DNA of 64,000 bases from Gemmatimonadota bacterium (GTDB taxonomy: Bacteria; Gemmatimonadota; Gemmatimonadetes; Gemmatimonadales; GWC2-71-9). The stretch's first letter is position 1. Every line of letters starts with the position of its first letter. Under the pieces are notes generated by a model. The model did not search any database. It was not told the origin of the DNA and saw nothing but the letters and a program-made list of their open reading frames with translations. The stretch is from assembly GCA_039588055.1 (NCBI GenBank), contig JBDHAN010000003.1, positions 8,249 to 72,248 on the forward strand, written 5' to 3'. A program made the translations under genes and the position numbers. Shown here piece by piece: positions 1 through 64,000 of this stretch.

Positions 1-1
1 C

Positions 2-1048
2 GAACCGCGGGCGCCCCCCCAAGACGTGCGAGTGTGCGCCGGCGGAGACGTTCTACTCGGTAACAACCTGGACTCTGCGTGGGCGCAGCGGGCGAGCCAG
101 CGCCTGGGTCGATCTATCACGGCCACACCTGAGCCCGGGCTCCTGCTCGACCCGCTGCGACCACTCGTGGCCGATGCCGACGTGGTGCTCCTGAACATCG
201 AGGGTGCGATTGGCGAAGGACCCGCTTCCTCGAAGTGCCGCCGCTTCGCGCGAAACTGCTATGCCTTTCGGCAGCCTACGGCTGCAGCGACCGCGCTTGC
301 CCGCCTGTTGGATGGTGCCTTGGTCGGAAATGTGGCCAACAATCACGCCATGGATGCTGGACAGTTCGGTTTTGAAGCGACGATGCGGAACCTGGGACTC
401 GCGGGTGTTCACGTGACGGGCGCCGACACGATTGGCACGATCGTAGCGACGCAAGCTGGAGACACCGTTGTCGTGCTGGGGTTCAGCACTGCGCAGGCCG
501 GACCCGATCCTCGCGATCTTGTTGCTGTGGGACGTCATGTCGCGCGCGCCGCGGAAACCCACCCTCGCGTCATCGTGACCATGCACATGGGGGCGGAGGG
601 AGTAGCCGCGCAGCGAACACCCAACGCGTCGGAACGTTACCTGGGAGAAGATCGAGGTAACACGGTTGCGTTTGCACGGCGAGCAGTCGATGCCGGCGCA
701 GCGGTCGTGTTCGGGCATGGCCCACATGTGATGCGCGGCGCCGAGTGGTACCATGGCGCATTGATCATCTACTCACTCGGCAACTTGCTCACATACGGTC
801 CCTTCTCACTCAGCGAGCCGTTGAATCGTGGAGGCCTTGCCTGTGTTGCGCTCGACAGGAGAGGAACGGTGACGAGCGCTGTCTTCCGCTCGACTCGACA
901 GGAACCACCTGGAATCCTGCGGTGGGACCCGACAGGACGCGCAGCGTGGCTCGTCGATTCGTTGAGCCAGTTGGACTTTCCGGAGACCGCCGCCACGCTG
1001 TCTGGCGAAGCCGTCATCCACGCGCCTGGCTCGGCCTGGAGACCGTAA
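2..1048 (+). CDS. CapA/PGA_cap family metallophosphatase-fold protein (probably 5' truncated by the window edge)
   Basis: Motifs GGDVLLG, LNIEG, ANNHAMD, MHMGAE, GHGPHV, YSLGN. Frame is open from base 2. Confidence 0.85.
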   Translation, partial: EPRAPPQDVRVCAGGDVLLGNNLDSAWAQRASQRLGRSITATPEPGLLLDPLRPLVADADVVLLNIEGAIGEGPASSKCRRFARNCYAFRQPTAAATALARLLDGALVGNVANNHAMDAGQFGFEATMRNLGLAGVHVTGADTIGTIVATQAGDTVVVLGFSTAQAGPDPRDLVAVGRHVARAAETHPRVIVTMHMGAEGVAAQRTPNASERYLGEDRGNTVAFARRAVDAGAAVVFGHGPHVMRGAEWYHGALIIYSLGNLLTYGPFSLSEPLNRGGLACVALDRRGTVTSAVFRSTRQEPPGILRWDPTGRAAWLVDSLSQLDFPETAATLSGEAVIHAPGSAWRP

Positions 1049-1051
1049 CGC

Positions 1052-1996
1052 TTAGGTGCGGTTGGCGTTCGCGGCGGCGATGTGAGCGTTACGGCGGAGA
1101 CCCTCGGGCCCAGGTCGCTCGAGAGGCGTCCACCCGTAGCGCACGGCGAACTCCTTGTCCGACTGGTCGATCAGTTCTGCAAGGTCGAGATGCTCGAGCG
1201 CTGCGTCGAGTTCGAGTGTGAGGTCGGCAGCAGCGGTGGCGAACTTGTGATTCCAGGGACACACATCTTGGCAGAGGTCACACCCGAAGACCCAGTTCTG
1301 CATGCGCGGCTGGAGGTCATGCGAGATCTCGCCGCGGTGCTCGATAGTCAGGTACGAGATGCAGTGTCGGCTATCCAGGACCCGTGGCGAGGGAAAGGCT
1401 GCTGTCGGACACACGTCGAGGCAGCGCCGGCACGTCCCACATCGATCGGCCTCGTACGGCGGATCGACGGTGATATCCAGGTTCGTGAGCACGCTGGCGA
1501 GAAAAATGAACGACCCGTGCTTGGGGTCGATGAGCATGGTGTTTTTGCCGATCCAGCCCAGTCCGGCGCGCTGAGCAAGTTCCCGTTCGGGCACGGGGCC
1601 GGCATCCACAAACCAGCGAGCGACGGTACCAGCGTCACCGTGTGAGCGAACAAACTCCGTGAGGCGTTCCAATGGCGCCGCCAGAACGTTGTGATAGTCA
1701 CGTCCGCGGGCGTACTTCGCGACGTGCCCTCGCTCGCGATCTGGGGTTGCGTCAGCAGTGTAGTGATTTCTGCTGACGACAATGGCGCGGGTCGCACCAT
1801 CGAGAATGGTATTCGGCTCGAGCCGTCTCGATCGCTGACGGTGCATATAACCCATGGTGGCCGCCATTCCGGCCTCCAGCCACCGCACGAGGGACTCGCC
1901 GTGCGGTGGTGGCGAGAGGTCAGTAACACCGACGGATTGGAAGCCGAGCTCCCGTGCGAACCGCTTGATTCGTCGGGCTTTGCCCTCAGGCGTCAT
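1052..1996 (-). CDS. queG: tRNA epoxyqueuosine(34) reductase
   Basis: YARGRDYH, VDAGPVPER, GWIGKN, CGTCRRCLDVCP, CISYLTIE, GCDLCQDVCPWN. ATG at 1996 overlaps the upstream stop (ATGA). Confidence 0.95.
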   Translation of the reverse strand: MTPEGKARRIKRFARELGFQSVGVTDLSPPPHGESLVRWLEAGMAATMGYMHRQRSRRLEPNTILDGATRAIVVSRNHYTADATPDRERGHVAKYARGRDYHNVLAAPLERLTEFVRSHGDAGTVARWFVDAGPVPERELAQRAGLGWIGKNTMLIDPKHGSFIFLASVLTNLDITVDPPYEADRCGTCRRCLDVCPTAAFPSPRVLDSRHCISYLTIEHRGEISHDLQPRMQNWVFGCDLCQDVCPWNHKFATAAADLTLELDAALEHLDLAELIDQSDKEFAVRYGWTPLERPGPEGLRRNAHIAAANANRT

Positions 1997-2256
1997 AGCC
2001 GCATGAGCTGTCGCCGCCAACGAGCGAAGCGAACAAGGTCTTCGACAGGCGGCACTGCGTTCTCGTCACCGTAGGCCGTGTACATTCGCCAGCGCATGTA
2101 ATCCCTGGGCGGGAGTGGCAGGAAGGGACCCCGGCGATACCACTGGCGAGCCCGAAACGACCAAGCGAGTCGCAAAAGATCGATGGCGAGGCGCGGGTTG
2201 AGTGCGGACCGAGCAATCAGCGCCATCGTCAGTCTCAGCCAACTCTGACTTCGCAC
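1993..2256 (-). CDS. Small hypothetical protein (PFLPLPPxxYxxWRxxTAYG)
   Basis: Protein-like composition and coupled to the queG start. GTG start at 2256 is uncertain. Confidence 0.65.
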   Translation of the reverse strand: MRSQSWLRLTMALIARSALNPRLAIDLLRLAWSFRARQWYRRGPFLPLPPRDYMRWRMYTAYGDENAVPPVEDLVRFARWRRQLMRL

Positions 2257-2268
2257 GGCGGTTTGCTC

Positions 2269-2526
2269 ATGGACGCGATCTTGCAATTGCTCTCACTTGT
2301 CGGTGCCGCGCTCGTGCTGGGCGCCTACGTCGCGCTGCAGAAGCGATGGTGGACGAGCACCGGCGCAGCGTATCTGTGTGCGAATTTGCTCGGTGCGTTG
2401 TTTCTGACGGCTGTTGCCACCATCGACCGTCGAGTCGGCTTCATCGTACTCGAGGCCACCTGGGCGCTCGTGAGTTTGACATCGCTCGTGCGGCGCCCTG
2501 CACGAGACGGTGTACAACAAAACTGA
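2269..2526 (+). CDS. Small three-TM membrane protein (CBU_0592-like)
   Basis: Hydrophobic, with GAALVLGAY, YLCANLLG and GFIVLE..W pattern. Confidence 0.75.
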   Translation: MDAILQLLSLVGAALVLGAYVALQKRWWTSTGAAYLCANLLGALFLTAVATIDRRVGFIVLEATWALVSLTSLVRRPARDGVQQN

Positions 2527-2559
2527 CCGCCCCCGCAACATACTTGTATATTGGCGCCT

Positions 2560-3711
2560 ATGTCAGTCGCGAGCACAGCCGAAGCACACCCGCTTGCCCG
2601 GTATCGAGGGGAATTCCCAATCTTCGAGCGCGCAACGTATTTGAACACGTGCTCGCTTGGAGCGCTGTCCACCCGCTCGCGTGAAAAGGTCGTTGCCTTT
2701 CTCGACGAATGGCAGGCGCGAGGAGCGCCCGCGTGGTACGACGTGTGGTGGGAGGCGTTGGCCGATCTCCGACGCAGGTACGCACGAACCATCGGTGCAG
2801 CGGAGCCGGAAATTGCTCTGCACGCGTCCGTGTCGACGGCGACAGCGATGATCGCTGGCGTGCTGGACTATACGCAGCGACCAAAGATCGTGACGACAGC
2901 CTTGGACTTCCCGACGGTTGCCTACCAGTGGTTGGCAAAGCACGCGTCGGGCATTGAGGTGGAGGTGGTCGACAGCCCGGACGGCGTGCGGGTTCCTCCT
3001 GAAGCAATTGCCCGTGCGGTCGACGAGCGAACGGCGTTGGTCGCTACCTCACATGTGTATTTCACCACCGGATGGATTCAGGACATCGCGGCGATTGCGG
3101 AGATCTCACATAGAAGGGGCGCCCTGTGCCTGGTGGACGCATATCAGAGCGTGGGACAGCTTCCGCTCGACGTGCACGCATCAGGCGTGGACTTCTTGTG
3201 TGCGGGCGGGCTCAAGTGGTTATTGGGTGGTCCGGGGATCGTGTTCCTCTATGTTCGGGACGATCTGATTCCCCAATTCGCGCCCAGCGTCACGGGGTGG
3301 TTCGCCCATGCTCGCCAGTTCGAGTTCGATCCCCGGACGATTGCTTGGCACGACGATGCCCGCCGTTTCGAGCAGGGAACGCCGGCTCTCGCAGCCGTCC
3401 ACGCACAACTGGGTGGGCTCGACGTGATCGAAGAAATCGGCGTTCCCCGGATTTCCGAGATTACGCGCGGGCTGACGGACGATCTCATCGCAAAGGCCAC
3501 TGCCGCCGGCCTGAGCCCACGCGTCGCGTCAGCGGCGACCGAGCGTTCTGCCATCGTGATGATTCCTCGGGCCGATCCCGCAGCCGCGGTCCGTCAATTG
3601 GCGGAGGCGGGAATCGTCGTGGATGCCCGGCCGGGACATGTTCGGATTTCTCCTTTCTTCTACAACGTGCCTGATGACCATGACAGAGCAATCGCAATCC
3701 TCGCTGCCTGA
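2560..3711 (+). CDS. Class V PLP-dependent aminotransferase (kynureninase/cysteine desulfurase-like)
   Basis: YLNTCSLG, DAYQSVG, GGLKWLLGGPG (PLP lysine), RFEQGTP, RISPFFYN. Confidence 0.9.
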   Translation: MSVASTAEAHPLARYRGEFPIFERATYLNTCSLGALSTRSREKVVAFLDEWQARGAPAWYDVWWEALADLRRRYARTIGAAEPEIALHASVSTATAMIAGVLDYTQRPKIVTTALDFPTVAYQWLAKHASGIEVEVVDSPDGVRVPPEAIARAVDERTALVATSHVYFTTGWIQDIAAIAEISHRRGALCLVDAYQSVGQLPLDVHASGVDFLCAGGLKWLLGGPGIVFLYVRDDLIPQFAPSVTGWFAHARQFEFDPRTIAWHDDARRFEQGTPALAAVHAQLGGLDVIEEIGVPRISEITRGLTDDLIAKATAAGLSPRVASAATERSAIVMIPRADPAAAVRQLAEAGIVVDARPGHVRISPFFYNVPDDHDRAIAILAA

Positions 3712-4435
3712 ACCGCAGCACCAGAAGCGTGCCCTACGCGTCACCGCTGATGAGCGGCTCTTTGTCTCGCCGCACCTCGAAGGGGTGCCATTTACTCACA
3801 CGGACCCCTGGCGCGTGCTGCGGATCATGGGTGAGTTCGTCTCAGGCTTCGAAGAGCTGGCGGAACTCGGGCCAGCGGTGACGGTCTTCGGGTCGGCACG
3901 CTCCAAGCCCACGGACCCCGCCTACTTAGCGGCGACCGAAACCGCACGGCGGTTGGGAAAGGAAGGATTCACGGTTCTGACCGGTGCGGGGCCGGGGATC
4001 ATGGAGGCGGCCAACAAAGGGGCGAGCGAGGTCGGGGCCCCGTCCATCGGCCTGAACATCGAGTTGCCGGAAGAACAGTACGCCAACCCGTACTTGGACC
4101 GGGTAGTCGATTTCCGGTACTTCTTCGTTCGGAAGACGATGTTGGTGAAGTACTCAAGTGCATTCATCATCTTTCCCGGCGGCTTCGGCACCCTGGACGA
4201 GCTCTTCGAGTCACTGACCCTTATTCAGACCGGAAAAGTACGATTCATGCCGGTCGTGTTGTTCGGAAGCGGCTATTGGACAGGGCTCCTAGACTGGATG
4301 AAGGGCACGCTCGCAGCCCAGGGCAAGATCGCAGCGAGCGATCTGGACATTTTCAAAGTGGTGGACGACCCGGACGACGTGGTGCGCCTGGTGGTGGAGG
4401 CCCGAGATCGACGGTCGGATGATCTCATTCCCTAG
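3674..4435 (+). CDS. LOG family (TIGR00730) nucleotide monophosphate nucleosidase
   Basis: VFGSAR, TGAGPGIMEAAN, FFVRK, PGGFGTLDE. Overlaps the upstream CDS by 38 nt. Confidence 0.92.
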   Translation: MTMTEQSQSSLPEPQHQKRALRVTADERLFVSPHLEGVPFTHTDPWRVLRIMGEFVSGFEELAELGPAVTVFGSARSKPTDPAYLAATETARRLGKEGFTVLTGAGPGIMEAANKGASEVGAPSIGLNIELPEEQYANPYLDRVVDFRYFFVRKTMLVKYSSAFIIFPGGFGTLDELFESLTLIQTGKVRFMPVVLFGSGYWTGLLDWMKGTLAAQGKIAASDLDIFKVVDDPDDVVRLVVEARDRRSDDLIP

Positions 4436-4459
4436 AAGACGACTGGCGAGGACGCGCTA

Positions 4460-5605
4460 ATGAGTGACAGGAAGCGAGCGATTCTGGCAGGTCAGGCCAT
4501 CAGTCCGCGGCCGATCACAGGGACGGAGACCGTGGTTGAGCTGATGGACGACGCCTTTCTGGCCTACAATGCCGGTCGACTGCGCGAGGGGGCACAGCTC
4601 TTTGTCGAGCGGATGCTCGCCGGCGATGGCACCGTGGGTGTAAGTCTCACGGGTGCGATGACACCTGCGGGACTCGGCATGTCCTCGATCATTCCCCTCA
4701 TCGAAGCGGGATTCGTGGACTGGATCGTGTCGACCGGAGCGAACCTGTATCACGATTGCCACTTCGCGTTGGGGTTCTCCATGCATCGGGGCACCCCGTA
4801 CGCCGACGACATCGACCTGCGTGAGCAGGGCGTGGTGAGGATTTACGACGTTTTCTTCGATTATGCGGTGCTGCTGCAGACCGACGAGTTCCTGCGACGG
4901 GTCTCGCAGCAACAGGAGTTTCAGCGCAGCATGAGCTCGGCGGAGTACCACTACTTGTTGGGCAAGTACGTGCGGGCGCGCGAGCAGAAACTGGGACTCA
5001 CGCACAAGTCGCTCTTGGCGATCGCGTATGAACATGCCGTCCCCATCTACACATCGTCGCCAGGTGACTCCTCCATCGGTATGAACGTGGCGGAACTCCA
5101 ACTGGACGGCTATGCCCTGGCGTACGATGTCTCTGCTGATGTGAACGAGACCGCCGCCATCGTGCTGGATGCGAAGCGTGACGGCGGTACGAGCGGAGTG
5201 CTGATCATCGGTGGGGGCAGCCCCAAGAACTTTGTGCTCCAGACCGAGCCACAAATCCAGGAGGTGCTCGGCATCGAAGAGCGGGGCCACGACTACTATC
5301 TGCAGATCACTGACGCGCGCGTGGATACCGGCGGTCTCTCCGGTGCCACGCCGGCCGAAGCGGTGAGCTGGGGCAAAGTCGATCCGGACCAGCTACCGGA
5401 TGCCGTCGTGTGCTATCTCGACAGTACGGTGGGGCTGCCCCTCTTGGCCGCCTACGCGTTAGGGAAACGAAAGCCGCGTGCGCAGAAGCGGCTGTTCGAT
5501 CGACGCTCGGAGATGCTCGACCGTCTGCGCGCCGCGTATCATTCCGCGCGCGACTTTCGGGATCAACGCGCGCGGGGAGCGGCGCTTCCCGACGTCGACG
5601 CCTAG
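4460..5605 (+). CDS. Deoxyhypusine synthase-like protein (probable homospermidine synthesis, SpeY-like)
   Basis: [33 protein letters not shown] (active-site Lys). Confidence 0.88.
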
Positions 5606-5611
5606 GTCGGC

Positions 5612-7276
5612 TTACTCCGTCGCGCTACGGACCTCGGCTCGGAACGCGACACGTTGCTCGGTCTCGAAGCGGTAGGCGGCCAGTTCCGCGTTTCGCCGGT
5701 CAGGATCCCAATCCATCTCACCGCTGGCGAGGTCGGCGATCACCGGCGCGATCTCCAGAATCCGCTCGGGGGCCACATAGAACAAGTGCGTGCGGCGTAT
5801 GAGGAGATCGCCCAGTGTGATCGCCATCTCGCGGCGCATGGCGTGAACAAGCTCGGCCCAGAGGGTCGGGTGGTCGTCCACCACGGGCTGGGCGAGCTGC
5901 GGGTCCGACTGCGCGAGACGAGCGACCGCCGGTGTCTCGCTGCCGTAAGTGTGGACGAGGTGTGTGGCAGTTTCTCTGTCAAATCCCTCCACGACCGTTG
6001 ACTCGATGAGGACGTCGAGATCTCGGGCTTCACCGCCCGGCAACGGTTCTCGATCCGTCGGTGCGCGGGGGCTCACCGTTCGACCATCATGCTCATGCAA
6101 CCGTCGGGCGACGTAGTCGACGAGCTCAGCGGCCATGGATCGATATGTCGTGAGCTTCCCACCGACGATCGAGATGAGGCCTTCGTCGTTCTCGACGATG
6201 TGATGCTCCCGTGAGACTGCGTTGGGATCCTCGGTATCGGCGGCGCGCACGAGGGGACGGATTCCCGCCCAGGTCGCCTTCACGTCGATTGCTGTGAGGC
6301 GTGCTTCCGGGAACACCGCGTTGACCGACCTGAGGAGGTAGATGACATCTTCGGCGCTCGCCGTAACGGTCTCGGGTGGACCCGTAAACTCGCTTTCCGT
6401 GGTCCCGATGTACGTGAGACATCCCCACGGAACGACGAACATGACGCGGCCATCCAGTGGCGAGATGTGGGTGACGGCCTCGCGGTTGCCAAGACGCTCC
6501 CGCGAAACGACGACGTGCACCCCTTTGGTCCGGTGCAACAGAGGTCGATCTTCGGTGCCCTGGATGGCGTCCGACCATGGTCCGGTGGCGTTTACGACCG
6601 CCGCGGCGTGGACTGTAGTTTCCTTCTCGGTCACCAGGTCGGTGATTCTCGCGCCGCCGACCCTCCCTGCCGCCACGTCGAGGTGGTTCACCCGCACATA
6701 GTTGGCGACGAGAGCGCCATGCCGATGGGCGTCACGCACGTTTGCCAGTGCCAGTCGGGCGTCGTCGCACTGTGCGTCGTAGTAGCGCGCTCCGCCGAGC
6801 AGGTCCTTGGCTCGGAGGCCCGGCTCGGCTCGTAGGAGGGCCCGCTTGCTCAGCATCCGATGCTGGCGCACATTCCGGAAGAGCGCGAGCAGGTCGTAGA
6901 GCCAGAGGCCAGCGGCGAGCCTCCAGCGGGGGACACGTGACCCCCGATGAATCGGAAACAGGAAGGATCGCGGCCAGACGAGGTGAGGGGCGATCCGGAG
7001 CAGCGTTCGTCGCTCGCGACAGGCTTCGAAGACCAGCCTGAGGTGGCCGTGTTCGAGGTACCGGAGACCTCCGTGAATGAGGCGGGAACTACGGGAACTG
7101 GTACCCGAGCCGAAATCGCCCTGCTCGACAAGCGCAGTGCGGAGCCCGCGCATGGCAGCGTCGCGCGCGATTCCGGCCCCGGTCGCGCCGCCGCCAATGA
7201 TGAGAAGGTCCAGGGGCTCGCCGGCCATCCGTTCGAGAGCGCCGGTGCGAGTGCGGTAGGAAAAAGGAGCGTCCAT
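5612..7276 (-). CDS. glpD: FAD-dependent glycerol-3-phosphate dehydrogenase
   Basis: IGGGATGAG, GTSSRSSRLIHGGLRYLE, DDARL, GGKLTTYR. Confidence 0.93.
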   Translation of the reverse strand: MDAPFSYRTRTGALERMAGEPLDLLIIGGGATGAGIARDAAMRGLRTALVEQGDFGSGTSSRSSRLIHGGLRYLEHGHLRLVFEACRERRTLLRIAPHLVWPRSFLFPIHRGSRVPRWRLAAGLWLYDLLALFRNVRQHRMLSKRALLRAEPGLRAKDLLGGARYYDAQCDDARLALANVRDAHRHGALVANYVRVNHLDVAAGRVGGARITDLVTEKETTVHAAAVVNATGPWSDAIQGTEDRPLLHRTKGVHVVVSRERLGNREAVTHISPLDGRVMFVVPWGCLTYIGTTESEFTGPPETVTASAEDVIYLLRSVNAVFPEARLTAIDVKATWAGIRPLVRAADTEDPNAVSREHHIVENDEGLISIVGGKLTTYRSMAAELVDYVARRLHEHDGRTVSPRAPTDREPLPGGEARDLDVLIESTVVEGFDRETATHLVHTYGSETPAVARLAQSDPQLAQPVVDDHPTLWAELVHAMRREMAITLGDLLIRRTHLFYVAPERILEIAPVIADLASGEMDWDPDRRNAELAAYRFETEQRVAFRAEVRSATE

Positions 7277-7279
7277 TCG

Positions 7280-7822
7280 GTGTCAGCAGCGAGCGGTCGG
7301 AGTATTACCAGCACATGGTTCCAGTGGCACGCTGGCCTGATCGGGTCGGGGGTGCGGGTCCTCGACATCGCGTGTGGAGAGGGGTGTCACGCCATCGCGG
7401 CAGCGCAACGCGGAGCGAACGTGACCGCGCTCGAGGCCGACCCCGACAGGCTGCAAGAAGCTGAGCGTGCCGCCCGAAAGGCCAACGTGACGCTGGAGCT
7501 GCTGCAGTTGGACCTCGTACGCGATCCTCTGCCTGCCGGGCCGTTCGATCTGGTCATGCAGTTCGACTACTTGGACCGGGCTCGGTTGCCGGTGTTCCTC
7601 GAAGCCGTCAAGCCAGGCGGGTACTTCGAAGCCGAGATGTTTCTCGAACAGCAGCGGGAGCTTGGCTGGGGACCGACGTCGGATGAACATCTCCTGAAGC
7701 CCGGTGAGCTGTGGTCGCTCGTAGGCGACTATGAGATCGTGCTCGCGCGCGAAGTGCTGGAGACCCTCGACGGGCGGGCCAAGGCGGTCGCGAGCATTCT
7801 CGCGCGACGCCCGCCGCAATGA
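7280..7822 (+). CDS. Class I SAM-dependent methyltransferase (TehB-like)
   Basis: VLDIACGEG motif I, FDLV, KPGG. AAGGAG at 7264-7269 precedes a GTG at 7280. Confidence 0.8.
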   Translation: MSAASGRSITSTWFQWHAGLIGSGVRVLDIACGEGCHAIAAAQRGANVTALEADPDRLQEAERAARKANVTLELLQLDLVRDPLPAGPFDLVMQFDYLDRARLPVFLEAVKPGGYFEAEMFLEQQRELGWGPTSDEHLLKPGELWSLVGDYEIVLAREVLETLDGRAKAVASILARRPPQ

Positions 7823-7896
7823 CGCTCCTGCCGCTACACTGAACACAATAGGATTAGTAGCACCCAATCCCCTGCCGGACTAGCTTTCGACCACCT

Positions 7897-9192
7897 ATGC
7901 CGCAGGTACACCAAGACGGACCGCGCGTTGCGGTAGTCGCAGGATGCCGCTCCCCGTTCTGCAAGGCCGGTACCGTTCTCAAGGACGTCTCAGCGGTAGA
8001 TCTTGCACGATACACGGTTGTGGAGCTAGTCCACCGAGCCAATCTCGCAGGGAAGGAAGTCGACGAGATCTACTTCGGGCAAGTGGTTCCGAGCGCGTTG
8101 GTGCCGAACATTGCTCGTGAAGTGAGTCTGCTCCCCCAGTTTCCAGCGACCATTCCCGCAGCATCCGTGAACCGAGCGTGTGCCTCAGCAAACGCAGCGA
8201 TTGTTCTGGGTCACGATCAGATTCGGCTGGGCCATGCGAGCGTGATCATCGCTGGGGGCGCTGAGAGCCTGTCCGACGTTCCCATTCAGCACTCCAAGCG
8301 CTTTTCGGAATTGTTGGTGGGACTCAGTAAGGCGAAGAACAACCGGCAGCGGCTCAGACTGCTTGCCGGGTTCCGTCCCAAGGACCTCGTTCCGGTGTCG
8401 CCGGCGATCGCCGAGCCGTCAACAGGCGAGACGATGGGGCAGTCGGCTGAGAAGATGGCGAAGGTCAACGGCATCTCTCGGCGCGCGCAGGACGAGTTTG
8501 CACTCCGCAGCCATCAGCTAGCTCACGCAGGCGCGGAAGACGGACGACTGGTAATGGAAATCGCGCCATTCTTCCCGTCGTCAGGGGAGCCGATCACCAG
8601 CGACAACGGTATTCGGGCCAAGACGAGCTTGGACGAGATGGCCAAGCTCAAACCAGTCTTCGACCGACGGCACGGGACGGTGACAGCAGCGAATGCTTCC
8701 CCGCTGACTGATGGGGCCGCGGCCGTGCTGCTGATGAGCGAGGATGCTGCCAAGGCGCTTGGCCACGAGCCGCTTGCGTTCATCCGCTCGTATGCGGTGG
8801 CCGCGTTGGACCCGTCCGATCAACTGCTGATGGGACCGGCGTATGCCGTGCCACGCGCACTCGATCGGGCGGGAATCGCGTGGTCTGACCTTGGGCTGGT
8901 GGAGATGCACGAGGCCTTTGCCTCGCAGGTGTTGTCGAATATCCAGGCCTTCGAGTCGGCCCAATGGGCCGAAGAAAAACTGGGCCGTTCGGGTGCCGTT
9001 GGAGCGGTGGATTGGGACACGCTCAATGTGATGGGTGGCTCAATTGCTCTCGGACACCCGTTCGGCGCCACGGGAGCTCGCATCACGCTGACGCTGGCGA
9101 ACGAGATGCAACGCCGCGGCACGCAGTTTGGACTCATCTCCGTGTGTGCCCAGGGCGGTATGGGGTTCGCCATGGTGTTGGAGCGTCCATGA
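7897..9192 (+). CDS. fadI: Acetyl-CoA C-acyltransferase (thiolase), FadI type
   Basis: NRACAS, HEAFA, GHPFGATGAR, CAQGG. Coupled to a FadJ-type gene. Confidence 0.9.
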   Translation: MPQVHQDGPRVAVVAGCRSPFCKAGTVLKDVSAVDLARYTVVELVHRANLAGKEVDEIYFGQVVPSALVPNIAREVSLLPQFPATIPAASVNRACASANAAIVLGHDQIRLGHASVIIAGGAESLSDVPIQHSKRFSELLVGLSKAKNNRQRLRLLAGFRPKDLVPVSPAIAEPSTGETMGQSAEKMAKVNGISRRAQDEFALRSHQLAHAGAEDGRLVMEIAPFFPSSGEPITSDNGIRAKTSLDEMAKLKPVFDRRHGTVTAANASPLTDGAAAVLLMSEDAAKALGHEPLAFIRSYAVAALDPSDQLLMGPAYAVPRALDRAGIAWSDLGLVEMHEAFASQVLSNIQAFESAQWAEEKLGRSGAVGAVDWDTLNVMGGSIALGHPFGATGARITLTLANEMQRRGTQFGLISVCAQGGMGFAMVLERP

Positions 9193-11318
9193 GCGCGTTC
9201 ACAGTGCGCACGGAGCACGGTATCGGGTGGCTCGAGCTCGACCTGCCGGACGAACCCGTGAACAAGATGACGCGTGGTGTGCGCGAAGAGCTCGGTAGCT
9301 GGCTAGACCGGCTTGGTGCCGACGGGGATGTGCGATCTATCGTCTTGATCTCTCGGAAGCCCGGGTCGTTCATTGCCGGGGCGGACATCGATGAGTTCTT
9401 AGCGCTCAGGTCGCGTGATGAAGCACACGCGCTGGTTCGCTCGGGCCAAGAGCTCGTCGGCCGACTGGGCCGACTTGGTAAGCCGGTGGTTGCCGCCATT
9501 CATGGCGCGTGTCTGGGCGGCGGATTGGAAGCAGCGCTTGCCTGTACGTACCGCATTGCGACCGATGATGCGAAAACCCGCATTGGACTTCCCGAGGTAC
9601 AGCTTGGGATCATTCCCGCCGCCGGTGGTTGCCAGCGGTTGCCGCGTTTGATCGGTGTCCGAAACGCCTTGGACATGATTCTGGCGGGTAAACAACTGCC
9701 GGCCCGGCGGGCCTTCCGGAAGGGCATCGTCGACGAAGTCGTGCATCCGGCCATCCTCGAGCGGGTTGCGTCTGAGACAGCAGAGAGGCTCGCTGGTGGG
9801 TGGCGGCCCAAGCGCCGAAACATCGCACTTGCGCAGCTTGCATTGGACCGGAACCCCCTGGGCCGGCGAGTCGTGTATGCGGCGGCCCGAAAGCAGCTCC
9901 AGAAGAAGACGGGAGGACACTACCCCGCACCGGCCGCAGCGCTTCGTGCCGTAGAGCACGGTCTCAAGCACGGCGAGGACGCTGGGCTCGACATCGAAGC
10001 GACACTGTTTGCGGAACTCGCAGTCGGCGATGTCTCGCGGAATCTCGTACGGATCTTCTTTGCAACGACCGCCCTCAAGAAGGACTGGGGGATTGCTGGC
10101 GAGCCACCCGCGCCCAAGCCCGTAGCCAATATTGGTGTGGTCGGCGCGGGTTTCATGGGCGCGGCCATCGGTGGGGTAGCGGTTTCCCAGGGAGGGGTTG
10201 ATGTCCGCCTGAAGGATCGTGATGTCGCCAGCGTCGGCCGCGGCCTCGCGATGGCGCGCGGCGTTCTTCGAGATCGCCGTAAGCGGGGCCGGATCAGTAC
10301 GTACGAATACCGCCGTCTGGAGCCATTGCTGTCGGGATCCGCAAGTTGGCAAGGCTTTCGGCGAGCGGATGTCGTGGTCGAGGCGGTGTTTGAAGAGCTT
10401 GCTGTGAAGCACGCGGTGTTAGGTGAGCTCGAGCAGCACGTGCGGGACGACTGTGTGATCGCGTCGAACACGAGCACGATTCCGATCGCCCAAATTGCCC
10501 AGGTGCTCTCGCACCCCGAGCGCATGCTGGGAATGCACTTCTTCTCACCGGTCGAGAAGATGCCGCTGCTGGAAGTGATCGTGACCGATAAGACGGCGGC
10601 CTGGGCGACCGTGACGGCCGTTGCTTTCGGCCGCGAGCTGGGCAAGACGGTCATCGTCGTCAGAGACGAGCCGGGGTTTTGGGTAAACCGCATACTTGCC
10701 CCGTACCTCAACGAAGCCGGCAGGCTACTGGAAGAGGGTGTGACCGTCGAAGCGATTGATCGGGCGATGACACGCTTCGGATTCCCGGTGGGGCCGGTCA
10801 CGCTGCTGGACGAAGTCGGGCTGGACGTTGCGCAGAAAGCGTCAATCGTGTTGTTCGAGGCGTTCGGCGATCGGTTGAAGCCGACACCCGGTATCGAGCG
10901 GCTCATTGAAGACGGGCGCCTGGGGCGCAAGAACGGCCGTGGTTTCTACGCGTACGAGCAGGGGAAACGTCGGGACGTCGATCAGACTGCATACGAGATC
11001 ATCGGCGCGATGCCCGATTCACAAGTCCCGCGCGAGGACGTCGACGCGCGGTTGGTATTCGCGATGCTGAACGAAGCAGCACGTGCACTGGACGAGCACG
11101 TCATCCGAACGCCTCGCGACGGTGACATCGGAGCGGTGTTCGGCATCGGGTTTCCGGCGTTCCGAGGCGGGCCACTGCGGTATCTCAGCGAGCTGGGCGT
11201 TCGGCATGCCGTTGAGACCCTTGAAGAGCTGGCACAGAAGTACGGTGACCGCTTTGCACCCTGTGTGCGTCTCACGCGCATGGCCGCGGGCGATCAGAGC
11301 TTCTATCCACGGCCCTGA
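9189..11318 (+). CDS. fadJ: Fatty acid oxidation complex alpha subunit (enoyl-CoA hydratase / 3-hydroxyacyl-CoA dehydrogenase)
   Basis: AGADI, GGGLE, PEVQLG, GAGFMG, SNTS, HFFSP. ATGA overlap with fadI. Confidence 0.92.
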   Translation: MSAFTVRTEHGIGWLELDLPDEPVNKMTRGVREELGSWLDRLGADGDVRSIVLISRKPGSFIAGADIDEFLALRSRDEAHALVRSGQELVGRLGRLGKPVVAAIHGACLGGGLEAALACTYRIATDDAKTRIGLPEVQLGIIPAAGGCQRLPRLIGVRNALDMILAGKQLPARRAFRKGIVDEVVHPAILERVASETAERLAGGWRPKRRNIALAQLALDRNPLGRRVVYAAARKQLQKKTGGHYPAPAAALRAVEHGLKHGEDAGLDIEATLFAELAVGDVSRNLVRIFFATTALKKDWGIAGEPPAPKPVANIGVVGAGFMGAAIGGVAVSQGGVDVRLKDRDVASVGRGLAMARGVLRDRRKRGRISTYEYRRLEPLLSGSASWQGFRRADVVVEAVFEELAVKHAVLGELEQHVRDDCVIASNTSTIPIAQIAQVLSHPERMLGMHFFSPVEKMPLLEVIVTDKTAAWATVTAVAFGRELGKTVIVVRDEPGFWVNRILAPYLNEAGRLLEEGVTVEAIDRAMTRFGFPVGPVTLLDEVGLDVAQKASIVLFEAFGDRLKPTPGIERLIEDGRLGRKNGRGFYAYEQGKRRDVDQTAYEIIGAMPDSQVPREDVDARLVFAMLNEAARALDEHVIRTPRDGDIGAVFGIGFPAFRGGPLRYLSELGVRHAVETLEELAQKYGDRFAPCVRLTRMAAGDQSFYPRP

Positions 11319-11333
11319 GACAGCGACCGGCCT

Positions 11334-12263
11334 GTGCTTCGAAGCGCGTTTCTCTGGCTCAGCGAACGGAATGACGTGTTCGAGTTCATCAAGCGCAACA
11401 ACATGGCTCGGCACGTCGCGTCCCGGTTTGTCGCTGGCGAGACGCTCGAGAGCGCGATCGAGGTCGGTCGGTCCCTGAACGCTCGCGGCCTCAGCGTGAG
11501 TCTCGATCTCCTCGGAGAAAGTGTCGCGAATGCGGAGGCGACCCGAGGAGCACGTGACGAAGTTGTGCGGACGGTGGAGGGCGTGGCGGCGGCCAAGCTC
11601 GACGGCAACGTCTCAGTCAAGCTCACGCAGTTGGGGCTCGATATTAGCTTCGACCTGTGCGCTGAGAATATGTGCAGCGTGCTGGTGTGCGCCCGAGAAG
11701 TCGGTGTGTTTGTGCGGATGGACATGGAGAGTTCTGAACACACGGAGTCTACGCTGCGGCTCTTTCACGAGGTACAACCGGAGTTTGGCGACAGCACCGG
11801 CGTCGTCATCCAGAGTTATCTCAGGCGCTCAAAAGCCGATGTCGATCAGCTCGTAACAGATGGGGCGCGGGTGCGGCTGTGTAAAGGCGCCTATGCGGAA
11901 CCGGCGGAGGTGGCTTTCCAGAAGCGAGGGGAGGTGAACGCCTCGTTCGGAACGCTGATGCGGGCACTCCTCGAAAGGGGAAACTTCCCGGGTATTGCGA
12001 CACACGACGAAGAACTGATTGACGAAACGATTGCGTACACGGGCAAGCAGAATATCCCGGCCGACCGGTTTGAGTTTCAAATGTTGTATGGCGTTCGCCG
12101 GGACCTCCAGGATTCGCTTCACGGGCGCGGCTATAACATGCGGGTGTACGTCCCGTTTGGAACGCGCTGGTATCCCTATCTCATGCGACGTCTCGCCGAA
12201 CGGCCAAGCAACGTTGCGTTCATGGCCAGGAGCTTGGTCAAGGAAAGCCTGGGCGCACGGTGA
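11334..12263 (+). CDS. Monofunctional proline dehydrogenase
   Basis: RFVAGE, SVKLTQLG, DMES, RLCKGAY, ATHD, FQMLYG, YLMRRLAERP. Confidence 0.93.
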   Translation: MLRSAFLWLSERNDVFEFIKRNNMARHVASRFVAGETLESAIEVGRSLNARGLSVSLDLLGESVANAEATRGARDEVVRTVEGVAAAKLDGNVSVKLTQLGLDISFDLCAENMCSVLVCAREVGVFVRMDMESSEHTESTLRLFHEVQPEFGDSTGVVIQSYLRRSKADVDQLVTDGARVRLCKGAYAEPAEVAFQKRGEVNASFGTLMRALLERGNFPGIATHDEELIDETIAYTGKQNIPADRFEFQMLYGVRRDLQDSLHGRGYNMRVYVPFGTRWYPYLMRRLAERPSNVAFMARSLVKESLGAR

Positions 12264-12580
12264 CGGACGAAACGACCCTCGGCGGCTATCTCGAGACGCA
12301 TGCCCGCCCACCGGCGTTTGAGGGGGTGGATGGGCACGCCTACTCGGCGGCTGCGTATGTCGACGACATGCCCGACGACGACGGTCGATTCGGGGCAGCA
12401 CTACTATTCATCCGATGGTCGGACGCGGGAGACCACCCGGTCGGGCACTTGGAAACCCCCTACCTCGCACACGCTACGACGTCTGCCGAGGCTGGGGCAA
12501 CGGTAGCGAACCTCACCCTCTATGAGGTGAAGCGTCAGCTCGACCGAGCGATCGCGGCAGCACGGGAGTTGTCGACCTGA
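12260..12580 (+). CDS. Hypothetical protein
   Basis: GTGA overlap with the upstream gene; protein-like sequence (RPPAFEGxDG, GHLET). Confidence 0.7.
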   Translation: MTDETTLGGYLETHARPPAFEGVDGHAYSAAAYVDDMPDDDGRFGAALLFIRWSDAGDHPVGHLETPYLAHATTSAEAGATVANLTLYEVKRQLDRAIAAARELST

Positions 12581-12600
12581 GTCAGTCCCAACACGCCGTC

Positions 12601-13503
12601 GTGCTGTCCAAGACCGGAGGGCGGTACCGGCTGTACATGGACGGTACCGTACTGGACGCAGCACTGCGAGGTCGGCTCAAGCAAGGGCGCAAACGCGTTC
12701 TCGTCGGCGATCTGGTCCGTGTGGCGTTTCACCGCGATCAGTCGACCACGATCGAGGACGTTGAACCACGGCGCTCACTCTTGCGTCGGCGTAGTCCGGG
12801 ACGATCGCATGGTGTGCGACCGGTTGCCGCAAACGTCGACCAGGTTGTCGTGGTCGGGGCCGCGAGAGAACCCGCATGGGATGCGCAGCTGATCGATCGA
12901 TTCGTAGCGGTTGCAGCGGCGAGTGATGTGCCGGCCGTTGTGGTCGCCAACAAGTGTGACTTGAGCGACACCTGTGAGACGCTCCTCCACCCGTACGCGC
13001 AGGCCGGGTATCCCGTCGTCGCCACCAGTGTGCCGGAGCAACGAGGACTCGGTCCCCTGCGCACACACTTGACCGGTCGCACCACGGTGTTCACGGGTCC
13101 CACCGGTGTCGGGAAGTCGAGTCTCCTCAACGCGCTGCAGCCGGGCCTGAGACTTCGAACGGGAGCGGTGAGTGCCAAGTCTAAAGGTGGCCGGCACACC
13201 ACGGTGGCGGCGGAGGCCTATCCGTTCGGGAGCGACGGCTTGGTGGTCGACACGCCGGGCTTGCGTGACATCGGGCTTTGGGGGCTCGAACCGCTCGAAG
13301 TTGCGGCAGCGTTTCCGGAATTTGCCGAGCTCGCCAGCGGCTGTCGGTTCGATGACTGTCGCCACCTGGAAGAACCTGGATGTGCCGTGTCGGCCGCCGT
13401 AGCGAGCGGTGTGCTGGCCAAGACTCGACTCACCTCCTACCGGCGGTTGCTCGAGGAAGCGGAGCAGGCTGCGCGCCCGTGGAAGTCGGGAGGCTCGAGG
13501 TGA
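12601..13503 (+). CDS. rsgA: Ribosome small subunit-dependent GTPase A
   Basis: Permuted GTPase order NKCD, GPTGVGKS, HTT, DTPG, plus Zn site CRFDDCRHLEEPGC. Start may be CTG at 12577. Confidence 0.95.
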   Translation: MLSKTGGRYRLYMDGTVLDAALRGRLKQGRKRVLVGDLVRVAFHRDQSTTIEDVEPRRSLLRRRSPGRSHGVRPVAANVDQVVVVGAAREPAWDAQLIDRFVAVAAASDVPAVVVANKCDLSDTCETLLHPYAQAGYPVVATSVPEQRGLGPLRTHLTGRTTVFTGPTGVGKSSLLNALQPGLRLRTGAVSAKSKGGRHTTVAAEAYPFGSDGLVVDTPGLRDIGLWGLEPLEVAAAFPEFAELASGCRFDDCRHLEEPGCAVSAAVASGVLAKTRLTSYRRLLEEAEQAARPWKSGGSR

Positions 13504-14747
13504 ACGGCGCCACACGACTTCCGCTCGTGGCACCGTTCGTGGGTGAGCGGTTTGCCGCCGTCGATCGGTTGGGCGCGTTGTTGGCGCCACCCTATGATGT
13601 GATTACGCCTCCCCAACGCACGACGCTGGCCTGCAATCCAGAGAATATCGTGCACCTGATTCTGCCACGAGGTGAGCCGAACCCCTACACCGCCGCTGCG
13701 CGGACATTGGCACAATGGAGAGATCGCGGTGTCGTCCTTCCCGACGAGCGTCCTGCGCTGACGGTCGTGCAGCAGACGTTCGCGAACCCTGACGGCAGGG
13801 AGCGGGTTCGGACCGGTCTGATTGGCGGCATTGCGGCCGAGGCATTTGCGTTGGGTAGAGTGAAACCGCATGAGCGCACCCACGCCGGACCGAAAGAAGA
13901 CCGTCTGGCGTTGGCGCGAGCGACCAGGGCGATGTTCGAGGCTCTGCTCCTCTTTGCGCGAGATCAGAGTGGTGCACTGCAGGGACTCCTTCACTCGGTC
14001 GCGGAGCGCGAGCCGGACGCGCGGGCAGAGCTCGATGACGGCACACTCGCGTTGTGGAAGGTGGATGGCCGATTGTCAGAGAAGATCTCGATGTCGGCCG
14101 GACAGGGCTCGCTCTACATCGGCGACGGCCATCATCGATATGAGACAGCCATCCAATATCGAGTGGAGAACCCGAAGGCGGCACGCTTCCCCGCGTTGAT
14201 CGTTCCGCTCAATGATCCCGGTGTCACCGTGCTTCCAACTCACCGTCTGATATTCGGTGGGCCGCTCGACTCAGAGAAGGTGGTGAGTGACATCCGCAAG
14301 CGGTTTCAGATTCGCGAGTTGTCAAATGTGCACGAGGGAGAGCAGGAACTGGCGCTGCTTGAAGAGCGAGGGACGGCCTGTGTCCTGCTGCTGCCGGGTT
14401 TGCGTGCGCTGGCTCTTCTTCTCAAGCCGCGCCAGCATCTCGATCAGCTCCTGGCTACGACAGATGCGGTTGTGGGCGCGTTGGACGTGGCGCGCCTCGA
14501 TCAAGTGCTGGTGGCACCACTTGTGGCGGCTGCGGGCCCCAGTGCGCGCGTCGGATACAGCGCTCGAGTGCAAGAGGTAGTGACGCAGGTTGCAGAAGGT
14601 ACTGCCTCGGCCGGGCTGCTCCTCAATCCGACGAAGCTGGCGCAAGTGCTTGCAGTGGCGGACGCGGGTCAGACGATGCCGCAGAAGTCCACCTACTTCA
14701 TGCCGAAGGTCCCCAGCGGTATCGTGGGAATGGACTATGACAAGTAG
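13500..14747 (+). CDS. DUF1015 family protein (ParB/Srx-like core)
   Basis: APPYDVI, PHERT, IGDGHHRY, PTHR, MPQKSTYFMPK. Confidence 0.88.
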   Translation: MNGATRLPLVAPFVGERFAAVDRLGALLAPPYDVITPPQRTTLACNPENIVHLILPRGEPNPYTAAARTLAQWRDRGVVLPDERPALTVVQQTFANPDGRERVRTGLIGGIAAEAFALGRVKPHERTHAGPKEDRLALARATRAMFEALLLFARDQSGALQGLLHSVAEREPDARAELDDGTLALWKVDGRLSEKISMSAGQGSLYIGDGHHRYETAIQYRVENPKAARFPALIVPLNDPGVTVLPTHRLIFGGPLDSEKVVSDIRKRFQIRELSNVHEGEQELALLEERGTACVLLLPGLRALALLLKPRQHLDQLLATTDAVVGALDVARLDQVLVAPLVAAAGPSARVGYSARVQEVVTQVAEGTASAGLLLNPTKLAQVLAVADAGQTMPQKSTYFMPKVPSGIVGMDYDK

Positions 14748-14809
14748 TCGGTTGGCACGGCGGCAGTCGTCTGCCGATGAACTTTACGTTCGATGTCGTG
14801 GAGGGAACC

Positions 14810-15061
14810 ATGAGCGCGCGCCCGCGTGAACGCATCCTGACGAATCTCGAGACGATCTATCGCGAGGCGTATGACCAGGCGTCCGCACTCGATGACAAAG
14901 CGCGCATGAGTCAGTTGGACTCCTCGTTCCAGCGAGAGCAGTTGATTCTCGAGGTGTTGCTGGACATCCGTGATATGCTGAGCGCCATCGGCGAGCCGTC
15001 CGCCTCTACTTCAGCGCTGAACAAGCTGGAGACCCTACGGAAGCTGACGAAGCTTCGTTGA
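14810..15061 (+). CDS. Small helical hypothetical protein
   Basis: GGAGG RBS upstream; amphipathic helices (QLILEVLLDIRD). Confidence 0.7.
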   Translation: MSARPRERILTNLETIYREAYDQASALDDKARMSQLDSSFQREQLILEVLLDIRDMLSAIGEPSASTSALNKLETLRKLTKLR

Positions 15062-15080
15062 GCCGCTATTATCCTGAGCC

Positions 15081-17225
15081 ATGACCTCCGGTTCTGAAAG
15101 TCACTCCCGAGTCCGCCCAAAGCGAAAGCGCCGCCCGAGGTTCGAGAAGCGTGAGCTGCTCGAGATGTACCGTATCATGCTGACGTCGCGCCGCCTGGAC
15201 GACAAGGAAATCCAGCTCAAGCGCCAGAACCGAATCTTCTTCCAGATCTCCGGCGCAGGGCACGAAGCCGTGCTCGTCGCAGCGGGCATGGTGCTGAAGC
15301 CTGGCTATGACTGGTTCTATACCTACTACCGAGATCGGGCGCTGTGCTTGGCGCTGGGGATGACACCGACGGAGATGCTTCTTTCTGCGGTGGCGGCGGC
15401 CGATGATCCTAACTCCGGTGGCCGCCAGATGCCGTCGCACTGGGGGCATAAAGACCTCAACATCGTGAGCTCGTCGAGTCCGACCGGTACACAGTTCTTG
15501 AATGGTGTTGGATGTGCCGAGGCATGGCTGCGCTACGATCGCATCACAGACATCGCCGACCGCAACGAGCAGATTGCACGTGATGAAGTTGTGCTCGTAA
15601 CCGCTGGCGACGGGACCACGAGTGAAGGCGAATTCTGGGAGGCGCTCAACACGGCGAGCAATCTGCAGCTCCCAGTGCTGTTTCTCATCGAAGACAACGG
15701 GTATGCGATCTCCGTGCCGGTCGAAGTGCAGACTGCCGGCGGATCAATTTCCAGCTTGGTGGCGTGCTTCCCGAACCTCTACGTCGACGATATGGATGGT
15801 TGCGATCCCGTGTTGTCCTACGAGGTGATGCAGAGCGCAGTCGCGCACTGTCGGGCACGTAAAGGACCGGCATTGGTTCATGCAGACGTCATCAGGCCGT
15901 ATTCCCACTCGCTGTCGGATGACGAAGTTCACTACAAGTCTCCGAGCGAGCGAGAGGAAGAGGCCCGTCGGGATCCGATTGTGACGTTCCCGGCGCGTCT
16001 CATCGACGAAGGCGTAGCGAGTGAGCTGGAGATTCAGGAAATCCAGCAGCGCGTGGAAGAGGAGATTGAGCTGGCGACGGACGTGGCGCTGGCCGCCCCG
16101 CAGCCCGCCGCCGAAACGGTGATGCAGTACGTCTACTCCCCGGATGTGGATCCAACCTCCGAGGCGTTTGACACCGAGGCTGAACCGCGGTTCGAGGGTG
16201 AACCGACGACGATGGTTGATCTTCTCAACCGCTGCATGCGGGACGAAATGGAGCGCGACGCCCGGATTGTGGTGTTTGGGCAGGACATAGCCGATGTGTC
16301 TCGGGAAGAGCATCTCGAGGAGGTGAAGGGCAAAGGGGGAGTGTTCAAAGTCACGTGGGGTCTGCAAAAGCGGTTCGGCAGCGACCGTGTGTACAACTCA
16401 CCGCTGGCCGAGGCAAACATCGTTGGCCGTGCGGTGGGGCTCGCCACCCGTGGAATCAAGCCGGTGGTGGAAATCCAGTTCTTCGATTATATCTGGCCGG
16501 CCTATCATCAGATTCGCAGCGAGCTCGCGCTCCTTCGGTGGAGGAGCAACAATGCGTTTAGCGCTCCGACGGTGGTGCGGGTGACATATGGCGGATATCT
16601 CAAGGGTGGAGGTGTCTATCACTCGCAGACCGGCGCGGCGATCTACACCGGCACACCGGGACTCCGAGTGGTGTGCCCATCGACGGCGCTCGACGCGAAT
16701 GGGCTCCTCCGCACTGCGATCCGGTGTGACGACCCGGTGATCTTCCTCGAGCATAAGCATCTCTATCGTCAGACGTACAACAAATCCGCCTATCCGGGCC
16801 CTGAGTTCATGATTCCCTTCGGCAAGGCCAAGGTGGTGAGAGACGGAAGTGACCTTACGGTGATCACCTATGGCGCTGTCGTTCAGCGCTCCCTCGTGGC
16901 GGCGAAGGAGCTCGAGGAGAACGAAGGAATCAGCGTCGAGGTCGTCGACCTTCGCTCGCTGAGCCCTGTCGACTGGGAGACGATCGAGATCTCGGTGAAG
17001 AAGACCAACAGGGTCATCGTAGCATACGAGGACTCTTTTTCGTGGGGTTACGGGGCCGAGATCGCGGCACGAGTGGCGGATGAGCTCTTTCCGTGGCTCG
17101 ATGCGCCAGTTCGTCGCGTCGCGTCGTTGGATGTGTTTGTGGCGTATGCGCCGCAACTCGAAGACGTGACGCTGCCGCAGGTGAATGATCTGGCGAACGC
17201 AATGCGGACGGTGGCGGCGTTCTAG
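15081..17225 (+). CDS. 2-oxoacid dehydrogenase E1, fused alpha/beta subunits (branched-chain/pyruvate type)
   Basis: TPP motif GDGTTSEG...EDN, HSLSDD, PLAE, EIQFFDY, YHSQ, FLEHK. Confidence 0.92.
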
Positions 17226-17246
17226 TTTCGAGCGGGTTCGGGGCGC

Positions 17247-19163
17247 CTACGATTTCGCAGGCCCTCGTCCCAATGCTTCCTTGATCTCATCGGCGGCATC
17301 GATCGCGGCTTCAACGTCGATCTGCAGCGCCCGTGCCTGTTGAGTGGCTGAGGTGAGATCCGAAAGGACTTCGTCGACGCCCGCCGAGCGGAGACGCAGC
17401 AGATCAAACCGGACGTTCTGAATCGCCAGTACACACGATTCGAACTGGGCCTCGATCTTGGACCGTCTTCCGGACAACTGCGCGAGTGTTTCCTGCTGTT
17501 TGCGCAGCAGGTCGAGACGACGCTCTCGCTCGGGGCTCGACCCCTCCTGCTCGAGTGCCTTGATCCGGTCGTCGAGATCCACGAGCGACGACTGGTCGAC
17601 GTTCCCTTCCATTTGTTGCAGCGTCCGCGCCAACTGGAGAGCACGCTCCATGAGCGCATTGACGGTCGGGCTGACATCTGGCAGCATGTCACGCTCGGCG
17701 TCAGGTAGGCGATCAACGAGGCGAGCGATCGCCCCCTGGTCCTTTTGCATTTGGTGAATCTGGCCGGCGAGACTACCGAACTCTCCGCTGATGGATTCAG
17801 GGAGCTCCACGACGGCGGGCCGCGCGGCAGGAAGACGCCCTTTGGATGGCGGAGGAAGTGCGTCGGCAGCCGGTGGGCGGTTCAGCACATCGCGCATGCT
17901 GTATCCGGCCGTCCACAGCCTGCCGTATTGCGAAGCGAGTCCAATGCCCCAGCCGATGGCAGGAAACAGAAACCACGGCGTCTCGAGTCCAGGTGCGACG
18001 ATGTTGAGCAGGAGCAACCCACCATTTACCGAGACGTACGACGCAAAATTGGCGCGGAACTTCCGCACGATTCCAGGCTCACCGGACGGCTTCTTCGCGT
18101 CGGGAGCCTGTTCCTCCCGGTGGCGCACAGCCCCACGCCGCGCCGCCGCCGCACGAGCGCTGCGCCGCGCCGGTGGACGCTTGCCTTCCTCGAACCAATC
18201 CCACCAGTCGGCGTCCTGGCGTCGCTGAGCTTGACGGGGACGAGCGGATGCCGCTCCTGCCTTGGGGCGGCGGGATAACGGCGAGCGAGGGCGATAGGGG
18301 CCGGAGCTCCGGCTCTCAAGTGCTCGTCGCAACGCATCCGCCGTCGGCCATCGGTCCTCGGCCTCCTTCTCGAGGCAGCGAATGACGGTGCTGGCCAAGT
18401 CTTCGGGGCAGTCGGGGCGGCTGTCGGTGATACTGGGAACGGGCTGGGTCACCTGCTTGAGGAGAATGCCGGCGACCGTGGGTGCCTTGAAGGGTACCTC
18501 TCCCGTCAGCATCTCGTAGGCAACGACGCCAAGCGAATAGATGTCGCTGCGGGCGTCGATCTCGCGTTCGCCAGCGGCCTGTTCGGGGCTCATGTAGGCG
18601 GGAGTGCCGATGGCCACGCCCGTACCGGTCAGCGTCCCTCCGCTGGCGTCGGTCAACGCCTTGGCGATACCGAAATCGGTGACCATCACTCGGCGGCGCG
18701 TGCCTTCGAGTAGCACGTTGTCGGGCTTGATGTCCCGGTGGATCACACTCATGGCGTGTGCGAGGCCGAGTGCGTCCGCCGTCTCCTTCATGATGCGGCG
18801 CGTTTCCTCTGTAGGAAGGCGCTCGCGGCGTCGCAGTCGAGCCGCCAGGGATTCGCCGTCTACGAATCCCATGACGAAGTACACGAGGCCCCCTTCTTCG
18901 CCGACGGCATGGATGGGAACGATGTGTGGGTGGGAGAGACGAGCGGCCGTCTGCGCCTCCCGTATGAACCGCTTGCGGATCTCTTCGCGAAACGCGAGTT
19001 CCGGCGGCAGGACCTTGATTGCGACGCGGCGTCGCAGCTTGAGGTCACGGGCGCTGAACACAATGCCCATGCCGCCCCGACCGATTTCCCCCTCGAGGTC
19101 GTAGGCGTCAGTTAAGACGTCGGCAAGCCGCGCTGCCAGTGGTCCTGGTGTGGCCTCGTCCAT
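17247..19163 (-). CDS. Hanks-type Ser/Thr kinase with 2TM domain and C-terminal coiled coil
   Basis: GRGGMG, VAIK, HRDIKPDN, DFG, YMSPE, then a WFLFPAIGWG membrane hairpin. Confidence 0.92.
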   Translation of the reverse strand: MDEATPGPLAARLADVLTDAYDLEGEIGRGGMGIVFSARDLKLRRRVAIKVLPPELAFREEIRKRFIREAQTAARLSHPHIVPIHAVGEEGGLVYFVMGFVDGESLAARLRRRERLPTEETRRIMKETADALGLAHAMSVIHRDIKPDNVLLEGTRRRVMVTDFGIAKALTDASGGTLTGTGVAIGTPAYMSPEQAAGEREIDARSDIYSLGVVAYEMLTGEVPFKAPTVAGILLKQVTQPVPSITDSRPDCPEDLASTVIRCLEKEAEDRWPTADALRRALESRSSGPYRPRSPLSRRPKAGAASARPRQAQRRQDADWWDWFEEGKRPPARRSARAAAARRGAVRHREEQAPDAKKPSGEPGIVRKFRANFASYVSVNGGLLLLNIVAPGLETPWFLFPAIGWGIGLASQYGRLWTAGYSMRDVLNRPPAADALPPPSKGRLPAARPAVVELPESISGEFGSLAGQIHQMQKDQGAIARLVDRLPDAERDMLPDVSPTVNALMERALQLARTLQQMEGNVDQSSLVDLDDRIKALEQEGSSPERERRLDLLRKQQETLAQLSGRRSKIEAQFESCVLAIQNVRFDLLRLRSAGVDEVLSDLTSATQQARALQIDVEAAIDAADEIKEALGRGPAKS

Positions 19164-19245
19164 GTAGCATATGCTCCAGACCGGGGGTAGATTAACGTAC
19201 CCCAAATACCTGGGCAACCTGAACCGACTCCACATTGAGGCTCAG

Positions 19246-19491
19246 ATGCGCTGGGTGACGGATGATGCGGGACGCCGCTGGTCCGCCGAACGCGTCGGCC
19301 GGACGTCGGGACTCGTCCCGACAAAAAAGCTCAAGACGACATTTCCGGAGCCGGCTGACATCGTGCGCTTCGAGTGTGTCTCAGACACGTCGGAACCGGC
19401 TCGCGAGGTGCAGGCTCGCGCCGGTCTGCTCGAGCAACTCACTGACACGGAATTGCGAGCCCTCTTGAACGTTGCCCCCCGGGCACCGTGA
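19246..19491 (+). CDS. Small hypothetical protein
   Basis: GAGG RBS; DxxGRRW...LxDxEL pattern; fills the gap upstream of lon. Confidence 0.6.
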   Translation: MRWVTDDAGRRWSAERVGRTSGLVPTKKLKTTFPEPADIVRFECVSDTSEPAREVQARAGLLEQLTDTELRALLNVAPRAP

Positions 19492-19637
19492 CCTCCCTCT
19501 GGTGCCCGAGCATACACCGTAGCCGGCACCTTCCAGCCCCGATACGTTTGGCAGGAACATCGATCGCGATCGGAGTGTTGAACCCACGGAATCGGTAGCG
19601 TGCCCGAGGGGTACGATGCCAGTCAACCGGGCGTTGT

Positions 19638-22142
19638 ATGACCGAAACGAACGAACAGAACTCCTCGAAGGAAGCGCCAAAGACCGAAGCGCAAAAGACG
19701 CTGCCGGAACGCCAATCCAGCCGGCTGCGCCTTCCTGTGCTCCCTTTGCGGGAGACCGTAATGTTTCCCGGCGTGACGGCTCCGATTGGGGCTGGTCGGC
19801 CGCCCACGTTGCGTGCGATTGAAGCGGCGCTTCGCCGTGACGACAAACAGATTTTCGCAGTCGCGCAGCGAGACAACGTCGAACACGCCGAGCCTGAGGT
19901 GCTGTATACGACTGGGACGGTGGCGCGGGTCGGGCAAGTCCAACGGGGTCTCGGTGGAATCCAGTTGCTGCTCCACGGCGAGTATCGAGCGACGGTGCTT
20001 CAGTACTCGCAGGCGGAAAGTGGGTTTGTCGAAGCCGTCGTACAGGAGGCGCCGGACCTTCCGCCGCTCGATGCCGAAGATGCGGCCTTCGTCGCACTGC
20101 ACAAGGAGGTGCGCGAGCGAGCGGCCGAGCTCGGGCTCAAGATGGGGCTCCCACAGGAAGTGGTGCAGCAAGTACTGGAGGGCGTCGAGGAGCCCGGAGG
20201 GTTTGGTGACCTCGTCGCGGGATACATCGATATCACTCCGGCTGAGCGACAGGCGCTGCTAGAGACCCGCGGTGTCGAAGAGCGCCTCCGACGAGTCCTG
20301 ATCCACGTTCAACGGCAGCTTGCCCTGGCTGAGGCACAGGAGGAAATCAAGTCCAAGGTCCAGGAAGAGATCGGTGAGCGTCAGCGCGAGATGTTTCTCC
20401 GCGAACAACTCAAGGCGATTCGCAAGGAACTGGGTGACGACGACGCTGGCCAGGAAGTCGAGGAGCTGCGTGAACGAATCCTGAAGCTGGATCTGCCGGA
20501 GGGCGTACGTGAGGAAATCGAGCGAGAGTTGCGACGTCTCGAGCGCTCGTCGCGCGACTCCATGGAAGCACAGATCATTCGCACGTACCTCGAAACCGTG
20601 GTCGAGTTGCCCTGGAGCATCCGCAGTGAGGACCACCTCGACCTCAAAGAAGCGGCGACAATCCTAGACGAGGACCACTATGGGCTCCGCGAGGTGAAGG
20701 ATCGTGTGCTCGAGTTTTTGGCAGTACGTCAGCTTCTCAAGGTTCGTTCACCCAGTGAGCGCGTGAGCGGAGCGGTCGGCAATGAAGATGATCGCGGTAC
20801 CAAGGGATCGATCCTGCTCTTTATTGGGCCGCCCGGCGTGGGGAAGACCTCGATTGCCAAGTCAATTGCGCGTTCCATGAGTCGACGCTACATCCGGATC
20901 TCACTAGGCGGTGCTCGGGACGAGGCCGACATCCGCGGACATCGACGCACCTACGTGGGGGCGATGCCCGGTCGAATCATCGAAGGAATGAAGCGCGCCG
21001 GGACCAAGAACCCGGTCTTTCTGCTCGACGAAGTGGACAAACTTGGCGTGTCGTTCCAGGGTGATCCCGCGTCGGCACTGCTCGAAGTGCTCGACCCGGC
21101 GCAGAACGACTCGTTCACCGATCACTATATGGGAGTCCCCTTCGACCTCTCCGAAGTGTTGTTCATTGCCACGGCCAACTTCCGTCAGAACATCCCGATG
21201 CCGCTCCTCGACCGCATGGAGACGGTGGAATTCAGCGGGTACACCGAGCGTGACAAGCTTGCTATTGCCAAGCAATACCTCATCCCCCGCCAACTCGGTG
21301 AGAACGGACTCGGCGAACAGGAACTCACGCTGCGGGACGACGCGGTACACGCGCTGATTTCGGGGTACACGCGGGAGGCAGGGGTACGGCAGCTCGAACG
21401 CGAGATCGGGAAGATCGCCCGCAAGGTTGCGCGCAAGATCGCGACCAAGGACATCGACCGGCTCACGGTCGCGGCTGACGACGTGGCAGAATTGCTCGGT
21501 CGGGCGACGGTCCATCCTGAGCGCGCGGCCCGTGAAGATCAGGTGGGGATCGCCACGGGGATGTACTACACCCCCAGCGGCGGGGATATCATGTTCGTCG
21601 AGGTCTCAGTGACCAAAGGCCGGGATGCGCTCTTGCTGACCGGGCAACTGGGTGATGTGATGAAAGAGTCCGCCCAGGCGGCGTTGACGTACGCAAAGAC
21701 CTACGCGGATGAACTCGGCATTCCGCCGGAGGCGCTCACGGACAAGGACGTGCATATCCACGTTCCGGCAGGGGCCATTCCGAAAGACGGTCCCTCGGCA
21801 GGGGTCACTATGGCTACGGCGCTGGTGAGTGAGTTGTCCGGAGTGCCCATCCGGCACGATCTGGCTATGACGGGCGAGGTGACGCTGTCAGGCCGGGTGC
21901 TCCCCATTGGTGGCTTGAAGGAGAAGGTGCTTGGCGCCTGCCGGGCCGGGATCTTCAACATCATTCTCCCCAAGGAGAACCTGGCCGACCTGGAGGATCT
22001 GAGCGAGGAGGAGCGGCAGCGGATTCAGGTCCACGCGGTTGAGGGGCTGAAGGAAGTGCTGGAGATCGCGCTGCGGCCGAAGGGCCACGAAGGCGCCGAT
22101 TCCGACGTCGCTCGCCCCGTGCTGCAGCCAACCACGCCATAG
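19638..22142 (+). CDS. lon: ATP-dependent Lon protease
   Basis: LON_N domain, GPPGVGKT, LLDEVDK, PKDGPSAG (Ser), GLKEK (Lys). Confidence 0.97.
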   Translation: MTETNEQNSSKEAPKTEAQKTLPERQSSRLRLPVLPLRETVMFPGVTAPIGAGRPPTLRAIEAALRRDDKQIFAVAQRDNVEHAEPEVLYTTGTVARVGQVQRGLGGIQLLLHGEYRATVLQYSQAESGFVEAVVQEAPDLPPLDAEDAAFVALHKEVRERAAELGLKMGLPQEVVQQVLEGVEEPGGFGDLVAGYIDITPAERQALLETRGVEERLRRVLIHVQRQLALAEAQEEIKSKVQEEIGERQREMFLREQLKAIRKELGDDDAGQEVEELRERILKLDLPEGVREEIERELRRLERSSRDSMEAQIIRTYLETVVELPWSIRSEDHLDLKEAATILDEDHYGLREVKDRVLEFLAVRQLLKVRSPSERVSGAVGNEDDRGTKGSILLFIGPPGVGKTSIAKSIARSMSRRYIRISLGGARDEADIRGHRRTYVGAMPGRIIEGMKRAGTKNPVFLLDEVDKLGVSFQGDPASALLEVLDPAQNDSFTDHYMGVPFDLSEVLFIATANFRQNIPMPLLDRMETVEFSGYTERDKLAIAKQYLIPRQLGENGLGEQELTLRDDAVHALISGYTREAGVRQLEREIGKIARKVARKIATKDIDRLTVAADDVAELLGRATVHPERAAREDQVGIATGMYYTPSGGDIMFVEVSVTKGRDALLLTGQLGDVMKESAQAALTYAKTYADELGIPPEALTDKDVHIHVPAGAIPKDGPSAGVTMATALVSELSGVPIRHDLAMTGEVTLSGRVLPIGGLKEKVLGACRAGIFNIILPKENLADLEDLSEEERQRIQVHAVEGLKEVLEIALRPKGHEGADSDVARPVLQPTTP

Positions 22143-22158
22143 CGGGACTGGATCGAGG

Positions 22159-22740
22159 TTACCAGGTCAGCGAGCCGAACAATCCGGAGAGCGCGTCCTC
22201 GATTGCCGGGGCCGGGTCTGACTCGGCGGATTCGAGCCCCAGGACGGGTCGGAGCGTCAAAAAGCCAAGCACGATGACGAGCGCCCGTTCGGCAACGCGT
22301 GCCGGATCGATGTCATCGCGAACAAATCCGAGCCCCTGCCCTTTCGAAATCTCGGCAGCGAGAGCCTTAGAGAATCGCCGCACCGCATCTCGGGCTGGTG
22401 CCCCTTCGGGGCCCGGCTCCTGGATGCCACGGATCAGCATGCGAAGTTGACTCGGATGCTGTGAGAGAGCAGTGAGCGTGGCGGTAAGGCGCCGGCGGAC
22501 CTTCTCAACCGGGTTTCGGGGGGCGGGAGCGCTGCTGGGCGCGAGATGCTGAGCAGCGTCGAGCAGTAGTTCCTCGTACAGCTGGGCCTTTGAACCGAAA
22601 TAGTAGTAGAGCAGTTGCTTGTTGGCTCTGGCCCGCTTGGCAATCCTGTCTGTTCTCCCTCCATGAAACCCGAATTCGGCAAACTCCCCACGGGCGGCCT
22701 CAGCGATACGGAGGCGTGTTTCCTGATCCGCTCTGGCCAT
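22159..22740 (-). CDS. TetR/AcrR family regulator
   Basis: HTH: IAKRARANKQLLYYYFGSKAQLY. Confidence 0.92.
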   Translation of the reverse strand: MARADQETRLRIAEAARGEFAEFGFHGGRTDRIAKRARANKQLLYYYFGSKAQLYEELLLDAAQHLAPSSAPAPRNPVEKVRRRLTATLTALSQHPSQLRMLIRGIQEPGPEGAPARDAVRRFSKALAAEISKGQGLGFVRDDIDPARVAERALVIVLGFLTLRPVLGLESAESDPAPAIEDALSGLFGSLTW

Positions 22741-22750
22741 TTGTGCTCAA

Positions 22751-22762
22751 CCAACCGGTTGG
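22751..22762. promoter_or_regulatory. Probable TetR autoregulatory operator CCAACCGGTTGG
   Basis: Perfect 12-bp palindrome 10 nt upstream of the tetR start. Confidence 0.7.
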
Positions 22763-22805
22763 ATACAAAGCAAAGATGCTGTGTGATGGCTTGTACAGCA
22801 AGCGG

Positions 22806-23504
22806 TTACGCCGTGACGGCCTCGAGGGCTGCACGCGTCGCTCCCACGAGTGTCGCGTCTGACGACCAGAGCCCCGTGAGATCGCCGTCGTGGATCCTTC
22901 CCATCCCCGCGGCTTCCCCTGCTGTGAGAAGCACCGCTGGGCTGCCAAAATGTCTGACAACCCGGTCGAGAGGAACCGTGCCGGCAATGGGAATTGGAAA
23001 GGACGTCGTCGGCTCGTCCCCGAGCGCCCAGATGCGACTCTCGCTTCCGTCGGCCTGGCGCTTCCGCCAGATCGGAAGCAGTGCTGAGAGCACCGTGGTG
23101 GGTGCGACGCAATGCACGCCGCCGCTCTCCCGTGTGACGACACGGAGGGCGATTGCATAGAACTCTCGTTCTCCGGCGAAGTGGGCGGTCGCGGAGTCGC
23201 CGGTCAGGGTCCTCAGGGCGGCCATTTGTCCTTCGAGCTCGTCCAGCTTCGCGGCCTCGTCCCGAGCAATCTTCGCCAACAGCGCGTCGGGCCGGATCGG
23301 ACGGTATACCTGAGGGTCCTCGCCGCTCACGCTGGCTGCTTCCTTTGCAACGAGACCCTTCAGGGCCTGATAGGCGTTCGCTCGGGCAATGGAGAGGGTG
23401 CCGCCAACTGCATACCCCGACGAAGGGCCCATCTCAAGGAGTGTACTGTAGGCAAGCGATTCGGTTTGCGTGAAGCCGAAAGGCGTAAGATCCACGGAAT
23501 CCAT
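22806..23504 (-). CDS. TrmB family transcriptional regulator
   Basis: FGFTQTESLAY, SGYAVG, RANAYQAL..LVAK winged HTH followed by an effector domain. Start at 23504 or 23516. Confidence 0.85.
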   Translation of the reverse strand: MDSVDLTPFGFTQTESLAYSTLLEMGPSSGYAVGGTLSIARANAYQALKGLVAKEAASVSGEDPQVYRPIRPDALLAKIARDEAAKLDELEGQMAALRTLTGDSATAHFAGEREFYAIALRVVTRESGGVHCVAPTTVLSALLPIWRKRQADGSESRIWALGDEPTTSFPIPIAGTVPLDRVVRHFGSPAVLLTAGEAAGMGRIHDGDLTGLWSSDATLVGATRAALEAVTA

Positions 23505-23507
23505 AGT

Positions 23508-23523
23508 AGTAGTCATCGCTACT
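23508..23523. promoter_or_regulatory. Candidate TrmB operator AGTAG-N6-CTACT
   Basis: AT-rich inverted repeat directly at the trmB start region. Confidence 0.45.
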
Positions 23524-23820
23524 TTGAAATATGCCTATCTCGCGGCCATCTGCCAAGCAATTTGGAATCGACGCACACGGGTGTCGGCCTGCTGCCTTGC
23601 ATTTGGCGAGGGAGCGGTGACCTGTCAGACGCCAGAAAGATATCACCCAGCCCCGCTCCACCCCCGGAGTTTGCTGGCTTCATGGCCAAGAACGGTCAAG
23701 CAGAATGTGCTGAGTGCCAGGGGAATCAAGTAGGAACCGAATTGTGTGGTGGAGGTGTCACCCGACGCGGCGCAATGAACAGTTGGCCTGACAGGAGGAA
23801 TGGGCCGAAATAAGGCATCG

Positions 23821-23876
23821 GTATCATGATACTTTCATGTCAGTCACGTGTAACTATCACGACAGTATCGTGATAC
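23821..23876. repeat. Five tandem 11-bp units, each a TNNCRYGNNA quasi-palindrome
   Basis: gtatcatgata|ctttcatgtca|gtcacgtgtaa|ctatcacgaca|gtatcgtgata|c. Confidence 0.8.
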
Positions 23877-23879
23877 TGC

Positions 23880-24325
23880 GTTCACCGCGCTGTTGGGCGC
23901 CGTCTCGGCATCAGAGACTGGACAGCAAGGCCGGCCAGTGATGAGAGCGTGATCGCAGGAACCAGGAGAGGTCGAACGCCCCTCACTGGCGACGTACCGG
24001 CCAAGGAGAAAGGAGCCATCGGGGTGGGTACTTGGAGAAAACGATGGTCCTCATATGGTCATGCTGTCTGGTTCATGTATTAGTTGTGATAACAACTCAT
24101 GCACCCCACCTTAGGAGCGCTCAGATGGCGGGACCTTCGTGGGTGCATGGAGGGTGGCGATCGAGTTGGACGGTTGTTGGGGTCGGGTTCAGGGGGAGGC
24201 GAGACTGGAGTGGACGGCGCGCTGGCCAAGTGGCCAGTGGCCACTGCTTAGTGGGGGTTGGCTGGGTGGAGGAGAAGACGCCGGCTGTGGTGAGAGCCTC
24301 CTAAGCGGGGAGTGAGAGTTTCAGG
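23880..24325. ncRNA. Putative structured non-coding RNA(s), family unknown
   Basis: No credible ORF. Stems at 23934-41/23983-90, 24011-21/24042-51 and 24110-17/24298-305; many GGA motifs. Confidence 0.5.
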
Positions 24326-24346
24326 ACTAAGTCGGATTTACTGGCA

Positions 24347-24401
24347 CTGTCGTGAAAGTGACGTGTAAGTGTGGTGAATGTGTTGTGAACGTGTCGCGCC
24401 G
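24347..24401. repeat. Five tandem 11-bp units related to the 23821 array
   Basis: ctgtcgtgaaa|gtgacgtgtaa|gtgtggtgaat|gtgttgtgaac|gtgtcgcgccg. Confidence 0.75.
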
Positions 24402-24435
24402 GTGGCGAAAACGGGGTTGGTCGGCCGGTTTGGCG

Positions 24436-25542
24436 TCAGACGTACTCGAGTTCCCAACCGGCGAGCCTCGCGATGAAGGCGAGCCGGAAGGTCACGTCTG
24501 CTTGGCGCTGCTCGATGGTCTTACCTTCCTCCTCGAGCGGGAACGCGAAATCGGTGAGCTTCGATGGACTTTTCGGGATGGTCCGCAAGTTCTTGGGGCT
24601 CCAAATGCCGCGCCCGTCGCATTCTCGGAGGAGGCGTCCCATGATCCGTTGCGCGACGGGAGACGCATCCAGCATTCCCAACCGCGCCAACAGCTCAATC
24701 CAGTGCAAGGCGAACGGCAGGTCCTTCGGATTGCCTGCGCTGTCCGCTTTCAGCGGATCGCCAAGGAAGTGAAAGACGGGCTTGATTACCTTGCGGCCGA
24801 GTGGGATCACGTAGGTGCGCTTCGTTTCCGGCTTGCCCAGGAAATGTCCGAGACGCTCGGCGAAGCCCGCCCGCTCACGCTGCATGTTCGGCAGGTACGC
24901 AACGACGGCCACCGAAAAGAGGGTCGGTGGATAGGCGTCGGGGTGCAAGATGTTGCGCGACGCCCTCCGAATTATTGGCTTCTCGGCCAGTTCGCTCCGG
25001 AGGAACTGCGAAACGCGGGACCCGATTCGGTGCGCGGCGCCGCGAACGCGCGGATCGTCGATGTGGCCCCCCTGTGCAAGTGCCGCGGTGGCCGCTTCGT
25101 GAAAGAGACCGCGCGCCCAGGGTCCCAAGGCAGGGTTGGTTTTGGCCGCCTTCTGATGCTCGAACAGGAGTGTCGGCGAGTCATCCCGCGACAAAAGTCT
25201 GAAAAACACCCTCTCGGCAAGCCGCAACGGGCGATCCCCACCCGACAGGCCAAGTTCGACCAGGTGGCGGTATTGCGACACTGTGCCGACATCTTTGACG
25301 CCTTGGGCCTTCGAGGGTGCCAATCCCAGCATGTTGCCGGCCCAGACACCGGAAGGCTTCTGTTTCTTCAGTGTCTGCGTAACTGCTTTGTATTGTGAGA
25401 CTTCCACCTTGAGATCAGCCATGTCGTCAGGGCTGGCCGAGCCTGGCGGGAGGATGTCTCTTACCGTGCGCCATCTGATGGCCGCACACGCATGCTCTCG
25501 AAGCCAAGTGACGGGGACGCGGTGGCTGCCTGGCAGTTCCAG
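24436..25542 (-). CDS. Hypothetical protein, possibly a prenyltransferase/squalene-cyclase-like alpha barrel
   Basis: QKPSGVW and DGRGIW are QW-like repeats. AGGAG lies 8 nt before a CTG at 25542. Confidence 0.7.
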   Translation of the reverse strand: MELPGSHRVPVTWLREHACAAIRWRTVRDILPPGSASPDDMADLKVEVSQYKAVTQTLKKQKPSGVWAGNMLGLAPSKAQGVKDVGTVSQYRHLVELGLSGGDRPLRLAERVFFRLLSRDDSPTLLFEHQKAAKTNPALGPWARGLFHEAATAALAQGGHIDDPRVRGAAHRIGSRVSQFLRSELAEKPIIRRASRNILHPDAYPPTLFSVAVVAYLPNMQRERAGFAERLGHFLGKPETKRTYVIPLGRKVIKPVFHFLGDPLKADSAGNPKDLPFALHWIELLARLGMLDASPVAQRIMGRLLRECDGRGIWSPKNLRTIPKSPSKLTDFAFPLEEEGKTIEQRQADVTFRLAFIARLAGWELEYV

Positions 25543-25633
25543 CTGATCAACTCCTGAAGGGGGCCGATTGTGGGCGCGGCAAATTAGCTGTTTCGCGGTG
25601 GATCGGCCAGAGGGAAAACCCTTCGTCTGGGTA

Positions 25634-27271
25634 CTATCTGGATACGGAACCCCGAAGCCGGCGGAGTCTGAGTTGATCACCCGCGGCCCTGAACTCGGAG
25701 TCGGTCTTCCACGAAGGGTATTCCGAGGTCGCTGCGAGCATCCAGCCCAGCCGGATGACCAGCCGCACCTGTGCGAGCAGGCCGGCCAGCGCGAAACCCA
25801 CGGCATACTCATCTGACGGCATGTGGTACCGGAGGGCTCTCCCCGTGTTGGCTCCGTGCACGAGCACCGCTGGGACACCTGCCTCCGCGAACGGCAAATG
25901 GTCGCTGGTGAAGAATCCAGCTGCCTGGTCAATGCTCTCCGATCCCAGGCTCAGCTGCTCCCGTTCCGCTGCTGCCGCCAGGTAGGGCGCCAGGTCTGAG
26001 CGAAGCAGGCCGTTGGCAACAATGTCTGTTGCCTGCTCCCTCGAGCTGCCCTGATCGAGATTGACGACTGCCGCAACCCGCTCGAGCGGGACCAACGCCG
26101 AGTCGATCAACGCCCGAGCACCGAGATAGCCGGACTCCGCTCCGGTCGTGGCGAGAAACAGGAGTGATCGGCGCGGGGCCTCGCGGCTCGCGGCAACACC
26201 GGTCGCCACACCCAGAAGGGCCGCAACCCCCGACGCGTTGTCTCTCGCCCCATTGTAGATCGAATCGCCCCCTACCGGCCGGCCAACCCCAAGGTGATCG
26301 AAATGCGACATGATGATGACCCACTCGTGCGCGAGGTCGGTACCCGGCACCACAGCGAGCACGTTGGCGCTCTTTCGTGGCACAAGCGCGCTGCGGATGC
26401 GCATGACGGCGTGCGCATCCATGGAGATCGGCCGAAAACCCCGCTCTCCTGCGCGGCGGACGAGCAGGTCGAAGTCGCGTCCCGATTCCTCCGCGATTCG
26501 CCGCGCGGCGTCTTCGGTGATCCAAGCGGCAAACCGAAGGTTGCTTTCCCGCGGACGGTCAAGGAAGTAGCGCTCGCTCCCAAAGGTGTTTGCCACTACC
26601 TCCCATGACGTCCAGTGGGCGGCGGCGTTTCGATGAACGAGGAGAACACCGGCGGCCCCCATCCGCGCGGCCTGATCGACCTTGTACTGCCAGGTCGCGT
26701 AGCGAGTCGTCAGCGGACCAGCAAACGTGGTGCTGTCCGTTGTTGGCTCGTCCTCCAATACGAGCAGGACGCTTCCTGTGAGTGAGGACGTTTTGAAATC
26801 GTCCCAATTCCACTCCGGGGCGCGAACGCCGTGACCGACAAATACGATGTCACCGTCCGCAGTGACAGTGGACAACGCCCTCGTCGGCCATGCAACGAAG
26901 TCGACCCAGGGCTCGAGGCTCACTGTCTGCCTGCGCGCTCCAATGACCAGCGCCGGCTCAGCGCGCGCACCGATGAGCGAGATCGACTGGTAGAACGAGC
27001 CGTCTGGGCCGCCGCCCTCGAATCCCAGTGCCTCGAATACTGTCGCGATGTAATGCGCAGCTAACTCCCCACCTCGAGTACCCGGCGCTCGGCCTTCGAG
27101 GAGGTCGTGGGAGAGCATCCGGACGTGCGCTCGGAGCAGCGCCTCGGTTGGCGCGCTGAGCGCCCGCTCAAGGGCCGGTCCTTGATCCCGACGGTCCTGT
27201 GCGTGCGCTGTCGACGGCAGTGTGACCGACAGGCCGATGAGCATCGGAAGGGCAGGGAGGAGCGCCCTCAT
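25634..27271 (-). CDS. Secreted M28 family peptidase with PA domain (catalytic Glu appears substituted)
   Basis: Signal peptide, EGRAPGT, SHFDH, DNASG, NLD, SDH, YHMPSD. Confidence 0.88.
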   Translation of the reverse strand: MRALLPALPMLIGLSVTLPSTAHAQDRRDQGPALERALSAPTEALLRAHVRMLSHDLLEGRAPGTRGGELAAHYIATVFEALGFEGGGPDGSFYQSISLIGARAEPALVIGARRQTVSLEPWVDFVAWPTRALSTVTADGDIVFVGHGVRAPEWNWDDFKTSSLTGSVLLVLEDEPTTDSTTFAGPLTTRYATWQYKVDQAARMGAAGVLLVHRNAAAHWTSWEVVANTFGSERYFLDRPRESNLRFAAWITEDAARRIAEESGRDFDLLVRRAGERGFRPISMDAHAVMRIRSALVPRKSANVLAVVPGTDLAHEWVIIMSHFDHLGVGRPVGGDSIYNGARDNASGVAALLGVATGVAASREAPRRSLLFLATTGAESGYLGARALIDSALVPLERVAAVVNLDQGSSREQATDIVANGLLRSDLAPYLAAAAEREQLSLGSESIDQAAGFFTSDHLPFAEAGVPAVLVHGANTGRALRYHMPSDEYAVGFALAGLLAQVRLVIRLGWMLAATSEYPSWKTDSEFRAAGDQLRLRRLRGSVSR

Positions 27272-27288
27272 GCGGCTAACCTGCAGCA

Positions 27289-28212
27289 TCACGGTATAGG
27301 GCATCGCACGCGCGAGATCGTCGCCGGGCGTCCGAAGCCCGCTTCACTCGTGAGGACCAGCGTGCTGTCATCGAGGATGTCCACGGCTTCTCCCTGAGCT
27401 TCGCGCAAACCGAGCCAGCACGCGCCGACCCTACTCGGCCGCTCCTCACTATCCAGTTGATAGAAGATGAGCTCCGTGTACGTGCGAACCACGAGACGTC
27501 CACCCTCCCGCGACGCCGCGGCTCCAGTAACATATCGGCCCAGTGTGAATTGCGGCACAATGTCCAGGATCTCCACCCGCGAAACTGTTACCGAGTCGCC
27601 TTGAAGAGCGCCCCGGGGAATACGGTAGAGTCCAACTTCACCTGAGCGTCCCTTCGTGATGAGCAGTACGGAGCCCTGTGCGGTAACGGCAAGCGCTTCG
27701 ACGTCCTGTGCACCCTCGTGGTAGCGCACGCTCAGCCGCTCCGCACGGACTGTCATAGATGTCGCCTGGCGAGGGTCCGGGAGAGTGTCGGGTTCGGGGA
27801 AGAAGTACACGTCAACGCGAGTCCGCGCTTCAGAATTGTCTCCGACATCCCCGACGAAGACGCAAGACGTGGTTGAGTCGGGACATGGACCGACCGCAAT
27901 GTCTTCCCAGTCCACGACCGATGCGTCGAGGAGTCGAAGCCTGCCGCGATCGGCGCCGCTCAAGTCTGTCGCGTACACCAGCGGCTGGTCAGCGTCGTCA
28001 CTGTGTGTCCACAGCATCCCGGGAAAACGGCGACTGACAGCCACACCCGACGTTTCGGCGAGTCTCCACGACGCCAGCACGCCCGTAATCTCGAACAGGG
28101 ACGGCTCAATCGTCTGCGCCGGCACGTCTGTCGGCCCACAGCCACTGAACATGGCTGCCGCGAGGAGCGCCGGCACGATGCTACGGGTGTAGCGGAACTG
28201 ACGGTCTGACAT
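27289..28212 (-). CDS. Lipoprotein, probable beta-propeller
   Basis: Lipobox FSGC; ETSGVAVS, LWTHSD, DWEDIA, GDVGDN, DVEAL, QGEAV. Confidence 0.8.
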   Translation of the reverse strand: MSDRQFRYTRSIVPALLAAAMFSGCGPTDVPAQTIEPSLFEITGVLASWRLAETSGVAVSRRFPGMLWTHSDDADQPLVYATDLSGADRGRLRLLDASVVDWEDIAVGPCPDSTTSCVFVGDVGDNSEARTRVDVYFFPEPDTLPDPRQATSMTVRAERLSVRYHEGAQDVEALAVTAQGSVLLITKGRSGEVGLYRIPRGALQGDSVTVSRVEILDIVPQFTLGRYVTGAAASREGGRLVVRTYTELIFYQLDSEERPSRVGACWLGLREAQGEAVDILDDSTLVLTSEAGFGRPATISRVRCPIP

Positions 28213-28272
28213 TGCCAGTATTGTACTCGGATGCTTGCTTCGCCGGAACGCACCCGACAACTTTCCACGCCC

Positions 28273-30285
28273 ATGATCGCAAGCCTCAAGAATCGCCCAG
28301 TCGAGCAACGCTCGGATCCTGTGAGCTTCGAAGGGCGAGTGCTGTTTCTCGTCGACGACGCCGATCTCGTCCGACGCCAACTCGCAGGGGAAGACCTCCC
28401 GCGGCCGGCCGGCTTGCGTGACAACATCTCGACCGACGAGATCACACCGGCCTACATCTGTTATTACTACGACGAAACGCTGGGCGACTTTCCCTATCTC
28501 GGACTCAAGGCCGGCGGGGAGTTCCCAATCACGCGGGGGAGCGTCAAAGCAGGTGGCTTCGTCTGCTCGGTCAGCGGCAAGCGCAGGGGCAAAGGGTCTT
28601 CGCGGGAACAGTCGCCCTATGCGGAACGGTGTGCCGGCATCCAGCTCGTCATCGCCGAGAGCATCGAGCGCATCTACCGGGAGAACTGCCAGAACCTCGG
28701 CCTGTTGACCAGCACCGACTTTTCGTTGGTCGAGCGGCTGCGCGCCGGCGAGAAGATCCCACTCAGTGATTTTACTGACGGAGAAGGGGAAATCACACGC
28801 GGCATCATCGAACACGGTGGCCTCTTCCAATACAACGTGGCCCGCCTGCAGGGAAAGGTCACCGTTCCTCCGGTCGCGCAGTCGGCGCGTCCCATGACCC
28901 TGGCCGAAAAGATTATTGCCCGGCACTGGGTCACAGACCTGGCACAAGACGTGGTCGGCGTGTCGTACGTCGCCCCTGGAGATGAAGGGTTCGTGCGTAC
29001 CGACATCCGGTTCAGCCACGAGTACGTGACGCCGATGGCCGCCATCTTCTGGCGCGACTACGTCGGGGCGGACGAAGCCATTGTCGATCCGGAATCGGTG
29101 CTCTTCTTCCGGGATCACCTGACGTTTCTCGAGCTCGCCATGACGGACGAGCGTAAGGCGCAGGGGCTGCTCGACACGGCGCTCGAGTTGAAAGAGAAAC
29201 AGGAGACGTTTGCGAAACAACAAGGTGTGAAGCTGTACGGCGAGTTGCCACGGGTAGGGGCGCACATGATGGTGCAGGGGTCCGAAGCCATCTGCCACTC
29301 CAAGATCCTGGAGAATCACGTGCTGCCCGGACACCTCATCATTGGGAGCGACTCACATACCCCGCATGCCGGTGCTATCGGCGCGGTCGCTTTTGGGGTT
29401 GGCACGACGGCAGTGTTCAATTCGTGGCTCACGAAGGATGTCCGAATTGCCGTGCCGCCGTCGGTTCTCGTGCGGGTGAGCGGTCGTAAGCCAGCTCACG
29501 TGACCGCAAAGGACTTCATGCTACAGGTGCTCCGGCATCCGTACGTGAAGAACGGGCACGCGATCGGGAAGATTGTGGAATACGCTGGCGATGCGGTGGA
29601 AGCATTGTCGGTCGATGAGCGAGCGACGATGACCAATATGGCGGCCGAAGTCGGTGCGTTCACGGGTATCATCCGACCGGATGAGGAGGCAGTGGCGTTT
29701 CTAGCGCGCGAGCGCGGCGTGGATCCGAGTGAGGTTCGCGCGCTGCTCGAGGGCCTCTACTCGGATCCCGGGGCGGAGTTCGAGACCATAATCGAGATCG
29801 ACGCCTCCGAGCTGCAGCCAATGGTGGCGCTGCCTGGTGATCCGGGGAACGGGTTGTTCATCTCGGAACTTGGAGACCTCGTCAGTATCGACATCGCGTA
29901 CGCAGGCTCGTGTACGGCGGGTAAGAAATCCGATATGGACATGTATGCTGCAGTGTTCCGCAATGCGCTGGCGCAGGGGCGTCGGGTGCATGACGACGTC
30001 GAGTGCTTTATTCAGTGTGGCTCACAGGAGGTCAAGCGCTACTGCGAGGAACGTGGGTACATCGAGATCTTTCGCGACGTGGGTGCGCAGTTCATCGAAC
30101 CGTCATGCGGAGCGTGCATCAACGCCGGACCGGGTGTCTCGTATGATCGCGAGACCGTGACCGTGAGCGCGATCAATCGCAACTTCCCCGGACGTTCGGG
30201 ACCCGGACAGCTATACCTCGCCAGTCCCTACACGACGGCGGCGAGCGCCGTCGCCGGGCACATCACCGCCTGGATTCCGGAATAG
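28273..30285 (+). CDS. Aconitase-family hydro-lyase, LeuD-like swivel fused N-terminal to a LeuC-like domain
   Basis: DNISTDEI and GSSRE (swivel), then MTLAEKI, DSHT, GSCT, CGAC, NRNFPGR. Confidence 0.9.
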   Translation: MIASLKNRPVEQRSDPVSFEGRVLFLVDDADLVRRQLAGEDLPRPAGLRDNISTDEITPAYICYYYDETLGDFPYLGLKAGGEFPITRGSVKAGGFVCSVSGKRRGKGSSREQSPYAERCAGIQLVIAESIERIYRENCQNLGLLTSTDFSLVERLRAGEKIPLSDFTDGEGEITRGIIEHGGLFQYNVARLQGKVTVPPVAQSARPMTLAEKIIARHWVTDLAQDVVGVSYVAPGDEGFVRTDIRFSHEYVTPMAAIFWRDYVGADEAIVDPESVLFFRDHLTFLELAMTDERKAQGLLDTALELKEKQETFAKQQGVKLYGELPRVGAHMMVQGSEAICHSKILENHVLPGHLIIGSDSHTPHAGAIGAVAFGVGTTAVFNSWLTKDVRIAVPPSVLVRVSGRKPAHVTAKDFMLQVLRHPYVKNGHAIGKIVEYAGDAVEALSVDERATMTNMAAEVGAFTGIIRPDEEAVAFLARERGVDPSEVRALLEGLYSDPGAEFETIIEIDASELQPMVALPGDPGNGLFISELGDLVSIDIAYAGSCTAGKKSDMDMYAAVFRNALAQGRRVHDDVECFIQCGSQEVKRYCEERGYIEIFRDVGAQFIEPSCGACINAGPGVSYDRETVTVSAINRNFPGRSGPGQLYLASPYTTAASAVAGHITAWIPE

Positions 30286-30299
30286 TCAGCGTCGGGGGC

Positions 30300-31670
30300 T
30301 CACCGCCCAGGGTCGGGCGAAGTCGCTCCCTCTGAGAGATCGTCTCCCTCGTTCAGCGCATCGACTGATCGATCGGGTCGGAAGGCCGCTGGTGGGTAGA
30401 CGCCTCGTGCGTTCCACAGCACCCAGTCCGTGAGCCCGACGTCTTCCACCGCCTGAATCTGGGCACGAATCTCATCCGGTCCGTAGCGCACGCGGTAGAT
30501 AGTGAATGCCTGGAGATATGGACGGATGCGAGCTGAACGCTCGAGCCCGTGGGACCGCGCAACGGCTTCCTCGAGGGCGCGGCGCACGATCTCGTACGGC
30601 TCCCTGTTTGGGTGGGCAATCCCGAAGGAGCCACGGCGATAATGGCTGGGGTACACCATTGGGAGAATGACATCGGCGGCACGAGTGAAATCCTCCCAGA
30701 CCTGTCCGATGCCGAGGTCTCCCGTCGCGGAGGTCGCGAGCCCGAAGATGTCCAGCGTGAACGGGACGCCGAGTGCGGTCACCCGCTGGCGTAGGAGGTT
30801 GAGGTTGCGGCGAATGGCGGCGCGCCGGCTTTCGCCGGGTCGTCGCGCGGGATACACCGTACGGTTCAGCCGTCGTGGGGGCTCGTCCGGAAAGCGCACG
30901 TAATCGAACTGGATCTCCTTGAAACCGAGAACGACGGCCTCCGCCGCAAGGTCCGCCGCGTAGATCCACACCGAGTCGTTATACGCGTCCACCCACGGCT
31001 CGCCCAGCCCGTCTCGCCAGAGCCCGCCAGTTGCCGAATCGCGGATTGCCCAGTCTGGCTTGTGCCGTGCGAGCAATGGATCGCGTGCGACGACGATGCG
31101 TGCGATGGCATGAATGCCATGTTGCTCGAGCATGGCGAGTCGTGCCCGGGTGTCGCGGGCCCGCACGAGGCCGTTGGCCCCGATCTGTTCGGCCGTGGGG
31201 ACGCTCGATCGATAGGTGAGGTAGCCGGTGGCGTCCTTGGCGTCGATGACCAACGCGTTGATCTCGGTCGTGTCAGCAAGGGCAACGAGATCGTACAATC
31301 GGTTCGAGCCGAAGAGCCAGCCGTTGGCGTAGAGTCCTTTGAGTGCCGCGGGCGGTTGCCCCGCCGGGGGGGCCGGAATGGCGATTGCGGAAGCAGCATG
31401 CGGTCGGAGGCCCGCGAGATAGTCCGGAGCGTCCCGGTCATGATGAACGGCGGGAAGCAGGGCTTCCGATGCGGGTGCTGTTGGCAGCGCCAATGGCCGC
31501 GTCGGTGCCAGCAGCATCTCCAGCGCGTACTCGGGGATGCTGTCGCTGTGGTGCGGTGGCGAGAGCCACCGCACACCGTTGACTGCCTGCCCACTCAGTT
31601 CTGAGGCTGAGACCGCGGCAACAACTGCCAAAGCGATCAACCCATTCTTGACGTCCAGTCCCAATCGCAT
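30300..31670 (-). CDS. Secreted putative glycoside hydrolase (DUF4015-like)
   Basis: NALVIDAKD, IARIVV, EIQFDYVRFP, IGQ, PMVYPSHY, RPYLQAF. Confidence 0.85.
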   Translation of the reverse strand: MRLGLDVKNGLIALAVVAAVSASELSGQAVNGVRWLSPPHHSDSIPEYALEMLLAPTRPLALPTAPASEALLPAVHHDRDAPDYLAGLRPHAASAIAIPAPPAGQPPAALKGLYANGWLFGSNRLYDLVALADTTEINALVIDAKDATGYLTYRSSVPTAEQIGANGLVRARDTRARLAMLEQHGIHAIARIVVARDPLLARHKPDWAIRDSATGGLWRDGLGEPWVDAYNDSVWIYAADLAAEAVVLGFKEIQFDYVRFPDEPPRRLNRTVYPARRPGESRRAAIRRNLNLLRQRVTALGVPFTLDIFGLATSATGDLGIGQVWEDFTRAADVILPMVYPSHYRRGSFGIAHPNREPYEIVRRALEEAVARSHGLERSARIRPYLQAFTIYRVRYGPDEIRAQIQAVEDVGLTDWVLWNARGVYPPAAFRPDRSVDALNEGDDLSEGATSPDPGR

Positions 31671-31773
31671 GCTGCCGTGTGGTCTCCTCGATGATCGCAA
31701 TGGAGACGAAGAGACGGCGCGGCCGGTGAGATTCACGTCCGCCCCGTCTCTTCCGTTCTGGTGCTGACGACGA

Positions 31774-33342
31774 CTACTGCTGCTCTTGATCCAATCTCCT
31801 CAGTTCGACCCGACGGTTCTGCGCGCGTCCCGCCGCGGTCGCGTTCGTTGCGATTGGCTCATCTGGGCCGTAACCCTGTCCAACCATCCTCGACGGCTCG
31901 ACACCCTTCTGTGCGAGGTAGGCTTTGACCGCCTGCGCGCGCTCGAGCGAAAGCCGCATGTTGAGCGACCGCGACCCAGTGATATCCGTGTGGCCGGCGA
32001 TCTCCACGCGGACTTCCGGGTTGCCCAGCAGGGACGCGGCGACCTCGTCGAGAATCGCATATGAATCTTGCGTCAGAGCCGAGCGCCCCGTGGCGAAGTT
32101 GACACCCCGGAGGATGAGCGGGCGGACCACTCCTTGTTCGACCTGGAACAGCAACGGACATCCCACTGCGTCAACGGTCTGGCCCGCCGACGTGTTGGGG
32201 CAGCGGTCCGTGCCGTCAGGCACGCCGTCACCATCGCTGTCCAGTGGGCAGCCGAGCGTGTCAACGGGCGTGGCCGGAGGTGTGCCGGGGCACTGGTCGA
32301 TGTCGTTCACCACACCGTCACCGTCCTCATCCATCGGGCATCCACGCGCGTCAACGGGTGTTCCCGCCGGTGTATCGGGGCACTGGTCGAGGCCATCGAA
32401 CACCCCGTCACCATCGCCGTCGGACGGACACCCGTCTGGGTTGACCGTTGCGCCGGCCGGGGTATCGGGACAGCGGTCCAGGCCGTCGAAGACGCCGTCC
32501 GCGTCAGAATCGATGGGACAGCCGTTCGGGTCGACGACCGCGCCGGCCGGAGTGTTCGGGCACACGTCGATGCCGTCGAAGACACCGTCGGCGTCGGTGT
32601 CGCTGGGACAGCCGCTTGCGTCGACCAGCGCGCCGGCGGGTGTGTCCGGGCAGCGGTCGAGTCCATTGAAGACGCCGTCGCTGTCCCCGTCCAACGGACA
32701 ACCCTGAAGGTCGACTTCCGCGCCCAGAGGTGTGCCGGGACATGCGTCGCGTCGATTGGGCACCCCGTCGCCGTCCGCATCTCTTGGCGGTCCGCCAAAC
32801 GCGAAAATCGAGAGCCCAGCGGACGCACCAAAGTGCGCGGCCGTGCCCTCTACTGCGGTGAGAGCGGTGCCGGAGTAGAGATCACCGCGTCCCTCGAGTC
32901 GGAACGCCGCTCGCCCTCCCAGCGGAAAACGGAAGCCGATGACGCCGTGTGGTCCGCTGTTCTCGCCAACCGCGGCGCCACGATAGTAGATCCGGCCAAA
33001 CCCAAGTCCGAGGTACGCGCTGGCGAATCCCATGCTCAAGGTGTGTGCGTAGACCGTGCCGCCAATCCGGGTGACCTTGACCCGGTCTCCCGTGGTCGCC
33101 TGCTGGGTCGACGTGTGGTCTCCGTTGGCCTCGATCGCGATGAGGCGGGTCAGGAAGAGGCCGAGCCGACCACCCGCACCGAAGGCCGCGTCGAGGTCGG
33201 TGTCGGTTTTGTCATAGGCGGTGATGGCACCGAACAGTCCAAGCTCGACCTGCCATGGATTGCCGATTTGGGCGTCGGCTCGGATGGCGAAGGCCGACGC
33301 GGCCAGCACCGCACCGGCGATTGCTTTGCGGATCATGCGCAT
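31774..33342 (-). CDS. OmpA family protein: beta-barrel, thrombospondin type-3 repeats, OmpA_C peptidoglycan-binding domain
   Basis: Signal peptide, DxDxDG repeats, GHTD, NxxLSxxRA, NRRVE. Confidence 0.93.
   Translation of the reverse strand: MRMIRKAIAGAVLAASAFAIRADAQIGNPWQVELGLFGAITAYDKTDTDLDAAFGAGGRLGLFLTRLIAIEANGDHTSTQQATTGDRVKVTRIGGTVYAHTLSMGFASAYLGLGFGRIYYRGAAVGENSGPHGVIGFRFPLGGRAAFRLEGRGDLYSGTALTAVEGTAAHFGASAGLSIFAFGGPPRDADGDGVPNRRDACPGTPLGAEVDLQGCPLDGDSDGVFNGLDRCPDTPAGALVDASGCPSDTDADGVFDGIDVCPNTPAGAVVDPNGCPIDSDADGVFDGLDRCPDTPAGATVNPDGCPSDGDGDGVFDGLDQCPDTPAGTPVDARGCPMDEDGDGVVNDIDQCPGTPPATPVDTLGCPLDSDGDGVPDGTDRCPNTSAGQTVDAVGCPLLFQVEQGVVRPLILRGVNFATGRSALTQDSYAILDEVAASLLGNPEVRVEIAGHTDITGSRSLNMRLSLERAQAVKAYLAQKGVEPSRMVGQGYGPDEPIATNATAAGRAQNRRVELRRLDQEQQ
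32152..32781 (-). repeat. Seven 90-nt coding repeats (DxDxDGVxxxxDxCPxTPxGxxVDxxGCPx)
   Basis: Seven 30-aa units counted in the translation. Confidence 0.92.
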
Positions 33343-33470
33343 GGGTTGTCTCCTGCGAGCAATCTACTACTAACCACTCCTGTCGCCACAGTGAGGTAGG
33401 TCACGCTCGAGCCCGCGAGATTGGCCTCGAGATTACCTTTGCGGGGAATCTCAACGGAAAGGAGCTGCTG

Positions 33471-33704
33471 GTGCAGTTGGCTATTCAGTTCTGCGGGGTT
33501 TGAGGCTACGAACCCCGGGCCGCCAGTTTGGCGGCCGAAATTGAGCAAGCCTATCCCGACGCTACGGTCGAGCTCGTCGAGTCGTCCGGTGGCGTGTTCG
33601 AGGTCACCCTCGATGGCGACCTGATCTTCTCGAAGATGCAGCTGGGAAGACACGCCGAGCCGGGTGAGGTTCTCGGTATTCTCACCAAGCGTCTCGGGTC
33701 CTGA
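33471..33704 (+). CDS. SelT/SelW/SelH (Rdx) family selenoprotein, CxxU, 77 aa
   Basis: AAAGGAG RBS and GTG start give MQLAIQFCGV-UGA-GYEPRAASLA...GGVFEVTLDGDLIFSK...GRHAEPGEV. Family similarity continues across the in-frame TGA at 33501. Confidence 0.88.
33518..33536 (+). promoter_or_regulatory. Putative bacterial SECIS hairpin GGCCGCCA-GTT-TGGCGGCC
   Basis: Perfect 8-bp stem starting 14 nt after the UGA, with G in the loop. Confidence 0.75.
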
Positions 33705-33715
33705 GTCTGCGCACG

Positions 33716-34795
33716 ATGCGAGTGGCCATATCGACCGGTGGAGGAGACGCGCCGGCGCTCAACGCGGTCATTCGATCGATCGTGTTGTCAGGTATCCAGC
33801 TCGGCTGGGAAGTGTTCGGAGTCAAGCGCGGCTTCGGAGGCCTCTTGGGCCAGGCGCGCGTCGTCCAGATGGATCGAGAAAGCGTGCGGGGAATCCTGCA
33901 CACTGGGGGCACGATTCTCGGCACCACGAATCGCGGCAACCCGTTTCGGTGGCCGTCGCTTGAGACGAGCGGCAAGTGGATCGAGACAGACCGATCAGCT
34001 GAGCTACTCGAGTCCTTCAGGCAACTGGCGCTCGACGCCTTGATCGCCGTCGGAGGGGATGGAACCCTCCACATCGCCTATGAGCTTTGGAAACGCGGAC
34101 TCCCGGTCGTTGGTGTTCCCAAGACGATCGACCGTGACGTGGCCGGGACGGTCATCACGTTTGGGTTCGACACAGCGGTCCAGACTGCGACAGACGCGCT
34201 GGATAAGCTTCACTCGACGGCTGAGTCACATGATCGCGTCATGGTCGTCGAGGTCATGGGACGCCATGCCGGGTGGATTGCGCTCAACGCCGGGTTGAGC
34301 GGTGGCGCTGACGTCGTGCTGATTCCGGAGATCCCGTTTGATCTTGAGGCTGTCTATGCCAAAATCCGTCGGCGCGAGGCTATGGGGCGCCACTTCAGCA
34401 TCGTGGTCGTCGCCGAGGGGGCCCGGGCCAAGGACGGTGCGGTGAGCGTGAGACACGAAGCGAAGGTCGGCGGCGTCGAACGGCTCGGTGGTATCGCAGA
34501 TCTCGTCGCGCAGGCCATTGCGCAGAATACCGGTAAGGAGACTCGATCTCTCACATTGGGCCATCTCCTCCGTGGCGGAACCCCGAGCTCATGGGATCGT
34601 CTGTTGGGTCTCAGGTTCGGGGCCGCCGCAATCCGTGCCGTCGCCGAGGGCAAGTTCGGCCACATGGTGGCCATAGACCCACCTGAGATGGTGACGGTGC
34701 CGCTCGAGGCCGTAACAGGGAAACCCAATCAAGTGCCGCTCGAAAGTGATACGGTGCGCGCCGCGCGAGAAATCGGGATCTGCCTCGGAGAGTGA
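33716..34795 (+). CDS. 6-phosphofructokinase (PfkA family, group III-like)
   Basis: TGGGDAP, GGTILGT, GGDGT, PKTID, MGRHAG, RGG. Confidence 0.93.
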   Translation: MRVAISTGGGDAPALNAVIRSIVLSGIQLGWEVFGVKRGFGGLLGQARVVQMDRESVRGILHTGGTILGTTNRGNPFRWPSLETSGKWIETDRSAELLESFRQLALDALIAVGGDGTLHIAYELWKRGLPVVGVPKTIDRDVAGTVITFGFDTAVQTATDALDKLHSTAESHDRVMVVEVMGRHAGWIALNAGLSGGADVVLIPEIPFDLEAVYAKIRRREAMGRHFSIVVVAEGARAKDGAVSVRHEAKVGGVERLGGIADLVAQAIAQNTGKETRSLTLGHLLRGGTPSSWDRLLGLRFGAAAIRAVAEGKFGHMVAIDPPEMVTVPLEAVTGKPNQVPLESDTVRAAREIGICLGE

Positions 34796-34823
34796 GACCC
34801 GCGCCCGTTCCCCGGGGATTCGC

Positions 34824-37385
34824 ATGAGCCAACGCTCTCACATCCGCGATCACTTCCTCCCGCCGGATCCGGAGGCGTATCGTCGTGCGGAGCCCGCGAC
34901 AGGCCGCATCATTGTCATTGCGCCCACCCGCGCCGCATGCGAAACCATTGAACGGGCCTGTCACCTTAGGATTGAAACCGTGTTGGAGCGAGAGCACGGT
35001 GTGGAGATCCGCGAGTTGGCGCGGCGCGGTGTCGGGTTTGGCATGGTCGCGGGAACCGGAACCGGAAAGACCCTTGCCATCCGTCCGATTGCCGAGGAAA
35101 CGCTCGGCGTTCCACTCAAGATCGGCGTTGTGAATCGGGAGCGCGAAGCGACACCTGACACGCCAACATGGAATGTCGTGATCGTGACCACGGGTATTGC
35201 GCGCCGGTGGTTCCAGGACGAGCTCATTCTCCCGCAGGACACGCTGGTCGCGGACGAGATCCATCAGACGTCCGCGGAGCTCGAGCTGTGCCTCGCGCTC
35301 GGAAAGCGCGTCGGGTGTCGGTTCATATGGCTGTCGGCAACGGTCGACCCGAGCTTCTACGCCGAATACCTGGACTCCGCCGAGGTGCTCCTCACCACGG
35401 CCTTCGATCCGTCCCGTGCGGCCCGCGTGCGGACGCGGAAAGAGGAGCCGGTTCAGTTTCTGGACGACCGTTTCATTCACAGAGCGGTGAAACAGAACCG
35501 GGGTGTCGCGGTCTTCCTGCCAACTCGGGCCGAGGTCGAAGCTGCGTCAAACGAGATCGGCGAGCGTTGGCCGGCGCTCAACGCCGCGTTCTACCACGGC
35601 GGCGAGCCAATCAGGGTGATGCAGCCCTTTCTCGATGGCGAGGCGGAGAGGCCGTTCGTTCTCGTCATGACGCAGGCAGGTCAGTCGGCCCTGAATATTC
35701 ACGGCCTCGATACGGTCGTGGTGTACGATGCGTGCTACAAGAACCAGGTGCAGCGAGGGCGCAATGTGCTCGCCAGGCAGTACCTGGGGCCCAACGAGAT
35801 TCTGCAAATGGCTGGTCGAGTCCATGGCAGGGTGGCCAACGGCGAGGTCTATATCCTGACCGACCGGGACATCGATTTCTTCGCGCTCGAACCGGTGCCC
35901 CCGGACTTTCAGCTCGCCGGTGACAGCGAGCGGGTCGCACTCACTGCCGCCGCCCTCGGTGTTGATCTCGTACAACTGGACCTGCCGGTCCCGCTAGATC
36001 GGCAAGCCTACCAGGTGGCCGTGCAACGGCTCGAGCAGCGGGGGATCATCGCAGAAGGGCGGCTCACCCGTTACGGGCGAGACGTCGAGGCGATGCCGGT
36101 CGATCGTGCGTGGGGCGAGCTGCTCGTCAATGCGGACCAGGACCTGCTCCCCTACGTCGCCGCTATGGCCAACATCGATTCACTCCACCGCATGACGAGA
36201 GACGAACCAGAACTTCATGGGCTTGTCGTCTACGGGAGCGATCATCTGACCGCCTACAACGTGTACGCTGAGGCCGTGAGCCAGTATGGACACCTAGGCG
36301 AGGTCTACGGTCTCCCGCGACACCTGTTTGGGGAGGATATCGACGAGTGGTCGGAAGATCGTGGTGTGCTGGTCAAGGCGATCGAAGATGTGGCGCTCGG
36401 CATGGCCTCTGTGTATCGCACGTTGGAATTACCGCTTCCGGTGTCGCTGCCGCGGGCGAGTCGAGGAGTGCTGCGCGCCTTTCAGGCCTTGCTTGTGCGC
36501 ACCATGCCGTTCGATCTCGTGGTGGAAGGTGAAACGGCCTCGGGTGATCGGGTCCGATTGTCGGATTCCTCGGTGTGTGAGCGGCGGGGCGCGATCGCCG
36601 GCGAGATCCGCTACTTCGCGGACCGCTTCGGTGTGCCTCGTGGTGCCATGGAGGGCACAGCAATCCCGTTCGAGCTCATCAAGCGCTACGCGGTTCGCGG
36701 AGAGCCGGCACTGGAAGTGCGTGAGGGTCGCCGCCGGACTGCGCTGTATGTCATGCGAACCACCGAGTACCACGGGTTCGTGCTAGATAGTGAAAGGCGT
36801 GTCCTGGACGACACGTTTCCGACAGAACTTGCCGAGCAAGCACGGACGGCCCTCGGCCGCGCCCTCATGTCCGGCGTGAGCCCCCACCCGAACGCGGCCA
36901 GTGTGAGTCGTGCCACCCGCCGCCTTGACGAGTACTGGCGTCGGTCCGGCGGGGAGCTACACGAAGCGGGTTCGGAGCGTGTTCGCACGTTGATCGTGGA
37001 GCAGCTCGCGGGAGTGTCGAGCTGGGAGGAATTCCTGGAGGTGCCGGTCGAGCTGAACGTCGACGCGGTCGTCCCCAGCGAATGGCGAGCCTCGCTCGAT
37101 GCGTTGCCGTCGTCGGCAACGGTCTTTGGCGACCGCGTGCCGCTCTCGTACGAAGTCGAGGGAGACGCGGGTGTCGTGCGACTACGTCTGCGCGAAAAGC
37201 GGGCCCGCCGACTCCGCGCTCAGCACTTACCAGACACGGGCCGACCCCTCCGGTTCAGCGTGGTGCGTGGGCGGCGCGACGTGATCCGGGCGACCTCGCT
37301 CGAGGAAATGCACGAGGCACTCGCCAAGTTGCCGGCGCGCGGACGGCGAGAGCAACGTGGAGGGCGTCGACGACGCCGTCGCTAG
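34824..37385 (+). CDS. HrpB-like DExH-box helicase
   Basis: GTGTGKT, DEIH, SAT, FLPT, QMAGRVHGR and an HrpB-like C-terminus. Confidence 0.85.
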   Translation: MSQRSHIRDHFLPPDPEAYRRAEPATGRIIVIAPTRAACETIERACHLRIETVLEREHGVEIRELARRGVGFGMVAGTGTGKTLAIRPIAEETLGVPLKIGVVNREREATPDTPTWNVVIVTTGIARRWFQDELILPQDTLVADEIHQTSAELELCLALGKRVGCRFIWLSATVDPSFYAEYLDSAEVLLTTAFDPSRAARVRTRKEEPVQFLDDRFIHRAVKQNRGVAVFLPTRAEVEAASNEIGERWPALNAAFYHGGEPIRVMQPFLDGEAERPFVLVMTQAGQSALNIHGLDTVVVYDACYKNQVQRGRNVLARQYLGPNEILQMAGRVHGRVANGEVYILTDRDIDFFALEPVPPDFQLAGDSERVALTAAALGVDLVQLDLPVPLDRQAYQVAVQRLEQRGIIAEGRLTRYGRDVEAMPVDRAWGELLVNADQDLLPYVAAMANIDSLHRMTRDEPELHGLVVYGSDHLTAYNVYAEAVSQYGHLGEVYGLPRHLFGEDIDEWSEDRGVLVKAIEDVALGMASVYRTLELPLPVSLPRASRGVLRAFQALLVRTMPFDLVVEGETASGDRVRLSDSSVCERRGAIAGEIRYFADRFGVPRGAMEGTAIPFELIKRYAVRGEPALEVREGRRRTALYVMRTTEYHGFVLDSERRVLDDTFPTELAEQARTALGRALMSGVSPHPNAASVSRATRRLDEYWRRSGGELHEAGSERVRTLIVEQLAGVSSWEEFLEVPVELNVDAVVPSEWRASLDALPSSATVFGDRVPLSYEVEGDAGVVRLRLREKRARRLRAQHLPDTGRPLRFSVVRGRRDVIRATSLEEMHEALAKLPARGRREQRGGRRRRRR

Positions 37386-37972
37386 GCAGGGGGTTCGGCG
37401 AACGACAATATGCCGAGCCACGCGGCTGCGTAGGATCCTTCCAGTCCGCCCTGGTCGGCTCCACCCAAGAGCTCGAAGCCCATCCCCGTCACGACCGCAC
37501 CGAGCAGAAGCCCGAGCTCCGACTCCGGGATCCGCACGCGCTCGCCTGACCGTTCGAGCATCTGACGTGCCGCGCCGCCGAGCGTGCGGCTGAACCCTCG
37601 GTGCGCCTCACTGACCTGGTGTTCAGGAAGGTGTCTCCCCGGACCGAACAACGTGGTCCAGGCCAACACGACTCCATTCGCTGACTCGTCGACCAGGAGA
37701 TTCCATGTGGCGTCGATTGCCTCACGGGGCGTGCGTCCTTCGAGTGCGCCAGTCCACTGCGCTCGCCGCCCCTCTGCGAGATCGATAGCCACTGCCTCCC
37801 ACAGTCGTTGCTTGCTCTTGAAGTGGTAGTGGACGAGTCCCTTGGCGCAGCCCACCTCGGTGGCGACGTCGGCGACCGTGACGTCATCCGCCCCGCTTCG
37901 CTTGACGAGGGAAGTTGCGGCGCTGACAATCGTCTCCCGCGAGTGTTCAGAATCCGTGCGTTTCTTTGGCAT
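37382..37972 (-). CDS. TetR/AcrR family regulator
   Basis: VTVADVATEVGCAKGLVHYHFKSK; GGGAG RBS. Confidence 0.9.
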   Translation of the reverse strand: MPKKRTDSEHSRETIVSAATSLVKRSGADDVTVADVATEVGCAKGLVHYHFKSKQRLWEAVAIDLAEGRRAQWTGALEGRTPREAIDATWNLLVDESANGVVLAWTTLFGPGRHLPEHQVSEAHRGFSRTLGGAARQMLERSGERVRIPESELGLLLGAVVTGMGFELLGGADQGGLEGSYAAAWLGILSFAEPPA

Positions 37973-38146
37973 GTGTTGCTCCCGACTGTTCGTACAGCCA
38001 ATACCGTTGCGGCGCTGGGTACCAGGCCAACTCGACAATACTGGCCCAACAACCAGCGAACTGTCAAGGTGGAGGCGGTGTTCTGTGAGAAGGCACCGGA
38101 AGTGAAACCGAGGATCCGGCCGCGGCGTAGAGGAGAGGGAAAGCTC

Positions 38147-38599
38147 ATGGTGAAACCGCTTGAATCTCAGTTCTCGCCGCTCCTCAGGGCAGTCCTGGAG
38201 ACGGTCGCAGAGGGTGTAGTTGTCTTCGATCCCCTGGGCCGCGTCGTCTATTCGAATGCTGAGGGCCGTGCCGCTCTCAAGACACTCGGCGGAAGCGACT
38301 CCGATCGGGCTGACACCGTCCTTCCGAGGCTGGCGCGCGTCGGCAGCAGGATCAAACCCGTGTGGGTGAACGGCTCCAAGCTGTGCGAGGTGGTTTGCCT
38401 GCCCCCTCGGCCCAACGGCGATCGTCAAACGCTGGCCGAGCGTGAGCGAGGAGCGATCCTGGAAACGCTCGAGCAGACCGGCTGGAAGCTGACGGAGAGC
38501 GCTCGGCGGCTCGGGATTTCCCGCACGACCCTGTGGCGTCGGCTCCGAGCGTATGGCCTGGACCGCGACAATCGGGCTCGATGGTCCCGGTCCTCCTAG
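38147..38599 (+). CDS. PAS-like plus Fis-type HTH protein, no AAA+ domain
   Basis: EGVVVFDPLGRVVYSN and TLAERER..I...L....W....AR.LGISRTTLWRRL. Confidence 0.8.
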   Translation: MVKPLESQFSPLLRAVLETVAEGVVVFDPLGRVVYSNAEGRAALKTLGGSDSDRADTVLPRLARVGSRIKPVWVNGSKLCEVVCLPPRPNGDRQTLAERERGAILETLEQTGWKLTESARRLGISRTTLWRRLRAYGLDRDNRARWSRSS

Positions 38600-40779
38600 C
38601 CGGTCTGCTTCTTCTTCCCTCACAGGGACCGGACTCCGCCACATTCCGTGACCCCGCGACAGCCGAGCTATATGCTCGGGCGCGCGTGCGACACATCCGT
38701 CAGGACTCGCTGGTCAGGAACTACAAGGCGACGGTCCGCACGCGGCTGGATGCGAGTGCCGGCCGCAGCCGGTTTGCGCGACAGATGACACTGATGGTGC
38801 ACGAAGCGGTGGCGGAAGTACGATGGCAGGAGCCGAACGACCTGCGGGTGAACATCCTGGGAACACGCGCTGCACTGCCGATCGTCCGCATCGTCGAAGG
38901 TTTCGGTGGCGGAGTGGAACGAGAGGCACAGGACGAACTCCGCCGACAGCTCCTATTCGACCGACCCTGGTTCATCCCGCGAGCGTTGGGTGACAGCATC
39001 CGGGTGATGGGTGTGCCCGACCATGCCGCCCTCCATCCCTTTGCTGATCGCGCCCTCGACTTCTATCGGTTTGCCATTACGGACTCGGTTCAACTCGTCA
39101 CGGCGCAGCGGACCGTCCGCGCGCTCGAACTGCGCGTGGAGCCGAAACGGTACGGGCCGGCGCTGGTGGCAGGTAACATGTGGATCGATGTCGAGACGGC
39201 GGACGTCGTGCGTTTCGACATGATCTTCTTGGGCGATTTCGTCTGGGATGCGCCGAATGAGCCGACCCCCGAGGATAGTGCTGCGGCGCGCAAGGAGAGT
39301 GCTCAGGCAAATCGCTTTTTGTCCGTGGAGGCGCAGGTCGAGTACGCACTCGTGGATCAGCAGTACTGGATGCCCTATCGACAGCTGCTTGCCGTCACAG
39401 CAGAGATCCCATGGCTGGTGAACTTGGCCGTGCCAGCCCGGGCCGTCACCACGTTCAGCGATTACACGGTGAATTCCAACCCGCCCATCGTCTTTCAGGT
39501 ATCGGAAGAGGAGTTGCTCGAGGAGGACCGGCCACGGCGACGGGTGATTGTAAAGGGTAGTCGTCGCGGCGTCGACGTGGATGTCGAGGACACCGATAAC
39601 GATATGCGCTTCCAGCGAGGGTATTTCCGAACCGGGCTCTGGCGCGAGGGACGTTGGGAGATGGATGTGCCCCCGGCGGACAGCCTCCTCGCACACGTAT
39701 GGGATACACAACTGGAAACGTCGTCCGACGTTGCTGAGGAGCGTCGGTTGCGGGAGGCGTTTGCCGATCTGAGTGAGCTGGAAGAGGGGTTGCCGCCAGA
39801 GTGGACCGGACGGCGCCGACTCGGCCTCGCATGGGAGAGTGTTGCAGAGATTGTACGCTTCAATCGCGTGCAGGGACTCTCGGCGGGTGTTGGCTACCAG
39901 TATCGTCCAGGGGTCGCATTCTCGACGGTGCTCGCGTCCGCGCGATTCGGCTTGTCGGATCAGCGACCGACCGGCACGCTCACCTGGCGGCGCGACGGAC
40001 CGGTCGGTCGCCTCGACATCGACGGTTTCCGCACGGTTGCGGAGGCCGAGCCATGGTCCAGCGGCCTCGGGATCGGCAATTCGCTCAACGCGCTGTTCGT
40101 GGGAAACGATGATGCGGATTACTACCTGACGACCGGTGGAGGGTTCTCGTACCAGTGGAATTACGGACTGCTGAGGGACGTGGAGTTCACACTCTCGTAC
40201 GAACGACACGACAGCATGGAAGTGACAACCGGCTCGGTCATTGCTGATGTGTGGGGAGACAAGGCGTTTCAGGGCAATCCAGCCGTCGGCGAGGGATGGT
40301 TCGTCCGCAGTCGCCTGTCGCGGCGAGGACGGTGGGGGCCTATGTCGGTCTCGCCAGGTGCGGAGCTGCTGACGGGAGAACAGGGTTCGGCAACTCGAGC
40401 GTGGGTGTCGGTCGGTGTTCCGTTTACGGTGCTCGGGTTGGGCGGCGCGCTCCAGCTCAAGACGGCAATCACGCGCGGCGACTCCCTTCCCCAACTCGCG
40501 CCGCGCCTCGGTGGGCGGTACACCGTCCGTGGCCATACCTATGGCGTGCGCCAGGGAAGGGAGCTCTGGTCGGCTCAGCTGGACATGGCGCTCAGCCGAT
40601 CTCGCCTGCTGGCTCCCGTCGTCTTCGTCGATATCGGCGACACGTTCACGTCCGATCCGCTAATCGGTGCTGGCGCAGGCCTTTCGTTCCTCAACGGACT
40701 CGTTCGGCTCAACCTTTCCAAAGGGATTCGACCGGAGGAATCGCTCCGGTTTGACCTGCTCTTCCGCGCGCCCCGGTAA
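38581..40779 (+). CDS. Large secreted/outer-membrane protein with C-terminal beta-barrel
   Basis: Signal peptide, RFNRVQGL, alternating beta-strands, LGGxxTVRG, VFVDIG. Confidence 0.75.
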   Translation: MVPVLLAGLLLLPSQGPDSATFRDPATAELYARARVRHIRQDSLVRNYKATVRTRLDASAGRSRFARQMTLMVHEAVAEVRWQEPNDLRVNILGTRAALPIVRIVEGFGGGVEREAQDELRRQLLFDRPWFIPRALGDSIRVMGVPDHAALHPFADRALDFYRFAITDSVQLVTAQRTVRALELRVEPKRYGPALVAGNMWIDVETADVVRFDMIFLGDFVWDAPNEPTPEDSAAARKESAQANRFLSVEAQVEYALVDQQYWMPYRQLLAVTAEIPWLVNLAVPARAVTTFSDYTVNSNPPIVFQVSEEELLEEDRPRRRVIVKGSRRGVDVDVEDTDNDMRFQRGYFRTGLWREGRWEMDVPPADSLLAHVWDTQLETSSDVAEERRLREAFADLSELEEGLPPEWTGRRRLGLAWESVAEIVRFNRVQGLSAGVGYQYRPGVAFSTVLASARFGLSDQRPTGTLTWRRDGPVGRLDIDGFRTVAEAEPWSSGLGIGNSLNALFVGNDDADYYLTTGGGFSYQWNYGLLRDVEFTLSYERHDSMEVTTGSVIADVWGDKAFQGNPAVGEGWFVRSRLSRRGRWGPMSVSPGAELLTGEQGSATRAWVSVGVPFTVLGLGGALQLKTAITRGDSLPQLAPRLGGRYTVRGHTYGVRQGRELWSAQLDMALSRSRLLAPVVFVDIGDTFTSDPLIGAGAGLSFLNGLVRLNLSKGIRPEESLRFDLLFRAPR

Positions 40780-40798
40780 GTATCTAGGTTGCAGGGCC

Positions 40799-41269
40799 AT
40801 GCACCCCAAGCCGTTCATCGTGGAAGAGTACGTGCGATGGTCCGATGTGGACTACGCGGGAATCATCTTCTATGGCGCGTACGTGCGGTTCTTTGAAATC
40901 GCCGAGACAGAGCTCTTTCGTGAGGCTGGCGTACCGTACAGCGATGTGTTCGATCGGTTTGGGATTTGGCTGCCTCGTGTTCACCTCGACTGCGACTTCA
41001 ACTATCCGGCGCGCTTGGACGATCGTCTCCGTGTGGCGGCCTACTTCACCGCCTTCGGGACGAGTTCGATCAAGATCAACTTCGACGTGCTGCACGTCGG
41101 TGCTGGCGAGCTCGCAGCCACCGGCCACGAGGTTCTGGTGTGTACGGAGCGTGCGAGCTTGCGGCCGATTCCGCTTCCCGACCAGCTGCGCAGCGTGTTA
41201 GAGCCGTTCGCACTTTCTGAGAACGAGGCGCGTCGTCAGCTGGACCTCGGGATGGAGATCACACGATGA
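40799..41269 (+). CDS. Hotdog-fold acyl-CoA thioesterase (4HBT/YbgC-like)
   Basis: VRWSDVDYAGIIFYGAYVRFFE, PARLDD. Confidence 0.9.
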   Translation: MHPKPFIVEEYVRWSDVDYAGIIFYGAYVRFFEIAETELFREAGVPYSDVFDRFGIWLPRVHLDCDFNYPARLDDRLRVAAYFTAFGTSSIKINFDVLHVGAGELAATGHEVLVCTERASLRPIPLPDQLRSVLEPFALSENEARRQLDLGMEITR

Positions 41270-41904
41270 GATGGTCAACTGCGCTCGTTCTCGTGGTGTT
41301 GAGCGCGACGTCGCTCGGTTGCGGGGAGAGAGAAGAGGGCTCGGTGCCGGAAGCGGCGCCAATGGCGCTTCCTGATACAAGCGCGTCCAACGACACCCTC
41401 CTGATGCCGGAGTTCCCGGAGCCCAGGAGAGGACAAATTGTTGCCAGCGGCGCAGGAGCGTACGAGTTGGACGCCACATGGACCGGCCGCGCAGCAGCCT
41501 GTGAGGATCCACCGGTGATGGAGATCCTCGGGGAGCGGCCGGGCATAGGGGTGCTCGTGCTGCTGCAGCTCCCAGGTGACAATCGCGCGACGAGCTATCC
41601 GGTGACGATTGTCGAGCAGGGCGCACCCGAACCACCAGCCTCGCAGATCGCGGTGCAAGCGCTGGAGGGCACTGGTGGCCGCGCGTTTCAGGGGTGGGAG
41701 GGAACCGTCGAAATCTCAGGCCTGGACAGTCGGGTGAGCGGTCGGTTTGCCGTGACGCTCCGCGAGACCTCCACCAACGATCTGCAGAAGTATGCCGGGG
41801 TCTTTCAAGGGATTCTGATCGAGCCGCTACCAGAGGAGCAGTGCCGGCAGATCAAAGAGGCCTTGACGGCGCTCGATTCGACGGCAGCTGACAGCGCGCA
41901 GTAG
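41266..41904 (+). CDS. Hypothetical lipoprotein
   Basis: Lipobox SLGC; ATGA overlap with the upstream gene. Confidence 0.75.
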   Translation: MRWSTALVLVVLSATSLGCGEREEGSVPEAAPMALPDTSASNDTLLMPEFPEPRRGQIVASGAGAYELDATWTGRAAACEDPPVMEILGERPGIGVLVLLQLPGDNRATSYPVTIVEQGAPEPPASQIAVQALEGTGGRAFQGWEGTVEISGLDSRVSGRFAVTLRETSTNDLQKYAGVFQGILIEPLPEEQCRQIKEALTALDSTAADSAQ

Positions 41905-41920
41905 AGGAAACGTCGACGTC

Positions 41921-43117
41921 ATGGAACAGACGTATTTCCGCAAAGGCTTCGGTCTCAAGCGTGAGATTGAAGGTAATCTCTCCTCCGACTACCACAGTCA
42001 GCTCGTCGACCACGTGCGTCAGCACGACAACACCCTTGAGGTGGGCGATCTGACATTTCGGCTCGCCAAGGAATTCGGATTCTGTTACGGCGTCGATCGC
42101 GCAGTCGAGTACGCATACGAAAGCCGGCGCAAGTTCCCCGACCGGCGTATCCTGCTCGTCGGTGAGATCATTCACAACCCACACGTCAACGAGAAGCTCG
42201 AGAGCATGGGGATTGTGATCATCCGACCCGGCTCGGACGGTCGGTTCGACTTCTCCGACGTGACGGCTGACGATGTTGTGCTGATCCCCGCGTTTGGCGT
42301 CCGTGTCGACGATTTCACCGTCCTCCGCGATATCGGCTGCGTGCTCGTCGATACAACGTGTGGGTCAGTGCTCAACGTCTGGAAGCGCGTCGAGCGCTAT
42401 GCCCGGGACGGCTTCACGGCAATCGTGCACGGCAAGCACTTTCACGAAGAGACGAAGGCGACGACCAGCCAAGTCACCAGACACGAGCACGGTCGGTATC
42501 TCATCGTGCGTGACATGCATGAGACGGAGCTGCTGTGCCGCTTCCTGAAGAACGAGGCACCGGTGGAAGACGTGCGAGCGACGTTTGGCCACAAAGTCTC
42601 AGAGGGATTCGACTTCGCAGCGCACTTGGCGCATGTGGGCATCGCCAACCAGACCACCATGCTGGCGTCGGAGTCCTTGGCGATCGCCGATCGCATTGGT
42701 GAAGCGCTTGCTGCACGGTATGGCGCGGATGCCCTGGATGAGCACTTCCGGAGTTTCGACACCATCTGCTCTGCTACACAGGAGCGGCAAGACGCGATTC
42801 TCGAGTTGATTGAAGAGCCGCTCGACGCGATGATCGTGATTGGCGGCTACAACTCGAGTAACACGAACCATCTGGCCAAAATCTGTTCGAAGACGATAAG
42901 GACCTACCATATAGCCGATGCCGCCTGCATCGACGTTGATGGTGCAGCGATACACTTCAAGCCGGTCGACACGATGGACGAGGTCGTGGAAGACAAGTGG
43001 CTGGCCGACGTGAAAGTGATCGGCATCACGGCTGGCGCGTCGACGCCAAATAACAAGATCGGCGAGGCGATCGAGCGCGTGCTGCAGACCAAAGGTCTCG
43101 CCGTTCCAGCTCCGTAA
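41921..43117 (+). CDS. ispH: 4-hydroxy-3-methylbut-2-enyl diphosphate reductase
   Basis: GFCYGV, IIHNP, DTTC, NQTT, TICSAT, SSNT, AGASTP. Confidence 0.96.
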   Translation: MEQTYFRKGFGLKREIEGNLSSDYHSQLVDHVRQHDNTLEVGDLTFRLAKEFGFCYGVDRAVEYAYESRRKFPDRRILLVGEIIHNPHVNEKLESMGIVIIRPGSDGRFDFSDVTADDVVLIPAFGVRVDDFTVLRDIGCVLVDTTCGSVLNVWKRVERYARDGFTAIVHGKHFHEETKATTSQVTRHEHGRYLIVRDMHETELLCRFLKNEAPVEDVRATFGHKVSEGFDFAAHLAHVGIANQTTMLASESLAIADRIGEALAARYGADALDEHFRSFDTICSATQERQDAILELIEEPLDAMIVIGGYNSSNTNHLAKICSKTIRTYHIADAACIDVDGAAIHFKPVDTMDEVVEDKWLADVKVIGITAGASTPNNKIGEAIERVLQTKGLAVPAP

Positions 43118-43217
43118 CATCGCTCCAGCTCTCGTGCCTGACAAAGAGCACCGAGTCCGCCTCACGCCATCGGCAGGCCTATCTACGAGAGCACGGGCAG
43201 GCACGGAGAGAAGTCGC

Positions 43218-46200
43218 TTAGCCCCAGCTCTTGGCGTCGGGAGCGTTGCGCCGCAGTTGCTTGAGAAACCGGTAGGGTGAGCGTGTTGTGGTGGATGGTC
43301 GGCTGGAAGGGGTTGCGCCGCTTTTCGGTTTGAGCGTGAGTGGGCGAACCTCCTCGGCGATGATGTTGACCGTTCCGTCATCTTTTGCCAGCGTGCCTGC
43401 AATCCAGAGAAAGGGCTCACTTCGAATGGCGATGCGGTTGCGCTCATAGACCTTGGGGCGCACGATTGCGTTCATCATGCCGGCCTCGTCCTCGAGCAGA
43501 ATGAACGTGAAGCCACGTGCCGTTTCGGGTCGTTGACGGGCTACTACGAGCCCGGCAACATGGATGACGTCGCCGTGTTCGCGCGATACGAGCGTATCGC
43601 TGCGAAGTACACCGGACGGCAAGGCATCCTGCACGAGTGAGAAGGGGTGTCCGCTCGCCGAGAACCCGAGCACTTCATATTCTGCCACCACACGCTCGTC
43701 GGCCGCGATGGTGCCGAAACGCAGGCGCTCATAGGGATGTGAGAGTGGAAGCTCGAGCTGTCGGCGCGCGCGCGCAGGCCCACGCGGCTCGGTCTTGGGA
43801 GGCAACCACAAGCCGACTTGCCAGAGAAGTTCCCGGCGCGTGAGACCGAAGTCGTCACATGCCCCGACCCATACGAGGTTCTCAATCGCATCACGAGAGA
43901 GCTTGATCGGGGCACGTCGGACGAGATCCCCCAAGCTGCGATAGGGGCCGTTCCGCTCCCGCTCTCGAACCACCGCTTCGGCGATATCCCAACCACAGTC
44001 GCGGATGAATCCGAGGCCAATGCGGAGGACTCTGTCCTCGACACTGCAATAGACATCGCTCCTGTTGATGTGCGGCAGTTGCACTTCAACGCCGTGTCGC
44101 TTGGCATCCCGACCGAGGGCATCGAGCGAGTAGAACCCCATTGGCTGATTGTTGAACAGTGCGGTGTAATACTCGACCGGGTGGTAGTGCCGGAGCCACG
44201 CCGATTGGTAGGCGAGGAGCCCGAATGCGGCCGCGTGCGACTTGGGGAATCCAAATTCCGAAAAGGCAACAACCTGCTCAAACACCTTGTGGGCGAGTGG
44301 CTCGGACACCCCGCGACGGCTGGCACCCTGTAGAAATTCCTCCCAAAAATCTTCCATGAGATTACGAGATCGACGTCGGCTCATGGCTCGTCTCAGTGCT
44401 TCGGCCTGCCCAGCCGTGAAACCCGCGAGCCCCTGACACACCTGTAGCACCTGGTCCTGATAAATGATGACACCCAACGTCTCGGCAAGCGCGTCTTTGA
44501 GCAGTGGGTGGTCGAGAGGAGGCTCATACTCGAGGCCCTGGGCTCGGGCATGACGCTGTGCTTCACGCCGACGCACGAAGGGGTTCACCGCACCGCCCAC
44601 GATTGGACCTGGACGCACAATTGCCACCTCGACGGCCAGATCTTCGAGGTTCTGGGGGCGGGTCCGGCGGATCATCTGAATCTGTGCCCGGCTCTCGATT
44701 TGGAAGAGCCCCACGGTGTCGCCGGCACAGATCTGGTCGTACACCGCCTCGTCCTCGAAGTCGATGCGACTGAGGTCGGGCGGACTCCCCTGCTTGTGCG
44801 CGACGAGTTCAACACATTCCTCGACAAGTGAGAGCATACCCAGGGCGAGGAAGTCGATTTTGATGAACCGCGCATCGTCACACGAGTCCTTGTCCCACTG
44901 ACAGACGACGCGGTCCGGCATGGCCGAACGCTCGAGTGGCACGATTTCGACGAGTGGGCGGCTCGAGATGATCATTCCCCCAACATGCTGCGAGATATGC
45001 CGCGGCAGACCGGCGATCTCTTCGGCGAGATCGCAAAGGTCCCGCCAGAGCGGCGCATTCACGCGGCCCGCAAATCCCGGAAGCTTGGACAATTCTTCGC
45101 GCAGCGCCCCGGCAGAGCGGTGCGACGCCAACCGGGCGACTTGCTCGATCTCCCCGGTGGGCAAGTCGAGCACCTTGCCGAGTTCACGCACTGCTGAACG
45201 AAGACGGTACGTCGGGAAGGAGCAAACGAGCCCGGTGTGCTCCTCACCGTAACGCTGGTAGACACGACGAATGAGCTCTTCTCTGATTTCTCTGGGAAAG
45301 TCCAGATCGATATCGGGGACGGAGGCCAGTGTTTCGTTGAGGAAGCGGCCGAGAAAGAGTCTGCTGGCTATTGGGTCGATGTGCGAGAGTCCGAGAAAGT
45401 AGCAGATGATTGAGGATACCGACGAGCCACGACCGCGACCGGGAAGGAGCCCACTCATGGCTCGTCGTGTGCCGCGTCGTACCTCGGCGCCCACCTCGCG
45501 GGCGAGTTCGAAGAGGTCGTGATAGACGAGAAAGAACCCACACAGCCCGTGGTGCTCTACTAGCCACAGCTCTTCGGTTAAGCGTTGTTCGGCCTCGGTG
45601 CGGTGCGGCGAGTCGGGTGGGTAGAACTCGTCGAGCTTGATGCGGCAGAGTTCCGCAAGCGCTTTCGGCGCCGTCTGTCGCTCGGCGCCACGGAAATCGG
45701 GGAACGTGTAACCGAGATCTTTGGTCAAATCGAAGGCAGCACAACGCTCCGCGATGACGTGTGTATTAGCGATGGCGTCCGGCCGATCGCGAAACGTGGC
45801 CGCGACATCCCTCGGTCGTCTCAGGAAGAACTCGCTGTTTGGCTTTCGGACATCATGCGATCCATCCAGCGTGGCGCGATGCCGAATGGCGGTGAGCGCA
45901 TCGTGGAGGTGGGCACGTTCCTGCCGATGGTAGTGCACATTGCCCGTTGCAACGATCGAGAGGCCGGCACTGTCGGCGATTTCCGCGAGCGTTTGGGTGA
46001 GATGTCGATCGCCGCGGACTGCATTGCGTTGTAACTCGACGAAGAACCGTTCGCGGCCGAACACGGCACGGCAGCGATCGGCGAACCGTCGTGCTGCTGA
46101 GAGGCCCTCGGCGTGGAGGACGCGGGGAAGCAGCCCCTCGCGACATCCTGAGAGCACAATCAGTCCTTCGTGCCGCGTCTCGAGCGACGCGAAATCGAGG

Positions 46201-46514
46201 CGTGGATCACGCCGATCCTCTCGTCCCAGATGCGCCTCCGTCACGAGCCGACAGAGGTTGGCGTATCCCTCAGGCGTCTCCGCGAGCAACGTCACATGCG
46301 CACCGTCCAACAGCGTGAGCTCGGCGCCAGTGATCGGTTGGATTCCCAGATGTTTTGCCGATTGTGCGAACGCCATGGAGCCGTAGATGCCGTGGTGATC
46401 CGTCAACGCAAGCGCGGGATACTCGAGGTCTGCGGCCTCGAGCACCAACTGTTCCGGCAGGGACGCACCGTCGAGGAACGAGAATGCGGAGTGGCAGTGG
46501 AGTTCGATGTACAT
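43218..46514 (-). CDS. dnaE2: Error-prone DNA polymerase III alpha (DnaE2/ImuC)
   Basis: PHP HCHSAFSFLDG, GRGS, PDIDLD, KIDFLALG, GFPKSHA, OB fold RQRPETA. About 1100 aa, downstream of imuB. Confidence 0.95.
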   Translation of the reverse strand: MYIELHCHSAFSFLDGASLPEQLVLEAADLEYPALALTDHHGIYGSMAFAQSAKHLGIQPITGAELTLLDGAHVTLLAETPEGYANLCRLVTEAHLGREDRRDPRLDFASLETRHEGLIVLSGCREGLLPRVLHAEGLSAARRFADRCRAVFGRERFFVELQRNAVRGDRHLTQTLAEIADSAGLSIVATGNVHYHRQERAHLHDALTAIRHRATLDGSHDVRKPNSEFFLRRPRDVAATFRDRPDAIANTHVIAERCAAFDLTKDLGYTFPDFRGAERQTAPKALAELCRIKLDEFYPPDSPHRTEAEQRLTEELWLVEHHGLCGFFLVYHDLFELAREVGAEVRRGTRRAMSGLLPGRGRGSSVSSIICYFLGLSHIDPIASRLFLGRFLNETLASVPDIDLDFPREIREELIRRVYQRYGEEHTGLVCSFPTYRLRSAVRELGKVLDLPTGEIEQVARLASHRSAGALREELSKLPGFAGRVNAPLWRDLCDLAEEIAGLPRHISQHVGGMIISSRPLVEIVPLERSAMPDRVVCQWDKDSCDDARFIKIDFLALGMLSLVEECVELVAHKQGSPPDLSRIDFEDEAVYDQICAGDTVGLFQIESRAQIQMIRRTRPQNLEDLAVEVAIVRPGPIVGGAVNPFVRRREAQRHARAQGLEYEPPLDHPLLKDALAETLGVIIYQDQVLQVCQGLAGFTAGQAEALRRAMSRRRSRNLMEDFWEEFLQGASRRGVSEPLAHKVFEQVVAFSEFGFPKSHAAAFGLLAYQSAWLRHYHPVEYYTALFNNQPMGFYSLDALGRDAKRHGVEVQLPHINRSDVYCSVEDRVLRIGLGFIRDCGWDIAEAVVRERERNGPYRSLGDLVRRAPIKLSRDAIENLVWVGACDDFGLTRRELLWQVGLWLPPKTEPRGPARARRQLELPLSHPYERLRFGTIAADERVVAEYEVLGFSASGHPFSLVQDALPSGVLRSDTLVSREHGDVIHVAGLVVARQRPETARGFTFILLEDEAGMMNAIVRPKVYERNRIAIRSEPFLWIAGTLAKDDGTVNIIAEEVRPLTLKPKSGATPSSRPSTTTRSPYRFLKQLRRNAPDAKSWG

Positions 46515-46525
46515 GGAGTGGGTGA

Positions 46526-46583
46526 GAGGGGGCAGGAGGGGCAGGGGGGCAGGGGCCGTCTCTGCTGCCCCTCCTGCCCCCTC
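46526..46583. repeat. 19-bp perfect inverted repeat built from GGGGCAG units (REP-like hairpin)
   Basis: gagggggcaggaggggcag (46526-46544) pairs with ctgcccctcctgccccctc (46565-46583). Confidence 0.85.
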
Positions 46584-46603
46584 TGCCCCTCCTCATTCTC
46601 CTC

Positions 46604-46945
46604 CTACGGTTTCTGCTCGTACCACGTTCCGGTGTCTACGTCTTCGAACAGCACCACGTGTCTTCCTCCTTCGAGAACCACCTCGACATATCGGCGACAG
46701 ATAGGGATGCGCCACCACTCATCGTCGATGCGCCAGATCTCGAGGACGTCATCGACGCGGCGAGTATGAGGCAAGGACGGTGTCTCACTCTCCTGTTCTC
46801 GATCTCCGGAGAGATCGTCATCGTCGGCCACATCTTCGACGGTGATCGGCAAGCCACGCTCGTCCACCTCGACCCTCACGGGCCGAGGGGTATTCAGGGC
46901 TCGAAGTCGATCAACGCGTAGCGGCGTTCTGGAATGCGAGACCAT
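46604..46945 (-). CDS. Small protein resembling the ImuB C-terminal domain (DUF6504-like)
   Basis: PRPVRV, WRIDDEWWR, RRY, D..TGTWY. Lies between imuB and dnaE2. Confidence 0.75.
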   Translation of the reverse strand: MVSHSRTPLRVDRLRALNTPRPVRVEVDERGLPITVEDVADDDDLSGDREQESETPSLPHTRRVDDVLEIWRIDDEWWRIPICRRYVEVVLEGGRHVVLFEDVDTGTWYEQKP

Positions 46946-48132
46946 GGCTGCACTTCGATGATGTGGTAGAGCAGTGAGCGCTTGAAACGGCTTTTGATTT
47001 CTTGAGCGGCGGTATGTAAGGCGTGATGACGTCCGGCTCTGGCCGCGCTCGTCGCGTCGCGGGCAAAAAGTTGCAGCTCGTCAGTTCCTCGGGCGAACTC
47101 AATGAATTCCACGGCGAGATGTTCGACGGCACCTGGAGGCGGCTGCTGTTCCAATCGCACCGCGATCGGTGCGACGAGATGCCCCAAGTCGGCGGAGGGA
47201 TCTTTGAGAATCACCTGGGTCATCCACGACGCACCGGATTCGAGTTGGGCACGTGCCCGGACAACGCGGACACGCCAGCCGATGCGTTTGGGGTGTGTGA
47301 GGGCCCGCTCGACCAGTTTGCTGAGCGCGTGACAGAGCATTGTACGGTCGGCGGCCGGCGTCGGGAAATCGAGGGCCATCACGATCGGCTCTGGACGTTC
47401 GCGCCCAACGACGGGTTCGATGACGGAACCAGTGGCGAGTTGCCAAGCGTGCCGACCCTCAGCGCCGAACTGTGAGGTCATAGCTGACTCCGGCAGCCGA
47501 GCGACATCTGCCAAAGTCGTGAGGCCCAGTTGCCGCAGCCGGTGGTGGGTGTCGGGGCTGATGGGGAGGACCGCAACGGGCTGCGTAGAGAGGAACGTGC
47601 CCCGCTGGTGGTCCGCAACGACGATGGGATTGCCGGGCTTCGCTCTGGCGGCTGCGACCCAGGCGGCAAACTTGCCGCGCGCCCACCCGAGGCAGCATGG
47701 CCAGCTGTCTGCGTCTCTCTCTCCCCCAGCCACATGTGCAATCAGATCGAGTTGTCGCTCGGGTGGGCCGAACAACGTCTCTAGGCCATCGACGCCGATG
47801 AACACTCTTCCCAACTCGGATGGCTCGATGGCCGGGCTCACGCCTTCCAGGGCGAGGAGCACACGGGTGAACGCTTCGTCGTAGTGAACGGGATCAGGCT
47901 CACACAGTGTGAGAGGTGGACAGAGACCGATTGCCTGACTCACGGTCATGCCGGTCCGAACGCCGGCGCGTCGGGCAGTCGACGAGACCTGCCACAGCCG
48001 ACGCGTATCGGTGGGCGAGAGCAACGCGGTGGGTTTTGCCGTCATGTCCGGCTGGCGCTGTTCCTCGCAGCGGAGCGGGAACAGTGGGATCCAGAGACAT
48101 GCGGCCAATTCGCTCTGGAGAGTGGACGTCAT
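46894..48132 (-). CDS. imuB: ImuB-like inactive Y-family polymerase
   Basis: ARRAGVRTGMTVSQA, LGLTTLADV HhH, QLFA clamp-like motif, SRIPERR. No SIDE catalytic motif. Confidence 0.88.
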   Translation of the reverse strand: MTSTLQSELAACLWIPLFPLRCEEQRQPDMTAKPTALLSPTDTRRLWQVSSTARRAGVRTGMTVSQAIGLCPPLTLCEPDPVHYDEAFTRVLLALEGVSPAIEPSELGRVFIGVDGLETLFGPPERQLDLIAHVAGGERDADSWPCCLGWARGKFAAWVAAARAKPGNPIVVADHQRGTFLSTQPVAVLPISPDTHHRLRQLGLTTLADVARLPESAMTSQFGAEGRHAWQLATGSVIEPVVGRERPEPIVMALDFPTPAADRTMLCHALSKLVERALTHPKRIGWRVRVVRARAQLESGASWMTQVILKDPSADLGHLVAPIAVRLEQQPPPGAVEHLAVEFIEFARGTDELQLFARDATSAARAGRHHALHTAAQEIKSRFKRSLLYHIIEVQPWSRIPERRYALIDFEP

Positions 48133-49169
48133 GGGCGCTGCCCGGTGAACAGACTCAACTGTGCGGCCGTGGGATATGCCCACTCCACGGATTCGTCTCC
48201 CTCAGTGTCGGTGTCGAAGATCCCGTACTGTTTGCCGATCTGCCGGAAACGTCGCTCGACCGCTGCGGCGTAACGGTCCGGCGCATCCCAGCCGTCACAG
48301 TATGCGGAGCGGTACCGCTCGGTGAGTTTTGGGAAATGCTGTTCGACGAGCGGCAGAAAACGATGCCGCACCGCTGGATAGAGTCTGAGTGGAACCGGGC
48401 GAATGAATTGCGCGCCTGCATGTTTCGCCGCCCGTAGCAGCTCACGGATGTGGTGCGTCGAATCGCTGATGCCGGGGAGCACCGGGGCCACGATGAGTCC
48501 AGCACGTACCCCAGCGCTGGTGAGTCGTCGGAGCGCCCGCAGGCGGACGTGGGGCATCGGTGAGCGCGACTCGAAGATCTTGATCACCCGTTCGTCCACG
48601 CTCAAGAGTGACACATAAACCGACAAGAGATGGTGTCGGGAGAGTTGTTTCAAGAGATCGACGTCACGACAGACAAGTGGGCTCTTGGTGATGAGACCGA
48701 CTCGCAGCCCCCGCTCGCGGCGCAACCGCGTGAGCACCGCGCGGGTGACATGATGCTGACGCTCGGCAGGCTGATAGGGATCTGTGCCTGTGCCAATGAG
48801 AATGGTTTGCGGGCCGTCTCGCGCCGTGCGCGATCGCACGCGGCGCAGATCCCGCTCGAGCGCGTTGAGCACGGCGTCTCGTGCTTTGACGAAAATGCGG
48901 TGCTCGAAGGGCTCGAGTCCCTTCGGGCTGCGAAGGTCTGCGAACTCTCGTTCGGTGATGCGTCCGCTGTCCCGCGCGCGCTCTGCGACATATCGATGGG
49001 CATAGCGCGCGTAGCAGTACGTGCAGCCGAATTCGCACCCGACGTAGGGATTAATGGACCAGAAATCCATGCCGGTGGATTCCGGCGAGTTGATGATGGA
49101 CTTGGCGGCGAGCTCCACGAACTTGGTGCCGCGGAGGCGCTCATCGAGCACGGGCAGGTCGGCTGCCAT
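48129..49169 (-). CDS. Radical SAM protein, SplB/Rv2578c-like DNA repair family
   Basis: SINPYVGCEFGCTYCYA, TDPYQPAE, TKS, APVLPGI. Ends in QLSLF. Confidence 0.9.
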   Translation of the reverse strand: MAADLPVLDERLRGTKFVELAAKSIINSPESTGMDFWSINPYVGCEFGCTYCYARYAHRYVAERARDSGRITEREFADLRSPKGLEPFEHRIFVKARDAVLNALERDLRRVRSRTARDGPQTILIGTGTDPYQPAERQHHVTRAVLTRLRRERGLRVGLITKSPLVCRDVDLLKQLSRHHLLSVYVSLLSVDERVIKIFESRSPMPHVRLRALRRLTSAGVRAGLIVAPVLPGISDSTHHIRELLRAAKHAGAQFIRPVPLRLYPAVRHRFLPLVEQHFPKLTERYRSAYCDGWDAPDRYAAAVERRFRQIGKQYGIFDTDTEGDESVEWAYPTAAQLSLFTGQRP

Positions 49170-49360
49170 TACCCGCACTTTCCCCAGCCACATGCCGGAC
49201 AGAAGGCACAGGCCGAGGAGCGAACGAGAGAGATGCCACAGTCGGGGCAGCTATCCCGATCGTTTGGTGTGAGGTCACCTTGGGAAATGTCTGTAAGTGT
49301 TTTTATAGTAAACACTTGCGAGACATCGACCAGACTTGTTTTCGGTCTTTCTTCGGGCAT
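49169..49360 (-). CDS. 63-aa zinc-ribbon microprotein
   Basis: CPDCG..L....C..CPACGWGKC; TAATG coupling to the radical SAM gene. Confidence 0.7.
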   Translation of the reverse strand: MPEERPKTSLVDVSQVFTIKTLTDISQGDLTPNDRDSCPDCGISLVRSSACAFCPACGWGKCG

Positions 49361-49384
49361 ACAAAACCGAATATAAGCCGAAAA
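49339..49384. promoter_or_regulatory. Candidate SOS-type operator TTCGG-N6-TTCGG-N10-CCGAA-N6-CCGAA
   Basis: Half-sites at 49341, 49352, 49367 and 49378, straddling the first start codon of the dnaE2 cassette. Confidence 0.65.
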
Positions 49385-49522
49385 TCTGCCTTCGCAAGCA
49401 GCTCTACACTGAAAGAGAGGGAGAACTGTTCAAGGTCGCAGCTACCGCAGTTTCGGACGCCTGAATCCCGTACCGGGCAATCCGCCGTGCATGACTTGCC
49501 ACACCCAGTCCCGGTGACGAGA

Positions 49523-49562
49523 TTGCCACCGCTCGGTCACGGGACAGTCACGTTTCTGTCAA
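49523..49562 (+). promoter_or_regulatory. Pho box-like 11-bp direct repeats
   Basis: ttGCCAC, cgGTCAC, caGTCAC, ctGTCAA at exact 11-bp period, upstream of phosphate genes. Confidence 0.7.
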
Positions 49563-49581
49563 AAGGAAATCGCAGGCCCTC

Positions 49582-50754
49582 TTGAGTCCCACGACAAGCT
49601 CACTCTCCACCCGCGCGCAAATGCTTGCTGCTCACCCGCTCGCGCGTGCGCTCGCTGTCATACTGCTGCTCTTCATTTTCCTGGTCGGGGTGAATGGCCT
49701 GGGGGACGGCTTCAAATCCCTGGGTCGCGGGTTGCTCGAATCGTTTTTCCAGGCCACGGAGAACCCGTTCGTGGCGCTCATGGTAGGGATTCTGGCGACG
49801 ACGCTCGTCCAGAGCTCATCGGTCACCACGTCGCTGATCGTCGGTCTGGTTGCGGCGCCCGGGGATCCTCTCCCCGTGGCGAATGCCGTGCCCATGGTGA
49901 TGGGGGCGAACATCGGAACGACCGTCACCAACACGATTGTGGCACTTGCACACATGGGACGGCGAGAAGAATTCCGTCGTGCGTTCTCAGTTGCCACGTG
50001 CCACGATTTCTTCAACTACATCGCTGTGGCAACGCTACTCCCGCTGGAGATGCTCACCGGGTATCTGCAGCGGACGGCGACCGTGTTGTCGTCGTTCTTC
50101 ACCGGGATTGGTGGGATGGAATACGACAGCCCGCTCAAGGGGCTGCTCAAGGCTGCGTTAGTGCCGATCAAGGATCTGATTGGGCTCGTGGTCTCTTCGC
50201 AGAAGGCTGCCGCAATCGTGCTGATTGTGGTGAGTGGACTGCTCATTTACGGAGCGCTGATGCTTCTCGTCCGCGTGATGCGCCGCGCAATGCACTCGCG
50301 TGTCGAAACCATCGTGTCCCGTGGCCTCCACCGATCGGTGTTCTACGCCATCCTGGTGGGTGTCTTGGTAACCGTTCTGGTACAATCGAGTTCGATCACG
50401 ACCTCGCTGCTTGTTCCGCTTGCCGGTGCGGGGTTGCTGACACTCCCGCAGGCATTTCCCATAACTATCGGTGCGAACATCGGTACGACCGTTACGGCGC
50501 TGATGGCGGCTCTTGCGGCCACCGGGGTCAATGCCGAAGCTGGCGTCACTATTGCGGTCGTGCATCTGTTGTTCAATCTATCTGGGACGCTGCTGGTCCT
50601 TCCAATCCAGCGGATTCGGAACATTCCGTTGCGCGCCGCGCAGTGGTTGGCCGATATCGCCGTCGAGTCTCGCGCCGTGGCGTTAAGCTACGTGGTCATT
50701 CTGTTCTACGGGTTGCCAGCGCTCTTTGCCGTGTTGAACATGCTTTTGTCGTAG
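49582..50754 (+). CDS. Na/Pi cotransporter (NptA/SLC34-like)
   Basis: Two QSSS and two GANIGTT repeats. Confidence 0.93.
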   Translation: MSPTTSSLSTRAQMLAAHPLARALAVILLLFIFLVGVNGLGDGFKSLGRGLLESFFQATENPFVALMVGILATTLVQSSSVTTSLIVGLVAAPGDPLPVANAVPMVMGANIGTTVTNTIVALAHMGRREEFRRAFSVATCHDFFNYIAVATLLPLEMLTGYLQRTATVLSSFFTGIGGMEYDSPLKGLLKAALVPIKDLIGLVVSSQKAAAIVLIVVSGLLIYGALMLLVRVMRRAMHSRVETIVSRGLHRSVFYAILVGVLVTVLVQSSSITTSLLVPLAGAGLLTLPQAFPITIGANIGTTVTALMAALAATGVNAEAGVTIAVVHLLFNLSGTLLVLPIQRIRNIPLRAAQWLADIAVESRAVALSYVVILFYGLPALFAVLNMLLS

Positions 50755-50768
50755 TTGGGGAGGCGCAC

Positions 50769-51467
50769 ATGCTTCGCGAGTTGCTCAGCATCTTTCGCTC
50801 GAACGAACCGCTCAGCCAGATGGGCGAGCAGTTTTCCCAAATGCTGAAACTGACGTACGAGATGACGCTCGCTGCCGGGGAGATCTACTTCCGCATGGAA
50901 GCTTCACCAGAGGCGCGGACGCAGGTCTACGCGCGAGACGTGCAAGTCAACAAGCTGGAACGAAAGATCCGCAAGAAGGTGATTGCCCATCTTTCATTGA
51001 GTGGCAACACCGCGTCGCTCCCCTACTGCCTTCTCCTCATGAGTCTCGTAAAGGACGTTGAGCGTATCGGCGATTATGCCAAGAACTTGTCGGAGGTGCT
51101 GGAATACCATCCCGATCCCTTGCCGGGCGATGAGATCATGGCGGAGTTGCAGGAAGTCCGCGCTGGCGTTGAAGCCGCGTTTGCTGTCACATCGGATGTG
51201 TTTGTGATGTCAGATCGCGAGCGGGCCGTCGAGTTGATCCAGCAGGCGCGTGATATCACCCACCGCTGTGACGTGTTGGTCGAACGTATTTCCCGCAGTA
51301 GCTACAACGCCAGCAGCACGACAGCTGCTGTCCTGGGCGCGCGCTACTACAAGCGCATCGGCGCGCACGTCTTGAACGTGCTCTCGAGCGTCGTGATGCC
51401 GCTGCACAAGCTGGATTATTACGATGAGAGTGAGCTGCCCCCAAATGACGAGGAGGGAGCGGAGTAG
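50769..51467 (+). CDS. PhoU-domain protein
   Basis: D..VN..ER, KDVERIGDYAKN, KRIGAH; GGGAGG RBS. Confidence 0.88.
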   Translation: MLRELLSIFRSNEPLSQMGEQFSQMLKLTYEMTLAAGEIYFRMEASPEARTQVYARDVQVNKLERKIRKKVIAHLSLSGNTASLPYCLLLMSLVKDVERIGDYAKNLSEVLEYHPDPLPGDEIMAELQEVRAGVEAAFAVTSDVFVMSDRERAVELIQQARDITHRCDVLVERISRSSYNASSTTAAVLGARYYKRIGAHVLNVLSSVVMPLHKLDYYDESELPPNDEEGAE

Positions 51468-51482
51468 CCGAGCGCCGGTCTA

Positions 51483-52151
51483 CTACACGCTGGGCGACTC
51501 GCCGGGACGCGTCGTTGCCGCGTCGAGGTCTACCATCTGAATCCCGCTGCTATACGTCGTGAACGGCGCGTCAACGATGTCGCCGAGCTTCTCGATCTGC
51601 TTGGCCATCCGTGTGGCCGCATCTTGAATGGCGATCAACGATTCCCTCTGCTCGTTGTCGAGGCCCTTCGGATCGGTCTCGAGCAGTTGGCTCTCCGTGA
51701 CGACGACCGTCAGCGCGTTGTTCAACTCGTGCTGAATGGCGACGGCAAACTGCCCGATCGTCGCCATGCGCTCGTTCTTGAGCGCGCGGTTATAGAAGCC
51801 GTGCAGCTGCTCTGAGAGAGACCCCACCGCAATCGCCAGCGTGCCGAACGCGATGTAGATCGGCACGGTGATGCGCCAGTCGTCGGGCGTGAAATTGAGG
51901 GCCACTACGAGCTGCACGCCGATGAACAGAATCGTCCCCATGATGAGTGCCACAAACGCGCCCTTCACACCGTAATGCAGTGAGAGCAGGAACGCCGGCA
52001 CGAGTGTCACCAGCCAGACGAGCTCATCCGTGAGACTCGGGTCCTCGGGGAAGAACACCTGCACCACAACCGGGAGGACAAACGCCGTTGCCGTGTAGAT
52101 CCAAAACCTGGGCGAGAGCTTGGGCCGATGGGATACCGGCTCCATCTCCAT
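51483..52151 (-). CDS. 4TM membrane protein with HisKA-like H-box and no ATPase domain
   Basis: Four TM segments, then ERMATIGQFAVAIQHELNNAL; ends about 75 aa after the His. Start uncertain. Confidence 0.8.
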   Translation of the reverse strand: MEMEPVSHRPKLSPRFWIYTATAFVLPVVVQVFFPEDPSLTDELVWLVTLVPAFLLSLHYGVKGAFVALIMGTILFIGVQLVVALNFTPDDWRITVPIYIAFGTLAIAVGSLSEQLHGFYNRALKNERMATIGQFAVAIQHELNNALTVVVTESQLLETDPKGLDNEQRESLIAIQDAATRMAKQIEKLGDIVDAPFTTYSSGIQMVDLDAATTRPGESPSV

Positions 52152-52259
52152 GAGGCGTATGACCGATCGACGGAGCGACATGGGTTCCTCGAGCGTTGGT
52201 GGTGACTGACCTGCGTGCGTGCAAGATGTCGGGTTCCGTCGTGTCGGGAAAGGTGGTCG

Positions 52260-54500
52260 TCACGATTGGGTCGCGTGATCGGTGCTGAAGACGGCTGCGT
52301 CAATTGTGAAGGCCGGAGTCCGGTCGGAGATCGGGCGTCGGCGTGCCAGCCAGGTCTCGAGCGGACGATAGCGTGGCCGAACAGTGAGCTGGTCGCGTAA
52401 CTCTCGCGCACTCCCTTCCCTGAGACCGGCGTTCAGTTGCTCGAGCGTTGCGTCGAGCAGCGCGAGCAGTCGCTCGTCGCGGCGCGTGTATGCCGAACGA
52501 GCCAGTCGAAGAAGCCGTCGTCGGAGCCAAACCGTCGCCCGGTCGGACGGCGGAGCACTAACAAGCTGCAATCTGCAGCGGAGTGCCTCCATCAGTGGAA
52601 CGGCTAGGCCTGGCCGAAGTTCGCGTTCAGCCGATGGCGCATGAGCCAAATCCGAGAGCAGGGTGCCCAGGGTCCTGAAGTCGCGGATTGGCTTCCGTGA
52701 AAGGCCTTCGAGAGCAAGTAGGTCGCGCAATTCATCCGACCCATACCCCCAAGTGACAGCGGCCATGGTCGCCGGAAAGGCCTCGACGGCGGCGAAGACA
52801 GTTGACTTGCGTCCGGGATCGACGTCGCGCCCCGTCGCCAACCGCTCGTGGGCCTCCAGCATGCTGTTGGCCACGTGGCCCTGGCCGACCACACTCGTCG
52901 CGGCCACGCCAAGTTCGAGCTGGTCCCTCACCTTGCGGGCAAGTCGCAGCTCCATGCGGAGGCGACGGGCCAATACCGGAGGTGGCGCGAACCAGCATAT
53001 GTGTGCCGTCGTGTGAGATGATCCCAGACGCGCAATGCGGCCCACTCGCTGTGCCAGTCGTACAGGTGACCACGGAAGATCGAAGTGGACGACGGTATCG
53101 GCGTCCTGCAGGTCGAGTCCCTCGCTCACGAGGTCGGTCGCGATCAGCACCGTGACACGCATCGACCGAGACGGCTCGGCTGCGCGACGAGCTCGCGGCG
53201 CGAAGAGGTTGAGCGCCGTGTCTGGTGCCGTGGGTCCCGAGGCAATCCACGCCTGTCCCCCGGCGACGACTGCGGTCTCTCTCCATTGGAGTCGTCGCGC
53301 GAGGTCGAGTGCCGTCGAGACGGCCGTGACAAAGACGATGGTCTTCCGGTCGTGCCGATGACACAGCAACTCTCTAAGACGAGCGGCTTTCGGATTGTCC
53401 TTGTCCTCGAACGGCAGTCGCCTGAGGAGGCGAAGCACCCGGTCGCGCTCCACGGCAAACGACTGCCCTGATGTGGGCTCTGATGCCTGGCACGAATACA
53501 CCCCGAGCTCGAACTGCAGGTCGTCACCTGGTCCGAAGACGGTACGCGATTCTCGGCGGGACAGGTGCTCACCGAGGGAGGCCGCAGTTTCCGCACGGTC
53601 GAGGTACGTGGTGTGCCGCCGGAGGGTGTCCCGCAGGGCCTCGGGAGACGAGGCCAGGCGGTGATACAGGTGTGCGCGGAGAAGATGTGCGCCCGGCGTC
53701 CCGTCGAAGCCCGGGAATGTGAGCTGGTCGATCTGCTCAAGAACGCTGTCGAGAGTGTCGACCGGCAACGGTGCCAGCCGTTCCACTCTCCCGTCGCGTG
53801 CCGCTGGCATGCGCATGTCGTGTGGAAGAGTGATCGAACGCTCGGAGCGTGCGACGGTGAACTGCGTAGCGGCGTAGGTGATCGCCATGTGGTCGCCAAT
53901 GTCGGCAGCACCTTCGAGTGATGGGACACCGAGTACCGCGAGAGCGTGGTCGGGTAGGAAGAGACGGAGCAGTCGGAGGAGATCCTTCGGGTTGTTCACG
54001 ACGGGTGTGGCAGAGACGAGCAGTGTGTCAGCGTCGCCCAAGTCACGAGATAACCGATCGTATCGTCGCGTGCCCGGATTGCGGAAACGGTGTGCTTCGT
54101 CAACGATCACGAGATCGGCGCGACGAACTCGTGCTCCCCGGCTCAGTGCTTCGTGTGAAACGACCCGTACGGGCTGCCGGCATGACTGTGCCGTATGTGC
54201 CCACTGAGCCTTGAGCGATGCAGGCACGACGGCAACTGGCCGGCGGTACCGGCTTGCAACGGCAAGGGCGACATAGGTCTTCCCAAGTCCGACAGCGTCT
54301 GCAAGCAGTGCACCGCCAAACACCCGCAGCGCGCCCGACAGGCGCCGCGCCGCCACCACTTGATGCGGATAGAGCCATGCAGGTGGGTTCCAGTCAGATG
54401 CTTGGCATCCCAGTGTCGCCCTCCGGAGCAGTGGAACAATTGCCGAGGGTTCCTCGGCACGCGCGCCATCGAACTTGAGCCATATCGGCTCCCGGACCAC
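52260..54500 (-). CDS. SNF2-like helicase/translocase
   Basis: YPHQ, LLADAVGLGKT, DEAH, SATP, SEGLDLQ, QRVGRIAR. Start (GTG 54500) uncertain. Confidence 0.88.
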   Translation of the reverse strand: MVREPIWLKFDGARAEEPSAIVPLLRRATLGCQASDWNPPAWLYPHQVVAARRLSGALRVFGGALLADAVGLGKTYVALAVASRYRRPVAVVPASLKAQWAHTAQSCRQPVRVVSHEALSRGARVRRADLVIVDEAHRFRNPGTRRYDRLSRDLGDADTLLVSATPVVNNPKDLLRLLRLFLPDHALAVLGVPSLEGAADIGDHMAITYAATQFTVARSERSITLPHDMRMPAARDGRVERLAPLPVDTLDSVLEQIDQLTFPGFDGTPGAHLLRAHLYHRLASSPEALRDTLRRHTTYLDRAETAASLGEHLSRRESRTVFGPGDDLQFELGVYSCQASEPTSGQSFAVERDRVLRLLRRLPFEDKDNPKAARLRELLCHRHDRKTIVFVTAVSTALDLARRLQWRETAVVAGGQAWIASGPTAPDTALNLFAPRARRAAEPSRSMRVTVLIATDLVSEGLDLQDADTVVHFDLPWSPVRLAQRVGRIARLGSSHTTAHICWFAPPPVLARRLRMELRLARKVRDQLELGVAATSVVGQGHVANSMLEAHERLATGRDVDPGRKSTVFAAVEAFPATMAAVTWGYGSDELRDLLALEGLSRKPIRDFRTLGTLLSDLAHAPSAERELRPGLAVPLMEALRCRLQLVSAPPSDRATVWLRRRLLRLARSAYTRRDERLLALLDATLEQLNAGLREGSARELRDQLTVRPRYRPLETWLARRRPISDRTPAFTIDAAVFSTDHATQS

Positions 54501-54510
54501 TCGCAGGTCT

Positions 54511-57500
54511 TTAGCCGTGATGATCGGCCAGGGATCGCAGACACTCCCTGACGGAGCCCGAGAGGTCCAACGCGTCCGCAACCGCTTCGTCGAGGTCGGA
54601 TTGGCTGACATGATTGCCGTGGTGCGCCTTGGCGCTCAGCGTGGCGAGCGCACGTTGTTTGTTGTTCGTGGAAGGCACCGGAATCGCCGATGCCACACGA
54701 GCGTTCAGACGTCGGTATCCACCGCGGGCCTCGTCAGCGGTGGTGGCCATGAGCACCGTCGCCCAGGTGGAATTGAAAACGGCCGCCGCGGAGAGGGCTG
54801 GTTGCCGCTCGGTAAAGGGCGCGACATAACACGTGTTGAGGGGAATGGCCGACGCTGCTCCGGCGGTCTCCAGGACCACCGCCAGCGCTCGCCGCGCGAT
54901 GTCGGGCCACACGAGGCGGAATGGCGCCATGGTCGCCTTGATGCGAAACAGGGTCCACAAGGGCCCGCGCCCGTAGTCGGAGCGCTGCTCGAGCCGTGTA
55001 CGGTGTGCCTCGACGTGTTGCCGTGTTCGAGGCGGAATGGCTGCGCGTACTTCGCCGTGGTGTCCGTATCCCCACACAATGCATCTTTGCGGGTCGGCGC
55101 CGAAGCGTCGCAGGTCGCGGCCGCGGAGTGCGGGACGCAGCATCTCTGGTTCGACACATGTCTCCGCGGCACCGAATTGCACTCGGACGCCGCACGCCGA
55201 CTCGGAAATGACCGTGCCAACGAAGACGCTGTCAGCACCCGTCTTGACACCGAGAGACGGCCGCGCAATCGTGCTCAGTGGCGTGCCAGAGGCAGTCAAC
55301 TCGTGGAGCGCCTGTCTCGCCCGATCCGGTACGAGCACCCATGGACCGTCTCCGTTCAGTGAGCACTGTGAGACGGTCTCACCTTCTGAAGCTCCGATGT
55401 CGACTGCATGCGTCCGAGGGGGCGCGGCCTTCTGCACGACGATGGCAAGGGGATAGGTCGTAGCCCCAAAGCGGTTTGCCTCTGTGGGCGATACACGATA
55501 CAGGTTGGTGATAGTGGTCTCGCGGACCAGATGTTGCCGCATGATCCGGCCGTAACCTGACGACGCAACCTTGCTCGGCATGAGAAAGCCGATCACCCCG
55601 TTTGGCGCGGTGAGCTCGAGCGCACGCTCGAGAAACGCAACCGCCAGGTCTGGCAGGTGAGCGTAGCCACGGTCACCGCTCGCACGCCACCATGAGTAGC
55701 GAGTACGGAGCACCTGACGTTCGTCGGGCGCCAGCCGCTCGGCGCGGACCCATGGTGGATTTCCCAGTACCGCATGGAAGCCTCCACGAGTCATCACGTC
55801 TGGTGCATGGACTTCGAACGAGAAGAAGGGAGCAGATCCGTCGCGCACCGAGCGGAGTGCACTTGCCAGCGCGGAGCGGTTGTGCTTGATCGCTCGGTAG
55901 GTGGACCACTGCCTTGGCGAGAGACCCGCTTGTTTTCCAAAGAGGTCTCGAGCCAGTGCGGCGGATCGGAGCTCCTGCAATCGAGCGCTCTCCACTTGGA
56001 TGGCGCGCTGCAGCGAGATGGTGGCCAGCTCCCGCTCGGCATCGTGCAGCGAAGCCACTGCGGCATGACCGGCGTCTCCGTGTGCCTCAAACACCTGGCG
56101 GCGGGCGGCTTGCACGGCGCGAATTGCCCGCGTGCGCCGTGCACCACTCTGGTGGGTGGCGAGCCGCGCTGTGGACAGCGGATCCAAAAGGGTGTTTCCT
56201 TGACGGACGACGCCGTCGAGGTTCGGAAGCGGGGCAATTTTGCTGATATCGGTTGTGGGGTCGTCGACTACGACCGCAAGCCAGAGCCTCAGCTCGGCAA
56301 GCCGCACAGCCATGGGATTCACGTCCACGCCGAAAAGGTTCTCCTTGAGAATCCGGCGACGAAGCGCGTGTGGGTGAGGCGGGGACCGGGAGCCGTCGAC
56401 GGTCATCGCCGCGGTGCTGAGTGATTCGAGCGCTGCCAATAGGAACGCCCCGGAGCCGACTGCAGGGTCGAGGACACGGATACGGCGCAGGGCCTTTGAC
56501 CGTTCTCCCATCCCGTCGAGAGCGATGCGGAGGGTTGTATCGACGATGGTGCGGACAACGCTCTCGGGAGTGTAGAACGTCCCGCTGTTTGCACGCTCGT
56601 CGGGGTCCATCAGGCGCTCGAACACGCGACCCAGCATGTCAGGTGCGATGGCATCCACCGTATCTGACTCACGCACACAGAACGTGAACCGATCGAACAG
56701 ACGCTCGAACGCATCGCGCCACAGATCGTTGGCAAAGTGCACGGGTCCGATACGCTGCTCGACAGGGTGCGTCTCAAAGAGCCCGCCGTTCAAATAGGGA
56801 ATCCCAGGTTCACGCACCCCGTCGGCACGGCGCGTCATCGGGCGGTTCAGCGTGCCAAAGAAGAGTGGATCGAGAGACGTACGGTGAAATGGACGACCGT
56901 CTCCGAGCGCACGATCCAGCAGCCCTCGCATGTAGTCCGTTCGACCTGCCAGCCATCCCTTGGTCTGGATGAAGTAGAGGAACAGCATTCGAGTGAGTGC
57001 CAGGAGTGCCACCATGCGGCGGTCGACGAGACTCCTTCGGCGGTCACATGACGCGGCCATTCGCTCGAGCGTGATTCGGAACTCGGTGAAGAAGCGCTGG
57101 CCGGCTGGCTCCGCGGAGAGGACTTCGAGCACCGCGAGGGCGTGAGCCAAAGCCGTTGAGGACGGACGCGGCCGAAGTCGCTCGAGACGCTCGAGGGCAA
57201 AAGATGTCGGATGGGCGAGCGACACCAGCAGCCCCCGCGTGCTGCCGGTTTTGCCGATAAGTGGCGCTGCGAGGGCGAGCTCGCTGCCACCTATGGCGAC
57301 TGCCATCGCGCGGTCACCGAGCGATGCGAGCCTCCGCGCCAGCGATCGGGCGGTGGGGAGTGGTGTTTGGCTGCTGCTGCACAGGACCCGGAAGCCACAC
57401 CATCGGGCAACCACTCGGGCCTCGTTGGCACCTGGCTCGTCTGCGGCAGTGTAGCCCAAGTGGACGAACAGCGGCGACACATCCCGTGTGGCTTGGATTT

Positions 57501-57549
57501 GAGCGAGAAGTTGGGGAAGCATGGACCGGTCTTGCTGCGACGGGTCCAC
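54511..57549 (-). CDS. Large N6-adenine DNA methyltransferase (Eco57I/type IIG-like gamma class)
   Basis: YLNGGLF, LGRVFE, GTFYTP, DPAVGSG (motif I), GNPPW (motif IV), TaqI-C-like tail (GVKTG, LRGRD, NST). Start 57549 or 57522. Confidence 0.88.
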   Translation of the reverse strand: MDPSQQDRSMLPQLLAQIQATRDVSPLFVHLGYTAADEPGANEARVVARWCGFRVLCSSSQTPLPTARSLARRLASLGDRAMAVAIGGSELALAAPLIGKTGSTRGLLVSLAHPTSFALERLERLRPRPSSTALAHALAVLEVLSAEPAGQRFFTEFRITLERMAASCDRRRSLVDRRMVALLALTRMLFLYFIQTKGWLAGRTDYMRGLLDRALGDGRPFHRTSLDPLFFGTLNRPMTRRADGVREPGIPYLNGGLFETHPVEQRIGPVHFANDLWRDAFERLFDRFTFCVRESDTVDAIAPDMLGRVFERLMDPDERANSGTFYTPESVVRTIVDTTLRIALDGMGERSKALRRIRVLDPAVGSGAFLLAALESLSTAAMTVDGSRSPPHPHALRRRILKENLFGVDVNPMAVRLAELRLWLAVVVDDPTTDISKIAPLPNLDGVVRQGNTLLDPLSTARLATHQSGARRTRAIRAVQAARRQVFEAHGDAGHAAVASLHDAERELATISLQRAIQVESARLQELRSAALARDLFGKQAGLSPRQWSTYRAIKHNRSALASALRSVRDGSAPFFSFEVHAPDVMTRGGFHAVLGNPPWVRAERLAPDERQVLRTRYSWWRASGDRGYAHLPDLAVAFLERALELTAPNGVIGFLMPSKVASSGYGRIMRQHLVRETTITNLYRVSPTEANRFGATTYPLAIVVQKAAPPRTHAVDIGASEGETVSQCSLNGDGPWVLVPDRARQALHELTASGTPLSTIARPSLGVKTGADSVFVGTVISESACGVRVQFGAAETCVEPEMLRPALRGRDLRRFGADPQRCIVWGYGHHGEVRAAIPPRTRQHVEAHRTRLEQRSDYGRGPLWTLFRIKATMAPFRLVWPDIARRALAVVLETAGAASAIPLNTCYVAPFTERQPALSAAAVFNSTWATVLMATTADEARGGYRRLNARVASAIPVPSTNNKQRALATLSAKAHHGNHVSQSDLDEAVADALDLSGSVRECLRSLADHHG

Positions 57550-57622
57550 GATGTCTCCGTGCTGCTGAACCTACTGCATCAATCTCCCGCTCTCTGAATC
57601 AGAATGATGCCGCGCCTGCAGC

Positions 57623-58147
57623 CTAGGAATCCTTCAGCGCCTGAGCCTGAGCGAGATCGATGTCGCGTGCAATAGGTGGTGGCCAGGAATCGGCGCGGAG
57701 CCGAAGATCGATCATCGTGCGCTCGTTCTGGATCCTTCGCAGGGTCGCACGGTCGATCAGACGCGCACGAACCGCCTCCGACAGCTCGTCCTCGTCCAGC
57801 CAACGGGGCGCCCCATCCACGGGTTGCCACAGGTCGAGAAACAGGTCGTTGCCGACCCAGTGATCGCCATCGATGATCGGAGGGAGGCAGAGGTTGGTGT
57901 ACCATCCGGTGACCGTCCGATCTTTGAGGTGAAACCGTCCGACGTCGTACCAACGCTCTGGAAAGACGTACCAGATGATCGGTGCATCCGACTCCTGGAT
58001 CGTGACGTTGCCCACTGCCACCGATGGCCCGAGGTAGGGGTCCAGCAGAAGGACCTTTGCGTCTGGACGGTCCAGAACCAGCCATTCGTCATAGATGGTG
58101 GGTGGCTTGCCGGGGCGCCGGTACTCGTAGGTGATCGGTCGCGACAT
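57623..58147 (-). CDS. DUF402 (FomD/Ntdp-like) protein
   Basis: GWYTN, DLFLDL, LDEDEL..A...LI. Confidence 0.85.
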   Translation of the reverse strand: MSRPITYEYRRPGKPPTIYDEWLVLDRPDAKVLLLDPYLGPSVAVGNVTIQESDAPIIWYVFPERWYDVGRFHLKDRTVTGWYTNLCLPPIIDGDHWVGNDLFLDLWQPVDGAPRWLDEDELSEAVRARLIDRATLRRIQNERTMIDLRLRADSWPPPIARDIDLAQAQALKDS

Positions 58148-58227
58148 CGATTCAGACGGCCCGGCTCGCTGAGCGGCTGGTGAAGTTAAGCAACACGGAC
58201 GGGCACGCTGTCACTATATTGAGGCCC

Positions 58228-59184
58228 ATGCGCAATCTACTTCCATTCCAAAGACATGGCGGCGGGCTCATCGCCTTGGGGTTCATGATCGTTGCCGTGC
58301 CGCTCCTGCAGGCGTGCGGACCCAATCCCGAAACCATGGAAGAGCTGCAGGCCGCGGTGGAATCCCGTATCGCCGAAAGCGATGCCGAGACGGTCGGCTT
58401 CTACTTCCGGAGCCTCCGCACGACGGATGACACGCTGTTTCTGGACGCGGACGCGCGGATGCACGCGGCCAGCATGATGAAAGTCCCAGTCATGATCCAG
58501 TTGTATCGTGATCACGAGGCGGGTAGGCTCGACTTGGACGACAGTCTCGCGATCGCCACGACCTTCACGTCAATCGTCGATGGGTCGGAATACGAGTTGA
58601 GTGCCGCCGACGACAGTGACAGCACGCTCTACGCACGCGTTGGTGAGTCGGAGTCGATCCGATCGCTCATGGAGCGCATGATTACGGTCTCGAGCAATCT
58701 TGCCACGAACATGCTGATCGCACTCGTTGATGCGAATCGCGTCCAGGCATACATGGAGGAGCTTGGTGCAGACTCGATCGCTGTATTGCGAGGCGTCGAA
58801 GACACCAAGGCCTATGAAGCCGGTCTCAACAACACGACGACTGCGCGAGCCCTGGGAGCCGTATTTGAGGCAATCGTGGGTGGCCGGGCGGCGTCGGAGG
58901 AGGCGTGTCGCGAGATGGTCGATGTACTCTCTCGACAGCAGTTCAATGACGGAATCCCCGCCGGGCTACCGCGGAGGGTCAGGGTGGCACACAAGACCGG
59001 CTCGATCACGGAGATCGAACACGACGGAGGGATCGTCTATGAAAGGGATGATCCCGTCCACATCCTCGTGATTCTGGTAGAGGGGATTGCCGACGAGGAC
59101 GATGCCAACCAATTGATTGCCGATTTGTCACGGATGGTCTGGAGGTTTGCGTCGCGCGAGCCCGCTGTCCCGACGCAGGAGTGA
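58228..59184 (+). CDS. Class A beta-lactamase-like serine hydrolase, lipoprotein
   Basis: Lipobox LQAC, SMMK, SSN, HKTG. Start 58228 or 58285. Confidence 0.88.
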   Translation: MRNLLPFQRHGGGLIALGFMIVAVPLLQACGPNPETMEELQAAVESRIAESDAETVGFYFRSLRTTDDTLFLDADARMHAASMMKVPVMIQLYRDHEAGRLDLDDSLAIATTFTSIVDGSEYELSAADDSDSTLYARVGESESIRSLMERMITVSSNLATNMLIALVDANRVQAYMEELGADSIAVLRGVEDTKAYEAGLNNTTTARALGAVFEAIVGGRAASEEACREMVDVLSRQQFNDGIPAGLPRRVRVAHKTGSITEIEHDGGIVYERDDPVHILVILVEGIADEDDANQLIADLSRMVWRFASREPAVPTQE

Positions 59185-59228
59185 CAGCACCGGTCACTCC
59201 TGTCGTACTCCTCGAAGCTCCGCCTAGA

Positions 59229-60449
59229 ATGGTTCGATCGTATCACTTCGTTGTTCTGATCCTACTCGCAGCAGCTTGCCAAAGTGCTGGCGAAGTTACA
59301 GAAGATCCTCCGGATACACCTGGAGACCTGTTCGGAACACAACCCCGGCCCGCCTATACAGCCATAAGCAGTCGATGGATCGAACAGGAGAGCATATCCG
59401 GTAGCGAAGTGTTCAGCACCAATAGTGACCACATCTTAAAAGACGGAGAACCCTTCTTCGTTAGAGGGATCGTCTACGTTCCCGGATATCCTGGTCACCT
59501 ACCCTGGGATACAGAAATTGCAGCTTCTCTTCCTGAGAAACTGAGAAATAGTATCGACAGGGATTTGGCCCAGATCTCATCATTGGGGGCCAATACCGTA
59601 AGACTCTGGGGTGCTCCGAGATATTGTTATGAGGCAATAAAGCAGATCGGCAATCTGTTCTTCATACAGACCTTGTGGATAGACAGTGAAGTCGGCGATC
59701 TACATGATCCACAGTTCAAGGAAGACACAAAGGCCTACATAAGGAGTGTTATTGACAGGATCTACATCGTATACGCTGACATCCAGCCGCCGCTGATAGC
59801 CTATCTCGTAGGTAACGAACTGAGCGAGTCCACTATTCGCGCCACAAATACCAGTCACACCGAACTAAGTAGCTATTCGGGCAGCCACATCACCACAGGG
59901 AACAACCTCAACCCTTCGGAAGTCTTCCTCGCTGAAATGGCCGATTACGTAAAGGAATATGAGCACAGCACCTATGGCGTTACGCATTTAGTGTCCTATT
60001 CCAACGATATTCGAACCGCGGATCTCATCGATACTCCGTTTCTCGATTTCAGAAGCCACAATACCTACTCGTATGCCGTACCCTACTACAGGCCCGGCAC
60101 CTCCCCCGGAAGTGTCTCAGGAACAGTCTTGCAGGGTTGGATCGAGGAATTGAAATCGAGGCACCCTGATCTTCCGTTGCTTATAACAGAGACAGGATTG
60201 AGTGTATCACCCAATGCGCCGCATATTGGTCCGCCCAACTATGGCTATGGAGGTAACACGGAATCCGAACAAAGTGCGGGCCTGCTCCAGAACATCGCTG
60301 ACGCGGAAACCTCTCAATTTCCTAATGCAGGCGTAGTCATTCATGAGCTCCTTGATGCCTGGTGGAAATTCGGACTTGAAGATTCACATTCTCAAGATCC
60401 GAACGATATAGAGGAGTGGTTTGGTATTGTCAGGCTAGGAGGTGGTTGA
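59229..60449 (+). CDS. Lipoprotein glycoside hydrolase, clan GH-A TIM barrel
   Basis: Lipobox AAAC, GANTVRLW, GNE (acid/base), ITETG (nucleophile), EEWFGI. Confidence 0.8.
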   Translation: MVRSYHFVVLILLAAACQSAGEVTEDPPDTPGDLFGTQPRPAYTAISSRWIEQESISGSEVFSTNSDHILKDGEPFFVRGIVYVPGYPGHLPWDTEIAASLPEKLRNSIDRDLAQISSLGANTVRLWGAPRYCYEAIKQIGNLFFIQTLWIDSEVGDLHDPQFKEDTKAYIRSVIDRIYIVYADIQPPLIAYLVGNELSESTIRATNTSHTELSSYSGSHITTGNNLNPSEVFLAEMADYVKEYEHSTYGVTHLVSYSNDIRTADLIDTPFLDFRSHNTYSYAVPYYRPGTSPGSVSGTVLQGWIEELKSRHPDLPLLITETGLSVSPNAPHIGPPNYGYGGNTESEQSAGLLQNIADAETSQFPNAGVVIHELLDAWWKFGLEDSHSQDPNDIEEWFGIVRLGGG

Positions 60450-60482
60450 CTGTTTCTGAGTATCTGGGCGGCGGTTTGTCGA

Positions 60483-62330
60483 TCATCTCCCTTCTCCTTC
60501 GAATCTCCCGCCCAAGTGTTTAGCGAGAAACTTCTCGGCAGCAGCGTAGAACCGAAGGCGGTTCTCCGGCTTGGCAAAACCGTGTCCCTCGTCGGGGAAC
60601 AGCATGTACTCGTGATCGATTCCCTTCTCCTCCATAATCGCGACAATCTGCTCTGATTCCGACTGCTTGACGCGAGGGTCGTTGGCACCCTGTGCAATCA
60701 GCATCGGAATCTTGATTCGATCGACGTGCGTGAGCGGTGAGCGAGCAATGAGGGCGTCGGCCTCCGTTTCGGGGTTGCCGACCCGGTCGTGCAACATGGC
60801 CAGATAGGACGACCAGTATGGTGGGATGGTCTCGATGAACGTGATGAGGTTGCTCGGGCCCACAATGTCCACGGCGCAGCAGAACACATCCGGCGTGAAG
60901 GTTGCGCCCGCCAGTGCGGCGTATCCGCCGTACGACCCGCCATAGATCGCGATCCGCTTTGGGTCGGCCACACCCTGATCGACGACCCACTCGACGGCGT
61001 CGATTAGGTCGTCGTGCATGGCGCCACCCCATTCCCTGTTCCCGGCGTTCAGGAATCGCTTCCCGTAGCCTGTTGATCCCCGGAAGTTGACCTGCAGGCA
61101 GGCGTAGCCCCGATTCGCGAACCACTGCGATTCCGGGTCGTACCCCCAGACATCGCGATGCCACGGACCGCCATGGACATTCAGCACGAGAGGGAGCGTC
61201 TGTCCGTCCACATGAACTGGTGCCGTGAGGTAGCCGTGAACCGTGAGGCCGTCGCGTGCCGCGAACTGAATTGGCCGCATCTCGGCCAGCGTGTAACGCG
61301 TGAGTGCGGGCCGGGTGTGAAACAACAGTCGACCGGTTCGTGTGTTCCTGTCGTAGGCCCAGTAGGACACGGGCGCGTTGTCATCGATGAACTCGATGAT
61401 CCACGTACCGTCGTCGTGAGAGCGACTGTGAAGATCGAAGTCACCCGAATCGAGCTCCCGGATGGCAGTGAGGTCGGGTGCAAGAGCGTGGTCGAGGAGC
61501 TCCCACTCCCGCCGCGCTCTCGTAAATGCCACCAACTGGAGTTCTCGGGTGTCCGGATGCACAACCGCACCGCTCACGTCGTAGTCTGTGTCTTGCGCGA
61601 TCACGGCTACGGCTCCGGTTCTTGCATCGATCTGTGTGAGACGAGCCGTGTTGGAGTTTCTCGAGTCGACCATGAACAACGATTGTCCGCTCAGGGTGAA
61701 CCCGAGGGGCCAACTGCTCAACGCATCCTCCGGGCTCCAGCTGACGAGTGTGCGCCACTCGGCTTCCGCCGTGTCCCGCACCTGCAGCTCAGCGCCACCG
61801 TCCGGCTGTGAGGTGAGGGCCGCCCGAACCGCGAAGTCAGTGTCGGCCACCCATCCGAGCACATTGCCTGGGTTCTTCGCCACCATCGTCAGGGCGTTCG
61901 TGGCGAGGTCGAGATGGTATACGTCGTGAAAGCGTTCGTCGTCTTTGTTCATGCCGAGCAGCAGCTCGGTCGGGTGCCGCTTGTCGCTGCCGACGATCTG
62001 TACCTGCACTTTGTCGAACGGTGTGAGATCCTCCACGACGTCGTCGGAGAGGCGCACCTTGTAGAGTCTCCAATTCTCATCACCCCCGACGTCTTGCAGG
62101 TAGAGGAGATGGGCCCCGTCATGGGCCCAGAAGTACACGCGGACGCCACGGTCGGTGTCGCGGGTGACCGGCCGGAATTCGTCACCATGGATCGGTCCGA
62201 CCCAGAGGTTGAGGACTCCATCCAACGGTGCCAGATAGGCCAGCGAGCCGCCGTCGGGTGACACTTGTGGGTCGGCCTTCTCAGGGTTGCCGAAAATGAC
62301 GGTTCGGGGAATCAGCGGTGGCAGCATCAT
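60483..62330 (-). CDS. S9 family prolyl oligopeptidase/acylaminoacyl peptidase
   Basis: HGGP, GGSYGG, GANDPRV, DEGHG. Confidence 0.95.
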
Positions 62331-63595
62331 GCCGCCTTCGAAAGCATGTGGGGGTAGAGGTTCGTTTCGCCCTCACTCTTGGCAACAATGACGGCGCCCA
62401 CACTATCACTGAAGATGTTGATCATCGTGCGGAACATGTCGATGGGTCGGTCCACGGCCAGCATCGTACCGATGATGAGGCTGACCTGCGCGTCGGAAAA
62501 TCCGATGGCCTGGGTCACGATGAAGATCACGACGACACCGGCGGCTGGAATACCGGCGGCGCCAACTGCCGAGAGGAGGGCCGTCAGGACGATCAGGAAC
62601 TGCTGGGATAAGTCGAGCTGCAACCCGAGCACCTGACTGATGAAGATGACTCCGGCGCACTCGTAAAGCGCTGTACCATTCATGTTCACGGTCGCGCCCA
62701 TGGGCAGAACAAAACTGGAAATCGTGTTGGAGACGCCGGCCTTGTTCTCGACGTCGCTCATGGTGACGGGAAGAGTGGCGTTCGATGAGCAGGTCGAGAA
62801 CGCCGTCACCATCGCCGAGCTCATGGCCCGAAAGTGGTAGATGGGGTTGATGCCGGTCCCGAAGTAGAATAACAACGGCAGTACGATCAGCAGATGGATC
62901 AGGAATCCGCTAATGATCGTGATCATGTAGAGGCTCAATGTGATGAACAGATCGATACCGGCGGACGAGACCGTGGCAACGATCAGGCCGAAGACGCCGA
63001 ACGGCGCGAAGCTGATGACGACCTGCGTGATCTTCATCATCGCCGCAAAGAACGCGTTGAAGAAGCTTCGCATAGCCTCGCGGTTCCTTGCGTCGATCCT
63101 GGTGATGGCAAACCCGAGGAAGATGGAGAAGAAGATGATCCCCAGCATGTGTCCTGACGACATCGCCTCGATCGGATTCAACGGGATCATGTCGATGAGG
63201 ATCTGTCCTGGAGACCGAGGGGTCGTGATGGCCGATGGGTCGAAATCCTCCCCGACGGGGATGTTGGCACCCACACCAGGCTTGAGCGTGTTCGTGACCG
63301 CGATGCCGATCAGAATCGCAATGAAGCTCGACACGAAGTAGTAGGAGAAGGTCTTGAGGCCCAATCTACCGATGCTCTTGCCGTCCCCGACGCTCGACAC
63401 GCCACTCACGATGGAACTGAAGATGAGCGGCACGATTACCATCCGAAGGAGATGGATGAAGATGGTGCCGAGTGAGCTGATCAGTCCGAACAACCAGCCT
63501 GACGGCTCGGCGTCGTATACGACCTGAAAGACGATTCCGACGAGAACCCCCAGAACCATCGCGATCAGGATTTGCCAGTGGAGCTGAAGCTTCAT
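62327..63595 (-). CDS. Dicarboxylate/amino acid:cation symporter (DAACS)
   Basis: STCSSNATLP, GATVNMNGT, AAGIP, DMFRTMIN; GGAGG RBS. Confidence 0.95.
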   Translation of the reverse strand: MKLQLHWQILIAMVLGVLVGIVFQVVYDAEPSGWLFGLISSLGTIFIHLLRMVIVPLIFSSIVSGVSSVGDGKSIGRLGLKTFSYYFVSSFIAILIGIAVTNTLKPGVGANIPVGEDFDPSAITTPRSPGQILIDMIPLNPIEAMSSGHMLGIIFFSIFLGFAITRIDARNREAMRSFFNAFFAAMMKITQVVISFAPFGVFGLIVATVSSAGIDLFITLSLYMITIISGFLIHLLIVLPLLFYFGTGINPIYHFRAMSSAMVTAFSTCSSNATLPVTMSDVENKAGVSNTISSFVLPMGATVNMNGTALYECAGVIFISQVLGLQLDLSQQFLIVLTALLSAVGAAGIPAAGVVVIFIVTQAIGFSDAQVSLIIGTMLAVDRPIDMFRTMINIFSDSVGAVIVAKSEGETNLYPHMLSKAA

Positions 63596-63675
63596 GTCAC
63601 CTCCGTGAGCGACTCACGGCAATCAGAGCGTCGTGTGGGCCTGAGTGTCCTCGAGGCCGCATCGGCCAGCGCAAT

Positions 63676-64000
63676 CTACCCCTTCGCGCGTCGTCGAAAA
63701 TACACCGAATAGGCAATCAGGTTGATGGCAACCACGACAACGCCGAGGGCGATCTGGATCCTCGGCGTAAGCGCAGCGGGGTAAATGAGAGGAATGATGT
63801 AGTGCTCGATGAAGCCACCTTCGTAACCGGCTTGGCCTGCCTGCCGGCGGAGTGTCACTTCCCACGGGGTTAGTGGGCAGATCCATCCCGTGAATTCGAC
63901 TGCGGCGCCCCACACGGCACACGGAATATGGGCCCACGCGACACGTGGCCATCTCCAGGTCAAGAACCCGCCCGCGATGACGAACACGACGAAGGTCAGG
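63676..64000 (-). CDS. DUF2784 family membrane protein (5' end outside the window)
   Basis: H.P...WG, WICPLT.WE..LR, GFIEHY. Confidence 0.88.
   Translation of the reverse strand, partial: LTFVVFVIAGGFLTWRWPRVAWAHIPCAVWGAAVEFTGWICPLTPWEVTLRRQAGQAGYEGGFIEHYIIPLIYPAALTPRIQIALGVVVVAINLIAYSVYFRRRAKG

Follow-up and report, generated by a model that had tools for sequence, protein, structure and literature searches.

Organization of the locus

The DNA is derived from a metagenome-assembled genome (MAG) of Gemmatimonadota (2.94 Mb in 142 contigs, 78% complete, GC content 0.636). The stretch that we analysed, which is called the window in this paper, is 64,000 nucleotides long and lies on an 82.8-kb contig, C3. 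The features around the trmB gene are as follows, with the analysis behind each one in parentheses.

19638-22142, + strand: Lon gene (ORF list and Pfam)
22159-22740, - strand: TetR-family gene, tetR (ORF list and Pfam)
22806-23516, - strand: TrmB-family gene, trmB (ORF list and Pfam)
23505-23525, no strand: palindrome abutting the trmB start, core AGTAG-N6-CTACT (sequence read beside the spacers of relatives)
23517-24435, no strand: gene-free spacer of 919 nt, from the stop of the hypothetical gene to the trmB start (ORF list, Pfam and codon-position GC)
23528-23556, - strand: proximal trmB promoter-like site (consensus scan and comparison by eye with the spacers of relatives)
23560-24435, no strand: lineage-specific insert of about 875 nt (left limit approximate, put at the end of the proximal trmB promoter)
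23821-23876, no strand: left array, five 11-bp units, a 56-nt quasi-palindrome (self-match, palindrome and matrix analyses)
23826-23854, - strand: sigma-70-like -35/-10 pair within the left array, reading toward trmB (consensus scan)
23877-24346, no strand: 470-nt core that separates the arrays; from about 24100 its + strand is rich in G, and it has no conserved gene or known RNA
24347-24401, - strand: right array, direct repeats of which four units are good and one is degenerate; they agree with the family consensus when read on the - strand
24436-25557, - strand: conserved hypothetical gene, upstream of trmB (ORF list and Pfam)

Besides Lon, tetR, trmB and the hypothetical gene, the neighbourhood possesses a fifth gene, which encodes an M28 peptidase. 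The product of the hypothetical gene has no relative in Pfam, NCBIfam or PDB. The region between this gene and trmB is the only stretch of at least 250 nt in the window without a long open reading frame (ORF) of gene-like codon-position GC. An earlier reading made from the letters alone (the sequence-only reading) had called it the sole large non-coding gap of the window and had placed it directly upstream of the trmB-tetR pair, and both statements agree with our gene map. The gap is real, although its reported extent (23821-24401) was too small: the measured one is 23517-24435. Moreover, alignment with relatives suggests that the true trmB start is the ATG at 23502-23504. If trmB begins at this ATG, which is used by the relatives, the gene-free spacer is 23505-24435.

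The N-terminal domain of the TrmB protein (residues 10-99) gave its best score with the NCBI TrmBL1 model; this score (E 1.7e-9) stayed well under the cut-off of the model. The recognition-helix region of TrmB is conserved with relatives. In the relatives inspected (the spacers of L027-L058), the AGTAG-N6-CTACT palindrome abuts the trmB start codon and is often lengthened by triplet repeats. This palindrome, which is intact in the window, is presumably the autoregulatory operator of TrmB itself. The relatives also possess a trmB promoter-like site at the position matching 23528-23556, with a -35-like hexamer about 35-40 nt upstream; this hexamer, too, is intact in the window. Furthermore, the 65 nt between trmB and tetR contain a perfect 12-nt palindrome (22751-22762) immediately before the tetR start; it is likely to be a TetR operator. 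Because the TrmB operator and recognition helix are typical of the family and a separate palindrome is present between trmB and tetR, neither trmB nor tetR needs the arrays described below. Elsewhere in the window, an ORF of 422 amino acids (59181-60449, + strand) shows atypically low GC at all codon positions (0.55/0.44/0.51) and is possibly a recently acquired gene.

Two related arrays with an 11-bp period

The sequence-only reading had described two arrays of five 11-bp units each. By reading the sequence, we confirmed the coordinates of both arrays and the matches that had been quoted between them (10/11 and, for a reverse complement, 11/12). The period and the relatedness hold for both arrays; however, the fifth unit of the right array is degenerate and the left array is not a simple direct repeat. 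The number of self-matches at a lag of 11 nt is 24/45 in the left array and 30/44 in the right array, and the background in all 55-nt windows of the assembly is 11.4 of 44 on average (sd 3.0). The value of the left array is reached by 299 and that of the right array by 18 of 2,928,600 such windows. Indeed, the right array, the end of which is 34 nt from the stop codon of the hypothetical gene, is the most 11-bp-periodic place in the assembly: it has 32 matches and the runner-up has 27 (46 clusters have at least 24). Tandem Repeats Finder (TRF) detects the right array only (period 11, 3.9 copies, 78% matches, score 37).

The left array has a different architecture. Its arms are 78% complementary and it carries 12-nt palindromes at 23821-23832 and 23865-23876, 44 bp apart. 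We read its letters as five overlapping 14-bp palindromes with 11-bp spacing. When folded as single-stranded DNA, the left array gave a z value of -2.85 and none of 200 shuffled sequences was as good.

The two arrays belong to one family, as had been proposed from their shared sequence. When a matrix was trained on each array and 5.86 million positions were scanned, each array was the best non-self match of the other in the assembly. The cross-matrix score was 31.8, compared with a background of -48.8 (sd 11.3), and the reciprocal score was 30.4, compared with 18.7 for the next locus. Local alignment of one array with the other gave a score of 32 in the direct orientation, which was equalled by 1 of 300 shuffles, and 34 in the inverted orientation, which was equalled by none of 300. 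Thus, the relatedness of the two flanks is supported by the reciprocal matrices and by alignment in both orientations. The ten units yield the consensus TTTCACGACAC, in which two columns are invariant; the mean identity of the units to the consensus is about 74%. The units of the right array match this consensus on the - strand, whereas those of the left array match it on the + strand and, because they are palindromic, less well on the other strand. The differences among the units show the distribution over columns that uniform decay would produce (the observed variance was equalled by 7200 of 20000 permutations). Therefore, no position-specific selection is visible in the units. The starts of the arrays are 526 bp apart, which is about 50 turns at 10.5 bp per turn.

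A promoter-like pair of hexamers lies within the left array. This pair matches the consensus at 9 of 12 positions with a 17-nt spacer, and its -10 hexamer is inside the first 12-nt palindrome; it is a consensus match only. The scan found 2 promoter-like sites in the region, compared with 0.3 (sd 0.6) in shuffled sequences, and none at the right array, after which there is no -10 hexamer. On the + strand of the left array, a weaker, mirror-image promoter-like arrangement can be read by eye.

The arrays lie in a lineage-specific insert

The gene string of the hypothetical gene, trmB and tetR is conserved among relatives. In all nine loci from the genus and the sister genus, the orthologue of the hypothetical gene (61-72% identity) reaches to about 50 nt from trmB. 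Of 35 loci taken from named Gemmatimonadota MAGs, 31 retain the hypothetical gene and trmB in the same orientation; this set and the nine loci are not independent and some genomes may be in both. By an alignment-based measure, 22 of these 31 syntenic loci have a spacer of 54-91 nt and the other 9 have one of 108-470 nt, compared with 923 nt in the window. The nine expanded spacers have no homology to that of the window (local alignment z from -1.1 to 1.3) and do not show the 11-bp period (the best lag-11 score is 13-19 of 44). Because the spacers of the relatives are shorter and possess neither homology nor an 11-bp array, the segment of about 875 nt is a lineage-specific orphan. The sequence-only reading had proposed a test for conservation of the arrays in the syntenic interval and had named their absence from relatives among the outcomes that would refute it. 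This outcome was found in every relative available: the arrays are absent from all nine genus and sister-genus loci and likewise from each of the nine expanded spacers in the set of 31.

We searched for the spacer more widely. There was no second copy or homologue in the rest of the assembly, and tblastx against the loci of the relatives and the assembly likewise gave none. There was no match in 41 relatives, and none in plasmids and phages. In nine genus genomes, there were just matches of 22-28 nt (E 0.006-0.03), and in 201 family genomes, in which two candidates were scored per genome, there was one match of 30 nt (E 8e-4).

In public sequencing data, one DNA run, and no RNA run among those listed, contains a small share of the stretch. 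Its contigs cover 23508-23753 and 43 nt of the hypothetical gene. The 250-nt contig from this independent sediment run, which spans the trmB-insert junction (23508-23753), has 11 differences from the window. Therefore, the junction is not an assembly artefact. A related strain (95.5% identity) thus retains at least 23560-23753.

The spacer between the hypothetical gene and trmB is a variable spot in the family. In one relative (L032), the spacer (5116-5586) contains instead a small membrane-protein ORF of about 100 amino acids; its N-terminus is hydrophobic and it is read in the direction opposite to trmB.

These observations bear on the idea that the insert is a neutral relic without present function, either a decaying mobile or plasmid-like fragment (with subterminal repeats, or an iteron or centromere block) or repeats born by slippage. 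A single-copy orphan within conserved synteny, repeats that decay uniformly and the lack of a homologue in any of the genomes, plasmids or phages searched are consistent with such an origin. The units of both arrays point inward, as they do at multi-site transposon ends: in transposons with subterminal transposase-binding repeats, and in their gene-less derivatives, inward-facing repeat blocks likewise bound the segment, which is here gene-free and missing from relatives. However, the insert is single-copy and has neither a matching transposase nor, when read by eye, a target-site duplication or a clean terminal inverted repeat at either limit. The assembly contains no rve-type transposase, and its integrases are on other contigs only, none on C3, although the 78% completeness could hide a partner. 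In addition, about 260 nt of the insert are outside the part bounded by the arrays, the direct alignment of the arrays is as good as the inverted one, and the strain with 95.5% identity has kept at least 23560-23753. We regard a functionless relic as possible but doubtful, and nearly as likely as arrays that bind protein.

Coding, RNA and terminator signals in the spacer

The GC content of the spacer is mostly 0.47-0.67 in windows of 100 nt, compared with 0.636 for the genome. The sequence-only reading had regarded the core as RNA-like with multiple stems, and had proposed an unannotated RNA locus between two flanks bound by one protein. The fold of the 470-nt core barely beats that of shuffled sequences: on the + strand z was -2.28 and 2 of 100 shuffles were as good, and on the - strand z was -1.32 and 11 of 100 were as good. 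In windows of 120 nt, only the left palindrome stands out, with z values of -3.9 and -3.7 on the two strands. The signal is therefore clear only for the left DNA palindrome, and support for the structured core of the earlier description is weak. The region 24080-24320 of the + strand shows a moderate signal (z from -2.0 to -2.5), and the 300 nt to the left show none. Rfam gave no match over 22500-25500 at E values up to 1 and none over the whole window at the gathering score, and ARAGORN found no tRNA or tmRNA. For an analysis of covariation, the core has no homologue to align.

Codon-position GC periodicity is absent across 23520-24420 and clear in both flanking genes. The longest ORFs in the spacer encode 90 amino acids or are antisense to trmB. 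The ORF at 24032-24304 has GC contents of 0.60/0.56/0.61 by codon position. A ribosome-binding-site-like motif precedes the ORF when it is read from 24044 (24044-24304). Among 1.84 billion protein representatives, the sole match to this ORF was its own gene call of 59 amino acids, which is identical to residues 28-86. The small ORFs of the spacer have no family matches. Thus, what speaks for an RNA or small-protein locus between two operator arrays is the moderate fold of the + strand at 24080-24320, the 59-amino-acid ORF predicted by the gene caller and the weaker promoter-like mirror image that the left array shows on its + strand. These points are opposed by the empty Rfam search, the z value of only -2.28 for the whole core, an ORF that has neither a homologue nor a codon-position GC signal, and the lack of a terminator. 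Such a locus is improbable.

Rho loads onto C-rich, G-poor, unstructured RNA with pyrimidine-C dinucleotides. On the sense (-) strand, the C/G ratio is 2.3 in 24100-24435, and it exceeds 1 in all nine expanded spacers of the relatives (1.13-2.92). At 24240-24439, the folding energy per 120 nt is -15 to -23 kcal/mol for RNA of the - strand, compared with -37 to -44 kcal/mol for the + strand. The right array, which is inside this zone, provides a pyrimidine-C dinucleotide about once per 11 nt on the - strand, and no intrinsic terminator was predicted in the region (0 sites). These features would fit an RNA-level signal in that half of the spacer which adjoins the hypothetical gene, namely a Rho-dependent terminator or an insulator. 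However, the resemblance to a terminator of this type (C-rich, G-poor and weakly structured RNA 3' of a gene) is one of composition only. Moreover, the palindromic left array and the reciprocal best matching of the arrays are left unexplained, and a spacer of 54-91 nt suffices in most relatives. We consider it unlikely that the arrays are accounted for in this way; the right half may nonetheless act as a Rho-type terminator alongside them.

Search for further arrays

The sequence-only reading had suggested a scan of the genome with an 11-bp matrix. No second site was found: the best four-unit score elsewhere was 15.1, compared with more than 50 at the arrays. Since this matrix was trained on the arrays themselves, only the absence of other sites is informative, and it applies to an assembly that is 78% complete. 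In 401 genomes of the order, the four-unit pattern with up to 3 mismatches gave 27 matches in 23 genomes. The reversed control gave about 33 matches, a like rate, and therefore the order-wide matches are background.

Several look-alikes were nevertheless inspected. Downstream of uvrA in genome G088, 17 of 18 bases match across the palindrome and the next unit. In two genomes of different families, the spacer between the divergent genes for RNase D and a thioesterase/alpha-beta-hydrolase fusion contains an array of three to four 11-bp units (L069, G352:C10 about 37150-37210; L083, G062:C31 about 130080-130130), and one of these units is identical to unit 4 of the left array. Upstream of an SPFH/Band 7 gene, there is a conserved promoter-like site composed of a -35 hexamer, a 17-nt spacer and the -10 hexamer of the left array, with phased repeats of this last hexamer. 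This site was found in four genomes of the order (L066, L067, L070 and L084) and in the source assembly itself (C5, about 26330-26390). The look-alikes of the order (L082, the L069/L083 array and the SPFH promoters) were rejected as kin of the locus, their neighbours being unrelated.

A pattern of two palindromes was also searched in metagenomes and matched 22 contigs with a GC content of 0.34-0.54 (L089-L110). These low-GC contigs carry the 12-nt palindrome known from the left array either within tandem satellites of 44 bp or in a different conserved element that is rich in its pentamer. Both are unrelated to the locus. In addition, scattered over the source assembly are many short arrays, rich in G (or in C), that repeat about every 8 nt, for example at C1:5029, C1:41498, C16:28161, C41:11725, C70:3064, C117:1874 and C89:7893, which form a separate repeat family.

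Comparison with known systems

The arrangement resembles the parC site of plasmid R1. As described for R1 (PMC2241845), parC has two sets of five 11-bp iterons, each iteron being bound by one ParR dimer; the sets are 39 bp apart in a 159-bp site, flank and repress a promoter, and are followed by parM and parR. Here there are also two sets of five 11-bp units. In contrast to R1, the left set is quasi-palindromic, the fifth unit of the right set is degenerate, and the sets are separated by 470 bp rather than 39 bp. The neighbours also differ: they encode TrmB, TetR and a protein that belongs to no recognized family, and there is no adjacent parM or parR. A search with StbA_N (ParM-type) gave no match in the assembly, nor in any control genome, so that this negative result carries little weight.

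Binding sites of OmpR/PhoB-type regulators are similar in that the right array is head-to-tail with an 11-bp period, and the assembly encodes four OmpR-type regulators, which together with two TrmB-type regulators are its candidate DNA binders. The differences are that here no -10 hexamer follows the right array and that the left array has a symmetric layout. Three same-genus genomes (L126, L131 and L133) have, upstream of pstS, three 11-bp-phased repeats with a -10-like hexamer 9 nt further on; these repeats are a candidate Pho box of the genus. Their unit is different from that of the arrays in the window, and pstS was not found in the 78%-complete source assembly.

Another idea is that the arrays are an expanded operator of the adjacent TrmB-family regulator. 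According to PMC4158304, archaeal TrmBL1 binds TATCAC-N5-GTGATA, the Thermococcales glycolytic motif, in which the half-sites start 11 bp apart. Both hexamers are present in the left array (TATCAC at 23855-23860 and GTGATA at 23870-23875), in an 11-bp register and beside a trmB gene, the product of which scores best with the TrmBL1 model in its N-terminal domain. However, the hexamers are separated by 9 nt in the array, not by the 5 nt of the archaeal motif, and arrays are missing from relatives whose recognition helix is the same. Furthermore, the family-typical palindrome at the trmB start is intact. An operator of this kind is very unlikely.

A chromosomal ParB site was considered, as the array unit resembles a half-site and the only ParB gene is on the same contig, about 27 kb away. 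This candidate was rejected: the best match in the spacer to the palindrome of the genome itself has 5 mismatches, as do 429 other places. About 4 kb before the start of the window, there are two 16-bp palindromes 82 bp apart (C3:4081-4096 and C3:4163-4178), one perfect and the other with a single mismatched pair. Both palindromes, which probably represent the chromosomal ParB sites, are situated about 1.1 kb upstream of the only ParB_N match in the assembly (C3:5209-5487). Because these palindromes and the ParB_N match precede it, the window lies in the parB-proximal region. A replication origin, which was among the possibilities raised in the sequence-only reading, was also rejected as unlikely. 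GC skew does not switch: each of the 20 bins of 4 kb that span the 82.8-kb contig has a positive value.

Discussion

In this study, we found that about 875 nt of non-coding DNA, either foreign or newly arisen, has been inserted into the normally short spacer between the hypothetical gene and trmB, and that it bears two diverged copies of one 11-bp tandem-repeat array. The insertion, the arrays with their kinship and their uniqueness in the assembly, and the absence of a coding or known-RNA signal are established by the data, whereas binding of a protein, use of the promoter, looping and a foreign origin are inferences. Our preferred explanation, which we put forward tentatively and with a confidence well short of even, is that the insert is acquired DNA with arrays of the iteron or operator type, and that both arrays are cooperative sites for one sequence-specific DNA-binding protein. 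The 11-bp phase is compatible with cooperative protein binding, as had been proposed from the repeats. With one unit per helical turn, all the sites would be on the same face of the helix, and the five overlapping palindromes of the left array would suit a chain of dimers. The left array overlies the promoter-like pair aimed at trmB, so that its occupancy would close this promoter, if it is used. For the right array, two roles are conceivable: an accessory site that allows looping, or simply the opposite end of the acquired module. Against binding by a protein, the arrays are not conserved in relatives, there is no second site in the assembly, and there is no adjacent partner gene. The uniform decay of the units, the background rate of the order-wide matches and the fact that neither neighbouring gene needs the arrays speak against it as well.

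A more elaborate possibility can be drawn by analogy with plasmid R1. An oligomerizing protein, possibly the TrmBL1-like neighbour, might coat both arrays and loop the 0.5-kb core, and thereby gate a second, distal promoter of trmB-tetR together with an orphan transcript. In other words, the 5+5 design of R1 parC would be re-used as a two-array nucleoprotein switch. We consider this a long shot. If it were true, the 5+5 iteron design of plasmid R1 would serve gene control in an uncultured Gemmatimonadota bacterium.

If the insert is a relic, it tells us only that this point of a conserved gene string varies. Relatives do not share the feature, and the organism is represented by no more than a MAG; as long as neither a culture nor close relatives are at hand, the finding is more of a curiosity than an advance that can be tested. 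Should the arrays bind a protein, they would provide a short, unique DNA bait for retrieving the binder. Gene regulation in the phylum Gemmatimonadota is almost unstudied, and arrays that bind a protein would be a clean natural case of a phased-repeat module newly inserted beside a regulator operon.
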